A stretch of 64,000 nt of DNA from Octadecabacter sp. GTDB lineage: Bacteria; Pseudomonadota; Alphaproteobacteria; Rhodobacterales; Rhodobacteraceae. How positions within the stretch are numbered: position 1 is the stretch's first letter; each line of letters starts with the position of its first letter. Position numbers and translations under genes: made by a program. Location: positions 15,295 through 79,294 of the forward strand of contig JABBAI010000180.1 of the NCBI GenBank assembly GCA_018608045.1, read 5' to 3'. The notes beneath the pieces were generated by a model. It did not search any database. It was not told where the DNA came from and saw only the letters and a program-made list of their open reading frames with translations. This document shows, in pieces, positions 1-64,000 of the stretch.

Positions 1-138
1 GCGCTGGACATTGGTGCTTACCGCGATGCGCCTGCGGGTCTTCGCATCTGGTGCGGTGCCACGATTGAAACCAGCGACATCGAAGCAATGCTTCCGTGGC
101 TCGACTGGGCGTTTCACGCCGAAATCGCAGCCCAATAA
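1..138 (+). CDS. serC: Phosphoserine aminotransferase, C-terminal part (gene starts before the window)
   Basis: Frame 1 reads [45 protein letters not shown], matching the alphaproteobacterial SerC C-terminus; lies directly upstream of serA. Confidence 0.88.
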
Positions 139-194
139 TTCAAGTCTAATTTCTGGCGTATTCGCCGCACACATTTCATTGAAGGATGCTAAAA

Positions 195-1790
195 ATGGCT
201 CCCAAAGTACTTATCTCCGATAGCCTGTCCCAAGCCGCTGTTCAGATTTTCCGCGATCGTGGAATCGACGTGGATTTCATGCCTGACCTTGGGAAAGACA
301 AGGACAAGCTGGCCGAAGTCATTGGTCAGTATGATGGTCTTGCGATCCGGTCCGCCACCAAGGCCACGGCCAAATTGATCGAAGCTGCGACCAACCTGAA
401 GGTCATTGGCCGCGCCGGTATCGGCACTGACAACGTCGACAAAGAAGCCGCGTCAAAGGCCGGTATCATCGTGATGAACACGCCATTCGGCAATATGATC
501 ACGACGGCGGAACACGCCATCGCGATGATGTTTGCCGTTGCGCGTCAGATCCCCGAAGCATCTGCGTCTACCCACGCTGGTAAGTGGGAAAAATCCAAAT
601 TCATGGGAGTTGAATTGACGGGTAAGACCCTTGGCGTGATCGGTGCAGGCAATATTGGTGGCATCGTGTGCGACCGTGCGCGTGCGCTAAAAATGAAAGT
701 CGTCGCGTTTGACCCTTATCTGGGCCAAGAAAAAGCCGACAAAATGGGTGTCGAAAAGGTCGAGCTGGATGAGCTGTTCGCCCGCGCCGATTTCATCACA
801 CTGCACGTACCATTTACCGATCAGACGGCCAACATCCTTAGCCGCGAAAACATCGCTAAATTGAAAAAAGGCGTGCGCATCATCAACTGTGCCCGTGGTG
901 GTTTGGTCGATGAGGACGCGCTGGCGGATGCCTTGAAATCCGGCCACGTTGCGGGTGCCGCGTTTGACGTGTTCAAGACGGAACCTGCAACGGACAGCCC
1001 GCTGTTCAATCTGCCCAACGTCGTCGTGACGCCCCACCTCGGTGCGGCAACGACAGAAGCACAGGAAAACGTGGCGCTGCAAGTGGCAGAGCAAATGTCG
1101 GATTATCTGATGACAGGTGCTGTGACCAATGCGCTGAACATGCCGTCCGTCACCGCCGAAGAAGCCAAAGTCATGACGCCGTGGATTTCGCTGTCGGGTC
1201 ACCTTGGGAATTTCATCGGCCAGATGACGGATGAACCGATCACCGCGATCAATATCCTGTTTGACGGCACCGTGTCCGACATGAACCTTGAGGCGCTGAC
1301 CGCCGCGACTGTTGCTGGCATTATGAAGAAGGCGAACCCTGACACGAACATGGTATCCGCCCCAGTGATCGCCAAAGAACGTGGCATCAAGATCAGCATG
1401 ACCAAGCAGGACAAGACAGGCGCGTTTGACGGTTACATGAAGGTGACTGTTGTGACACCCAAGCGTGAACGGTCTGTTGCGGGAACAGTTTTTAGCGACG
1501 GCAAGCCGCGCTTTATCCAGATTAAAGGCATCAACATCGACGCCGAAATTGGCGCGCACATGGTGTACACCACAAACGAAGACGTGCCGGGTATCATCGG
1601 TTTGCTGGGCCAGACAATGGGCAAGCACGACGTCAACATCGCGAACTTTACGCTGGGCCGGTCCGAGGCAAAGGGTGAGGCGATTGCTCTGCTGTACGTC
1701 GATGAACCTGTGCCAGCAGCAGCCCTCAAGGAACTGATGGGCGCTGGCATGTTCACGCAAGTCAAACCCCTGACGTTTGAGGTTGCATAA
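195..1790 (+). CDS. serA: D-3-phosphoglycerate dehydrogenase
   Basis: MAPKVLISD start, GRAGIGTDNVD, GVIGAGNIG Rossmann motif, INCARGGLVDE, TPHLGAAT, C-terminal ACT domain (NEDVPGIIG). Confidence 0.97.
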   Translation: MAPKVLISDSLSQAAVQIFRDRGIDVDFMPDLGKDKDKLAEVIGQYDGLAIRSATKATAKLIEAATNLKVIGRAGIGTDNVDKEAASKAGIIVMNTPFGNMITTAEHAIAMMFAVARQIPEASASTHAGKWEKSKFMGVELTGKTLGVIGAGNIGGIVCDRARALKMKVVAFDPYLGQEKADKMGVEKVELDELFARADFITLHVPFTDQTANILSRENIAKLKKGVRIINCARGGLVDEDALADALKSGHVAGAAFDVFKTEPATDSPLFNLPNVVVTPHLGAATTEAQENVALQVAEQMSDYLMTGAVTNALNMPSVTAEEAKVMTPWISLSGHLGNFIGQMTDEPITAINILFDGTVSDMNLEALTAATVAGIMKKANPDTNMVSAPVIAKERGIKISMTKQDKTGAFDGYMKVTVVTPKRERSVAGTVFSDGKPRFIQIKGINIDAEIGAHMVYTTNEDVPGIIGLLGQTMGKHDVNIANFTLGRSEAKGEAIALLYVDEPVPAAALKELMGAGMFTQVKPLTFEVA

Positions 1791-1792
1791 TA

Positions 1793-1824
1793 GGGATGCG
1801 CCCAGTTTATTCTGGGCGCATCCC
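1793..1824 (+). terminator. Perfect 13-bp hairpin directly after serA (terminator or mRNA-stabilising stem)
   Basis: GGGATGCGCCCAG-TTTATT-CTGGGCGCATCCC; no U-tract follows, so intrinsic termination is uncertain. Confidence 0.55.
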
Positions 1825-1855
1825 AGACCCTAATTCAGCCTGAAAGGCCGCAAAC

Positions 1856-2638
1856 ATGTTCTATGCGCTTGGTGATATTCACGGACAAAAGGAACAGCTT
1901 GAACGGGCTTTTGAATTGATTAGGGCGGATGGTGGGGCTTACGCGCCGCTGTATATTCTTGGTGATCTTGTGGATCGCGGGTTTGACAGCAAATGGGTTA
2001 TTCAAACAATCATGGATGGGCAAAACGCGGGTAAACCGTGGCATTGCATCCTCGGCAATCATGATCTGATGTTTCATGAATTCGTGATGACGGCCAAGGT
2101 CGATCATGATGAAATTACCAAAGATTTGTCATGGCTGAACAGCCGTCTGGGCGGCTGCACGACATTGTCGTCGTATATGGATGACAGTGCTATCGACCAT
2201 CCCGACTGGAAGTGCTGGGACCACGCGAACGAGCACGGGTTAGACCCAGCGCCACAAGACTTGATCCAAGCGGTCAGCGACGCTGCCAAACGCGATGTTC
2301 CGGCGGCGCACCTCGATTGGATCATAAATTTGCCGCTGTATGTCGATGCGCCCGACAACCACCGTTTTGTGCATGCGGGTATCAAACCCGGTGTTGCGAT
2401 TGACGGCCAGACACGTAGCGATCTGGTCTGGATCAGGGATGGGTGGCTGGATTACGAAGGACCACTGGAGTGCATGTATGTGCACGGGCACACGGCGTTG
2501 GACTTTCCGAAACATCACCGCAACCGCATCAATCTTGATGGCGGGGCCGGACGTGGGCGCATTCTGATACCGACAGTTTATGATGGAACGAGCTGGTTCA
2601 CGTTGGATGAACGTGGCCGCACACCGCTGGTTCCCTAG
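1856..2638 (+). CDS. Calcineurin-like metallophosphoesterase (Ser/Thr protein phosphatase family)
   Basis: GDIHG, GDLVDRG, GNHD, FVHAG and VHGHT motifs. Confidence 0.92.
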   Translation: MFYALGDIHGQKEQLERAFELIRADGGAYAPLYILGDLVDRGFDSKWVIQTIMDGQNAGKPWHCILGNHDLMFHEFVMTAKVDHDEITKDLSWLNSRLGGCTTLSSYMDDSAIDHPDWKCWDHANEHGLDPAPQDLIQAVSDAAKRDVPAAHLDWIINLPLYVDAPDNHRFVHAGIKPGVAIDGQTRSDLVWIRDGWLDYEGPLECMYVHGHTALDFPKHHRNRINLDGGAGRGRILIPTVYDGTSWFTLDERGRTPLVP

Positions 2639-3117
2639 ATCGTTCGGATCAAACGATGACGGGTGTGGCGATCCTCAATGGGTGGAAACGACGTTTCCAA
2701 CATAAACCCTTCGCGATCCCAGAATGCGCGCCCCTTTGGATTGGCATCAAGAACGGCAACCAATTGGCGCTGCGCCCCGCGCGCCTGCGCGACGCCTGTC
2801 AGATGTGACAAAAGCTGCGCACCATTGCCACGTCCACGCGCTTCGGGTGCCAGCAACATCAAGCCTATATAAGCATCAGTTTTTTCTGGGAAACCAAACA
2901 ATATACCTGCAATACCGATAAGATTTTGGTCTTCCAACAGTCCGAAATGCAGGGAATCTTCTGCGGCAACATGGGGCGGGCGATCATCGAAAAAGTCGTC
3001 AACAATGTCCGCATCAGGCACCCGCCCGTGTTCTAGCATCACATAATCAGCCGTACGTTCAAAAAAGCAGGCGACTTCGGGGCGGTAGGTGATTTTATCC
3101 AGCGGTTTGAAATCCAT
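2635..3117 (-). CDS. GNAT family N-acetyltransferase
   Basis: Acetyl-CoA motif ARGRGNG, and NPKGRAFWDREGF; 4-bp convergent overlap with the phosphatase. Confidence 0.85.
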   Translation of the reverse strand: MDFKPLDKITYRPEVACFFERTADYVMLEHGRVPDADIVDDFFDDRPPHVAAEDSLHFGLLEDQNLIGIAGILFGFPEKTDAYIGLMLLAPEARGRGNGAQLLSHLTGVAQARGAQRQLVAVLDANPKGRAFWDREGFMLETSFPPIEDRHTRHRLIRTI

Positions 3118-3192
3118 CCCCTTTGATACCCATGCGCACCTGCGGCAGACAAGCCGCTTTCAGGCACGCAGTGCGTGGGGTAGGTAGCGCAT

Positions 3193-4245
3193 ATGAAAAC
3201 CGCATTCACGTCCCTTCGCGACCTTTTGAACCACGGTTTTGATACCGTCATCGACGTGCGATCACCCGCTGAATTTGCAGAAGACCATGTGCCAGGGGCG
3301 ATCAACCTGCCCGCCTTGTCCAATGATCAGCGCGCGCAAGTTGGGACCGTTTATGTGCAGATCTCCCCGTTCAAGGCCCGTAAAATGGGCGCGGCGATGG
3401 TTGCGCGCAATGTGGCCGCGCACCTTGAGGGACCATTGAAAGACCACCTCGGATCATGGCGGCCGCTGGTCTATTGCTGGCGCGGGGGGCAACGATCAGG
3501 GTCTTTTGCATCCATCCTGACGCAAATCGGATGGCGCGCCGAAGTCGTTGACGGCGGATATCAAGCGTTTCGAAATCTTGTCCACGATGTGTTGTACAAG
3601 GACGCGGTACCACATCGGCTGATCCTGCTGGATGGCAATACAGGCACGGCAAAGACCGACCTTTTGCACCGTCTAGACCGCCTTGGTGTTCAGGTGTTGG
3701 ACCTTGAAGGATTGGCAAATCATCGCGGTTCTTTGCTGGGTGAAATGGACGGTGGGCAGCCTGCACAAAAGGGGTTCGAAACCGCGCTCGCCTGTGCGTT
3801 GCTTAAACTTGACCCAACGCGCCCGACACTGGTCGAAGCCGAAAGCAGCAAGGTAGGAGAACGTGTGGTTCCCCCGACGCTTTGGGCCGCCATGAAGGCC
3901 GCGCCACGTATCGAAATTGATGCACCACTCGACGCCCGTGCTGCATATCTTGCCGATGCCTATGCTGACGTGAGTTCGGACGCGCAGGGGTTGCGCACCA
4001 AGCTAGAGATTTTGCGCCGTCATCGGGGGCATCTGGTCGACGGTTGGCTTGGGCTTTTGGATGCGGGGAAATTTCAGGCCCTCGCGCGGGCGTTGATGGA
4101 TGAACATTATGATCCGACGTATAGATCTGGCCGCACACGTCATGGCGCGGATGTTCTAGAACGGTTTAGCGTTGATGGGTTGGCCGAAGATGACCGCGAC
4201 GCATTGGCCGCGCGTCTGTCGGATTGGGTCGCATCCGTTAGCTGA
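3193..4245 (+). CDS. mnmH: tRNA 2-selenouridine(34) synthase
   Basis: Rhodanese domain IDVRSPAEF...VYCWRGGQRS, P-loop GNTGTAKT, DLEGLANHRGS, EAESSKVG; adjacent to selD. Confidence 0.95.
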   Translation: MKTAFTSLRDLLNHGFDTVIDVRSPAEFAEDHVPGAINLPALSNDQRAQVGTVYVQISPFKARKMGAAMVARNVAAHLEGPLKDHLGSWRPLVYCWRGGQRSGSFASILTQIGWRAEVVDGGYQAFRNLVHDVLYKDAVPHRLILLDGNTGTAKTDLLHRLDRLGVQVLDLEGLANHRGSLLGEMDGGQPAQKGFETALACALLKLDPTRPTLVEAESSKVGERVVPPTLWAAMKAAPRIEIDAPLDARAAYLADAYADVSSDAQGLRTKLEILRRHRGHLVDGWLGLLDAGKFQALARALMDEHYDPTYRSGRTRHGADVLERFSVDGLAEDDRDALAARLSDWVASVS

Positions 4246-6367
4246 ACGTCACACCCGACCCATCCGTAATTTCGCCAATAATTGTGAACCGATCGTCGGT
4301 GAGTGTGTCCGCCATATCCTTTGGCACCGCCGCCAACAATCCGCCCCCCGTTTGGGGGTCAAACATCAGCGCGGCGCGTGGCGTATCAGGGGCCGTCACA
4401 CGCGCATCATTTCGATTGTCCGCAAACAGCGAAGACCGAACACCGCGTTGCGAAAGGTCCAGCGCGCCGTCCATGATGGGCACCTCGTTTAGCCGCACGG
4501 TTGCGCCGACGCCTGATGCCTCACATATCCCCGCAAGGTGCCCTGCGAGGCCAAAGCCTGTCACATCCGTCATCGCATTGACCCCGCGCAACAAACTGCT
4601 GGTGTCATGTTGCGACTGAACCATCTGCTGTAAGCACGCTAAAACATCGCCACCCCGCGCCATGCCGCGCATTTCTGCCGCCAAGATTGTGCCTGACCCT
4701 ATGGGTTTGGACAGAACCAAAACATCGCCAGCTTTAGCCCCCGAAAGGGTTATCGGTGCGCTGTCACATAGCCCTGTAATCGACAGCCCAATGGTCATGC
4801 TGTCGCCTAGCGTCGTGTGCCCACCGACCAATACCGCGCCGCAATCAGACAAAGCCTGTGCCACAGTCGCTGTAATTTCCCCCACCGTGCGGCGCTGCAA
4901 ATCCAGCGACATACGCGGCAATGTGAGGGATAGAACCGCCGCCTGTGGTGCGGCCCCCATCGCCCAGATATCGCCAAGGGCATGGGTCGATGCAATATTG
5001 GCCATCATCACCGGATCAAGCGTGACCGCACTTAGATGATCGGTCGTGAACGCCTGCACAACGCCCCCCGTTTTCAGCACCGCAGCATCATCACCGGGAA
5101 GTGATACGATGTCGTCGCGCGTTGGTTTTGGCAAATCGGCCAGCGCATGTTGCAATGCTCCTCGCCCAACTTTCGCACCGCACCCGCCACAAAGTGGGGC
5201 ATCGCCAATCTCGGTAAGCACCCCGTCAGCCACGCGCAGCGGCAAGGGGTCGGCGGGCATTGTTAGCCCGTCAAACTGGGTCATGAATTTGCGGTCAATC
5301 TGGTCTTTCCAGCGCCACAGCAGAGTGCCCCGTCGCGCTGTCCCGAACTTTTCCGCAAGCGCAGTTTTGCCGCCCAATGAAATGAGTTTGAGGTAGTCTT
5401 TTTGCGGTTGGAATTTGCGCAACGCACCACCCGATAAGCGGGCGCGCAGGTTATCGAACAGGTAGGGCGCTTCGCGGACGGCAAAGACACCGGCCTTGGG
5501 GCGTGGATCATGGGACAGATGCGCACAATCGCCGACCGCGAACACATCTGAATGGGAGGTCTGCAAGGTCGGCCCGACGGTCAGGAACCCGTCGTGCAGA
5601 TCAAGCCCAATATCGCCGACCCAGTCATGGGGCCGCGCACCCGCAGCGCCCGTGGTGAAATCGGACGGCACGACGGTATCATCTGATAATCGCACCGCAT
5701 CAGGTAGCACCTCAACCACGTCGGCATTTTCGACCAAGGTCACGTTAAGGTCCGACAGTGCGGCCAACAGACGACTGCGTGCAGGTGTATCGAAACCGTC
5801 CAGCACCAAGCTGCGATCAATCAGCGACACCGTTGGGGACTTGTCACGCAGCGCGTAGGCCATGGCCATCGCAAGCTCCGCGCCTGCAACCCCGCCCCCA
5901 ATCACTGCAACCTTTGGGGCGGTTGCGGTGTTGCGATACGCGTCCCACCGCGACGCAAAAACGCCCAGCGGCTTGGCTGGAATGCCATGTTCGGAAAACC
6001 CTGCAAGTTTTGGCATTTCGGACGTTATGCCGACATCCAAAGCCGCCACGTCGTAAGCCACTGGGGGGCGGCCCTGCACCGTGATCGTTTTACCCACGGG
6101 ATCAATCGCGGCAGCCTTACCATTGATCAATCGCGCGCCTGCGAACCGCGCGAGTTTCACGAGATCAATGTCGAGTTCTTCGCGTGTGTAGTGCCCCGCA
6201 ACAAATCCAGGCAGCATTCCCGAATAAGGCGCTGTCGGCCCCGGGTTGATGACGGTCAGCCGAACACCGGGCAGCGGGTTCATTCCCCATTTACGCAGGA
6301 CAAGTGCGTGGGTGTGACCACCACCAATCAAAACCAGATCGCGGGTGAAGGGGATTGTTTGTTTCAT
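4238..6367 (-). CDS. selD: Selenophosphate synthetase with an N-terminal FAD-dependent pyridine-nucleotide oxidoreductase domain
   Basis: N-terminal LIGGGHTH, YSGMLPG, GGGVAGAE, FAVGDCA; C-terminal CGGCGAKVG, DDAAV, GDIWAMG, GGHT, TDVTGFGLAGH, DPQTGGGLL. Confidence 0.93.
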   Translation of the reverse strand: MKQTIPFTRDLVLIGGGHTHALVLRKWGMNPLPGVRLTVINPGPTAPYSGMLPGFVAGHYTREELDIDLVKLARFAGARLINGKAAAIDPVGKTITVQGRPPVAYDVAALDVGITSEMPKLAGFSEHGIPAKPLGVFASRWDAYRNTATAPKVAVIGGGVAGAELAMAMAYALRDKSPTVSLIDRSLVLDGFDTPARSRLLAALSDLNVTLVENADVVEVLPDAVRLSDDTVVPSDFTTGAAGARPHDWVGDIGLDLHDGFLTVGPTLQTSHSDVFAVGDCAHLSHDPRPKAGVFAVREAPYLFDNLRARLSGGALRKFQPQKDYLKLISLGGKTALAEKFGTARRGTLLWRWKDQIDRKFMTQFDGLTMPADPLPLRVADGVLTEIGDAPLCGGCGAKVGRGALQHALADLPKPTRDDIVSLPGDDAAVLKTGGVVQAFTTDHLSAVTLDPVMMANIASTHALGDIWAMGAAPQAAVLSLTLPRMSLDLQRRTVGEITATVAQALSDCGAVLVGGHTTLGDSMTIGLSITGLCDSAPITLSGAKAGDVLVLSKPIGSGTILAAEMRGMARGGDVLACLQQMVQSQHDTSSLLRGVNAMTDVTGFGLAGHLAGICEASGVGATVRLNEVPIMDGALDLSQRGVRSSLFADNRNDARVTAPDTPRAALMFDPQTGGGLLAAVPKDMADTLTDDRFTIIGEITDGSGVTFS

Positions 6368-6424
6368 GCTGAAGTCTTAGCGCGCGCAGCCGCTGTCGCC
6401 CAGCGCCGCGTTTTCACCTTTTGG

Positions 6425-7459
6425 TCATTCGTATCCGGTCATTTCCAGATATCCGACGCCATCGTGCGTGCCCGTGACTGTCACAGGCCCTTCCCAGTAA
6501 GGCACCGACGTATCCATCCACGCCGCATCATTGATCGCTTGAACGGTGACATCGACGCCGCGATCAGGCAGCGTGACACGCCACTGTGTCGGGACAGATC
6601 GACCAGCAACAGACACGCGCGACAAGGGTTGCGCATCAAATGCGCCGTCGGGGTAGGCCGTTGTAACACCGTCCGGTTCAATCCATGTGGCCGATGTATA
6701 AAACGTGCCGTCCGTCTGGCGCAGCCGAAACCCCATAAGCTTTCCATCCCCCAAAGACAGCGAAAACCAATCCCAGCCCGTTTGATCATCCGACAAGGGT
6801 TGCGACGACCATTCGCGATCAAGCCACGCCTGCCCCCGCACAGCCACATCCCCATCAGGCAGCGACAGCGTGCCTTGGATATCGTAGAACGGTTGCGAAT
6901 AATAATAGGACGCCTGCCCGGCTGCGGACTTTACGGAATAGCCATCCGCGCCGTGAAACACGATCGGACCTTGCGCGTTCAGGGCCATGTCATAGGCAAA
7001 GTCAGGCCCGCTTGCGGTCATCTGCAACGTATCGAAATCAAGACCCGTCAGTTGCCAGTCGTCGATCCACGCCTCAAACGGTTCAGCGGTCACACCCGCC
7101 TGCCCGATCCCCCCGCGTGCGAGCCGTTCTGTCACAAAGTGTTCATCCGTCGTCGTCACCGCCGCGTGGCCCATCCAAAACTGGGGCGACGACCAGCCCT
7201 CCCCGCCATTTGGTGTCAGGGCGGATCGAAACAACGTCCATTGAAGCCCGTAGGGTGTGCCGTCCTCTGCCTCAAGGTTGGCGGTCAGATACCACCACTC
7301 AATCCGGTAATCATCGTGCGGGCCGTGATCTGACGGAAAGTCAAAAATTGCGGGCTCCTGGGGTGTTGAAAACCCGTCGCTGTCGGCACCAAGTCCGGCA
7401 AATCCTTGGGCGCTGGCCGTGACGGGCAACAAAAGGAGCGGGAAAATTCTAGCGTTCAT
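6425..7459 (-). CDS. Secreted lipocalin-like protein (AttH / CrtC-like family)
   Basis: Signal peptide; FPSDHGPH..EWWYLTANL, SYYYSQP, AWLDREWSSQ, GWDWF, YWEGPV, GYLEMTGY. Confidence 0.85.
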   Translation of the reverse strand: MNARIFPLLLLPVTASAQGFAGLGADSDGFSTPQEPAIFDFPSDHGPHDDYRIEWWYLTANLEAEDGTPYGLQWTLFRSALTPNGGEGWSSPQFWMGHAAVTTTDEHFVTERLARGGIGQAGVTAEPFEAWIDDWQLTGLDFDTLQMTASGPDFAYDMALNAQGPIVFHGADGYSVKSAAGQASYYYSQPFYDIQGTLSLPDGDVAVRGQAWLDREWSSQPLSDDQTGWDWFSLSLGDGKLMGFRLRQTDGTFYTSATWIEPDGVTTAYPDGAFDAQPLSRVSVAGRSVPTQWRVTLPDRGVDVTVQAINDAAWMDTSVPYWEGPVTVTGTHDGVGYLEMTGYE

Positions 7460-9833
7460 TGGAAAACACTTTCAGCAAGTCAGCGGGGCGCGTGCGGGCC
7501 AGTTTTCGCGCAGGCCAGAGCGAGGCCAGTACCGCCGCTACCACCGCAAACCCTGCTAGGCGGGCGTAATCCAGCGGGAACAGGAACATGGGCAACCGCC
7601 ACCCGAACGCTTCGACGTTAACAACTGCCAGCAATGTCCACGCGAGGGCAAGGCCAAGCGGTAGGGCAAGGACCGCCGTCAGAAGGGCCAAAAGAACGGC
7701 GCGGATAATTTCAATCTGCCCAAGCCGTGCGCGGGTCAGCCCCTGCGCCCAGACGGGGGCGAGTTGCGGAAGGCGCATGGTGGCAAGTGTCAGAAGGCTC
7801 ATCAATATCGCGAACCCCGCCACGGCGAGAGTTAGGACGTTCAATGCGCCCGTGATGGTAAAGGTGCGGTCAAACACGCTGAGGGAAAACGCCTTAATGC
7901 CCGCTTGGTTGATCATATTCGCCTCTGCCAAACCGAAGGTTTCGCGCAGTTCAATCGCAAGGGCAGGCACATCATCAGCGTCCATTCGAATGCCGAACCG
8001 CAAGGCGGATACCGCCGGAAACAAGTCTTCGAACAGCGTTTTGGTTACGATGACCTGCCCGATGGGATTGCCGTAGTCACCATAGATTCCCAACACGGGA
8101 AAGGACCGCCCCGAAAATGTAATTTCATCACCGATGTCGATGTCTGCCCGTCGCGCCAGCTGTTCGTTGATCGCCGCACCCACCCCGTTTTCAATATCGC
8201 CCCATGCGTTTGGGGCGGCATTCAAAAACAGCCAATTGTCGCGGTAGGTTTCATGGGCGGTGGGGCCAAACACCTCGGATTGTAACCCACGGATGTTTTG
8301 TTCGACCGATTGGATCGGCAGGACTTTATCGACGCGGGTTTCAAGAAAGGTGCGCAGGGCTAAAGCTTGTTCTTCATCGTCCGCATAAACATAAAATTCC
8401 GAGGCGAGCCGCTGATCCAGGAACCCTGTGAATGTCAGGCGAAAACTGCTGACCATTGTTGATACACCGACGTTTGCCGCCATCGCCAACAGCAACGCCA
8501 TCAAGGCCAATGACAAGCCCGGCAATTGCTGGCGCGTGTCTGCCCAGAACCATTCTGCCATGACCGATTTCGCCTGTGCAGCGCCAAACGCCAGAACGCG
8601 GTCTAGCACGACAGGCAATGCCAATGCGGCCCCGATAAGAAGTGCGGCCAACATTCCAAACCCCGCTACGAGGCCACTGCCCAACCATCCCAGTACCCCC
8701 GCCAGTATTAGCAATGCGACGGCCACCCCCGCCTGCAATAATCGACCCTGTCCCGCCTGCATTGCCCATGCACGGGGGCGTGCGGAGGCGAGCAATGGCA
8801 TGCGCGCCAATTGCCACAGCGACGCGGCGGCGGCCATTGCGGTGCCCCCGACGGCGATCAAAAGGCCCGATACCCACCACTCGGGGCGCAACTGCAATGT
8901 GCCCGAAACAGATTGCCCATAGAGCCCCGAGATCGTCGCGGCGACGTCTGGCAGCAGCGCCGCCGCAACAAGATACCCCAGCCCCACGCCGATGGCCCCC
9001 GCGACAAGGGAAATTACCAAAAGTTCGACGCCGATCAATGCAACCAAACGGCCAAGCGGAAAGCCAAGCGCGCGCAAGGTGCGAATAACGGGCCTACGCT
9101 GTTCAAACGCCAAACCAATCGCGCCATGAACGATGAAAATACCCACCGCGAACGACAACAGGCCAAACGCGGTGAGGTTGAGGTGAAAGCTATCCGTCAA
9201 GCGGCCCAGGTCTGATCCGCCCTGCGGCGCGCGGAGCGTCAGATTGGGCATAACATCCCCAAGTGGGATTTGGGTCAAAGGTCGGGACGGCGCGACGATA
9301 AGGCGGGATAATACATCCGGCATGTCCAAAAGGCGCTGCGCGGTACCGACATCTGTCAGAATTACACCGGGGGCAACGTCCGGTGATGCGACAGTTTGCA
9401 CGCCATACTCTGCGATATTATCAAGCGTGTCTTGGGTCGCGAACAACACCCCCGCAGTCAGCATGTCGATCGTCATTGCGCCGTCATTCAAACCCACGGG
9501 CGCAATGCCACCGGGGGACGTCAGCGCGTCTAGACCGATCAGACGCACACCATCCAGCCGCCCTTCGATCACAGGGCTCACCAGCCAACCGGCGCGGCGT
9601 AATGCGATATAATCAGCTTGTGAAATCGTGCCGATGTCTGATGTAATTTGCGCGAATTGGCCTTCGCCCAGAGTTTCAGCCGCAGCATCATAGGACGCGC
9701 GTGCTTCGGCGTTGACGGCCTGCACGCCGGACCACAGGGCGGTCGCCAAGGACAGGCCCACCACCAACGTAAACAGTTGAACAGGGTTGCGCCGCCAATG
9801 AGACAACAGCGCCAAAAGCCCGGCTTTGGTCAT
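7449..9833 (-). CDS. ABC transporter permease with duplicated MacB/FtsX-like halves
   Basis: 794 aa with two periplasmic + TM repeats; LTDSFHLNLTAF, LRALG, VNVEAFGW; overlaps both neighbours. Confidence 0.9.
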   Translation of the reverse strand: MTKAGLLALLSHWRRNPVQLFTLVVGLSLATALWSGVQAVNAEARASYDAAAETLGEGQFAQITSDIGTISQADYIALRRAGWLVSPVIEGRLDGVRLIGLDALTSPGGIAPVGLNDGAMTIDMLTAGVLFATQDTLDNIAEYGVQTVASPDVAPGVILTDVGTAQRLLDMPDVLSRLIVAPSRPLTQIPLGDVMPNLTLRAPQGGSDLGRLTDSFHLNLTAFGLLSFAVGIFIVHGAIGLAFEQRRPVIRTLRALGFPLGRLVALIGVELLVISLVAGAIGVGLGYLVAAALLPDVAATISGLYGQSVSGTLQLRPEWWVSGLLIAVGGTAMAAAASLWQLARMPLLASARPRAWAMQAGQGRLLQAGVAVALLILAGVLGWLGSGLVAGFGMLAALLIGAALALPVVLDRVLAFGAAQAKSVMAEWFWADTRQQLPGLSLALMALLLAMAANVGVSTMVSSFRLTFTGFLDQRLASEFYVYADDEEQALALRTFLETRVDKVLPIQSVEQNIRGLQSEVFGPTAHETYRDNWLFLNAAPNAWGDIENGVGAAINEQLARRADIDIGDEITFSGRSFPVLGIYGDYGNPIGQVIVTKTLFEDLFPAVSALRFGIRMDADDVPALAIELRETFGLAEANMINQAGIKAFSLSVFDRTFTITGALNVLTLAVAGFAILMSLLTLATMRLPQLAPVWAQGLTRARLGQIEIIRAVLLALLTAVLALPLGLALAWTLLAVVNVEAFGWRLPMFLFPLDYARLAGFAVVAAVLASLWPARKLARTRPADLLKVFSNER

Positions 9834-10498
9834 GTGGGCGACCCATCAATACGGCCTGCGCGCAAATGTAAACGACGCCCCATACGCCCCGCTAAACGCT
9901 GTGAATGTGTGACCATCAGCAAAGCCGCGTTCGTTTCAGAAGCGAGTTCGAGCATCAGATCCATGACCGTGTCAGCCGTCGCTTCGTCCAGATTTCCCGT
10001 CGGTTCATCTGCCAGAACGAGGGCAGGTTTGGCCGCCAGAGTGCGCGCGATGGCAACCCGTTGCTGCTGACCCCCCGACAATTGTTCCGGATATTTAGCG
10101 AGGTGTTCGCGCAACCCCATGCGCGTCGAAAGATCGGCGATCCATGCCTTATCTTCGCGCCCACCAAGACGGGCCTGAAACGAGATATTAGACCCAACCG
10201 TCAGCGACGGGATTAAATTGAACTGCTGGAACACAACTCCGACTTTGTCACGACGCACAGCGGCACGACCCGCATCATCTAGCGCACCGATATCCACACC
10301 ATCCACTTCGACAACGCCACTATCGGGCTGATCCAACCCACCAACCAGATGCAACAACGTGCTTTTCCCGCTTCCGGATTCCCCCGTCAGAGCCAGCGTT
10401 TCACCACGGTTCAGCATCATGTCGATGCCTTGCAAAATCGGCAACGCTCCGTCTGGTCCCGCGTATGATTTTCGAAGATCGGTGACGTTCAACAGCAT
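9830..10498 (-). CDS. ABC transporter ATP-binding protein (LolD/MacB-like)
   Basis: GESGSGKS, VFQQFNL, LSGGQQQRVAIAR, LADEPTGNLD, VTH. Confidence 0.93.
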   Translation of the reverse strand: MLLNVTDLRKSYAGPDGALPILQGIDMMLNRGETLALTGESGSGKSTLLHLVGGLDQPDSGVVEVDGVDIGALDDAGRAAVRRDKVGVVFQQFNLIPSLTVGSNISFQARLGGREDKAWIADLSTRMGLREHLAKYPEQLSGGQQQRVAIARTLAAKPALVLADEPTGNLDEATADTVMDLMLELASETNAALLMVTHSQRLAGRMGRRLHLRAGRIDGSPT

Positions 10499-10556
10499 CT
10501 CAGTGCGTTCCTCACGGGTTCTACATCGTCTTAAGCGGCGCGAATAATCAGGCGGT

Positions 10557-11330
10557 TTATCCTGTCGGGTAGTCGCGCAGAAACACGACTTTGTCCCCTT
10601 CGCTCAGGTCGCTGTCATAGGTGTATCCGCCGGATGTAAAATCACGCAGCCCATCCATATCTGTCACACGATTTTCGACCACATGGCGCGCCATGGCCCC
10701 GCGTGCGCGTTTGGCGAAAAAGGATACGATACGGGGGCGGTTGTCTTTGACTTCCATGAAAACAGGCGTGATCACCCGCAACTTTAGCGCCTTGGTATCG
10801 GCCGCGCCGAAATATTCCTGCGATGCGCAGTTCACCAACGTGTCGGTGTTTTGAACATCGCCAAGGTCATTAAGCGCCCTCGAAATCGTGGTGCCCCAAT
10901 AGTCATAAAGCGACTTGCCGCGACGTGTTTTCAAACGGCTGCCCATCTCAAGACGGTAGGGCTGGATCGCGTCCAGTGGGCGCAACAAGCCATAGAGCCC
11001 CGATAAAATACGCAGATGATCTTGGGCATAGGCCATGTCGGCATCCGACAGCGTCTCAGCCTCAAGCCCCTGATAGGTATCGCCATTAAACATCAGGGCC
11101 GCGGCCTTCGTGCGGTCCGTACTTGGGGCGTCTTCGAAGGCTTTGAAACGGTCGCGGTTCAGGCGGGCAAGGTCATCGGAAATCGACATCAAATCCTTCA
11201 GCGCCCCAAGCGTCAGGTTGCGCGATGTCTTGGCGAGGCTGATCGCCTCTACCTGAAAATCTGGCGCAGTCGTTGTGTGGGGAACCGGTTCCATGTCGAG
11301 GGATTTGGCGGGTGAAATGACAGTTAACAT
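10557..11330 (-). CDS. yaaA: Peroxide stress protein YaaA
   Basis: MLTVISPAKSLD, LSGLYGLLRPLD, YRLEMG, VNCASQEY, AKRARGAMAR. Confidence 0.93.
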   Translation of the reverse strand: MLTVISPAKSLDMEPVPHTTTAPDFQVEAISLAKTSRNLTLGALKDLMSISDDLARLNRDRFKAFEDAPSTDRTKAAALMFNGDTYQGLEAETLSDADMAYAQDHLRILSGLYGLLRPLDAIQPYRLEMGSRLKTRRGKSLYDYWGTTISRALNDLGDVQNTDTLVNCASQEYFGAADTKALKLRVITPVFMEVKDNRPRIVSFFAKRARGAMARHVVENRVTDMDGLRDFTSGGYTYDSDLSEGDKVVFLRDYPTG

Positions 11331-11381
11331 GGGCAGGCCTCTGATTGCATGAACTATAGATAAGACGTTTGGCGCGGGCGT

Positions 11382-13415
11382 CTAGGCATCGCGTAGAATG
11401 TCGAGGAATGCGGCGCCAAAACGATCCGCATGGCGATCCCCGATAATGCGAATGATCGCTTGTTCGTCACGCGGTTTTTTCGATGCAACCTTCGCCAGTT
11501 GGGACGCGGAACACGACATGGGTTTGTCGGTTCCCTCAGGGCCGCGGGTCAGGTCGGCCTGACATTCCAGAAGGCGATCATAGATCGTGCCCTCATTGCG
11601 TCCGGCAAGTTTCTGACGCTGCGGGTGGAGGGCGGCGGCCTCACCGTTAATCACCTCAAGGAAAGCCGCGCCATAACTGTCTAACTTCTTTGCGCCCACA
11701 CCGCCGATCCGCGCCATGTCATCAAGGTCGCGGGGGCGTTTTTCGGCCATTTCGATCAGGGTGCGATCGTTGAAAATGATATAGGCGGGGCCACCGATCT
11801 GTTCCGCAAAAGCGCGCCGTTTGGCCTTGAGGGCGGACAGCAACGGCGCGTCTTCCTCAGACACCATTTGTTTTATTTTCGGGCCAGATTTTGCAGCCTT
11901 GATCGTGTCGCGGCGCAGTTGAATTGTTTCTTCATCGCGCAGGATCGGGCGGGCCTTTTGTGTCATGCGCAGTGCGCCGTGGCGTTCGGCGTCGGGGCGC
12001 ATCAGGTCATGGCCCATCATCTGCCTGAAAATCGCCTGCCACTGCACGCGGGAATATTCTTTGCCGACACCAAAGGTAGGGAGCTGGTCGTGATTCCACT
12101 GTTTGACCTTGTCGGTCATGTTACCCAGCACAATGTCGATGAGGTGACCCGCGCCAAAGCGTTCGTCGGTGCGCAACGCAGCAGACAGGGCCATACGGAC
12201 AGGCATCGTGCCGTCGAAGATTTCAGCAGGCTTGTCGCACAGATCACAGTGACCGCAGGGGGCGGGATCTTCGCCGAAGTATTTTAGCAGGTTTTGGCGG
12301 CGACATTTCAGCGCTTCGGCCAAACCCGTTAACGCGTTCAGACGACCGTGGTCGGCGGCGCGGCGTTCAGGTGGAGCAAGGCCTTCGTCAATCTGTTGGC
12401 GGCGATAGCGGATGTCGTCTTGGCCAAACAGCGTCAGCGTTTCAGCGGGCGCACCATCGCGGCCTGCGCGGCCGATTTCCTGATAATAGGATTCAATGGA
12501 TTTCGGCAGATCGGCATGGGCAACCCAACGGATATCGGGTTTGTCGATGCCCATGCCAAATGCGATTGTGGCACAGACGATCAGCCCGTCTTCTTGCTGG
12601 AAGCGGCGTTCAACGTGGCGGCGATCATCCGCTTCCATCCCACCGTGATAATGGCACGCGGTGTGACCGTCATCGCGCAAAGCTTTGGCCAGCGTTTCGG
12701 TCTTCGCACGTGTTCCGCAATACACGATGCCCGCTTGTTCTTTGCGTGCAGCGGCGAAGGACAAAATCTGTTTGCGCGGGCTATCTTTGGCCGCGAACGC
12801 GAGGTGGATGTTGGGCCGATCAAAACCGTGCAGGAAAATTTCGGGAGTTTCCCCGTCGAACAGTTTTTCGATAATTTCGATGCGAGTTTCTTCGTCTGCT
12901 GTGGCGGTAAACGCCGCAAGCGGAACACCAAGCGCTTTGCGCAATTCACCAATGCGCAAGTAATCGGGGCGGAAATCATGGCCCCACTGGGACACACAGT
13001 GCGCTTCGTCCACGGCGATCATCGACACGCCCGATTGGCGCAGCATGCGTTGGGCACCATTTGAGGCGAGGCGTTCGGGCGCGATATAGAGAAGCTTGAG
13101 GGTTCCGTTTTCGAGGTTGCGCCAGACCTCATCGGTTTCTTCTTCGGTATTGCCACTGGTCAGCGCACCCGCCACGACCCCTGCTTCTTTGAGGCCGCGC
13201 ACTTGGTCGCGCATCAACGCGATCAGCGGGGAAATGACGACTGTGACGCCGTCGCGCACCAAAGCGGGCAGTTGGAAGCACAGGGATTTACCGCCACCCG
13301 TGGGCATAATTGCAAGGGTATTTTTGCCGTCCGTGACAGCTTCCACGATCTCTTGTTGGCCGGGGCGGAACCCGTCAAAGCCAAAGACGTCGCGTAAAAG
13401 CGTGGCAGCGCTCAT
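11382..13415 (-). CDS. recQ: ATP-dependent DNA helicase RecQ
   Basis: MPTGGGKSLCFQ, VDEAHCVSQWGHDFRP, QEIGRAGRDG, Zn-binding Cys cluster, HRDC region. Start placed at ATG 13415. Confidence 0.96.
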   Translation of the reverse strand: MSAATLLRDVFGFDGFRPGQQEIVEAVTDGKNTLAIMPTGGGKSLCFQLPALVRDGVTVVISPLIALMRDQVRGLKEAGVVAGALTSGNTEEETDEVWRNLENGTLKLLYIAPERLASNGAQRMLRQSGVSMIAVDEAHCVSQWGHDFRPDYLRIGELRKALGVPLAAFTATADEETRIEIIEKLFDGETPEIFLHGFDRPNIHLAFAAKDSPRKQILSFAAARKEQAGIVYCGTRAKTETLAKALRDDGHTACHYHGGMEADDRRHVERRFQQEDGLIVCATIAFGMGIDKPDIRWVAHADLPKSIESYYQEIGRAGRDGAPAETLTLFGQDDIRYRRQQIDEGLAPPERRAADHGRLNALTGLAEALKCRRQNLLKYFGEDPAPCGHCDLCDKPAEIFDGTMPVRMALSAALRTDERFGAGHLIDIVLGNMTDKVKQWNHDQLPTFGVGKEYSRVQWQAIFRQMMGHDLMRPDAERHGALRMTQKARPILRDEETIQLRRDTIKAAKSGPKIKQMVSEEDAPLLSALKAKRRAFAEQIGGPAYIIFNDRTLIEMAEKRPRDLDDMARIGGVGAKKLDSYGAAFLEVINGEAAALHPQRQKLAGRNEGTIYDRLLECQADLTRGPEGTDKPMSCSASQLAKVASKKPRDEQAIIRIIGDRHADRFGAAFLDILRDA

Positions 13416-13521
13416 GTCCGTTTCCTGTGATTGATTTGTCCCGATTGGGCGCAAAGAATCACACGGCGGTCACGGGGGCAAGTTAAATGCGGCCCCTGCG
13501 TCGCAAGGCTGTGATGGTGGA

Positions 13522-13788
13522 TCAGGTAATCAGGATTGTGATCACTTGCAGACCCAACAAGGCCACCAGCGGCGCCAGATCAATGCCGCCCATTTGCGGC
13601 ATGACGCGGCGGATCGGACCATAGATCGGTTCAAGCAAACGGGACAATCCGTACCAGATCTGGGACACAAACGACTGGCGAATATTGAGAACCTCAAACT
13701 GGATCAGCCAGCTCATGATGAAATGCGCGATAATAAACGTCCGAAGGACGCTAATGATCAGCAACAGGATTTCAATAATATCGGTCAT
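13522..13788 (-). CDS. YggT family membrane protein
   Basis: IMSWLI...LLEPIYGPIRRVMPQMGGIDLAPLV. Confidence 0.9.
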   Translation of the reverse strand: MTDIIEILLLIISVLRTFIIAHFIMSWLIQFEVLNIRQSFVSQIWYGLSRLLEPIYGPIRRVMPQMGGIDLAPLVALLGLQVITILIT

Positions 13789-13899
13789 GGGGCGTCCTCA
13801 ATTGGTTTCAGCAGACCTAAGGACGCTCGGGTTAAAGGGCAATGACTTTCCGCAGCGTCACCACTTGACGTAAACGTCACTTAGTCGTCTTTGAGTTGC

Positions 13900-14442
13900 A
13901 TGTACCCATTTTTACGCCTTGGCCTGAACCTGTTCGCGGCGCGCAAATTGCCGCCGATGGATCCCCTTGAAATGCACGTGTCACAGCATCGTTGCCGATT
14001 AGTCGACTGTGATATTTTCATGGAGATGAACAACGGGCGCATCTTGACGCTCTATGAAATGGGGCGGTTTCAAGCGGCCGTGCGCATGGGCCTTTGGGCG
14101 TTGTTGAAAAAGAAGCGTTGGGGGCTGACAGTGGCGGGCACGTCTATTCGATATCGCAAGCGCATCACCCCGTTTGAAAAATACGAGACCCGCACCAAGA
14201 TCGCCGCATGGGACGACCGCTTTGTTTATATCGAACAGGGTATGTACAAACTGAACGGCGACTGCGCGAGCCATGTGTTGCTGCGCACCGCTGTCGTTGC
14301 AAAGGGCCGCGCCGTGCCAACGGATGTGTTGATTGAAGCGATGGGTATTCCGACGCCGCGCCCGACACCTGCCCCATGGGTCCAAAACTGGATCGACGCC
14401 GAAGCCACGCGGATCTGGCCACCAGAGCTTGAAAAACCCTAA
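13900..14442 (+). CDS. Hotdog-fold acyl-CoA thioesterase (4HBT-like)
   Basis: MYPFLRL start; DCDIFMEMNNGRILTLYEMGR; IRYRKRI; WDDRFVYIEQ. Confidence 0.85.
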   Translation: MYPFLRLGLNLFAARKLPPMDPLEMHVSQHRCRLVDCDIFMEMNNGRILTLYEMGRFQAAVRMGLWALLKKKRWGLTVAGTSIRYRKRITPFEKYETRTKIAAWDDRFVYIEQGMYKLNGDCASHVLLRTAVVAKGRAVPTDVLIEAMGIPTPRPTPAPWVQNWIDAEATRIWPPELEKP

Positions 14443-14502
14443 AACCATTGCCTCACCACAGCTTTGCCTGTCTTATCCAATTCAAGGGTAAGGGGAACGT
14501 GA

Positions 14503-15882
14503 ATGGCGCAGGCAACTAAGAAACGCATTTGGGGCTGGATGGCTTTCGATTGGGCGTCGCAACCGTTTTACACGGTGGGTTTGACGTTCGTGTTTGGCCC
14601 CTATTTTGCAGTCGTCGCAGCGGAATACTTCATGTCTTCCGGCGTTGAAAGCGGGGCCGCCAAAGCCCAAGCACAAAGCCTTTGGTCAAGCGGTCAAACC
14701 GTGTCCGGTTTAATCATCGCCTTTACTGCGCCCTTCCTAGGGGCATTCGCGGATAATTCGGGGCGCAAAATCCCTTGGATCGCGTTCTTTTCGGTGATGT
14801 TTGTTGTCGCCATATCCATGATCTGGATGCTGACGCCAGAGGGGGCCGCGCTGTACCTCGTACTGATCCTGTTCTTTATCGCTTTCATCGCGGCTGAATC
14901 AGCGCTTAATTTTGTTAACGCCATCCTACCGAGCCTTGGGAACAAGGACGAAGTCGGCCGGATCAGTGGGTCGGGTGCTGCGTTTGGCTATTGGGGCGGG
15001 GTCGTGTCGCTTGCGATCATGCTGTTGGTGTTCGTGGAACAAGATAACGGGCGCACCATCTTTGTCGGGCTTGAACCACCGTTCGGGCTGAACCCCAATG
15101 AGAAGGAAGGCACGCGTTTTGTCGGGCCGTTTATAGCGATTTGGTTTGCTGTCTTTATGATACCGTTTTTCATGTGGGTTCGTGATGATCCAACGACTGG
15201 CGGGAAATCCACCAACCTGCGCGCTGTAGCAGGCGATTTGTGGGGCACGATGAAATCCGTGGCCCAGCGCAAAAGCCTGTTAAATTTTTTGGTTGGATCG
15301 ATGTTTTACCGTGACGCCCTGAACGCGCTTTACGCGTTTGGCGGGGTCTATGCCGCGCTTGTTCTGGATTGGGGGATTACGGCGATCGGTGTCTTCGGTG
15401 TTGTGGCGGCGATTGCGGCGGCGATCACCACATGGATAGCTGGACTGGCCGATGCGCGGTTTGGCCCCAAGCCTGTGATCCGCGTCGCCGTTTGGCTGCT
15501 GATCCTTGTAAGCATCACGATTGTCGGCACGTCCCGTGAACAGATTTTCTGGATCACGCTGCCAATTGCATCAACCCTCCCTGACGCAGTCTTTTATCTG
15601 TGCGGCGCTATTATCGGCGGTGCGGGTGGCGCGGTTTACACCGCCAGCCGATCCATGATGGTGCGCCATACCCATCCTGATCGCCCAGCAGAAGCGTTCG
15701 GGTTGTTCGCATTGTCGGGTAAGGCCACGGCATTTTTGGCCCCCGCAGGCATTACATTGTTCACATGGTGGACCGGAAACACGCAACTTGGCTTCCTCCC
15801 CGTGATCATCCTTTTCTTGATGGGCTTGTTCTTGTTAAAATGGGTCAAACCACAAGGAGATCGCGACGAATGGGCAGCCTAG
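14503..15882 (+). CDS. MFS transporter (UMF1/Atg22-like)
   Basis: WGWMAFDWASQPF, about 12 hydrophobic segments, SRSMM, EAFGLFALSGKATAFLAP. Confidence 0.88.
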   Translation: MAQATKKRIWGWMAFDWASQPFYTVGLTFVFGPYFAVVAAEYFMSSGVESGAAKAQAQSLWSSGQTVSGLIIAFTAPFLGAFADNSGRKIPWIAFFSVMFVVAISMIWMLTPEGAALYLVLILFFIAFIAAESALNFVNAILPSLGNKDEVGRISGSGAAFGYWGGVVSLAIMLLVFVEQDNGRTIFVGLEPPFGLNPNEKEGTRFVGPFIAIWFAVFMIPFFMWVRDDPTTGGKSTNLRAVAGDLWGTMKSVAQRKSLLNFLVGSMFYRDALNALYAFGGVYAALVLDWGITAIGVFGVVAAIAAAITTWIAGLADARFGPKPVIRVAVWLLILVSITIVGTSREQIFWITLPIASTLPDAVFYLCGAIIGGAGGAVYTASRSMMVRHTHPDRPAEAFGLFALSGKATAFLAPAGITLFTWWTGNTQLGFLPVIILFLMGLFLLKWVKPQGDRDEWAA

Positions 15883-16811
15883 TCAAAACCGGATTTCTAA
15901 TCGCAGCACTGGCCGTCACGGCGGGCTGTCGCAACACCGAAGTCAGCAGATCAGTGCCGGGCAATACATCAGCGCCTGCTGCCGTGATGTCGACCCAGAA
16001 TTCAAACGACACCCGCGTTGCAAAAGATGTGTTCGGCTACTTGCCGACGGCATCCGATCAGCGATCAGAATCCTTCGGGGGCTATGCGCGTGGCTGTCAG
16101 GCTGGTGCCGTGCAGCTTCCTGAAACCGGACCGACATGGCAGGCCATGCGTCTGTCGCGCAACCGCAATTGGGGCCAGCCCGTTCTTATCGATTACGTCC
16201 AAGACCTCAGCCGATTTGCCGCCACCTTGCCCGGCTGGGAAGGCATTTATGTTGGCGATTTAAGCCAGCCACGCGGTGGTCCGATGCTAACAGGGCATGC
16301 GTCACACCAGATCGGTCTGGATGCCGATATCTGGATGCTGCCGCCTGATCGGTTGAACTTGAACCGTCAAGAACGCGAGAACCTGTCGTCTATTTCAATG
16401 CGCCGCGAACGTGGGGCGTTTACAAATTCCAGCTGGACCGAACAGCACATGCAAGTGTTGCGCGCCGCGGCAAGTGACCCGCGCACAGCCCGTATTTTTG
16501 TCTTTCCGGGCGCAAAGGTCGCGATGTGCGACTGGGCCACTGGGGATCGATCATGGCTCAACAAGATCCGGCCTTGGTATGGGCATCACTACCATTTCCA
16601 TGTGCGCCTCACGTGTCCTGCTGGTGCGTCAGGTTGCGAAAATCAGGCGCCACCACCAGCTGGTGACGGTTGTGCGGATGCGCAAACCTGGGTGAACAAT
16701 ATCCTGAACCCGCCGCCGCCAGACCCGAGCGCAACACCGCGCACACCGCGTGGTCCACTGACGATGGCGCGTTTGCCGGCACAGTGTTTGTCGGTCGCTG
16801 AAAGTAACTAG
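15870..16811 (+). CDS. mepA: Penicillin-insensitive murein endopeptidase (probable lipoprotein)
   Basis: GGYARGCQAGA, MRLSRNRNWG, GDLSQPRGGPMLTGHASHQIGLDADIW, GHHYHFHVR; lipobox-like VTAGC. Confidence 0.92.
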   Translation: MGSLVKTGFLIAALAVTAGCRNTEVSRSVPGNTSAPAAVMSTQNSNDTRVAKDVFGYLPTASDQRSESFGGYARGCQAGAVQLPETGPTWQAMRLSRNRNWGQPVLIDYVQDLSRFAATLPGWEGIYVGDLSQPRGGPMLTGHASHQIGLDADIWMLPPDRLNLNRQERENLSSISMRRERGAFTNSSWTEQHMQVLRAAASDPRTARIFVFPGAKVAMCDWATGDRSWLNKIRPWYGHHYHFHVRLTCPAGASGCENQAPPPAGDGCADAQTWVNNILNPPPPDPSATPRTPRGPLTMARLPAQCLSVAESN

Positions 16812-16824
16812 GCACCGCAAACGA

Positions 16825-16854
16825 TTGACATCTTGGACGCCGCCCCCGTATGAA
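16825..16854 (+). promoter_or_regulatory. Putative sigma70 promoter of the queuosine-precursor transporter gene
   Basis: TTGACA (16825-16830), 18-bp spacer, TATGAA (16849-16854). Confidence 0.5.
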
Positions 16855-16908
16855 GTAGTCGTCTGTCGTTGTGACAGGCCAAGTGTCCGACTACCTTGTC
16901 AAAACGGA
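16855..16908 (+). promoter_or_regulatory. Structured 5' leader with alternative folds; candidate riboswitch
   Basis: Stem 16866-16878/16895-16907 covers the GGA RBS; competing hairpin 16861-16867/16873-16879; extra pairing GTAGTCG/CGACTAC. Confidence 0.4.
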
Positions 16909-16916
16909 TTGATAAA

Positions 16917-17552
16917 ATGACCAAAATTCTTCCTGGCGTCATCGCCATGGCCATCGTTGTGGTGACCTCTAACATCCTTGTGCAGTTTTTGATCCTTGAT
17001 GGATTGCTGACATGGGGTGCCTTTACCTACCCCCTCGCGTTTTTAGTGACCGATGTGATGAACCGCGTTTACGGTGCCAGCACCGCGCGCCGGGTCGTTC
17101 TAATCGGCTTTGTCGTTGGCGTTGTGTGTTCACTGATTGGCAGCCAAATCATGATCCAAGGCGATGGATTTGAATTCCCGGCTGTGGCGCTGCGGGTGGC
17201 TATCGGATCTGCGACCGCGTTCCTTGTGGCGCAGTTGATCGATGTCGCAATCTTCCAACGACTTCGCGGTGGCACATGGTGGAAAGCGCCGCTGACATCC
17301 ACGTTAGTGGGATCGACAATCGACACCGCGTTGTTCTTTACGATCGCATTCAGCGCGACGGTGTCGTTCGGCGCGGCGGCTGATGGCGAAGTATCTTGGG
17401 CGTGGGATGCCGTTCCGTTCCTGCTGTCCGGCCCCGAAGCCCCGCTGTGGGTCACACTGGCCGTCGCAGACTGGGGCGTGAAGATTGCAATCGCATTGAT
17501 CGCCCTGATCCCGTTCCGCATCATTATTGGGCGCCTACAGCCCGCCACATAA
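16917..17552 (+). CDS. yhhQ: Queuosine precursor transporter (YhhQ / VUT family)
   Basis: SNILVQ, TWGAFTYPLAFLVTDVMNRVYG, RVAIGSATAFLVAQLIDV, GSTIDTALFFTIAF. Confidence 0.9.
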   Translation: MTKILPGVIAMAIVVVTSNILVQFLILDGLLTWGAFTYPLAFLVTDVMNRVYGASTARRVVLIGFVVGVVCSLIGSQIMIQGDGFEFPAVALRVAIGSATAFLVAQLIDVAIFQRLRGGTWWKAPLTSTLVGSTIDTALFFTIAFSATVSFGAAADGEVSWAWDAVPFLLSGPEAPLWVTLAVADWGVKIAIALIALIPFRIIIGRLQPAT

Positions 17553-17619
17553 ATGTGGTCATTTTTTTCTTTGCAAAACGCATAAGTTGTGTTTTTCTGT
17601 CCTTATTAGAAACAAATGC

Positions 17620-17790
17620 AAAGGAGGTGATCTAGTGTCTAGAAAGATATTGGAAACGTGTGTCGGGACAACTGTGGGGGCGAAAATCTAGGGCATTCCC
17701 TAGACGATTAACGCCGCAGGTGAGACCGCTCTAACCGGCCACCTCCTGAACTTTCGAAGGGCCGCCCTCATAGTAGGGCGGCCCTTTTTC
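17620..17790 (+). ncRNA. Candidate small RNA / small-ORF transcript (extended SD, 18-codon ORF at 17635-17691, internal anti-SD, terminator)
   Basis: AAAGGAGGTGATC at 17620-17632; GTG ORF MSRKILETCVGTTVGAKI*; hairpin 17687-17704; CACCTCCT at 17740-17747; terminator at 17757-17790. Confidence 0.55.
17757..17790 (+). terminator. Intrinsic terminator
   Basis: AAGGGCCGCCCT-CATAGT-AGGGCGGCCCTT followed by a T-rich tail. Confidence 0.85.
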
Positions 17791-17820
17791 TTTGGTCTGA
17801 CAAGATGTTATGGGTGGCAC

Positions 17821-18240
17821 ATGGGACTTCGCATCAACGATCAAATAGACATCGCCGATTGGGAGCTTGTGGAAAGCTTCGTGCGCGCGTCCGGTCCAGG
17901 TGGGCAGAACGTCAACAAAGTCAGCACAGCTGTTGAATTGCGGTTTGAAGCCGCACGATCCCCCGCGTTGACCGGTCCTGTCAAAACACGTCTTCGCCGC
18001 TTGGCGGGGCGAAAATGGACGGGCGACGGCGCGATTGTGGTCTTCGTGCAAGACACGCGATACCAAGCGCGCAACCGTGAACTGGCGCGCGAACGACTGG
18101 CCGACATGATCCGCGCCGCTTTAGTTGCGCCGAAACGTCGGGTGAAAACCCGTGTGTCGCAAAACCAGAAACGCAAACGGGTGGATGAAAAGAAAAAGCG
18201 CGGCGAAGTCAAAATCCTGCGGGGGAAAGTGTCTGACTGA
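17821..18240 (+). CDS. arfB: Alternative ribosome rescue peptidyl-tRNA hydrolase
   Basis: FVRASGPGGQNVNKVSTAVELRF (GGQ motif), QARNRELA, basic C-terminal tail. Confidence 0.94.
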   Translation: MGLRINDQIDIADWELVESFVRASGPGGQNVNKVSTAVELRFEAARSPALTGPVKTRLRRLAGRKWTGDGAIVVFVQDTRYQARNRELARERLADMIRAALVAPKRRVKTRVSQNQKRKRVDEKKKRGEVKILRGKVSD

Positions 18241-18256
18241 CCCCCGCCTTTGGGCT

Positions 18257-19399
18257 TTAGGTTGGTGTCAAACAGGTCGCCATCATGCTGGAATAAATAT
18301 AGCGCGTGGCTGTGAGGGCCCCCACAGGCCTCAAGAATACGAGTAAATAACCATCCGACGGCGCAACAAACCCACCGAGATCCAGATCGCTTCGGTTCAT
18401 ACCGAGAGGCAAGGGGACGGCGTCCAAAGACCCAATCAATGTTCGATTCGTCGTGCCAGTGTTCGACCATCCAGCATTCCATGGTCCTGTCTGAAAATAG
18501 ACCCGTGCATCAAATCCAGTGATCTCTGTGTTATTTACACGTAACCCAATCCTAAGCCGTTGAACCTGTGTGTTTTCTGGAATGAACGGGCCAAGGTTTG
18601 TCCATGATTCAGTCGGCTCAGCGCCTGTTCCACTATTCTGTGAATTATTTTCACTCTGGGCACCGTAGGCCGTAGAAAACGTCACCCACCGATTGTCGGA
18701 ATAACAATACCAGCGACCGCCAAAATCAATCCGGTTGGACACCTGCGCGCCAGATGGGAAATTCGCCCGTCCCGTTGCCGCATTAAAGGACACGCCGGTG
18801 TTCCACGTCGCAGCATCGGCGCTGACTTTGACTGCAAAGTCGTCTGATCCGGCAGTGCCCATTTCTGCGCGGCCAGAATATCCCGTCTGAAACAGAAGAC
18901 TTGCTGTATCAGTTTCACAGTCTTTGTTGACGACAATGCGGTGGTCGCTTCCGGCGTGTGACAGCAAAGTCGCATCCGACGACACCGCGAGACGATTGGT
19001 TGCATCCGCTGTCGTATTGATCCCAACGCTGTCGAGGTTTTGTAACGCTGATGCATCAATTCCAGAGCCGACCCAATCAGACCCGTCCCAAATCAGCACC
19101 ACACCTTCGCTGCGCACAACGGCCTGCCAACCTTCTTGTGGAGGGTAAAACGCCCATGCTGCATCTTCAAACACAGCGATTGATCCGTCTTGTCCTGTCC
19201 AGTCCGCACTTGCAGATGGCCCAACGATATGACGGTCACCCGCTATCGGTGTTCCGGGCGGCGCGGTTTGATCTCGATCTGCCACCGACAACTGAACAAG
19301 CGCGTCCAGAACACGGATCGCTTCGTTATGAGTGACGTGTTTTTGCGCCTGAGAAGGCTGAATATAAGGCAAACCTAGGGTGTGGGACGACTCGGACAT
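18257..19399 (-). CDS. DUF2793 domain protein (GTA/phage tail-fibre-like)
   Basis: LGLPYIQPSQAQKHVTHNEAIRVLDALVQLSV, GINTTADATNRLAVSSDATLLSH, SLLFQTGYSGRAEMG, VKVSAD; GGAGGAG RBS upstream. Confidence 0.85.
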   Translation of the reverse strand: MSESSHTLGLPYIQPSQAQKHVTHNEAIRVLDALVQLSVADRDQTAPPGTPIAGDRHIVGPSASADWTGQDGSIAVFEDAAWAFYPPQEGWQAVVRSEGVVLIWDGSDWVGSGIDASALQNLDSVGINTTADATNRLAVSSDATLLSHAGSDHRIVVNKDCETDTASLLFQTGYSGRAEMGTAGSDDFAVKVSADAATWNTGVSFNAATGRANFPSGAQVSNRIDFGGRWYCYSDNRWVTFSTAYGAQSENNSQNSGTGAEPTESWTNLGPFIPENTQVQRLRIGLRVNNTEITGFDARVYFQTGPWNAGWSNTGTTNRTLIGSLDAVPLPLGMNRSDLDLGGFVAPSDGYLLVFLRPVGALTATRYIYSSMMATCLTPT

Positions 19400-19482
19400 G
19401 ATTACTCCTCCAAAGGACGTGGTTCATGCGCGACCTTAGAAAGGTGGAGTTATCAAGGTTTGAAGGGGGCGTTCGGTGCTGT

Positions 19483-19507
19483 CGGGTGTGGCGCAACACG
19501 CCACCCG
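19483..19507. terminator. Hairpin downstream of pncB
   Basis: CGGGTGTGGCG-CAACA-CGCCACCCG imperfect inverted repeat in the intergenic gap. Confidence 0.4.
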
Positions 19508-19517
19508 GTTTATGCCT

Positions 19518-20810
19518 CTAAACGACCACGTCGATTTCGTCCTGATCGCCGACACCAAACACGCGCTTATACCGCGCAATTTCAGCCGCAGGACCCATCG
19601 CCTTCTTCGGGTTATCGCTTAATTTCACAGTGGGCCTGCCATTGGCGGACACTGCCTTACACACCATCGAAAACGGAGCGAGGGCATCATTGGCTGTCAG
19701 GCCCTTAAAGTCATTGGTCAGCATTGTACCCCAACCGAAAGACACGCGCGTGCGGCCCTGAAACTGTTTGTGCAATTGTACGATCTTGTCGACGTCGAGC
19801 CCATCACTGAAGATGACCAGCTTTTCTTTTGGGTCTTCGCCACGCGATTCCCACCATTTGATCGCAACTTCGGCGGCTGTCGCAGGATCACCACTGTCCA
19901 CGCGAATGCCCGTCCACCCCGCAAGCCAATCCGGTGCGTTATCAAGAAACCCTTGGGTGCCATACGTATCAGGCAGAATAATGCGCAAATTGCCGTCGTG
20001 TTCATCGTGCCAATCGGACAACACATCGTAGGGGGCCTGAAACAGTGCCTCATCGGTGTCGGCCAAGGCGGAATAGACCATGGGCAGTTCATGGGCATTC
20101 GTTCCGATGGCTTCAAGATCGCGGTTCTTGGCGATCAGACAATTGGACGTGCCGCCGAAGTTGTCGCCCAATCCTTCGCGCATCGCTTGTACGGCCCAGT
20201 CCTGCCATAGAAACGAATGGCGGCGACGTGTGCCAAAATCTGCCACGCGCAACCCTTCCAGCGGGCGCAGTTTTTCGACTTTTTCCCAAAGTTTTGTCAT
20301 CGCGCGTGCGTATAGAACCTGAAGTTCAAACCGCCCCATGGTGCCTAACACTGCACGACCGCGCAGCTCCATCAGGATCGACAATGCTGGAATTTCCCAC
20401 AGCATGACTTCGGGCCAAGACCCTTCAAACGTCAATTCATATTGCCCGTCACGTTTTTCAAGGTGGTAGGGCGGGAGGCGCAGGTTTTCGAACCAGTCCA
20501 TGAATTCAGAACTGAACATGGCGCGTTTGCCGTAAAATGTGTTGCCGCGCATCCAAGTGGATTCGCCACGGCTTAGCGATAAGGACCGCACGTGGTCCAA
20601 CTGTTCGCGCAATTCACCCTCATCGATCAGGTCGGCAAGACGGATGGATTTACTGCGGTTGATCAGCGAAAACGTGACCTGCGTGTCCGGTTTGTTGCGA
20701 AACACAGACTGGCACATCAGCAGCTTATAAAAATCGGTATCAATAAGGGAGCGGACGATCGGGTCGATCTTCCATTTGTGGTTCCAGACGCGGGTTGCGA
20801 TATCGACCAT
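19518..20810 (-). CDS. pncB: Nicotinate phosphoribosyltransferase
   Basis: SLIDTDFYKLLM, DFGTRRRHS, GTNAHE, LPDTYGT, RVDSGDP, IFSDGLD, VKLSDNP. Confidence 0.96.
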   Translation of the reverse strand: MVDIATRVWNHKWKIDPIVRSLIDTDFYKLLMCQSVFRNKPDTQVTFSLINRSKSIRLADLIDEGELREQLDHVRSLSLSRGESTWMRGNTFYGKRAMFSSEFMDWFENLRLPPYHLEKRDGQYELTFEGSWPEVMLWEIPALSILMELRGRAVLGTMGRFELQVLYARAMTKLWEKVEKLRPLEGLRVADFGTRRRHSFLWQDWAVQAMREGLGDNFGGTSNCLIAKNRDLEAIGTNAHELPMVYSALADTDEALFQAPYDVLSDWHDEHDGNLRIILPDTYGTQGFLDNAPDWLAGWTGIRVDSGDPATAAEVAIKWWESRGEDPKEKLVIFSDGLDVDKIVQLHKQFQGRTRVSFGWGTMLTNDFKGLTANDALAPFSMVCKAVSANGRPTVKLSDNPKKAMGPAAEIARYKRVFGVGDQDEIDVVV

Positions 20811-20894
20811 TACAGGCTCCAATTTTATTCAGGCCCGTTAGAACAAAGCGCGGGGCGCGGGTAAAGGTGGGACCATTAAAATACCGATCTACGT

Positions 20895-21482
20895 TTAGTT
20901 CGTGATCCCGTTGAACGGCACAGGGTTCAGTTCTTGCTGCCAATCATTGATCGCATCAATCGGGGCGATCAGCTGGATCGTGGACAGCGTCAGGTTATCG
21001 CGCCCAATCAGACCCGCTGTCAGTTCAAGACCCAGAACCTCGATAATCACCATTGGAATACGCAATGTGTAGGCCGCAAAGAAACCACCCATCATGAAGA
21101 TATAGTCACTAACCACGCTCAAAACGGAAACGCCGAGGTAACCAACATTGATGGTGGTCGCGCGAAACGCATAAAGAACCCAGTTGGTGTGTTCAATCAC
21201 CTCCCATGTGATGCCCGTGACGATTGCCGCCAAGAACAGCGGTTCAAACCCGAGTTTTGGAAAGAAGATACGCCCCGGAGGCGCGATCAGAACCCCGTGC
21301 AGAATATGGCTTAACGTGTACCAATCCGCGATATGCTGCGAATTTCCGCCATCAAAGATCGACGGCACCCACAGCTTGATGTCCCCGCATGTGCAGATCA
21401 GCGGCTGCCCCCAAAACCAAAGCGTTCCGCCAATGATAAAAAAGCCGGCGACGGCGAATATATTCAGGTTCGTTCGCGACAT
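20895..21482 (-). CDS. DUF2585 family membrane protein
   Basis: GQPLICTCGDIKLW, NSQHIADWYTLSHILHG, WEVIEHT, RDNLTL. Confidence 0.8.
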   Translation of the reverse strand: MSRTNLNIFAVAGFFIIGGTLWFWGQPLICTCGDIKLWVPSIFDGGNSQHIADWYTLSHILHGVLIAPPGRIFFPKLGFEPLFLAAIVTGITWEVIEHTNWVLYAFRATTINVGYLGVSVLSVVSDYIFMMGGFFAAYTLRIPMVIIEVLGLELTAGLIGRDNLTLSTIQLIAPIDAINDWQQELNPVPFNGITN

Positions 21483-21549
21483 GTCAGGCTCCTGCGTACG
21501 TGTGCTGAAACAGAGCTAACATATCCATGCGGCGAGACTTCGACAAACA

Positions 21550-22149
21550 CTAGGCCTGTTCAACACTAACGCCCGCTTGTGTCATGCCCGCAATTGCCGC
21601 ATCCAAGGACCCGTCAAAATCAATCGCGCGGCACAGGTTCATCCGCACGGTCACATTAAACCCGAGCTTTGCAGCATCCACAGCAGAATAATTCACACAA
21701 AAATCTGTCGCCAACCCGACCAGTGTAAGGGTGTCGATGCCACGCGTGCGCAAATATCCCTCAAGCCCTGTGGGCGTCGAATGGTCGTTCTCAAAAAATG
21801 CAGAATAGCTGTCGATGGCGGGATTGTACCCTTTGCGGATGATCATATCGGCTGCATCAACATTCAGATCGCTATGAAAAGCAGCGCCATTCGTGCCGAT
21901 GATACAGTGATCGGGCCACAGCACCTGCGGGCCATAAGGCATTTGCGTCAGTGTCATCGGATCAGCACCATGGGTCGTCGCAAAGGACGAATGCCCCGCC
22001 GGATGCCAGTCTTGCGTCAGGATCACCGCGTCATATTCGGGCATGATCGCGTTGATCCCACGCACGATGTCATCCCCATCCGCCACGGCGAGAGCGCCAC
22101 CAGGGCAAAAGTCGTTCTGAACATCAATGATAAGAAGGGCGTGGGACAT
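21550..22149 (-). CDS. pncA: Nicotinamidase/pyrazinamidase
   Basis: IDVQNDFCPGGALAV, QDWHP, WPDHC, DSYSAFFEN, GLATDFCV. Confidence 0.95.
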   Translation of the reverse strand: MSHALLIIDVQNDFCPGGALAVADGDDIVRGINAIMPEYDAVILTQDWHPAGHSSFATTHGADPMTLTQMPYGPQVLWPDHCIIGTNGAAFHSDLNVDAADMIIRKGYNPAIDSYSAFFENDHSTPTGLEGYLRTRGIDTLTLVGLATDFCVNYSAVDAAKLGFNVTVRMNLCRAIDFDGSLDAAIAGMTQAGVSVEQA

Positions 22150-22225
22150 GGTGTGACCTTTGGCAAAACTGGTTTGCCCCATCCTACGGGTTGAGAGGCG
22201 GCGCGCAAAGGCGTATTGGGCGCTC

Positions 22226-23137
22226 ATGTTTACTGTTGCGGCCCTTTATCACTTCACGTCGTTTGACGATCCCACCGCCCTGAAGGGGCCGTTGGCGGCT
22301 GCTTGTGCTGCGGGCGATGTGATGGGAACGCTGCTGTTGGCCCGCGAAGGGATCAACGGCACGATCGCAGGGCCACGCGCAGGTATTGACGCCGTGTTGG
22401 CCCACATCCGCGCCCTGCCCGGCTGTAGCGATTTTGAATGGAAAGAAAGCAGCGCAACCGTGCCGCCCTTCAACCGCATGAAGGTCCGTATCAAACGTGA
22501 AATCGTGACCATGGGCCAACCGGACGTGGACCCAAAAGCCAGCGTTGGCCGCTACGTCACGGCGCAAGATTGGAATGAATTGATCGCATCACCGGACGTT
22601 GCCGTCATCGACACCCGCAATGATTATGAGGTCGCGATCGGGACGTTTGACGGTGCAATAGACCCTGAGACCAAAAGTTTTGGTGAATTTCCCGCTTGGT
22701 GGGAAGCCAACAAAGACCGTTTTCACAACAAGCGGATTGCGATGTTTTGCACAGGCGGCATTCGCTGTGAGAAATCTACAAATTATCTGATCGGGCAAGG
22801 TATTGAAGACGTTTACCACCTCAAAGGTGGCATTCTGAAATACCTCGAAGAGGTCCCAGAGGCAGACAGCAAATGGGACGGTTCATGCTTTGTGTTTGAT
22901 GCCCGTGTATCGGTTGAACACGGTTTGGAAGAAGGCCCCCATGTGTTGTGCTTTGCGTGCCGCCGCCCTTTGATGCCCGCAGACCAAGGTCGTGCGGAAT
23001 ACGAGCATGGCGTGTCCTGTCACAAATGCGCGCATGAAACAACGGATGCCGACAAAGACCGTTTTCGCGAACGCCAGAAACAGATCACGCTATCCAAGGC
23101 GCGCGGCGAACAACATATTGGCCCAGCTGCGGGTTAG
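22226..23137 (+). CDS. trhO: Rhodanese-domain tRNA uridine(34) hydroxylase (UPF0176/YceA)
   Basis: EGINGTIAG, KREIVTMG, IDTRNDYEVAIGTF, FCTGGIRCEKST, HLKGGILKYLE, CFVFDARV. Confidence 0.88.
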   Translation: MFTVAALYHFTSFDDPTALKGPLAAACAAGDVMGTLLLAREGINGTIAGPRAGIDAVLAHIRALPGCSDFEWKESSATVPPFNRMKVRIKREIVTMGQPDVDPKASVGRYVTAQDWNELIASPDVAVIDTRNDYEVAIGTFDGAIDPETKSFGEFPAWWEANKDRFHNKRIAMFCTGGIRCEKSTNYLIGQGIEDVYHLKGGILKYLEEVPEADSKWDGSCFVFDARVSVEHGLEEGPHVLCFACRRPLMPADQGRAEYEHGVSCHKCAHETTDADKDRFRERQKQITLSKARGEQHIGPAAG

Positions 23138-23191
23138 GTCTGGTCATTCCGAAGGCTTTGCGGTGAAGTTCCCCAAAAGGAGCCCCGCGCC

Positions 23192-24439
23192 ATGATCACA
23201 CCGTCCCTTCTCGAAGATGTCCGTTCAAAATTCGCCCACGTGGACAGCTGTCCCTTTCAGGGTCCTCGCGTGTTTTTTGAAAATGCAGGGGGCGCTTTGA
23301 CGTTGAAGTCAGCGGTGGAAACCTCTGCTAAGTTTGCAGCGATCCCGGACAATCAGGGGCGGGATAATCCCGCGGCACATGCGTTGGTCGATATCATCAA
23401 CACCGCCAAGGCATCCGCGATGGAGTGGTTTAACGCATCGTCGGGGCAGGTGTTTGTCGGGGAAAGCGGGACCGAATTATTGTTTCGCCTGATCCGTACG
23501 GCTGTTGCAGGGACGTCAGGCGGGGTTTTGCTGGGATCGACCGTCGAACACCCTGCATCCCGATCGGCGATGAACCACTGGGCCGAAAAACTGGATCGCG
23601 ATTACCATTTGGTCCCGCACGACGATGCCTTAGGATTGGTAGCCGCGCAGGCCTACGCGGAACATGTGACACCAGACACCAAAGTCGCGACGATCCTTCA
23701 TACCTCACCAGTTACAGGAATGGGCATGGATTTGGCGGCGATTTCTGCTGCGATCCGCGCCGTTGCGCCGGACTGTTTTATCATCGTGGATGGAATCCAG
23801 CACGCATCGCACGGGCTGGTCGATCTTGAGGCGGCGAACGTGGATGGTTACGTCGTTTCGCCCTACAAAGTGTTTTCCCGCCATGGATACGGCGTGGCAT
23901 GGGTTTCAGATCGTTTGACTGCACTTGGACCTGAACAGCTTGATGGTGGGCCGACGCAAAGCTGGGAATTCGGAACGCGAGACACGGGTGCTTATGCGAC
24001 CTTCCAAGACGTTGTGGATTACTTCGATTGGCTCGGTGGCGCGATTGGCGATGCACCGACACGACGTGATCGGATTGAAGCCGCGGGTGGCGCGATCAAG
24101 ACCTACGAAAAGACCCTCACCGATGCGATGCTACACGGGACCGGCAACCTTAAGGGCCTCGCTGAAATGGATGGAGTCCACATCGTTGGCGGTGTCGATA
24201 ATCCTGCCCGCGAAGGTCTGGTTTGTTTTTGGGCTGATACAGCGGCGGCTGCTGATATTGTGACTGCGCTGAACAAGGAAGGTGTCCGCACACACGTTCG
24301 AAAGGCGGATCATTACAGCGGCAATATCCTTACTCCGCTTGGTCAAACAGCCGCCGTGCGCGTATCTATGTGCCATTACAATTCTGTCGACGAAGTCGCG
24401 CGGTTCTTATCGGTCATGGCGCAGATATTGGACGACTGA
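23192..24439 (+). CDS. Class V PLP-dependent aminotransferase / cysteine-desulfurase-like protein
   Basis: FFENAGGAL, VEHPAS, VDGIQH, PLP lysine in SPYKVF, VRVSMCHYNSVDEV. Confidence 0.85.
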   Translation: MITPSLLEDVRSKFAHVDSCPFQGPRVFFENAGGALTLKSAVETSAKFAAIPDNQGRDNPAAHALVDIINTAKASAMEWFNASSGQVFVGESGTELLFRLIRTAVAGTSGGVLLGSTVEHPASRSAMNHWAEKLDRDYHLVPHDDALGLVAAQAYAEHVTPDTKVATILHTSPVTGMGMDLAAISAAIRAVAPDCFIIVDGIQHASHGLVDLEAANVDGYVVSPYKVFSRHGYGVAWVSDRLTALGPEQLDGGPTQSWEFGTRDTGAYATFQDVVDYFDWLGGAIGDAPTRRDRIEAAGGAIKTYEKTLTDAMLHGTGNLKGLAEMDGVHIVGGVDNPAREGLVCFWADTAAAADIVTALNKEGVRTHVRKADHYSGNILTPLGQTAAVRVSMCHYNSVDEVARFLSVMAQILDD

Positions 24440-24474
24440 TCGACGCCGCCCAATATCCTGAACAAAGTCCTATT

Positions 24475-26982
<2,508 letters not shown>

Positions 26983-28092
26983 CTACGCCAGCACAGCCGT
27001 TGAGACGCCGTTTTCATCCGTCACATGGACAAATTGCGCGGCCTCCCCAAGCTCATCAAACAGCTCTGGTCCGGTGCCCGTCATGAAGGCCTGCGCGCCG
27101 AGCGCTGTGATTTCAGCGTATAGCGCGGCGCGGCGGTTTGCGTCCAAGTGGGCGGCAACTTCGTCAAGCAGCAGGATCGGGGGCGCGCCAAAATCATCTG
27201 CAAGCGCGCGGGCATTGGCGAGGATCAGCGAGATCAGCAGCGCCTTCTGCTCCCCCGTTGAACAGTCTTTGGCAGGGACGTCTTTGGCTGCATAGATCGC
27301 ACCAAGGTCTGCGCGATGCGGCCCGATCAACGTGCGACCAGCGGCCATGTCGCGCTGCCTGTTGGACGCAAAGGACGCCAAAAGCGCCTCTGCATCATCA
27401 GGGGTATCACACACGGGATCAGCATGGGTCAGGTCCAGCAATGCAGAGGGAAACGCTGTTTCTGTCGCCATCTGTGCGTTGGCCAACAACAACAGCGCGT
27501 CTGATCGATTACGATGGATTTGCGCGCCGGCATCGGCCATTTGCCGTTCAAGTGCTGCGTACCAATGGGCATCGCGCACCATATCCTTGAGCAAACGGTT
27601 GCGTTCGCGCATCGCCTTTTCATAGGCCAGAACGGCCTCCGCATGGGACGGCTCAAAGCTCAGCGTCGCGCGGTCAAGGAAACGGCGCCGTCCTTCCGCG
27701 CCCTCAATCCAAAGACGGTCCATCGCAGGGATAAGCCACAGAACACGGCCGATCCGGCCCAACGCAACCTGTGCGGCGGCTTTGCTGTCAATTTTGGTCT
27801 GACGAGGCGCGCCATTTTCCGACCATGCCTCAATTTCGTGACGCTGGGACAGCGAGGTCAGATCAGCGGTCACCTTCCAGCCCAGCGCCTCTGGCCGGCG
27901 CGTCATGTCCTCGGACGACGCACGGCGCAGACCACGGCCCGGGGACAGGATCGACACAGCTTCGAGGATATTGGTTTTACCCGCACCATTAGGCCCATGG
28001 ATCGCGACAGGACGGCCGTCCAGTTCAAGCTTGGCGCGCTTGTGCGATCTGAAATGGGATAGCGTCAGTTGAGACAGAAAAAGGGCCGACAT
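26983..28092 (-). CDS. recF: DNA replication/repair protein RecF
   Basis: GPNGAGKTNILEA, RRRFLDR, GPHRADL, CSTGEQKALL, LLDEVAAHLD. Confidence 0.97.
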   Translation of the reverse strand: MSALFLSQLTLSHFRSHKRAKLELDGRPVAIHGPNGAGKTNILEAVSILSPGRGLRRASSEDMTRRPEALGWKVTADLTSLSQRHEIEAWSENGAPRQTKIDSKAAAQVALGRIGRVLWLIPAMDRLWIEGAEGRRRFLDRATLSFEPSHAEAVLAYEKAMRERNRLLKDMVRDAHWYAALERQMADAGAQIHRNRSDALLLLANAQMATETAFPSALLDLTHADPVCDTPDDAEALLASFASNRQRDMAAGRTLIGPHRADLGAIYAAKDVPAKDCSTGEQKALLISLILANARALADDFGAPPILLLDEVAAHLDANRRAALYAEITALGAQAFMTGTGPELFDELGEAAQFVHVTDENGVSTAVLA

Positions 28093-28148
28093 TATGCGCG
28101 GCCCCCTTCCTTCAATTGGTAAATGTCAGTCAACACACACGCGCCTAA

Positions 28149-29267
28149 TCAAACCCTCATGGGCATGACGACGTAGATCGCGCTGGTATCATTGCCTTCG
28201 CGCATCAACGTCGGGTCACCCGATGAATTGAACATGAACACTGCGTTTTCACGATCCACTTGGGACGCGATTTCGAGAAGGTATTTCGCGTTGAACCCGA
28301 TTTCGAGGCGTTCGTCGCCGTACGCCACGGCGAGCTCTTCTTCGGCGGCACCACTGTCAGGCGCATTGACGGACAGGATTAGACGGTCTTCGTCCAACTG
28401 CAATTTCACCGCGCGGGACCTCTCAGACGACACGGTTGCCACGCGGTCCACGGCACGGGCAAATTCCTGTGCGTCCACTTCCATTTTGCGGGTGTTCCCC
28501 TGTGGGATCACGCGGGTGTAGTCGGGGAAGGTGCCGTCAATGACCTTGGACGTCAGAGTAATGTCCGGGGTCGCAAAGCGGATTTTGGTTTCCGACACTG
28601 AAACGGCGATCTTCATATCGTCGTCATCAAGAAGCTTGCGCAATTCACCCACGGTTTTGCGCGGCACGATCACCCCAGCCATACCTTCCGCACCTTCGGG
28701 AAGTTCTGCGTCGATGCGAGCCAAACGGTGGCCATCTGTCGCAACGCAGCGCAAGACCTTACCGCCATCGGACTCAGCCACATGCATGTACACACCGTTG
28801 AGGTAGTAACGCGTTTCTTCGGTGGAAATCGCAAACTTGGATTTGTCGAACAGGCGGCGCAACACTGGCGCGGGGCAGCTAAAGTTCGCGGCGTAATCGG
28901 ACGTCGCCATCACGGGGAAATCTTCTTTGGGGAGTGTGGCAAGCGAGAAGTTCGAACGACCTGCCTCAATCGTCAAACGGCCAGAGGCGCTGTCCTCAGT
29001 CAGGGTGACCAAGGCGCCATCGGGCAATTTGCGAACAATCTCGTTCAGGGTCACAGCGGAAACGGTCGTGGATCCCGCGCGTTCAACTACCGCCGGTGCT
29101 TTGTCGACAACTTCGATATCAAGGTCTGTCGCGCGAAAAGTTGCGTCTGATCCTTCGGCTTCGATCAGCACGTTGGCAAGGATCGGGATGGTGTTGCGGC
29201 GTTCCACCACGGATTGGGCTTGTGCCACTGCCTTAAGCAGTGCTGCGCGTTCGATGCTGAGTTTCAT
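28149..29267 (-). CDS. dnaN: DNA polymerase III beta sliding clamp
   Basis: VERRNTIPILANV, ATDLDIE, EETRYYLNG, ATDGHRL, GTFPDYTRV, VVMPMRV. Confidence 0.98.
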   Translation of the reverse strand: MKLSIERAALLKAVAQAQSVVERRNTIPILANVLIEAEGSDATFRATDLDIEVVDKAPAVVERAGSTTVSAVTLNEIVRKLPDGALVTLTEDSASGRLTIEAGRSNFSLATLPKEDFPVMATSDYAANFSCPAPVLRRLFDKSKFAISTEETRYYLNGVYMHVAESDGGKVLRCVATDGHRLARIDAELPEGAEGMAGVIVPRKTVGELRKLLDDDDMKIAVSVSETKIRFATPDITLTSKVIDGTFPDYTRVIPQGNTRKMEVDAQEFARAVDRVATVSSERSRAVKLQLDEDRLILSVNAPDSGAAEEELAVAYGDERLEIGFNAKYLLEIASQVDRENAVFMFNSSGDPTLMREGNDTSAIYVVMPMRV

Positions 29268-29350
29268 GGCCAAGCCCCTGTTGGTGATCCCGCCATAGGT
29301 GCGGGAAGATAAAACTAGCGGTTTTTAGCGCAGTCACAAGCGGTTTGTGG

Positions 29351-30676
29351 TCAGTCTTCGAGAGCGCGGCGCAACAATTCCAGATCGTCTGCAATCTGGC
29401 TGTCAGACTGGCGCAATTCGTCAATTTTACGCACACCATGCATGATCGTTGTGTGATCGCGTTTGCCGAACTTTCGGCCGATCTCGGGCAGGCTGCGGGA
29501 CGTCAGCTGTTTGCACAACCACATCGCGACCTGACGCGGACGTGCAAGGCTGCGCGTGCGCTTTGGCCCAAGCATATCAGAGAGGCGAATGTCGTAGTGT
29601 TCGGACACCTTACGCTGAATTTCTTCGATGGTGAGCTTACGATCCGACGCGCGAAGGATGTCAGACAGACAGTCCTGTGCCATTTCGACTGTTACGGTGC
29701 GGCCCACAAGCGACGCCAGCGCGTACAGACGGTTCAATGCGCCTTCAAGAACACGCACGTTGCTGGAAATGCGGTGCGCAAGGAATTCGAGGACACCTGT
29801 CGCTATTTCAACACCGGGATAAACGTTTACATAAGTTTCCTGCTTGGCATGAAGAATACCAAGACGCAGTTCGTAGTCTGTTGGGTGCAGGTCAACGACC
29901 AGACCACATTGCAGGCGGGATTTGATCCGCTCGCTCAGATCACGAATTTCACCGGGTGCACGATCTGCGGAAATAATCAGCTGTTTGTTCTGATCCACGA
30001 GCGCGTTGAACGTGTGGAAGAATTCTTCTTGGGTGGATTCCTTGCCTTCAAGGAACTGGATGTCATCGACCATCAGCACATCAACAGACCGGAAATGCTG
30101 TTTGAAATCCATCATCTTGCGTTCCCGCAATGCGGAGATGAAACGGTAAATGAACTGGTCAGCCGAAATATACAGCACGTTCAAATCGGGCCGCTTTTCG
30201 CCTAGCTCATGGGCGATGGCGTGCATCAGGTGCGTTTTACCAAGGCCAACGCCACCATAAAGGAACAACGGGTTAAACGTGGTCGGGCCACCCTCAGCGA
30301 CACGTTTCGCGGCTGCGTGCGCCAGCTCATTCGGCTTACCAACAACAAAGCTGTCGAATGTAAAACGCTGATCGGGTTGGGCATCGGCGGTGAGGGGCGT
30401 GGCTTTCTTCGCCGCAGGCTTGGACAGCGACGTCGCACCATCGATATCAAACGCGAGGCGTTGAACGGACATGCCCTGACGGTTGAGGTGATAGATGATC
30501 TGGTCGCCGTAGGTTTTCCCGACGTAATCGCCAACGAACAAATTCGGGGCCGTCAAACGCGCAACACCTTCTGCCGTGTTCACAAGAGACAGGGGTTCAA
30601 TCCAGCTTTTGAAATTACCTGCGCCAATTGCGGAGCGCATGTTTGCCTTCACTTGATCCCATTCCACGTTCGCCAT
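29351..30676 (-). CDS. dnaA: Chromosomal replication initiator DnaA
   Basis: FTFDSFVVG, NPLFLYGGVGLGKTHL, VDDIQF, TQEEFFHTFN, RPRQVAMWL, RDHTTIMHG. Confidence 0.98.
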   Translation of the reverse strand: MANVEWDQVKANMRSAIGAGNFKSWIEPLSLVNTAEGVARLTAPNLFVGDYVGKTYGDQIIYHLNRQGMSVQRLAFDIDGATSLSKPAAKKATPLTADAQPDQRFTFDSFVVGKPNELAHAAAKRVAEGGPTTFNPLFLYGGVGLGKTHLMHAIAHELGEKRPDLNVLYISADQFIYRFISALRERKMMDFKQHFRSVDVLMVDDIQFLEGKESTQEEFFHTFNALVDQNKQLIISADRAPGEIRDLSERIKSRLQCGLVVDLHPTDYELRLGILHAKQETYVNVYPGVEIATGVLEFLAHRISSNVRVLEGALNRLYALASLVGRTVTVEMAQDCLSDILRASDRKLTIEEIQRKVSEHYDIRLSDMLGPKRTRSLARPRQVAMWLCKQLTSRSLPEIGRKFGKRDHTTIMHGVRKIDELRQSDSQIADDLELLRRALED

Positions 30677-30909
30677 GCGTACCAAATCCCAATAAATTGC
30701 CCCGAGCGGTCGCCCGCCCTAAATCCGCAATTCATCACGTCCAAACAGTCAAAAACACTCCGACACCGCACACCCTGTGCCGAGGAACAATTTTTGTCTG
30801 TTGCGTATGGCAACCTCCCCCCAGACAAATGTCTGAAAAGGCTATTGGCACGCAGATACCGTGGTCCTTATGGCATCACGCTTAGCTCCCACGCCAAACG
30901 CAAATGTCA

Positions 30910-31207
30910 GAGTCAAAGTTACGCCCGTCACAATCAACAAGCCCGCATTTCTTAAGAAAACAGGCTATTTGCGTTACCTTGGTGTCCCACGTTCCCCCAG
31001 GAACGAATGAATCGCTTGGGTAAAACTAGCCTTGTGGGGTAGGCCATTTCAACAGCGTTGATGGTCTTGACAGGTCTGTGATCAAAACGAATCTGATGCG
31101 CCCTTGAATCTCAAGGAAAAGTCGTTGGTCCGCGCGGCAAAAAAGAGACCCCTTAACGAAAAAGACGGTCCCGTGGGACCGCCTTAAAATTTTAATTCAC
31201 TAGAATC
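30910..31207. promoter_or_regulatory. Cluster of five GANTC (CcrM) sites upstream of dnaA
   Basis: GANTC at 30910, 31009, 31089, 31106 and 31203; the 31106 site lies within the palindrome CCTTGA-ATC-TCAAGG. Confidence 0.6.
31159..31185 (-). terminator. Intrinsic terminator of rpsT
   Basis: Minus strand reads AAGGCGGTCCC-AC-GGGACCGTCTTTTT. Confidence 0.7.
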
Positions 31208-31225
31208 GGGGGGACCGCCCAAAAC

Positions 31226-31489
31226 TTAAGCGATTGCTTTCACACGGGACACGAGGCGGGACATTTTGCGCGCTGCTGTGTTTTTGTGGAAGACGCCTTT
31301 GGTGACGCCGCGCATCAATTCTGGCTGCAATGCCTGAACAGCGGCCTTTGCTGCGTCTTTGTCGCCAGCTTCGATTGCTTCTTCGGCCTTACGCAGGAAC
31401 GTGCGGATGCGCGAACGGCGTGCTTTGTTTACCTGAAAACGTGCTTCGTTTTGACGTGCGCGTTTTTTAGCCTGTGGAGTATTTGCCAT
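31226..31489 (-). CDS. rpsT: 30S ribosomal protein S20
   Basis: [13 protein letters not shown]...[10 protein letters not shown]...[12 protein letters not shown]. Confidence 0.98.
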
Positions 31490-31690
31490 GTGTCAGTCTC
31501 TTTCGGGTTCGTTTGTTCAAATTCATTAACGCACGTTCCCACCGGGTTCACTGGACCGGAATCGATTCGAGCCTAGGCGGGCATCACGCGCATTTCAGCG
31601 CTGCGTATAGGCCCACCCGCCCTTCTTTGCAAACATCCTTTTGCATTGATTGATAAGGCGGGTCAGGGTGCATCAAACGGAGGGTTTAAG

Positions 31691-33001
31691 ATGACGCTAA
31701 AGACACGTGGCTGGGTGCCAGAGAATTGCGAAACGCGGGTACAGGATATTGCGGCACAGATCGGTGGGTCAGATACCGTGCGGGCCCGCCTTGATGAACT
31801 GGTGATGAAAAACCGCGACATCCATGAAGCAGCGTGTTTCAACCTGAACCCCGCAACGAATGTTATGAACCCGCGCGCGGAGGCAATGTTGTCATCTGGC
31901 ATCGGGTCGCGCCCGTCGCTTGGGTATCCCGGTGACAAATATGAAATGGGGCTGGAGGCGATTGAAGAAATCGAAGTCATCAGCGCCGCCCTCTGTGCCG
32001 AAGTCTTCAATGCAGATTTTGCAGAAATCCGCGTCCCGTCCGGTGCGATCGCCAACCTTTACGGGTTCATGGCGACATGCAAACCCGGTGATACGATCAT
32101 CGCACCCCCCGCGTCTGTCGGCGGTCATGCGACGCACCACATGGCGGGATGCGCGGGTCTTTATGGACTGCGGATCATTGCCGCCCCCGTTCTGGCGGAT
32201 GGGTACACAATTGATGCCGATGCGTTGATGATATTGGCGAAGGTCGAAAAGCCAAAGCTGATTACAGTCGGGGCGAGCCTCAATCTTTATGAGCATCCTG
32301 TCGCCGAAATCCGCGCGGTGGCGGATGCTGTCGGGGCGAAGGTGATGTTTGACGCCGCCCATCAATGCGGAATTATCGCGGGTAAAGCGTGGCGTGATCC
32401 ACTGGCCGATGGCGCCCATTTCATGACGATGTCGACTTATAAATCATTGGGCGGTCCTGCGGGCGGGTTGATCGTGACCAATGATCCTGAAATGGCCGAA
32501 GCGTTTGACGCCATTGCATTCCCCGGCATGACAGCCAATTTCGATGCGGCCAAATCTGCGGCGATGGCCATTACGATGCTGGATTGGCGCGACCACGGGC
32601 AGGCCTACGCCGCAAAGATGATTGAAGTCGCCCAAGGGCTAGCCGCCGGATTAAAGGCGCGCGGCGTTCCTGTTTTTGAAACGGCGCAGGGCGCGACGTC
32701 GTCCCATCAATTCGCCATAAAGGCGGCGGCCTATGGCGGTGGGCAAACAGCATCCAAACATCTACGCAAAGCGGGTTTCCTTGCGTGTGGTATCGGCCTC
32801 CCGATTGAGGCCGTTGCGGGCGACATGAATGGCCTGCGCATCGGTACGCCAGAATTGACGCGTTGGGGAGTAGACATGGGGGACGTTGATCAGATGTGTG
32901 ATTTGATCGTGGAGGCCTTGGAAAGCCAAGATCCGACATCAATGGTGCCGCGCGTTCGCGACTGGCGTGAAACGTTCAAAACGCTGCACTACATCAACTG
33001 A
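31691..33001 (+). CDS. Serine hydroxymethyltransferase-like protein (divergent GlyA paralogue)
   Basis: FNLNPATN, GYPGDKY, SGAIAN, GGHATH, FDAAHQCG, PLP lysine in STYKSLGGPAGG, GLRIGTPELTRWG. Confidence 0.85.
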   Translation: MTLKTRGWVPENCETRVQDIAAQIGGSDTVRARLDELVMKNRDIHEAACFNLNPATNVMNPRAEAMLSSGIGSRPSLGYPGDKYEMGLEAIEEIEVISAALCAEVFNADFAEIRVPSGAIANLYGFMATCKPGDTIIAPPASVGGHATHHMAGCAGLYGLRIIAAPVLADGYTIDADALMILAKVEKPKLITVGASLNLYEHPVAEIRAVADAVGAKVMFDAAHQCGIIAGKAWRDPLADGAHFMTMSTYKSLGGPAGGLIVTNDPEMAEAFDAIAFPGMTANFDAAKSAAMAITMLDWRDHGQAYAAKMIEVAQGLAAGLKARGVPVFETAQGATSSHQFAIKAAAYGGGQTASKHLRKAGFLACGIGLPIEAVAGDMNGLRIGTPELTRWGVDMGDVDQMCDLIVEALESQDPTSMVPRVRDWRETFKTLHYIN

Positions 33002-33778
33002 TTACTTGTCGCGAAACTGCGGTTCACGCTTTTCAATATAAGATTTCATGCCCTCGGTCTGATCTTCAGTTGCAAACAGGGACTGAAACAGGCGGCGTTC
33101 ATAATTGATTCCTTCGGCCATCGTGGTCTCATAGGCACGGTTCACGGAGTCCTTCACAGCCATCGTCGCCAGCAGGGATTTTTCAGCAATCTTATGGGCA
33201 GCGGCCATCGCTTCTTCCTTGAGCTTTTTGGCCGGCACGACGCGGCTGACAAGGCCCGAACTTTCTGCTTCTTGGGCATCCATGAAGCGGCCCGTCAAAT
33301 GCATCTCCATCGATTTGGCTTTGCCAACAAATCGCGTCAGACGCTGTGTGCCGCCAAGGCCCGCCATAACGCCAAGATTGATTTCCGGCTGCCCGAATTT
33401 CGCCGTTTCGGATGCAATGATAAAGTCACACATCATCGCAAGTTCGCACCCTCCGCCCAAAGCATACCCTGATACAGCGGCGATTATCGGCTTGCGTGTT
33501 TTGATGAAACGGTCGGTTTGCGCGCCAAAAAAGTTCTGCTTATACATCTCAACGAACGTCTTGTCGGCCATTTCCTTAATGTCCGCGCCAGCCGCAAATG
33601 CTTTGTCGGATCCAATCAGAATGATGCAGCGCACTTTGTCTGATGCATCAGCGTCTTCAACCGCTGAGGACAATTCATCCAACAGCTGGGAATTGAGCGC
33701 GTTCAAGGCATCAGGACGGTTCAGCGTGATCAATGCCACCCCGTCCGAAATTTCTACGATGATTGTTTCATAGGCCAT
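33002..33778 (-). CDS. Enoyl-CoA hydratase
   Basis: [46 protein letters not shown]. Confidence 0.94.
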
Positions 33779-33840
33779 TTGGACGGCTCCCGAAGCTATA
33801 TTTGGACGTTAGGGTTACCAAAGACATCGCCACAGGCAAG

Positions 33841-34692
33841 CTATCTTTGGCATTTTGGGCAATAGAACGTCGAACGGCCCGATTGCACAATGCGCGCGAT
33901 GGTCCCGCCGCAGTCAGACGTTTGGCAGGGCTGATCTTCGCGGTCATAGGCCTGAAACCCGTGCTGGAAATACCCGAGTTCCCCATCTGCCTGCCGATAA
34001 TCCTTGAGAGAGGATCCACCCGCGGCGATGGCTTCTGACAGAACATCACGAATGATTGGCACCAAGGTTGCCACACGGGTTTTGGACAGCTGCCCTGCTT
34101 TGCGTTTTGGGTTTACGCGGGCGCGGTGCAGGACTTCGCAGACATATATATTGCCCAGACCCGCGATGATCCTTTGATCCAAAAGTGCAGTTTTGATGGG
34201 CGTATTTTTATTGGCCAAGACATCGATCAGATAAGCCTCATTGAAGGTGTTGCCCAACGGTTCTGGGCCGATGGATTTGATCAACCAGTGGTCTTCAAGC
34301 GTGGCGGTCAGCGCAAGGTCCATCGCACCAAAACGACGGGCGTCATTAAACGTCACCCGCGACCCGTTCCCCATGTGAAACACGACATGATCGTGCTTTT
34401 CGGCCGCTGGGTGATCGTGATGAAATTGACCCAAGGGATCGCCCGACACTGTCATGCGACCTGACATGCCAAGGTGAATGATCAATGTCTCGCCGGTGCT
34501 CAGATCGGCCAGCACATATTTTGACCGGCGGCGCAGCGCTGTAACTTTGGCACCATTTAATCGGATCGCCATGTTGTCGGGGAACGGCCAGCGCAAATCA
34601 GGACGATTCACATCCGCGCGCGTAATCACCTGACCTTGCATGGACGGTATCAATCCCTTGCAGACGGTTTCGACTTCTGGAAGTTCAGGCAC
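33841..34692 (-). CDS. mutM: Formamidopyrimidine-DNA glycosylase
   Basis: [31 protein letters not shown]-terminal zinc finger [11 protein letters not shown]. Confidence 0.97.
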
Positions 34693-35140
34693 GAACGACC
34701 CCTTTCAGAAGCAAGATCAGGTCTTTATAACCACTGAAGTTCGCGCCGATTGCAAAGCCACTGAGGGCCGCAAACGTCCACCAGTCCCTGGATGTTGCTT
34801 CACCAGATTGCAAAACGATGAGCCAATAAAACAACGCACCGCCCCCAAAGAAAAACAGCGCGAAATAAATCACTCCTGGCGTCTTGGGCGGCCGCATCAC
34901 GCGGACATCTTGCACACCGAAACCGGTTTCATGTTTCACCTGCTTAGTGTCTGCGCTTGCGCGCAAACAATGGGTCAGGCTTTCAGTCGCATGGGTGACA
35001 GAATTGCCCGTCACGCGCCACTGCCACCAGATCAGTGGCAGGAAAATCACGAAAACGATCCCGAAGAAGACGGCGTTTTCGGCAATGGCGGCGGGCAAAC
35101 TTATCAGCGCGTCCCATTTGTCTGCAAAATAGTCGCCCAT
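34685..35140 (-). CDS. Hypothetical membrane protein (about 3 TM segments)
   Basis: 151-aa ORF with GGAGG RBS and hydrophobic segments; stop overlaps the mutM start. Confidence 0.6.
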
Positions 35141-35230
35141 TTCGGTATGTTTCCTCCCGCGCTGATTTGGCTGTTTGTATCTGAAGGTTGGACGCTATAT
35201 CTGCTGGGTAAGCTGCGCAAGGTGCTGGAT

Positions 35231-35977
35231 ATGACTGATAATCAAACGACTCATTTCGGATTTGAAACGGTGCCCGAGGGCGACAAGGCGGGCCTTGTTC
35301 AAGGCGTATTTTCAAGCGTCGCAAGCAAGTATGATGTGATGAACGACGCGATGTCGCTTGGCATTCACCGCATTTGGAAAGAGGCAATGATGGACTGGCT
35401 GGCGCCGCGTTCGGGGCAGAAGCTCTTGGATGTTGCAGGCGGCACGGGCGATATTTCGTTTCGTTTCCTGAAACGAGCAAAGGTCGGCTACGCCACCGTT
35501 TTGGATATTACCGAACCGATGCTGATCGAAGGCCGCAAACGTGCGGAGGCAGCGCAGATGGATGCTTCGCTGGATTGGATCGTAGGCGACGCGATGGCGC
35601 TCCCGTTTGAGGACAACACATTTGATGTTTACACAATCAGCTTTGGCATTCGAAACGTCACCCGCCCGCAAGAAGCCCTGAACGAAGCCTACCGCGTGTT
35701 GAAACCCGGTGGTCGTTTGATGGTTTTGGAATTTAGCCACATCCCGAACGATATGCTGCAAAAGATGTACGATTTATATTCGTTCAACGCGATTCCGGCT
35801 ATGGGCAAGATCATCACAGGGGATCGCGACAGTTACCAATATCTTGTGGAGTCGATCCGTAACTTTCCCGATCAGGAGACTTTCATTGAGATGGTGAGGA
35901 CTGCCGGTTTTGAAAATGCGAAATATCGCAACCTAAGCCTTGGTATCGCCTGCTTGCATTCAGGCTGGAAACTGTAA
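35231..35977 (+). CDS. ubiE: Ubiquinone/menaquinone C-methyltransferase
   Basis: [55 protein letters not shown]. Confidence 0.97.
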
Positions 35978-35978
35978 C

Positions 35979-37511
35979 TTGCGCGGGCCACACAACATAT
36001 GGCGCCTGATCCGAACCGGCGCGACGCTTGAACGTACCGGCGCGATGAAAGTCATTCTTGATGCCGCCGAAGCACCCGCATTGATGCGTGGCGCACTGCG
36101 CGGATTGGTTTGGCCATTTCAGTGGTTGGGCCTAAAGGGTGACGTAAACTTACCACCCGTCACGCGTGCGTTGCAGGCATTGGGTCCCGCCTACATCAAG
36201 TTCGGGCAAGTGTTGTCCACGCGGCCCGATGTTGTCGGCACCGAATTGGCCGTGCAATTGCGCGTCCTACAAGACAAACTGCCCCCTTTTCCGATTGAAG
36301 TGGCAAAGGCAGAAATCGAAAAAGAATTGGGAGTGAACATCGATACCGTGTTCGCTGATTTCTCTGAACCCGTAGCAGCCGCATCGATTGCGCAAGTCCA
36401 CAAGGCCCGCTTGGTATCAGATGGTGAATTTGTTGCCATCAAAGTCCTCCGACCCGGTATCGAAAAAGCATTCCAGAAAGACATAGACGCCTTTTATCTG
36501 GCCGCGTCGATTTTCAATGCGTTTTCACCATCTGCACGCCGGTTGCGCCCGCTTGATGTCATCGAACATTTCGAAGGCGTCGTGCTAAGCGAACTAGACC
36601 TGCGCCTCGAAAGCGCGTCAGCGTCAGAATTTGCGGACAATACCGAAAACGACGCCGGGTTCACCTTGCCGCGGGTGCGTTGGGGATTGTCGGCGCGCCG
36701 CGTGATGACATTAGATTGGGCTGAAGGCATCAACGCAGCAGATGTCGACGACATTGCCGCCGCCGGGCACGATCTAACAGAACTATCACGCCGCGTTTTG
36801 CAGCTGTTTTTGAACCATGCCTTGCGTGACGGCTATTTTCACGCGGACATGCATCACGGGAACCTTAAAATCGCGCCGAATGGCGATATTATCGCCTATG
36901 ACTTCGGTATTATGGGCCACATCGACGAATACACCCGCCGGGTCTACGCCGAAATTTTGTTCGGCTTTATTCGCCGTGACTACAAACGGGTCGCTGAGGT
37001 TCACTTTGAGGCCGGCTACGTGCCCGCGAACCGAGATGTGGACGAATTTGCGCGGGCGTTGCGCGCCGTTGGAGAGCCGATCTTCGGGATGAACGCCGAA
37101 CAGATTTCAATGGCGCGGCTGTTGTCTTACTTGTTCGAGGTCACTGAACGGTTCGGGATGGAAACCCGCACCGAACTGATTTTGCTGCAGCGTACGATGG
37201 TCGTTGTCGAAGGTGTGGCACGAACATTTGACCATCGTATGAACATTTGGGATGCCGCCAAACCCGTCGTTGAAGACTACATCAAAGATAGCATCGGGCC
37301 AAAAGCCGCATTGCAAGATCTAGCGAAGACCGCGCGTGTTTTGGCGCGGTTCGGTCCCCGCTTGCCAGCGCTTGCCGAAGCAGCCCTTATAAGACTTGGC
37401 GAAGACCCTGCCCCTCCACCTCGCAGGTCTTACTGGCACGCATTTGGCTGGATGACCCTTGGTGCAGCGGCCGCGTCCGCTGCACCAATTGCTGTTTTTT
37501 TCTTTGGCTAG
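35979..37511 (+). CDS. ubiB: Ubiquinone biosynthesis kinase-like protein UbiB
   Basis: LGPAYIKFGQVLSTRPD, AAASIAQVH, KVLRPG, FHADMHHGN, DFGIMG; TTG start right after ubiE. Confidence 0.95.
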   Translation: MRGPHNIWRLIRTGATLERTGAMKVILDAAEAPALMRGALRGLVWPFQWLGLKGDVNLPPVTRALQALGPAYIKFGQVLSTRPDVVGTELAVQLRVLQDKLPPFPIEVAKAEIEKELGVNIDTVFADFSEPVAAASIAQVHKARLVSDGEFVAIKVLRPGIEKAFQKDIDAFYLAASIFNAFSPSARRLRPLDVIEHFEGVVLSELDLRLESASASEFADNTENDAGFTLPRVRWGLSARRVMTLDWAEGINAADVDDIAAAGHDLTELSRRVLQLFLNHALRDGYFHADMHHGNLKIAPNGDIIAYDFGIMGHIDEYTRRVYAEILFGFIRRDYKRVAEVHFEAGYVPANRDVDEFARALRAVGEPIFGMNAEQISMARLLSYLFEVTERFGMETRTELILLQRTMVVVEGVARTFDHRMNIWDAAKPVVEDYIKDSIGPKAALQDLAKTARVLARFGPRLPALAEAALIRLGEDPAPPPRRSYWHAFGWMTLGAAAASAAPIAVFFFG

Positions 37512-37513
37512 GA

Positions 37514-38169
37514 TTACGCCTCTTTCAGCGCGCTGACTGCTGTGGCCAATATGGCAATGCCGCCTTCCAGCATAAAGATTGATTCGCAGTTTTGGCTGCG
37601 TATTTCTTGCACCTTTGCGTAGACGTCAAACATTTCTGTCAGGACCACTTCACCATTTGACGAACTTTCGATGTGGAATTCGTAAATTACGGTCGGGAAC
37701 GGCGCGCCGTCAGCCGACGTGCCAGCCCATTCGACGAGTTCGGCTGATTTTGGAATTTCCATTCGCTGCACTTCATTTCCGTCCTCATCATAGACAACCA
37801 ATTCGACTTTGTCAGCGATTACTGCCGGATTTGGCGCCAGTGTGATCGGGCTTCATCAAAATACGCGGGGGCTGCGGCACGGGCGTCCTTTTCGGCCCAG
37901 TCCGCCAACTGCGCCATACCGGTTGTGTTCATTTGCACCATCAATGCTGTGAGCAAATCATTCGTTAGCACCGCTTGTTCAACGCCTGAAAACGTAGCGA
38001 GCTGTTGTGCGTATTCAGAGGAATCTGTCGGGTTGAGGGGGTCCTGATTTTCCATCTGTACCTTCAACATTTTTAGAAATGTGTCAAAATCAGACGAGAT
38101 CACGGAGTTCGATGCTCCAGTTTATGGTGCGAACGTTGAGGTCGACGATGAGAGGGCTGCAATATCCAT
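37514..38169 (-). pseudogene. flgD: Flagellar hook-capping protein pseudogene (in-frame stop plus frameshift)
   Basis: ATG 38169 with GGAGA RBS; TAA at 38122-38124; SSDFDTFLKML..QMENQDPLNP..YAQQLATFSGVEQ; frameshift near 37853, after which another frame continues SPITLAPNP..VELVVYDEDGNEV. Confidence 0.88.
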
Positions 38170-38182
38170 TAAAAAGTCTCCG

Positions 38183-38350
38183 TCAGAGTTTCAGGTCTAA
38201 GCCGCCGCTAAGGGCGACCGTTACTATAGGTGAGGTTGGGTTCGCGTCAGATGGCTGCTGTTCTGAATCCACATTTGACTGGGGAGCATTGTTTGATTGC
38301 TGCCCCGATTGGCCCGAAGAGGTATCGAAGGAAAATGACGTGGAGCCGTG
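38183..38350 (-). pseudogene. fliK: C-terminal remnant of flagellar hook-length control protein
   Basis: HGSTSFSFDTSSGQSGQQ...VALSGGLDLKL* directly upstream of flgD; no start codon or N-terminal part. Confidence 0.65.
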
Positions 38351-38408
38351 TATGACGTCAGCGCTTGTGGGTCCAAATAGCGTTATTTGCTAAGAGAGTA
38401 TTTGTTGC

Positions 38409-38825
38409 TCATCGTAACCACTGAGGAGTGGAAGATGAGACAGACAACTGGATTGTCGGGACACCTTTGGTACGCCATTCGACCTCGTTCCTGAGGTGAA
38501 GCTTATCACCCAACTTGCTGGCGCGAATGCCAGATTGCGTACCCGCCAGATTGCGCAGCACGCCTTTGCCATCTTTGTCACGTGCGAACCCGATATGGAT
38601 GTCGAACGGGCACTTAACCATGAAATAGCGACTTTCCATTTTGATGACCGCAGGGCAACGCGACGCTGACTTGGCATGTTCGCGGTTCGCCTCAACAGAG
38701 CGCACCCGTTCTGGCGCAGCATAAATGATGCCACCCTTCTTTTCGTTGAGGAACCAACCAACCTGAACGGGCCCCCGCACGGTGTTCGTATCTTTGGTGT
38801 TTTCGAAAGCCACTGATAGACGCAT
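38409..38825 (-). pseudogene. Probably 3'-truncated conserved hypothetical protein
   Basis: Protein-like N-terminus (QVGWFL, HAKSASRCPAVIKMESRYFMVKCPFD, EWR) turns into low-complexity sequence at about 38445, next to the fliK remnant. Confidence 0.55.
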
Positions 38826-39051
38826 GGCATGCTCCAATACTGCTCGATTTCTCAGATAGACTCGTAATCCGCATCGCAAGTCAAAAGACTAGCGACGGAT
38901 AAGTGGCAGTCGTGACAACAAAGCAGCGCCCACTTGATCAAAGTGTGACGTTCAAAACGGCACGAACGACAGCCGATGTCGTGTTTTGCCCTAGACAGAG
39001 AAAGGCCTGGCTGGTCACGTTATCAAGAATTTTCAGCAGAAAGGCCCCGCC

Positions 39052-41448
39052 ATGAAAGACCAGTATCGTGTTGTTGTCATTGGGGGCGGCGTGGTTGGCG
39101 CGTCTGTTCTATATCATCTTGCGAAGTTCGGATGGACCGATGTCGCGCTGATTGAACGGGATGTGCTGACAGCGGGTTCTTCATGGCACGCAGCGGGCGG
39201 CATTCACGCCCTGAACGCAGATCCGAATATGGCCGCCCTCCAAGGGTACACCATAGACCTTCTCTCGGAGGTGGAGGCAGAGTCTGGCATCGACATTGGC
39301 CTGCACATGACAGGTGGCGTGTCTGTTGCCTGTGATCCTGCGCGGTGGGAATGGCTACAAAGCGCGTACCGCACATTCCAGACGATCGGGATTGAGGATT
39401 GCCACCTGATGTCGCCTGATGAGATCAAGAAAGCCTGCCCGATCATGGATACCACTGGCATCATCGGTGGGCTTTGGGCGGACCGCGAGGGCTATGTCGA
39501 TACGACAGGCACTGTGCATGCCTACGCACGGGCGGCGAAAAAACGCGGTGCCGATATTATTGAGCACAACAAAGTCGAAGAGCTGCATTGGACAGGCGAT
39601 CATTGGCAGGTGGTGACCAAAAAGGGCACTATTCGGGCGGAACACGTGGTAAATGCTGGTGGCCTGTGGGCCAAGCAATGCGGTAAAATGGTCGGGCTCG
39701 ATCTTCCCGTTTCGCCGCTATCGCACCATTATTTCCTGACGGAAACGATCCCCGAACTTGAATCGCTCGACTTTGAAGTTCCCATGATGGTCGACCTCGA
39801 AGGGTTTACCTACATGCGCCAAGACAAGAAGGGTATTCTTGTCGGCATCTATGAAGAAAATCATCAGCACTGGATGATGGACGGCGCGCCGTGGAATTAC
39901 GGCATCGAACTTTTGCAAGAAGACCCCGACCGCATCGAAAAAGAACTGATGATGGCCTTTGAACGCTACCCTTGCCTGAACGACGTCGGCATTTCCGATT
40001 GGGTAAATGGCGCGTTTACGTTTTCGCCCGATGGGAATCCGCTTGTCGGGCCTGTTGAATCCGTGCCCAATTACTGGCTGGCCTGCGGTGTCATGGCCGG
40101 ATTCCTGCAAGGTGGCGGCGTGGGTAAAACCCTCGCTGAATGGATGATTCACGGTGATACAGAGACTGATGCGTGGTCGATGGACATCGCGCGTTATGGT
40201 CCTCATCACTCTAACAAAGAATATATCAAGCAAACCACAGGCCAATTCTATTCGCGCCGCTTTGTGATGTCTTATCCGAACGAACAGCTGCCTGCGGGTC
40301 GCCCGTTGCGCATGGCCCCCGCCTACGATGCGATGACTGAAGCAGGCTGTCGTTGGGGGACATCGTGGGGTCTGGAAACGCCACTTTACTTCGCACCCAA
40401 AGACTTTGTCGAAGAACCGTCGCTCAACCGATCTAACGCGGGCCAATACGTTGAGGCAGAGTGCAAAGCAGTTCGTGATGCAGCTGGCCTCCTCGACATT
40501 ACAGGGTTTTCGCGCTTCGAAGTCTCGGGTGACGGCGTTGAAGACTGGTTGAACAAAATGTTCGCAACCAGACTGCCCAAACCGGGCCGCGCGCGATTGG
40601 CCGTAATGTTGTCGCCCGAAGGGAAGCTCAAGGGTGATCTGACGTTGTTCAACTGGGGTGATGGAAAATACTGGATTATGGGCAGCTACTATTTGCGTCA
40701 ATGGCACAAGCGGTGGTTTGCCGATCACAAAGGCCCGAACGTGATGTTGCATGACCTGTCAGACGACAATTGCGGGTTTTCAATCTCGGGCCCAAATGCC
40801 ACCAAGATTATACAGACGATCCAACCTGACCTTGATCTATCATTTATGGGCTGCGGCACCTTTGATCTTGGTCTGTTGCGCTGCAAGGTCGGGCGTTTGT
40901 CCGTCACGGGCGAACTTGGCTATGAAATCCACTGCCATGCAAACGAACACATCGCTTTACGACGTATGCTGCTTGCTGCGGGGGCGGATCACGGGTTGAA
41001 AGAAGTCGGATTTAACGCGCTTTTGTCCCTTCGGATCGAAAAGTCCTTTGGCATCTGGTCTGCGGAATTCACCCAAGACCGCACGGCGGCCATGACCGGC
41101 ATGGATCGCTGGATCGACTGGCAAAAGCCTGATTTCAACGGACGCGACGCAGCGATGAAAGAACGCGATACTGGACCAGATCAGGTATTAGTTACGCTCG
41201 GCCTTAACAGTCCCGATGCGGATTGCGCTGGATACGAACCTGTTTGGTCAGACGGTAAACGCATCGGGTTCACGACGTCTGGTGCGTATGGCTACACTGT
41301 TGGCCAGTCCATCGCGATGGCAATGGTGGACAAAGAATTCGCGGCCCCGAGAACAAAACTTTCGGTGCATGTCGTCGGCGTGGAACGATCCGCAAAGGTA
41401 CTGGACCCGTCCCCCTATGACCCGACGGGCAAAGCGATGCGAGGATGA
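39052..41448 (+). CDS. GcvT-family FAD-dependent oxidoreductase (dimethylglycine/sarcosine dehydrogenase-like)
   Basis: VIGGGVVG, TAGSSWHAAG, VNAGGLWA, FSPDGNPLVG, folate-binding GcvT C-terminal domain (SVTGELGYEIH, LRIEKSF). Confidence 0.92.
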   Translation: MKDQYRVVVIGGGVVGASVLYHLAKFGWTDVALIERDVLTAGSSWHAAGGIHALNADPNMAALQGYTIDLLSEVEAESGIDIGLHMTGGVSVACDPARWEWLQSAYRTFQTIGIEDCHLMSPDEIKKACPIMDTTGIIGGLWADREGYVDTTGTVHAYARAAKKRGADIIEHNKVEELHWTGDHWQVVTKKGTIRAEHVVNAGGLWAKQCGKMVGLDLPVSPLSHHYFLTETIPELESLDFEVPMMVDLEGFTYMRQDKKGILVGIYEENHQHWMMDGAPWNYGIELLQEDPDRIEKELMMAFERYPCLNDVGISDWVNGAFTFSPDGNPLVGPVESVPNYWLACGVMAGFLQGGGVGKTLAEWMIHGDTETDAWSMDIARYGPHHSNKEYIKQTTGQFYSRRFVMSYPNEQLPAGRPLRMAPAYDAMTEAGCRWGTSWGLETPLYFAPKDFVEEPSLNRSNAGQYVEAECKAVRDAAGLLDITGFSRFEVSGDGVEDWLNKMFATRLPKPGRARLAVMLSPEGKLKGDLTLFNWGDGKYWIMGSYYLRQWHKRWFADHKGPNVMLHDLSDDNCGFSISGPNATKIIQTIQPDLDLSFMGCGTFDLGLLRCKVGRLSVTGELGYEIHCHANEHIALRRMLLAAGADHGLKEVGFNALLSLRIEKSFGIWSAEFTQDRTAAMTGMDRWIDWQKPDFNGRDAAMKERDTGPDQVLVTLGLNSPDADCAGYEPVWSDGKRIGFTTSGAYGYTVGQSIAMAMVDKEFAAPRTKLSVHVVGVERSAKVLDPSPYDPTGKAMRG

Positions 41449-42962
41449 CCAAACGCCAAGGCCGCAAAGCACGCGGTGTTCAGGAAACGAAACGCAAGGT
41501 CGATTACCGTACCTTGCGCAACCCGTTTCCACCGCTCGATGCGTTTCCGCCTGATCGCATCGACGCGATACATGCTGCTGCTTTGGATGTCCTTGGCCGC
41601 CTTGGCATCAAAGTTCTGCTGCCAGAAGCGCGTGACCTGTTCGAAAGCGCTGGCGCGCAGGTCATCGACGAAATGGTCTACTTCCCCGCAGACCTCATTG
41701 AAGGCCACGTCGCACTTGCCCCGAAGTCCATCGTCATCAAAGGTGGCGTGGCCGAGCGCGACATCACCCTCGAACTTGGGTCACTGGTGTTTCAACCGGG
41801 CGCAGGGTGCCCGCATGCGACCGATCTCGAACGCGGACGCCGCGCTGGCACGCTAGAAGATTACCTTGAGCTCACCAAACTGACCCATCATTTCGATGCG
41901 CTGCAAATGTTGCCGCCTTTGGTTGAACCCCAAGACGTGCCCATGAACTTGCGACACTATGAAACTATGCGCGCACAGCTCACGTTATCTAACAAAGTGC
42001 CTTTTGTTTTCTCTCGTGGGACACCACAGGTCCAACAAAGCTTTGAAATGCTAAAGGCATTTCGCAATGTAACAGACACTGAATTCATGCAAAATCCGTA
42101 CTGCTATACAATCATCAATACCAATTCTCCGCGCCAGTTGGATATTCCCATGGCGCAAGGCATCATCGATTTCGCCCGCGCTGGGCAAGTGTCTATTATT
42201 ACGCCCTTTACGCTGATGGGGGCGATGGCGCCTGTCACGGTTGCGGGTGCATTGACCCTCAGCCACGCCGAGGCAATGGCGGCCATTACCCTTGGTCAGA
42301 TTGCAAATGCGGGCGCGCCGATGACCTACGGGACGTTCACCAGCAACGTGGATATGAAAACGGGCGCACCTGCGTTCGGAACGCCTGAACAAGTCAAAGC
42401 ATCTTTGGGCGCTGGCCAATTAGCACGCAAACTTGGATTGCCTTGGCGTTGCGCCGCGGGATCGGCGGCCAATATCAACGACGCACAGGCCGCCCACGAA
42501 ACCGAAATTTCTGGTTGGGGTGCGTTTTTGGCGGGTGCAACTGTCATCATTCACTCCGCCGGTTGGCTAGAAGGCGGCCTCACCCTGTCCTACGAGAAGC
42601 TCATAACTGATATGGACATGGTCCAGACCTTTGCTGAACTTTGCGTACCACCAGAAGCGGACGACGACGCAATCGCACTGTCTGCTTTGGCTGAGGTTGA
42701 ACCGGGTGGCCATTTCTTTGGCGCGATCCACACGATGGAGCGCTATCAAACGGCATTTTATGATCCTGTTGGTATGGATTGGTCCAACATCGGGACGTGG
42801 GAAGACCGCGGATCACAGGACGCCAACACGCGGGCCACGGCGATCTGGAAAGGGATCTTGCGTGATTTCGTGCCCCCTCCGATCGCTGTCGAAAAAATCG
42901 CCCAGCTAGACGCATACATCGCCCAGAAGACGTCTGAGGGAGGGGCACCGCCTGAAAGCTGA
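41445..42962 (+). CDS. Trimethylamine methyltransferase family protein (MttB-like, no pyrrolysine)
   Basis: INTNSPRQLD, TPFTLMGAMAPVT, SNVDMKTGAPAFGTPE, HSAGWLEGGL, GPGGHF-like EPGGHFF; no in-frame amber codon. Confidence 0.92.
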   Translation: MTKRQGRKARGVQETKRKVDYRTLRNPFPPLDAFPPDRIDAIHAAALDVLGRLGIKVLLPEARDLFESAGAQVIDEMVYFPADLIEGHVALAPKSIVIKGGVAERDITLELGSLVFQPGAGCPHATDLERGRRAGTLEDYLELTKLTHHFDALQMLPPLVEPQDVPMNLRHYETMRAQLTLSNKVPFVFSRGTPQVQQSFEMLKAFRNVTDTEFMQNPYCYTIINTNSPRQLDIPMAQGIIDFARAGQVSIITPFTLMGAMAPVTVAGALTLSHAEAMAAITLGQIANAGAPMTYGTFTSNVDMKTGAPAFGTPEQVKASLGAGQLARKLGLPWRCAAGSAANINDAQAAHETEISGWGAFLAGATVIIHSAGWLEGGLTLSYEKLITDMDMVQTFAELCVPPEADDDAIALSALAEVEPGGHFFGAIHTMERYQTAFYDPVGMDWSNIGTWEDRGSQDANTRATAIWKGILRDFVPPPIAVEKIAQLDAYIAQKTSEGGAPPES

Positions 42963-42994
42963 CCTCGCGCGGGAGTGAGGACGGTGTCACAATA

Positions 42995-43022
42995 CTGGAA
43001 ATCCCCACATTGAGGGCCATAT
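42995..43022 (+). promoter_or_regulatory. Putative RpoH-type promoter of msrBA
   Basis: CTGGAA-N16-CCATAT, resembling the alphaproteobacterial RpoH consensus CTTGAA-N16-CCTATAT. Confidence 0.4.
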
Positions 43023-43051
43023 ACTGTGTCTAATAACAAAGGGGATCACCC

Positions 43052-43498
43052 ATGACCAAGTATGAGAAAAATCCAGACGTCGTTGCGACCCTCACGCCAG
43101 AACAGTTTCACGTCACTCAAGAAAGCGGAACAGAACGCCCGTGGACGGGTGCCTATTTGGACAACAAAGAGGTCGGTATTTACGTCGATATCGTATCTGG
43201 TGAACCGCTTTTTGCATCATCCGACAAATACGAATCTGGTTGTGGTTGGCCCAGCTTTACCAAGGCCATTGAACCTGCCTATGTAAACGAACTGACGGAC
43301 AATACCCTTAGCATGACCCGTACTGAGGTCAGGTCCACCCACGGTGATAGTCATTTGGGGCACGTTTTTCCGGATGGTCCTGCGGATCGCGGTGGATTGC
43401 GATATTGCATCAACGGCGCATCGCTGCGTTTCATTGCCAAGGACGACATGGCCGACGAAGGCTATGGCGACTACATCAACCAAGTGGAGGACGTATAA
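43052..43498 (+). CDS. msrB: Peptide-methionine (R)-S-oxide reductase
   Basis: [41 protein letters not shown]. Confidence 0.96.
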
Positions 43499-44004
43499 TG
43501 ACCGAACGCGCAGTTTTAGCCGGTGGCTGTTTTTGGGGCATGGAAGATTTGATCCGCAAGTTGCCCGGCGTTGTGTCCACGCGAGTTGGGTACACGGGCG
43601 GCGATGTTGCGAATGCGACATACCGCAATCACGGCACCCACGCCGAGGGGATCGAAATCATGTTCGATCCAACGCAAATCACATATCGACGCATTCTCGA
43701 ATTTTTCTTTCAGATCCACGATCCGACCACGGCAAACCGCCAAGGCAACGATCGCGGCATGTCATACCGCTCTGCGATTTACTATGTCGATGAGGATCAA
43801 AAAGCAGTCGCGATCGACACGATCAAGGACGTCGATGCATCCGGTCTTTGGCCTGGAAACGTGGTGACGGAAGTCGACCCTGTGTCCGAGTTCTGGGTGG
43901 CCGAGCCCGAACATCAGGACTATCTGGAACGCATTCCAAACGGATACACCTGCCACTTCATTCGCCCGGATTGGGTCCTGCCCCGTCGCGAAGCGGCCGA
44001 GTAA
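43498..44004 (+). CDS. msrA: Peptide-methionine (S)-S-oxide reductase
   Basis: [44 protein letters not shown]; TAATG coupling to msrB. Confidence 0.96.
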
Positions 44005-46005
44005 TTAATTGGTGATGCGTGGTCGCCCACGGGCGGTAATACGCATCGTCGCCTCGATAAACATTGTCTGAGCCTCGATCTGAGCCTCGCGAAGATCGAG
44101 GCTTTCGCTTATCCGCACCTCATCTACACCGGATGACACCGCCTTGGCCGTCGCCTGGTCTATCAGAATCAATCGCAACGCGCCCAGTGCATCGTCCTTA
44201 GTTGAAAACTGTGTCGGGCCATCCGGCATATGAGCGACAAATGCGCCTTCGCCGCCAGCTGTGACAGTTCCTTCGGCATGGATTGACACCTGCCCCACCA
44301 CCGCACCAATCGCATTTGCGACACCCCCATCATCAGGCAGGATCGTGGCACAACCAAGTGACTGGCCCACAGCACCATAATAACTTTGGGCAGACGCCCC
44401 AAGACCAATAACAGGCAATGCCAGTCCCGCGCTGACCCTCACAACATTTGAATGGTTCTGACGACCTGCGTTCGTTAGCCTATGACGCGCCAGAAGGTCG
44501 GGGTTATCCCACCCCTCTTCAGAAAAAGCAGTCTCTAACAAAGCCCAAGACGTCTGTTCGGTCAGCTGGTCAATAATTCGCTGCGCAATGACATCTGGCC
44601 CTGCCGCAATACGATCACCACTTCCGACGCGCCGTCGGGCGAACAGCGTCAGCGCCTTTTTAGCCGCTTCAACATCCCAATCTGCCATGCGGTCCAGCGC
44701 ATGGCTCGCGTCAGACGGAGTAACGCCACAAGCCAGCACAAGCCCCCGTTTAACAAGTCGTCCAAGCGCAGGTTCCTCAATACGGGTTTGCACAGCATCC
44801 GACCACTTCAAGGGACCATCCAACAATCGCGCTGCAACCGTCGTTTCGCGCGGGTCCAGCCCATCAGGCAAGCTGATAAATTGCGCGAGGACGAACTGCG
44901 TGGATTCCTGTGCGGGGCTTTCCTGTGCCGAGGCCCGATCTAGGGCATGATGAACCAATTCAGGGTAACTTTGTGCCAGTAAAGACACTGGCATCACCCT
45001 TTTCGGGCCAAGAACGATACCGCCTTCAAGCCCTTCGGTGATACGAACTTCGCTATCCCCCCCCAAACCGAATGTTCGCATCGCTACGGCCTCAACCATC
45101 GTGCGGTATTTGCCGACCTTCGCCCCTTGGGTGTCAATTTTAGGCAATCCATTCTTAAGGAGGCAAACATCCGTGGTCGTACCGCCAATATCGCTCACGA
45201 TCGCGTTCTGCTCCCCTGTTAACCATTGGGCGCCGGCAATACTGGCAGCGGGGCCGCTCAGGATCGTTTCAATCGGCCGCTCCCGCGCGAGTTTGGCAGA
45301 GATCAACGCGCCATCGCCGCGCACAACCATCAACCGCGCATAAATACCACAGGTGATCATGTGCGTTTCGGTTGCTGCGATCAGCCGGTCAATCAACCCA
45401 ATTAGGCGCGCGTTCAACAGAGCGGTGAGTGCTCGTTTCGGACCACCCAAGGACTGGCTCAGTTCATGGGAGCACGTAACAGGCAAATCAAGCCGATCCC
45501 GGATCAAATCACGTACCAAAAATTCATGCGCAGGGTTGCGTGTGGCAAAGCGCCCCGCAATCGCCAAACCTGTCATTCCAGCAGGAAGAGAGTCTAATTT
45601 TTCTAAAATGTCGTCCGAATTCAGTGGCACAACTTCGGCGCCAGAATGCCCATGGCCACCCTTGATGAACAAAACAGGATCGGAACCCAAAGCGTCGGAC
45701 AAATCGGCCTTTTCAAGTTCCGCTTCTTCAAACCCGATGAGAATAAGCGCGACGCGTCCGCCCTGCCCTTCGACGAGCGCGTTGGTCGCAAGCGTCGTAG
45801 ACAACGACACCATCGCGATGTTGGATCCGTCAAGACCGCTCTCGTCCAGAACCGCATCAATTGCGGCCCCGATACCAAGCGACAGATCGGGTCGCGTCGT
45901 TAGCGCTTTGGCCTTTGCAATGACCCGATCGGTGTCGTCATCCAACAGTACGGCATCGGTGTAGGTGCCGCCCGTATCAATGCCCAATAATATTGCCATT
46001 TCCAT
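44005..46005 (-). CDS. Hydantoinase/oxoprolinase family protein (A-subunit-like)
   Basis: GIDTGGTYTDAV, STTLATNAL, ETILSGPAAS, DIGGTTTD, GLGGDSEV, VANAIGA. Confidence 0.9.
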   Translation of the reverse strand: MEMAILLGIDTGGTYTDAVLLDDDTDRVIAKAKALTTRPDLSLGIGAAIDAVLDESGLDGSNIAMVSLSTTLATNALVEGQGGRVALILIGFEEAELEKADLSDALGSDPVLFIKGGHGHSGAEVVPLNSDDILEKLDSLPAGMTGLAIAGRFATRNPAHEFLVRDLIRDRLDLPVTCSHELSQSLGGPKRALTALLNARLIGLIDRLIAATETHMITCGIYARLMVVRGDGALISAKLARERPIETILSGPAASIAGAQWLTGEQNAIVSDIGGTTTDVCLLKNGLPKIDTQGAKVGKYRTMVEAVAMRTFGLGGDSEVRITEGLEGGIVLGPKRVMPVSLLAQSYPELVHHALDRASAQESPAQESTQFVLAQFISLPDGLDPRETTVAARLLDGPLKWSDAVQTRIEEPALGRLVKRGLVLACGVTPSDASHALDRMADWDVEAAKKALTLFARRRVGSGDRIAAGPDVIAQRIIDQLTEQTSWALLETAFSEEGWDNPDLLARHRLTNAGRQNHSNVVRVSAGLALPVIGLGASAQSYYGAVGQSLGCATILPDDGGVANAIGAVVGQVSIHAEGTVTAGGEGAFVAHMPDGPTQFSTKDDALGALRLILIDQATAKAVSSGVDEVRISESLDLREAQIEAQTMFIEATMRITARGRPRITN

Positions 46006-46088
46006 CCCTTGGTCTTTGATATGACGCTATCGAAAGTTTGGCCGTGATCTATCCAGAAGGCGACATAAAAACCACCGATCAGCGGCGC

Positions 46089-46736
46089 TTAACCTTTGGA
46101 AAGGCTTTCCAATTCAATAATCTTGCCACCTGCTGCTTTGGCATCTTCCGCGTCGTGCGTGACCATCAAAACGGGCAATTCGCGTTCCTTGGCGACACGG
46201 AAAACAAGATCACGGACCTGGGCGCGAAGTTCAGCATCAAGACGTGAAAACGCTTCGTCCAACAACAAGGCGTTTGGATCCGACAACAACATACGCACCA
46301 AAGCCACACGTGCCTTTTGCCCACCGGACAATGTTGCCGGATCACGATCTGAATACCCGCCCAAACCGACATCAACCAATGCCGCATCAATTGTGCCGCC
46401 CCGCGATGACATTGATCCGCCCGCAGGTATTCCGAAGGCGAGGTTGGCCCCCACGCTCATGTGCGGGAAAAGCAAATCATCTTGAAACAGGATACCGATG
46501 CGCCGCTTGTGCGGCGGGCGCATCGTGATATCTTCGCCGTTCAAGATGACAGTGCCCATGCCACGGAAAACCGAAGGCAACGTTCCCGTTATGAATGCCA
46601 GCAAGGTCGATTTACCTACGCCTGAAGGCCCCATAACGGTCAGAACCTCGCCCGGCTTGATATCGTAGTCGACCTCAATTAGCGGCAATTCGTCCCGTAA
46701 AATGCACAAATCGCGCAGTATTAGACCCTTATTCAT
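46089..46736 (-). CDS. ABC transporter ATP-binding protein (YnjD-like)
   Basis: GPSGVGKS, LFQDDLLFPHMSV, LSGGQKARVAL, LLDEAFSRLD. Confidence 0.9.
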   Translation of the reverse strand: MNKGLILRDLCILRDELPLIEVDYDIKPGEVLTVMGPSGVGKSTLLAFITGTLPSVFRGMGTVILNGEDITMRPPHKRRIGILFQDDLLFPHMSVGANLAFGIPAGGSMSSRGGTIDAALVDVGLGGYSDRDPATLSGGQKARVALVRMLLSDPNALLLDEAFSRLDAELRAQVRDLVFRVAKERELPVLMVTHDAEDAKAAGGKIIELESLSKG

Positions 46737-48405
46737 GCAGACCTCTCCGATTACGCCACAACAATGTGGGGATAAGAAGCGCTAAAGTGAAGGGCACCAG
46801 CGCGGCGAACGTTTGCATCAGACCATAGACACCAATTGCGCGGCGGTCCCCACCTGATGCAAGGGCCATCGCCTCTGTAGTGAGGGTGGAAACACGCCCT
46901 CCTCCGATCAGCAAAGTCGCAAGGTATTGTCCCACAGAAACGGCGATACCAACAGCAACAGACGTGAGGATGGGGCGCGTTAACATCGGCAAACGCACCT
47001 GCCAGAATATACGGTTCGGGGATGCGCCCAGCGCGTTGGCAACAGTCGCAAGGCGCACGTCCCATGATCGCCACGGATCACCCAGCGACAAAAAGACATA
47101 GGGCAAAACAAACACCAGATGGGCGAAGATCACGGGCAATCGACCAATGTCCGCGCCGACGTTCAGTAACAATGTCTGTAGCCCTGGCAAAAATGCGGTC
47201 TGTGGCACGAGCAGCGGTAGATACATCAACCACAAGCCACGCCGTGACAGGCTTCGCCCGCTTCTGTGTTCGGCTTCGAGGCACCCTAATACCAGAGCAA
47301 GCGCGAGGCCAACTACAATTCCTGCCACCAAAAACGTTTCCCCCAATGTCGCAAGTGCGTTGGGGCCATGGCGATCCCAAGACCGAAGCGTGAAGGTGTC
47401 CGGCCAGACATTCGGAAAGCTCCAGAACCCTGCGAACGACCAAACGATGAGCCCGAATATGCCAAACAGGACCGCGCCCGCAGACAGCGCGCCGAGACCG
47501 AGGGACACGATGCATATCGGCGCGTCAAACTGGCCACGCCGACCTGACGCAATCCAATGGCGTCCCCAGCGGCCTACCAATCGTTCCCCAAGCCACCAAA
47601 GCCCCAGCGCGAACACGACCAATGCCAATTGCCATAATGCGGCCGCTGCTCCGGTCAGGCGCATGGAAAGGTCAGGGTCGCTCATCCATTTGACGATCTG
47701 CACGGACAAGGTCGGGGGTGTGGATGGGCCTAGGATGACAGCGACGTCTACCACGCTCATGGAATAAGCGAGGACAACGTAAATAGGCAGTCTGATTTGG
47801 GAATACACTCGTGGGAATACTGTCTTGAGCCATCCAGATAACCGCCCATATCCCAAGGCTTGCGCGACACGTAGTGAACGCCGCGGTTGGGCCTGCCCCA
47901 TAGCCGCGATTGTCATCAACAGCAGGAACGGTACTTCTTTGATCACCAGCCCCGCGATCATCGCAAGGCCGAGGGGGTCTTGCAGGATCAACACATCTGG
48001 CGGGCGGTCCCATCTCGTGAGGGTGGGTGATATCAGGCGCGCGATCCAGCCTGATGGCATAATCAGAAACGCCAGCCCAAAAGCCGCTGCCGCGTGGGGA
48101 ACCGACAAAAGTGGAGACAGCAGCCGTTCGAGCACTCGAAAAGATCGAGTGCCCGACCAACCGGCTGTGATGAACGCCACAATGATCAACGACAGCAACG
48201 TGGCGATCAATCCTGTGATCAGCGACAGACGTGACGCTGCACCCAAGCCCTGCCAGTCAAATAACATACGAAACGGGTCAAGCGTTGGGCCAGACAAACC
48301 CGCCGCCGGCAAATGCCCGAATGCCGGAAGCACCGTCCCCCACAGGCCCGCGATCACGGGGCCTAACATCACCAACAAAGTCAGCGCTGGTAGGAGACGG
48401 AGCAT
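46729..48405 (-). CDS. ABC transporter permease with two TM domains (YnjC-like)
   Basis: LLSVPHAAAAFG, KEVPFLL, SVVDVAVILGPSTPPTL, HLVFVLPY, QYLATL. Confidence 0.88.
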   Translation of the reverse strand: MLRLLPALTLLVMLGPVIAGLWGTVLPAFGHLPAAGLSGPTLDPFRMLFDWQGLGAASRLSLITGLIATLLSLIIVAFITAGWSGTRSFRVLERLLSPLLSVPHAAAAFGLAFLIMPSGWIARLISPTLTRWDRPPDVLILQDPLGLAMIAGLVIKEVPFLLLMTIAAMGQAQPRRSLRVAQALGYGRLSGWLKTVFPRVYSQIRLPIYVVLAYSMSVVDVAVILGPSTPPTLSVQIVKWMSDPDLSMRLTGAAAALWQLALVVFALGLWWLGERLVGRWGRHWIASGRRGQFDAPICIVSLGLGALSAGAVLFGIFGLIVWSFAGFWSFPNVWPDTFTLRSWDRHGPNALATLGETFLVAGIVVGLALALVLGCLEAEHRSGRSLSRRGLWLMYLPLLVPQTAFLPGLQTLLLNVGADIGRLPVIFAHLVFVLPYVFLSLGDPWRSWDVRLATVANALGASPNRIFWQVRLPMLTRPILTSVAVGIAVSVGQYLATLLIGGGRVSTLTTEAMALASGGDRRAIGVYGLMQTFAALVPFTLALLIPTLLWRNRRGLHE

Positions 48406-48425
48406 CCTAACGTATCAAACTACAC

Positions 48426-49622
48426 TTACTGACCAGTGCCGTAACGGTCGGCCCAATCATCGGCGATCTGCGTCATCCAAGTTGGATGCGGTTCCGCTTG
48501 AACAGAGCCGAGTTCAGCAGGTGACAGTGTCGCGATGCCCAGATCAAGTGCATCAAAAACACCGCGCTGATCGTCTGTCAAAGCATCCATGTTCAACACC
48601 GTGCCATAGCCGAGGATATTTGGATTCTGCGCGCGAGCCTGTGCCTCTGGTGACATCAAGAAGTTTGCGACAACCATCGACCCTGCAGCGGAACCAGAAT
48701 TGTACGGAATGGCGACAAAGGACGCGTTTCCAATGGTGCCATTTTCCAACACGAATGTACGCACAGTATCGGGCAGTTCAAAGTTCGCGATCGCAGCTGT
48801 CGCCTCACCAGGGCTAAAAGAAATCGCCAAATCGACCTCTCCGTCCGCGATCAGTTGAAGCTGGGCGGGACCAGTCGCAGGGTATGCACGGCCTTCACGC
48901 CAGAGCGTCGGGGTCAGCGCATCAAGATAGCCCCATAACGGGGCTGTAACGTCGGCGTATGTTGCATCCGTTGCTGCCTCTTGCAGAACGCTCGGGTCAT
49001 CTAGCAAATCAACAAGCGCCTGTTTCAGGAAGGTCGTACCGAGGAAATCGGGTGGCTGTGGATACGTAAACCTACCAGGATTCGCTATGGACCATTCAAG
49101 GATCGCAGCCATGCTGCCCTGTGGTTCCATGTCGGCTGTGTCATACATAAACACGACCTGCGCCATGGCCCAAGGCGCCTCATACCCCTCAACGGGTACC
49201 GTGAAATCGGTTTGAACAGTTTTGGCTTCGCTGTCGACAACAGCCCAGTTCGGCAGTTGTTCCGCAAATGGGCCAAACAGCAGGTCAGCATCTTTCATCG
49301 CAGCAAAGTTCGACCCGTTGATCCAGATCATGTCGATGGCGCCGTCATCATCTTCGCCGGCTTGCTTTTCACTCAGAACTCGGGTGACAGCATCTGCCGT
49401 ATCCGTCAGCTTTACGTGTTCAAGGGTGACGCCGTAGTCTTCCATCACGCGATCACCGACCCATGCGATGAAATCGTTGGTAGTGGTCGATCCACCCCAA
49501 GCGTTCCAATAGACAGTTTGGCCATTGGCCTCGGATGTGACGGCGTCCCAGTCGGATGGATCAGGGTTCGCCAAAACGAATGTCGGTGCGGCCAAAGCAG
49601 CAATCAATGCAAGGTATTTCAT
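48426..49622 (-). CDS. ABC transporter substrate-binding protein (YnjB-like)
   Basis: Signal peptide; GQTVYWNAWGG, IWINGSNF, NPGRFTYPQPPDFLGTTFLKQ, GTIGNASFVAIPYN. Confidence 0.88.
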   Translation of the reverse strand: MKYLALIAALAAPTFVLANPDPSDWDAVTSEANGQTVYWNAWGGSTTTNDFIAWVGDRVMEDYGVTLEHVKLTDTADAVTRVLSEKQAGEDDDGAIDMIWINGSNFAAMKDADLLFGPFAEQLPNWAVVDSEAKTVQTDFTVPVEGYEAPWAMAQVVFMYDTADMEPQGSMAAILEWSIANPGRFTYPQPPDFLGTTFLKQALVDLLDDPSVLQEAATDATYADVTAPLWGYLDALTPTLWREGRAYPATGPAQLQLIADGEVDLAISFSPGEATAAIANFELPDTVRTFVLENGTIGNASFVAIPYNSGSAAGSMVVANFLMSPEAQARAQNPNILGYGTVLNMDALTDDQRGVFDALDLGIATLSPAELGSVQAEPHPTWMTQIADDWADRYGTGQ

Positions 49623-50239
49623 CAGTCTTCCTTCATAGTAAAAACGCGCCTTGCGGCAAAGAGGCGGAGCGTTGCAGTTGCAAAGCACAATGCACCGAAG
49701 ATCCAGGCCAACGTCGCGAACGACGGGGCAAACAGGCATAACAGCACGAAAAACACGATCGTTTCCGTACCTTCCAGTAACCCGTTCGAAAAATACAGGG
49801 ATTTGACCCCTTGGGCAGAGGTTTCCATATCGCGCTTTTCAGCAAGAATGGCATAGCCAAGAAAGCTGGTTCCATTGAAATAAAAGCTCGTTAACAAGAA
49901 CGCGCCAGCAACAGCATTGGCCGCAGGGTCCATGACAACAAAAGCGAACGGGATCGCGCCGTAAAACAAGAAATCGCACGCGATATCCAAGTAGCCGCCG
50001 AAATCAGTTCTTCGCGTCGCCCGTGCGACAGCCCCGTCTAGCCCGTCTGCGATGCGCGATGCGAGCAGCGGAACCAACGCCAGTACAGGCCAACCCACAG
50101 CGATAAGAAGGGCCGCGAACAATCCCAGCCCCAAGCCCGCCAGCGTCATACCGTCAGCAGTCACACCACGCCCAGCCAAATTTTGGCCAAGCGCATTCAA
50201 CGGCGGGTCAATAATTTTACGGGCGGCAGCGTCCAGCAT
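49622..50239 (-). CDS. CDP-alcohol phosphatidyltransferase family protein (YnjF-like)
   Basis: DGLDGAVAR...FGGYLDIACD signature, GLLEGTETI; stop overlaps the start of the binding-protein gene. Confidence 0.9.
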   Translation of the reverse strand: MLDAAARKIIDPPLNALGQNLAGRGVTADGMTLAGLGLGLFAALLIAVGWPVLALVPLLASRIADGLDGAVARATRRTDFGGYLDIACDFLFYGAIPFAFVVMDPAANAVAGAFLLTSFYFNGTSFLGYAILAEKRDMETSAQGVKSLYFSNGLLEGTETIVFFVLLCLFAPSFATLAWIFGALCFATATLRLFAARRVFTMKED

Positions 50240-50329
50240 AGGACCTCTCGTGTCAGGTACCGGACTTGTGACCTAAGCGCCGTTCACGCGCAATCGCACT
50301 GACACGAATGTGACTTATAGCTTCAAACG

Positions 50330-50358
50330 AAAAAGGGCCACGCAATCTGCGCGGCCCC
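50330..50358 (-). terminator. Intrinsic terminator after cycA (edge of photosynthesis cluster)
   Basis: Minus strand GGGGCCGCGCA-GAT-TGCGTGGCCCTTTTT. Confidence 0.75.
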
Positions 50359-50417
50359 TCATCATGTGATTAAAGCAACCCTTAGTTGGATTCTGCTTCA
50401 GCCTCAGCTTCACCAGC

Positions 50418-50858
50418 TTATTCGGCGCCGAATGTCGCGAGGTATGCATAGATGTTGATGGCTTCTTCTTGGTCACGGACGCGGTAGGCCATTTTGCCAC
50501 GAGCGCGGTTGTTGTCGAGCGTCTCACGCAACCAACCCGTTGGGTCTTGTACGTAACCGACGAAAGATTCTTCGGTCCAGACCGTGCCCGCTTCTCCAAG
50601 CTCAAGGACTGAGTCACCATAACGGAAGTCTTCGATCGCACCGATCTGACGACCTGCGATTGCATACAGGTTGGGACCTGTACGGGCGTTGCGGCCCGCA
50701 AGGACTTCGCCATCAGCGTCAGCCACAATGTGACATGCAACGCACTGGCGGTTGAATTGCTCTTCTCCAGCTGCCGCATCACCAGATGCAGCGTGGCCGC
50801 CGGCAAATGCAGGTGCGGCCAGAAGTGCGGCAGCTGCGGCATAGATAAACTTGGTCAT
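50418..50858 (-). CDS. cycA: Cytochrome c2
   Basis: Signal peptide, GDAAAGE, CVACH heme motif, TGPNLY, axial Met in RGKMAY; follows hemA in the cluster. Confidence 0.88.
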   Translation of the reverse strand: MTKFIYAAAAALLAAPAFAGGHAASGDAAAGEEQFNRQCVACHIVADADGEVLAGRNARTGPNLYAIAGRQIGAIEDFRYGDSVLELGEAGTVWTEESFVGYVQDPTGWLRETLDNNRARGKMAYRVRDQEEAINIYAYLATFGAE

Positions 50859-50986
50859 AAGTGTTCTCCCTGAAACTTAATCTTGGCGTCGTGTCGTGCG
50901 CGGTACAATACCGCTTCAAATAGGAAAATAGCCTAATGGTCATCGCCGTCCAGCAGAAATAACAAATTGGTGCCTGTTATGCGATA

Positions 50987-52201
50987 TCAAGCCACCGCAT
51001 GTGCGATAGCACACTGTTTCCAAAGAGAAGTTAACGCGTTGATCAAGTGATCGATGTCAGCGTCTGTATGCAGCGGTGACGGTGTAAACCGCAACCTTTC
51101 GGTCCCTTTCGGCACAGTCGGATAGTTGATTGGCTGCACGTAAATGCCCCATTCATCCATTAAATGGTCCGCCAGCATTTTGGTTTTAACCGGATCACCA
51201 ATCATCACCGGGACGATATGGCTGTTATTATCCATGTGCGGGATACCCTGCGCATCAAGCATTTTACGGAGGCGCGCCACTTGGCGGCGCTGGCCTGCAC
51301 GTTCCATCTCGCTTTCTTTAAGATGCGCGATAGATGTGCGCGCAGCGACGGCCACTGCGGGCGGCAAGGCTGTGGTAAAGATGAACCCAGACGCAAAACT
51401 ACGGATAAAGTCACAAAGCGCGGCAGATCCCGTGATGTATCCACCAACACAACCGAATGCTTTGCCCAACGTGCCTTCGATCAGGGTGATGCGGTCCGCA
51501 AGCCCTAGCTCTTCGGAAACACCACCGCCTCGTTTGCCATACATGCCAACGGCGTGGACCTCATCAATGTAGGTCATGGCACCGTATTTTTCGACGACAT
51601 CAAGGATCGCCTCAATCGGGGCGATGTCACCGTCCATAGAATAAACGGATTCAAACGCAACGATCTTGGGGTAATGCGCCGGAATCGCACGCAGCTTCAT
51701 TTCAAGGTCTTCGACGTCATTATGTTTCCACAAAACTTTGTGGGCGCGTGAATGACGGATGCCTTCGATCATAGATGCGTGATTGCCAGCGTCGGACAGA
51801 ATGACACAATTCTCAAGACGACTGCCAAGCGTCGAGAGGGAGGCCCAGTTGGATACGTATCCAGATGTAAAGATCAACGCCGATTCCTTGCCGTGCAAAT
51901 CTGCCAACTCGCGTTCAAGCAAAAGGTGATCGTGATTTGTGCCGCTGATGTTGCGCGTGCCGCCTGCGCCCGTACCAGTACGCTGAACACCTTCAATCAT
52001 CGCATCGATGACTTTGGGGTGCTGACCCATGCCAAGATAGTCGTTGGAACACCAAACCGTTACATCGCGCACTCCGTCTTCCGCGTGGCTTGCCGCGCGG
52101 GGAAATTTTCCGGCCTTACGCTCTAACTCAGCGAAATACCGGTAGTTTCCATCATTCTTGAGCGAATCGAGTTGTTCGTTAAACAGCGCGTCAAAGTCCA
52201 T
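50987..52201 (-). CDS. hemA: 5-aminolevulinate synthase
   Basis: [58 protein letters not shown]. Confidence 0.96.
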
Positions 52202-52991
52202 TTGCTTCTTCCTTGGCAGTTATTCGTTTTTGCGCTGGAAGCATCCAGCGCCATAATTTTGCATCCGGCAGCGGGATCACCATGAACCAGTGTTCCAGCA
52301 ACGCCAGCGCGGACAGAGAAGTGAGGAGGGCAAAGCCCGTAGCCTCGATCATTGAATTAGACGTCATAAGCAGTTGCGCGAAACATGCAGTTGCGAATGA
52401 AAGGACCGTCACTGAAAGCGGGAAAAACGCTGTTATCGGACCCTTGGTCATGTGGGTCTTAAGGTGCTGCAATGGCAGCGGTAGAAATTCGAAATTGATC
52501 CGTGGGACGCCGAAAAACAGGTTTAGTTTGGCACTAATGCGCGCGAAAAACAGGATCGCGTAGGTGCACATAGCGATAGTATTGTCAGCGCCCGTTGTGG
52601 CAATCACGATAAACGCGAGGCCGGCCAGCAACAGAACCTCGTGATAGGCCAAGGCATCCCAAGCCCGCCAGAACCGATCCGTACCAGACACGCCGTCGGG
52701 CCGATCAGCTCGTTCAGGGCCGGTGATAACGCCAGACAGGAACGACAGTTCAATCCAGCCCCAAATCGCCAACGCGCCAAAGAACCCTTTGTAAAGCCCG
52801 ATGAGGGTCGCATCGGATGTCGACAGAATTACACCTGCAACGCCCAGCGCCAGCACCGGGACCGCAAAGAACACGGCACGATTATAGGCATTGCCACCCG
52901 TCCGATCAGCCGAACGGATGACAAGCAGGATCAGCCCGGTGGCGAACCACCAAGTAAAGAGCGCGATGAGAGATGCGCCCCAAACTGACAT
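52191..52991 (-). CDS. puhE: Photosynthetic complex assembly protein PuhE
   Basis: [47 protein letters not shown]; between acsF and hemA. Confidence 0.9.
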
Positions 52992-54118
52992 TAATACGCA
53001 GGCTTCATAAGGGTTTCCTGTGGAACGTCGTGTTTGATCGCGGGGATCGTATAAAGGGACACAAACGCTAATGCGGCCTTTGCCGAACCGGCGATGTTGC
53101 CAAAGAATCCACCAACGCCGCCGGCCTTTTTAGCGCGCGCAATTTGCACGTTGGCTTTTTGCATCCGTTCAAGATTTTTCTGCCAACGGGGGTGTTCAAT
53201 ATCCACCATCAGCGGGAACACCTGGCCCGTCAGCGCAGACGTTTTTGTGAACACCTCATGGGCATACCAGTCGGGATCAACGCCCAGCGCTTTGTGGAAT
53301 TCAGGGCGCTGGTGATCGCGCACGTACATCGTGGAATAGACCGCCGTCAGGAAAAATTTGATCCACAGTTTGTTGGAATATTTTTCCGTCAACGCGGGGT
53401 CTGTTTTCATCAGGAGGGCAAAGGCCTCACCGTGTGAAAACTCATCGTTGCACCATTCCTCAAACCATTTGAAAATCGGGTGGAACCGATATTCGGGATG
53501 CTTTTCAAGGTGGCGGAAGATCGTGATGTAGCGCGCATAGCCGATCTTCTCGGACAGGTAGGTCGCGTAGTAAATGAACTTGGGCCGGAAGTAGGTGTAC
53601 TTCTTGGATTGCGTCAAAAACCCGAGGTTCACCGCAATGCCAGCTTCGCGCAGGGCATCGTTGATGAACCCGGCATGACGGGCTTCGTCACGGGCCATCA
53701 ATTGGAACAGCTGCGTGATATCGGGGTTCGATCCGCGGCGTTTCATTTCTTTGTACAGCACACAGCCGGAAAATTCCGCCGTGCAGGATGAAATCAGGAA
53801 ATCGATGAACTCACGCTTGAGTTTCGGCTCCATGCCATCCCAATCGACCTTGTCCCAATCAGCGTTCTTTTTAAAATGGCCCTTATTCGGATCAGATACC
53901 ATCTGTGCGATCAGCTTGTCCCAGTCCTCACGAACGGGGGTCACGTCGATCTTGTCCATCTCGTCAAAGTCAGTGGTGTAGAACCGCGGCGTCAGAAGTG
54001 TGTTCTGCATCGCAACGGCTGTAGCATCTTCGTTCGTCAACGGCGGCAGCGCCTCTTGAAGGGCGATCGCCTCTTCTGCAGTGGCCGCACCGGATGAATG
54101 TTTTGCTTGGACGTTCAT
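52991..54118 (-). CDS. acsF: O2-dependent Mg-protoporphyrin IX monomethyl ester cyclase
   Basis: LLTPRFYTTDF, SCTAEFSG, RDEARHAG, YLSEKIGYARY, WCNDEFSHG di-iron motifs. Confidence 0.97.
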   Translation of the reverse strand: MNVQAKHSSGAATAEEAIALQEALPPLTNEDATAVAMQNTLLTPRFYTTDFDEMDKIDVTPVREDWDKLIAQMVSDPNKGHFKKNADWDKVDWDGMEPKLKREFIDFLISSCTAEFSGCVLYKEMKRRGSNPDITQLFQLMARDEARHAGFINDALREAGIAVNLGFLTQSKKYTYFRPKFIYYATYLSEKIGYARYITIFRHLEKHPEYRFHPIFKWFEEWCNDEFSHGEAFALLMKTDPALTEKYSNKLWIKFFLTAVYSTMYVRDHQRPEFHKALGVDPDWYAHEVFTKTSALTGQVFPLMVDIEHPRWQKNLERMQKANVQIARAKKAGGVGGFFGNIAGSAKAALAFVSLYTIPAIKHDVPQETLMKPAY

Positions 54119-54411
54119 GCCATCACCTCATCGCTAAACGAAAACTCGCACAGTTCCATGAATTCAAAATCACCTGTGGCGCGGGTCCACATGCGTTCGA
54201 TTCCAGATGCACGGGTGATCGTGGCCATGCGTTCTTCTTCGATAATTTCACCGAACGGGGCCATGATTTCAGCACCATGCACCAAAACGCTGTCACCCGG
54301 TCCGATGACCGATCCATCAGTAAATTTCACATGCGCGGACAATTCTTCGAAACGATGGCTAATCGTAACGATGCAAGGCACCTGTTCTTTGGTTCGTGTC
54401 AAAAGGCCCAT
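54115..54411 (-). CDS. bciE: Cyclase accessory protein BciE (small conserved ORF upstream of acsF)
   Basis: 98 aa, LSAHVKF..GPGDSVLVHG, ERMWTRATGDFEFMELCEFSFS; position matches the alphaproteobacterial bciE slot. Confidence 0.7.
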   Translation of the reverse strand: MGLLTRTKEQVPCIVTISHRFEELSAHVKFTDGSVIGPGDSVLVHGAEIMAPFGEIIEEERMATITRASGIERMWTRATGDFEFMELCEFSFSDEVMA

Positions 54412-54435
54412 GAGGGTTCCCTCCTTTTAAGTGTT

Positions 54436-54894
54436 TCAGTCGAGCAGATCGGCGAAAGCTGCTACATTGTCGGCACCATACCCGATCAATTCCATTGACC
54501 AACCTGTCGCGGGGTCATGAATACCGTAGGTGCCACTTTCTCTTTTCAGAATAGTCAGCGGTGTGTCGTTAGGCAATCCAGCGACCAGACGTTCGCGTTT
54601 TACTGCGATGCCAATCACACCAATGAAACCCATCAGATCATCACCCGATGCCGCGATGCGATTGTCGTCCATGTCAAATACCGTCGACACGCCTTCGCGC
54701 GAACTGACGAATTGAACCTGAATTTCCTGAACCGCAGGAGTTTTCTGAAAGACTGCACTTTGCGGCACGTCTGTCCACTGGGCGTAGGCCACCAAGGCCA
54801 ATGCGGCGAACATCAGACCAAACATGGATCGGACCAAAAACAGCGGGACCATATCGCGGTCGCGGTGTTTCATTTGTTGTTCAAGTGCTGACAT
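54436..54894 (-). CDS. puhC: Photosynthetic complex assembly protein PuhC
   Basis: One TM segment, GFIGVI..RER, DPATGWSMELIGYGADNVAAF; follows puhB. Confidence 0.88.
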   Translation of the reverse strand: MSALEQQMKHRDRDMVPLFLVRSMFGLMFAALALVAYAQWTDVPQSAVFQKTPAVQEIQVQFVSSREGVSTVFDMDDNRIAASGDDLMGFIGVIGIAVKRERLVAGLPNDTPLTILKRESGTYGIHDPATGWSMELIGYGADNVAAFADLLD

Positions 54895-54899
54895 TTGAA

Positions 54900-55532
54900 T
54901 TACTCCGCTGCGACGGCGTTGACGATATTTGCACGCTCAACTTTGGGTTCGAAAACACGTGCTTCGGCGGCATCCGAAAAGATTTCGGCAACCTTCGCGA
55001 CGTCCGCGATAGACCGGAAAGACGGCTGTGTTTTTGACATCTGCCATGGCTTCACATGCGGCCATGTCATCAGATAGGAAAACCGTGTATCCCCGATCAA
55101 TTCAAACGCCAGTGATCCGTGACCGGATTTCTTAACATCCAAACCCGCGTTGCCGATCTGTGTGTAAGGAAGGTTCAGCGTCATCGTCAGCGCCGCCCCG
55201 ATCCGCATTGCGACGCGCTTGTTGGTCAGCGTGTAAACTGCGGAACGAGCCTGCATATAGGCCAGTCCGAAAATCAACAGGCAGCTCAGCATCCCGACCA
55301 CGATGAACGGGATGCCGTGCGCCAATGCTTCACCAAAGGACACGTAGGTGGAGGACACGCCTACGCGCCAGACTGTCAGAACAGCAAAATACCCCGCGAC
55401 CCAAGTCAGGCCCAGCGCATCACGCGCCAAACGAAGCGGCGCAGGGCTGCCTTGCCAAAGGATGTGTTCCCCCTCTGGCAGGGCTTCTGGCAAACCTCTT
55501 ACGGGTTCAAACTTGAAATCATCGTGGGACAT
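54900..55532 (-). CDS. puhB: Photosynthetic complex assembly protein PuhB
   Basis: EPVRGLPEALPEGEHILWQGSP, YTLTNKRVAMRIGAAL, WPHVKPW. Confidence 0.92.
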   Translation of the reverse strand: MSHDDFKFEPVRGLPEALPEGEHILWQGSPAPLRLARDALGLTWVAGYFAVLTVWRVGVSSTYVSFGEALAHGIPFIVVGMLSCLLIFGLAYMQARSAVYTLTNKRVAMRIGAALTMTLNLPYTQIGNAGLDVKKSGHGSLAFELIGDTRFSYLMTWPHVKPWQMSKTQPSFRSIADVAKVAEIFSDAAEARVFEPKVERANIVNAVAAE

Positions 55533-55556
55533 GTGTCCGTCCTTTCTGTGTTGGCT

Positions 55557-56330
55557 TCAGAGTTGCGGTTCTAGGCGCGCTTCAGAAGCATAGAGAGTGC
55601 CACCAGCGTAGTAGGCCATGATTTTCTCTTCTTCGAGAAGCGTGACCTGATCGGCAGCTTTGATTGTCGGGATGCCCTCAAAATTGTGGGCAAACAGGGA
55701 CCGCACAACGATGCGGTCGGATTTAACACGGCACATGTTCATCGGGATCAGACGGGTTTTGCCTGTGCCTTCCGGGTTCAGATCGAGCGTCAAGAAACGA
55801 ACCATCGCTTCTGGCACATCGATCCACATGTCCGTCACGCGGCCAATAACTTCGCCGTCACCAGACACCACAACTTTGCCGCGTGGGTCGTGCCCGGCGG
55901 TATGTGCAAAATCGGGCAACATGCTCATCGGTTTGATCTTGATGTGTCCGTGACCGTCAAGTTCCGGCACGTCGCGACGTGGTGCCCAAGATGCGGGTCC
56001 GACACCATCAATCATTGGATCGCCCGTTGGTACGAACGGGGAGCCTGCTGCCTTGGATGTCCGTGCAAGTGCGAGATCTGAACGATCACCGCGTGCGCCG
56101 GATGGGACAGTCAAAGACCCACGACTGTGGGGCAAGTTGAATGTCTTGTCCTTGGGCAAAGGGAACGGCCCTTGGTTCGGTGCGATGTTTCCATCGTCGT
56201 CCTCAAGCTCATATCCTTCGCGCATGTTTTCGGTCTGGAGGTAGTACACCAGTCCGGCAAAAAAGAGCCAAAAGAGCCAGATCGCGGCAGATGCAAGATC
56301 AAAATTTCCAAAAAAGTCTACGCCAACCAT
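55557..56330 (-). CDS. puhA: Photosynthetic reaction centre H subunit
   Basis: [64 protein letters not shown]. Confidence 0.96.
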
Positions 56331-56346
56331 GGGTATGTCCTCCGTA

Positions 56347-57780
56347 TTAGGTCGGGAAGTCCGCAAGGCCGAACTGGGCCTCGCGTGCTTCTGATATTGC
56401 CTTGACCCGCACAAGCGGCCCCAAAGCAATGAGGGTTAAGAAAAGCAGTCCGATCTCGGTGTGATAGACAACCGAATATCCTGTGGCAGGCGTGGCGAGC
56501 GCCTCCCCGAAGGTTCCCTGTAGTGCAAGTGATCCAACAACGTCCCGAAGGCCGCCCCCGATCACCGTCGAAAGCCCGGCGGCAGTGGCCTGAGCGGCCC
56601 CCCACGCACCAAGCGCAAGCCCGCGTCCGGCGATCCCTTTGGCAGGCATCGTCATAGCGGCCGTTAAGGTGGCAACGGAAAACAAGCCGCCCCCCAACCC
56701 GATGGCAAACGCGCCACCGAAAAACATATAAGTAGAATTAAGCGGCGCGGCGAAAATCACCGCAGTAAAGGCAATCAGCCCGACCAACAGACCACGGCCC
56801 GCGATACGGTAGGGATCAGTCGATTTGGCCAGCCATTTCGCAGCAGCTGCAAAACCAAGAAGCGCGCCAATGGCCCAAGCTGCCGTCAAAAGCGTCGTAG
56901 ACGACACGGACAGCCCAAGGATTTCGCCACCATAAGGTTCCAGCAAAACGTCCTGCATGTTGAACGCCATCGTTCCAAGGAACACGACAACCAACAAACG
57001 CCCGGCACTGCCGCCAGACATCAGATCATCCCATGCATCCGAAAACGTAGGCTTGGGTGCCGCACGTTCTTCGCGCGTCATCGGTTTGACTTTTTCCTGC
57101 TTCCACAGGGCTGTCAGGTTCAACAATGCGGTTACAACAGCCGCGCCTTGCACGACTTGCACCAGCTTCAATTCCGAAAAATCGCGCAGCAGCGTGCCAA
57201 TGATGATTGCAGACAACAACATCCCGACCAAGAACATCACGTATAAAAGGGCAACGACCCGTGGGCGGGTCTCATCATCTGCACGATCCGCAGCAAGCGC
57301 GAGGCCAGCCGTCTGCGTCATATGCATGCCAATGCCCGTCAGAAGGAATGCGAGGCCAGCTGCAAACTGGCGCGCGCCTTCGGGGATATCAACGGCGGTA
57401 TTGCCCGACAAGACCAGTAGCGCCATGGGCATGATCGCAAGGCCACCAAACTGCCACAACGTGCCAAACCAAAGATACGGGATACGCTTCCAACCGATCG
57501 CGCTGCGATAGGTATCGGACTTGAAACCGAGCAATGCGCGAAAGGGTGCTGCCAAAACCGGAATGGCAATCATGATTGCCACGATCAACGCAGGCACACC
57601 CAATTCCACGATCATCACGCGGTTCAATGTGCCAAGTAACATCACACCCGCCATACCGACGGACACTTGGAACAATGACAAACGCAACAGCTGGCGCAGC
57701 GGTAGACCTTCGGACGCTGCATCCGCGAACGGAAGCATTTTTAGCGTTACTTTTTGAAGGTCAGCCGCACGGAAAATCAT
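56347..57780 (-). CDS. lhaA: PucC-family LH1 assembly factor
   Basis: [53 protein letters not shown]; between bchM and puhA. Confidence 0.92.
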
Positions 57781-58462
57781 GGACGACCCCCGAACCGCAA
57801 ACACTGCGAAATATAAAAACCGGATGCCACACGCTCGACCTCGGCCAGCCTACCTTGAACGCCAGCAATCCGCAGATCGTTGCTAAGTTTTTCTGTCTTG
57901 TGCGGGATCATAACAGGCGATCTGTCAGAGCGCGGGAACAGTTTACCCACCCGAAACATCGCCATCAAAAGCGGCGTGCGCGGGGCGACTGTAAAGATAA
58001 ACTTGCCGCGGATGCGGCCCTCGTTTGCCTTCAAAAGGCTCACCAGCATGTCATCGGAATAATAGATCATCGAATCCATCGCGACCGCGTGATCAAATGT
58101 GCCGTGCGCACTGTCGAGCATATCACCCGCATGAAACGTAATCTGTTTACGAAGACGATCGGGGCAACGGGCTTCGGCAATCTTGATCAGCTCAGGCGCG
58201 ATATCAATCGCTACCACCTCTGCGCCACGTTCCGCCAAAGCGACCGCCTTCGCACCCGTACCGCACCCTGCATCCAGAACACGCAGGCCCGTCAGATCAG
58301 CAGGTAATTGATTCAACATAATATCGCGCATCTTGTCGCGACCAGCCCGCACAGTCGCACGAATACCAGACACGGGCTCGTCCGATGTCAGACGCTCCCA
58401 TACCTTGGTCGCGGACTTGTCGAAGTATGTTTCGACACGGTCTCTGGTCGCTTCATATGTCA

Positions 58463-58463
<1 letters not shown>
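57777..58463 (-). CDS. bchM: Mg-protoporphyrin IX methyltransferase
   Basis: VETYFD, IRATVRAGRD, VLDAGCGTG, AMDSMIYY, FPRSDRSP. Confidence 0.95.
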
Positions 58464-62914
<4,451 letters not shown>

Positions 62915-62925
<11 letters not shown>

Positions 62926-64000
62926 AGTGTGCCTTGGCCTCATATAAAGTGTCTTTGGAAATCTCGTTCAGGCCTTTTTCAGCCGCGAAGGATTCAGTGT
63001 TCCGACGGGCCTTGCCGCGTACAAAGAAGGGGATTTTTCGCAATTCTTTTTCCGCATCGGCAAGCCAGATGACGTTGTCTGATGTGACAGTTTGAACCGC
63101 CTCGACTTGCTCAACGCGCGCCGTTGCCTGAGCACCATGATGCGACGGTCCCGCATCATCATGAAATTCAAAATCATCGCGGAACATATGCAACAAATGT
63201 TCTTCAAGACCCATTACAAGCGGGTGAACCCACGTATCAAACATCACATTCGCACCCTCAAACCCCATTTGAGGGGAGTAGCGCGCTGGGAAATCCTGAA
63301 CATGGACGGGCGCGGAAATCACGGCGCAGGGGATGCCAAGGCGCTTGCCAATATGGCGCTCCATCTGCGTGCCGAGGATCATTTCTGGCTGAAGCTTTTC
63401 AATCGCTTCCTCGACCTCAAGGTAATCATCGGTGATCAACGCTTCAACGCCGTATTCTTTGGCTGTTGCACGAATATCGCGGGCCATTTCGCGGTTGAAA
63501 CAGCCAATGCCGACGACTTCGAAACCCATCTCGTCGCGCGCAATCCGTGCGGCGGCTTTTACGTGGGTACCGTCACCAAAGATGAACACGCGTTTGCCGG
63601 TCAGATATGTAGAATCGACGGATGCCGCATACCAAGGTTGGCGCAAGCGAGTTTCGTCGATCAAAGCTGGACGCCCAGTGATCGCAGCAACCTCAGCGAT
63701 GAAATCACGTGTGGCACCAACACCGATTGGCACGACTTTGGTGTAGGGCTGGTCAAGGTTAGTTTCACACCACCGCGCCGCGGCTTCTGCCGTTTCAGGG
63801 TACATCAACACATTGAAATGCGCCGCACCCATACGCGCGATGTCTGTCGGGGTGGAATTCATTGGCGCGCAAACATTCACGTCGATGCCCATTTCGGACA
63901 ACAGGCCTGTCAGTTCTTCAATATCATCACGGTGACGGAAGCCGAGGGCGGTTGGCCCGATCAGATTACACGTGATGCGCTTCGTGCGCTCCATCGGTTT
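62915..64000 (-). CDS. bchB: Dark-operative protochlorophyllide reductase subunit B (5' part outside the window)
   Basis: [46 protein letters not shown]-red tail [15 protein letters not shown]. Confidence 0.96.

What the first reader, a model, noticed from the sequence alone, without database searches (positions are those of the whole stretch)
17620..17790. Unannotated small transcript with a 13-nt perfect match to the 16S 3' tail, an 18-codon ORF and its own anti-SD, upstream of arfB
Seen: in the 268-bp yhhQ-arfB gap, AAAGGAGGTGATC (17620-17632) is the exact complement of the conserved 16S tail GAUCACCUCCUUU, much longer than the RBSs I noticed at ordinary genes here. It is followed by GTG 17635 and MSRKILETCVGTTVGAKI*, whose stop sits in the hairpin TCTAGGG-CATT-CCCTAGA. 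CACCTCCT (17740-17747) can pair back with AGGAGGTG (17622-17629), and a 12-bp terminator with a T tail closes the unit. Inference: options are (i) a small-protein mRNA silenced by long-range SD pairing, as in type I toxin mRNAs, though this peptide is not hydrophobic; (ii) a 30S-binding decoy RNA; (iii) a trans-acting sRNA using its anti-SD; (iv) an attenuator coupling ribosome state to the rescue factor arfB, which starts about 30 nt after the terminator.
Basis: partly seen in the sequence, partly recalled or inferred. Interest (0 to 1): 0.78.

Follow-up and report, generated by a model that had tools for sequence, protein, structure and literature searches.

The report
rreR: known ribosome-gripping mini-mRNA gene
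This is a copy of rreR, an already published tiny gene whose start matches the tail of the ribosome's own RNA over 16-17 bases ahead of an 18-codon frame; it is predicted to flip between a fold that hides that site and one that exposes it, and its place beside the ribosome-rescue gene arfB is likely gene order rather than control.

Summary
The 16S match is longer than stated: 13 Watson-Crick pairs, one G-U, two more pairs and a further G-U. The unit is rreR (Hahn et al., PMC5711450): extended SD, GTG, 18 codons, Rhodobacter/Roseobacter clade. Its peptide is 10/18 identical to the published Dinoroseobacter RreR. It scores below cut-off on Rfam CC2171, whose above-cut-off hits share the same anatomy. 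The SD-start motif is in 215 of 301 family genomes. Start, stop and length are conserved; the peptide sequence only weakly. Comparative folding suggests two states: SD hidden by the anti-SD in free RNA, and a covarying rod once the SD is occupied. arfB follows in 27 of 30 family loci but in 1 of 75 elsewhere, and no antiterminator is predicted, so attenuation is not supported. Function remains unexplained in print. The scan found this gene before on other DNA (e1-5134861 and others). Already known; interest 0.3.

The parts
17571..17576 (+). Likely -35 element (TTGCAA) of the rreR promoter
   Evidence: TTG is enriched at -51..-49 from AGGAGG in 54 homologous upstream regions. The strict sigma-70 scan found no site. 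Inferred, not mapped.
17608..17793 (+). rreR small mRNA, about 180-185 nt; ends inferred
   Evidence: Rfam CC2171 hit 17610-17785, 40 bits, E 2.3e-6. A/C-rich 11-14 nt leader in homologs. Terminator.
17620..17636 (+). Extended Shine-Dalgarno: 13 Watson-Crick pairs + G-U + 2 pairs + G-U to the 16S 3' tail, running into the start codon
   Evidence: Duplex -26.4 kcal/mol against a best of -20.6 among 2994 long ORFs of the genome (crude start choice).
17635..17691 (+). 18-codon sORF (GTG ... TAG), RreR peptide
   Evidence: 10 of 18 residues identical, ungapped, to D. shibae RreR. 18 codons in 27 of 30 unfiltered family loci.
17631..17654 (+). [quoted passage not shown]
   Evidence: MFE. 91.2% of cells paired in 43 sequences, mostly one-sided changes. 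Dominant in 44 of 52 and 17 of 25 homologs.
17642..17646 (+). 5' strand (GAAAG, codons 3-4) of the alternative rod helix; partner 17751-17755 (CTTTC)
   Evidence: 87.4% paired, 4 of 5 pairs with two-sided changes, one pair AU 26 / GC 16 / GU 1 with none broken. Probability 0.99 when the RBS is held unpaired.
17687..17704 (+). Hairpin over the stop codon
   Evidence: Sequence, MFE. A similar stem with a CA-starting loop follows the stop in homologs.
17740..17747 (+). Internal anti-SD (CACCTCCT), predicted to pair with the SD in the free RNA
   Evidence: 94.7% of cells paired, changes one-sided and G-U only. Dominant in 50 of 52 and 25 of 25 homologs.
17756..17793 (+). Intrinsic terminator
   Evidence: 9 of the 15 RNAalifold consensus pairs, all 9 in this stem, show two-sided changes.
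17806..17814 (+). Possible own promoter of arfB (TG-t-TATGGG, 6 nt before the ATG; leaderless type)
   Evidence: Weak profile in 43 arfB upstream regions: TTG at -38..-33 in 16, A at -11 in 22, SD-like motif in 1. The motif reading is recalled; not mapped.
17821..18240 (+). arfB (neighbour, not part of the unit)
   Evidence: NF006718, 166 bits, cut-off 100.
16896..17552 (+). yhhQ-type queuosine precursor transporter (upstream neighbour)
   Evidence: TIGR00697, 90.6 bits, cut-off 50.95.

Best explanation
The unit is an rreR gene: a likely stand-alone mRNA of about 180 bases whose 16-17-base match to the 16S tail likely grips the small ribosomal subunit, with a predicted two-state fold and a likely weakly translated 18-codon frame whose translation probably matters more than its peptide. 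Shown here: anatomy, orthology to rreR, conservation of start, stop and length, and a covarying long-range helix. Inferred by folding: in the free RNA the anti-SD and the start-codon hairpin close the ribosome site, leaving only the A-rich 5' leader and 2-3 A's as a toehold. When 16S rRNA invades, codons 3-7 and the freed 3' strand would refold into a rod just behind the start codon, which blocks re-closing and slows initiation. Transferred from rreB, not measured for rreR: tight 30S binding, very weak translation, and decay that depends on the start codon. The net role is therefore likely a ribosome-gated, self-limiting mRNA whose lifetime and trickle of peptide follow initiation capacity. 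Identity as rreR is about 0.97; the confidence given below is for the mechanism.
For: Identity: 10/18 peptide identity to D. shibae RreR, and the paper's definition is met. Translation signal: stop at codon 19 in 53 of 54 loci as TAG 34 / TGA 11 / TAA 8 (set partly length-filtered). Unfiltered check: 27 of 30 with 18 codons, stops TAG 12 / TAA 9 / TGA 9 over all 30. The start is GTG or ATG (once TTG) at a fixed spacing across Alphaproteobacteria. Peptide weakly constrained: mean entropy by codon position 0.95 / 0.96 / 0.84; pN/pS 0.70-0.85 in pairs under 90% identity against 0.28 for arfB. Peptides of other clades are unrelated in sequence and 14-32 codons long. Closed fold dominant in 50 of 52 and 25 of 25. 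Rod helix covaries, 0 of 500 shuffles, and forms in 24 of 25 held-out homologs once the RBS is blocked. rreB experiments: PMC5711450.
Against: No experiment on rreR RNA is in the papers seen; only its peptide was studied (unstructured). The SD:anti-SD helix shows no covariation above shuffles (54 of 500 reach it), because the SD cannot vary. The RNAalifold consensus recovered only the terminator and a 3-bp hairpin, neither long-range helix. Shuffle tests ignore relatedness. pN/pS is 0.35 in the 24 closest pairs, and RNA structure also lowers pS, so selection on the peptide is not excluded. Transcription is not shown here: RNA-run contigs give no strand or ends.
Confidence: 0.55

Rival explanations
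1. The RreR peptide is the effector and the RNA structure only keeps it silenced until some condition, as in type I toxin mRNAs.
For: Fixed 18-codon length and recurring residues S2, E7, G11, T12. pN/pS below 1, 0.35 in the closest pairs. Tight predicted closure, about 12 kcal/mol to open the RBS in the window copy.
Against: Conserved residues sit in helices, and third positions vary no more than first and second. The peptide is hydrophilic and was unstructured by CD/NMR (PMC5711450, PMC7217052). RreB and RreR share no sequence. Putative RreB overproduction did not affect growth. I did not search for an antisense antitoxin.
Confidence: 0.2
2. It is a ribosome-sensing attenuator or cis-regulator that sets arfB expression by read-through.
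For: arfB lies downstream in 27 of 30 family loci and 44 of 54. smpB sits in that place in L125. arfB is divergent upstream in L040. One contig in an RNA run spans 17631-17886 across the terminator. Hahn et al. speculate that rreB traps ribosomes that need rescue.
Against: The terminator core is intact in 50 of 52 homologs whichever of two ribosome positions is blocked. The cost of freeing its 5' arm in the nascent RNA is about 3.2-3.5 kcal/mol in all states (4.2-4.5 here), against about -22 for the terminator. Terminator-to-arfB spacing runs from 15 to 903 nt, once with a gene between. arfB shows a weak own leaderless-promoter profile. Only 1 of 75 non-Rhodobacterales loci has arfB within 1.5 kb. 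Contigs cannot show one transcript and may be DNA.
Confidence: 0.1
3. It is a 30S decoy that withdraws small subunits from translation.
For: Strongest SD duplex in the genome by a crude scan. rreB co-sediments with 30S.
Against: 20-fold overexpression of 17c-rreB left growth unchanged, and ribosomes far outnumber the RNA. A decoy would not need a conserved stop codon and length.
Confidence: 0.08
4. It is a trans-acting sRNA that blocks target SDs with its CCUCC anti-SD.
For: The anti-SD is near-invariant. Weak E 0.29 similarity to the suhB/MmgR model.
Against: The anti-SD is predicted to be paired inside the RNA in both folds, and its variation keeps pairing to its own SD. The suhB match is mostly the terminator. 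No target prediction was run.
Confidence: 0.07

Closest known systems
rreR of the Rhodobacter/Roseobacter clade (Hahn et al., RNA Biol 14:1353, PMC5711450; peptide SP-3 in PMC7217052)
   Same: Extended SD ending in the first base of a GTG; 18-codon sORF; peptide 10/18 identical to D. shibae RreR; same clade by synteny with named Ruegeria, Sulfitobacter and Paracoccus loci.
   Different: One C>T change makes position 14 a G-U pair (13 perfect + wobble instead of 16 perfect). The paper's text does not mention arfB, CC2171 or Rfam, nor a 3' anti-SD or second fold for rreR; its Fig. 8 could not be seen.
rreB of Bradyrhizobiaceae (same paper)
   Same: Same RBS design; my SD-start pattern also fetched rreB-type loci (14 codons, L090 next to tRNA-Gly). 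It is the source of the 30S-binding, weak-translation and decay data.
   Different: 14-aa unrelated peptide, a different neighbourhood, and an anti-SD inside the ORF rather than near the 3' end (read by eye and by folding).
Rfam RF01867 CC2171 (Caulobacter sRNA; Northern-confirmed in Methylorubrum, bioRxiv 10.1101/2022.01.24.477521)
   Same: Same 5' motif, size, long-range 5'-coding/3'-end helix and terminator. All 5 above-cut-off hits carry the extended SD, a start codon and a 21-26 codon ORF.
   Different: The window scores 40 bits, below the 75-bit gathering score; the middle of the RNA is not alignable; Rfam types the family as a non-coding sRNA.
Type I toxin mRNAs with sequestered SD; ribosome-dependent attenuators (recalled)
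   Same: Long-range SD occlusion; small ORF ahead of a terminator.
   Different: No hydrophobic peptide; no predicted antiterminator.

Membership tests
rreR (Hahn et al.) | At least 16 nt complementary to the 16S 3' end, ending in the first base of the start codon | tested here: met
   16-17 bp including one or two G-U; strictly perfect for 13. 16S tail taken from 5 same-genus genomes.
rreR (Hahn et al.) | GTG start and 18-codon sORF | tested here: met
rreR (Hahn et al.) | Peptide homologous to RreR | tested here: met
   10 of 18 identical, ungapped, to D. shibae RreR from PMC7217052 Table S1A.
rreR (Hahn et al.) | Rhodobacter/Roseobacter clade | tested here: met
rre genes (rreB paradigm) | Discrete small RNA that binds 30S, is weakly translated and decays in a start-codon-dependent way | not testable with these tools
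   Shown only for rreB. RNA-run contigs inconclusive.
Rfam RF01867 CC2171 | Score at or above the gathering threshold (75 bits) | tested here: not met
   40 bits, E 2.3e-6, full model length.
Rfam RF01867 CC2171 | 5' AAAGGAGGUGAUCC motif, 5'-coding/3'-end helix, terminator | tested here: met
   same architecture, so a divergent sister group rather than a scored member.
Ribosome-dependent transcription attenuator | Antiterminator exclusive with the terminator and switched by ribosome position | tested here: not met
   (equilibrium folding only).
Type I toxin mRNA | Hydrophobic toxic peptide | tested here: not met
   Sequence is hydrophilic; RreR unstructured.
Type I toxin mRNA | Antisense antitoxin RNA | not tested
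   No search made.

The most novel reading that the evidence does not exclude
rre RNAs are a built-in ribosome test substrate. The over-long SD plus the rod behind the start codon trap an initiating ribosome on purpose, and how fast it is cleared reports on, or tunes, ribosome rescue. That would be why rreR sits directly in front of arfB across Rhodobacterales, in front of smpB in one genome, and back-to-back with arfB in another family.
Probability: 0.13. Interest if true: 0.75.

Novelty: already known. Interest (0 to 1): 0.3.

Why it matters
The gene is published, so this copy is not a discovery. Its function is still open: the searches found no follow-up on function. The motif is very widespread: about 9300 stored stretches estimated from 1/64 of the genome collection, and one copy in most family genomes that match. 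The additions here make it more testable: (1) rreR/rreB and Rfam CC2171 look like one class, a link not found in the papers searched; (2) a covarying second fold that excludes the start-codon hairpin; (3) evidence that translation, more than the peptide, is under selection; (4) the arfB neighbourhood. If the rescue link were real it would be a new way of sensing ribosome state.

Tried and rejected
The strict sigma-70 promoter scan found nothing. Other Rfam hits (RefA9, suhB, ctRNA, CRISPR-DR49 and others) are E 0.29-4.8 and terminator- or composition-driven. The plasmid collection gave no match. The RNAalifold consensus did not recover either long-range helix. An antiterminator I noticed by eye (CGGCC pairing with the terminator's 5' arm) did not survive folding. 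An apparent EQP peptide motif in some non-family homologs is out of frame in L041 and coincides with a small RNA hairpin, so it was not taken as an arrest motif. Neighbour scans of other alphaproteobacterial loci found no recurring partner gene and no rescue genes apart from smpB in L125 (147 of 170 downstream and 145 of 210 upstream candidate frames scanned). No tmRNA in 60 loci scanned. RNA runs: 8 of 14 RNA holders were laid, all contigs. Two cover the unit (X5 17631-17886, X7 17514-17750); each also crosses into a neighbour or its gap, so they show neither transcript ends nor read-through. The anchored pair table is circular for the CCTCC core (the anchor was chosen by that motif), so I rely. 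Passages of PMC10117765 and PMC13009471 had no bearing.

Full report
Observation. The sequence shows every element at the stated place: the 13-mer at 17620-17632, GTG at 17635, 18 codons, TAG at 17689-17691 in a hairpin, the anti-SD at 17740-17747, the terminator at 17756-17787 and arfB from 17821. The 13-mer is unique in the 2.78-Mb assembly, where 0.066 copies are expected; no other site matches 11 of its bases. The assembly holds no 16S gene, so the tail was read from 5 of 5 same-genus genomes searched. Pairing runs 13 Watson-Crick pairs, G-U, two pairs, G-U, i.e. 16-17 bp into the start codon. The duplex is -26.4 kcal/mol, stronger than any of 2994 long ORFs in a crude scan (best -20.6). 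The region folds with z = -4.64.

Identity. I recalled a paper on such a gene, and the search found it. Hahn et al. (PMC5711450; I read parts 1-4 of 6, abstract to discussion, and searched the supplement by terms; figures not visible) describe rreB. It is a 165-nt Bradyrhizobium mRNA with a 17-nt SD that co-sediments with 30S, is translated very weakly, and is stabilised from 10 to 37 min when its start codon is replaced by a stop. They name rreR as the Rhodobacter/Roseobacter counterpart: 16-17 nt complementarity ending in a GTG, with 18 codons. The D. shibae RreR sequence is in PMC7217052 (passages and supplement part 1 of 2 seen). The window's peptide matches it at 10 of 18 positions without gaps. 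This is rreR.

Relation to Rfam. The unit matches RF01867 CC2171 over the full model at 40 bits (E 2.3e-6; cut-off 75). The family rang in 22 of 121 class genomes, 5 over the cut-off. Of the 23 other loci fetched, 18 have the extended SD, a start codon at the same spacing and a 21-32 codon ORF, including all 5 over the cut-off. One (L050) is a chance match inside a gene, and four lack the motif. CC2171 was Northern-confirmed in Methylorubrum with no function given (bioRxiv 10.1101/2022.01.24.477521, passages); Rfam 15 lists it only in a table (PMC11701678, passage). The Hahn text names neither CC2171, Rfam nor arfB, and the CC2171 search listed no paper joining the two (20 of 22 hits listed). 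Subscription papers and bioRxiv supplements were not searchable.

Conservation. The DNA matched 30 of 61 genomes, 28 of 36 in the family. The SD-start pattern is in 215 of 301 family genomes, in two copies in one genome, with 0 control hits. A scan of 1/64 of the genome collection gave 121 loci, mostly Alphaproteobacteria, with an estimate of about 9300 stretches. In 54 Rhodobacterales-type loci the stop is at codon 19 in 53 (TAG 34, TGA 11, TAA 8). That set passed a length filter, so I checked 30 unfiltered loci: 27 have 18 codons, 2 have 20, and 1 is a 26-codon subtype (L202 repeats the genome of L025). The peptide is only loosely held. Entropy by codon position is 0.95, 0.96 and 0.84. pN/pS is 0.35 in the 24 closest pairs and 0.70-0.85 beyond, against 0.28 for arfB. 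RNA structure also depresses pS, so this argues for, but does not prove, that translation matters more than the product.

Structure. In the free RNA the SD:anti-SD helix dominates in 50 of 52 homologs (2 of 54 had no terminator call) and in 25 of 25 held-out ones (3 without a terminator call, L202 and L223 left out). On a 43-sequence alignment (9 of 52 with long inserts or near-duplicates left out), this helix is 94.7% paired with only one-sided G-U changes, and the start-codon hairpin is 91.2% paired. Neither beats the shuffles (54 of 500), although slid controls fall to 45-53%. A second helix, codons 3-4 (17642-17646) with 17751-17755, does covary: 4 of 5 pairs have two-sided changes, one pair is AU 26 / GC 16 / GU 1, and 0 of 500 shuffles reach the score. 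It competes with the start-codon hairpin and is absent from the free fold. It appears in 24 of 25 held-out homologs, and at 0.99 in the window copy, when the RBS is held unpaired. It corresponds to the outer helix of the CC2171 model. RNAalifold recovered neither long-range helix, which is what two competing folds would give but is also a result against. I infer a closed free state and a ribosome-bound rod state. (My notebook entry 2 gives the 3' strand one base off; 17751-17755 is right.)

arfB. The order yhhQ-rreR-arfB is typical of the family: arfB follows in 27 of 30 and yhhQ precedes in 26 of 30. arfB is in 44 of 54 loci, and 4 of the 10 misses have under 320 nt of flank. Against coupling: spacing varies from 15 to 903 nt. 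The terminator stays intact in 50 of 52 homologs whichever of two ribosome positions is blocked, and its 5' arm is no more sequestered in any state. arfB has an SD-like motif in only 1 of 43 upstream regions. It shows a weak promoter profile spaced for a leaderless start: TTG at -38..-33 in 16 of 43 against a 10% mean and 33% maximum background, and A at -11 in 22; the TA test was barely above background. Outside Rhodobacterales only 1 of 75 loci has arfB within 1.5 kb, divergently. For coupling: smpB stands in arfB's place in L125, one RNA-run contig crosses the terminator, and Hahn et al. speculate about trapped ribosomes and rescue. These hints keep the rescue link alive at about 0.13. Searches for arfB with Rhodobacter small RNA, or with leaderless and Caulobacter, found no papers.

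Expression. Not shown here: 8 of 14 RNA runs holding the stretch were laid, all as contigs; two cover the unit but give no strand or ends.

Earlier scan notes (unchecked AI notes) reached the same identification on other genomes, and two also proposed Gemmatimonadota relatives and a two-state fold. My identification and folding tests came before or in the same turn as those notes.

Verdict. Real, ordinary in the sense of already named, function still open. It works most likely as a ribosome-gated, self-limiting mini-mRNA (0.55). It is a member of rreR, a below-cut-off sister of CC2171, and not an attenuator or type I toxin by the features tested. Interest 0.3.

Noticed in passing
L076, L104, L161, L168/L179, L185-L189 (records titled Gemmatimonadales/Gemmatimonadota, and the phylum of G165): rre-like units outside Alphaproteobacteria: extended SD, GTG, 14-22 codon ORF (the 21-22 codon type with an internal anti-SD), long-range pairing and a terminator-like hairpin. 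The pattern is in 10 of 151 genomes of that phylum, 6 of them with the full unit. Hahn et al. list only alphaproteobacterial orders; earlier scan notes already report this.
   Followed up: partly
L096 (Planctomycetaceae MAG), L080 (Terriglobales MAG), L083 (Pseudohongiella MAG): Single rre-like candidates with 10, 17 and 25 codon ORFs. Misbinning is possible: L094, labelled Cytophagales, carries a roseobacter-type copy.
   Followed up: no
L125:825-1337 (-): smpB lies directly downstream of rreR in place of arfB in a Rhodobacterales MAG; this copy also has a 22-codon ORF through loss of the usual stop.
   Followed up: partly
L040:2122-2520: arfB lies divergently 466 nt upstream of an rre gene in another alphaproteobacterial family.
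   Followed up: no
L101 and L102 (one Sphingomicrobium contig): Two different rre subtypes (18 and 22 codons) 4.3 kb apart.
   Followed up: no
L009, L010, L012, L015, L018 3' UTR; L003, L006, L020, L024 between terminator and arfB: Insertions of 35-60 nt in the 3' UTR leave both long-range helices intact; short TGTACAC-type repeats sit between the terminator and arfB in several relatives.
   Followed up: no
window 18257-19399 (-): A 380-aa ORF converging on arfB with no NCBIfam family; by recall its N-terminus resembles phage/GTA tail-associated DUF2793 proteins (untested).
   Followed up: no
window 17544-17567: A weak terminator-like hairpin over the yhhQ stop, just before the rreR promoter region.
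   Followed up: no
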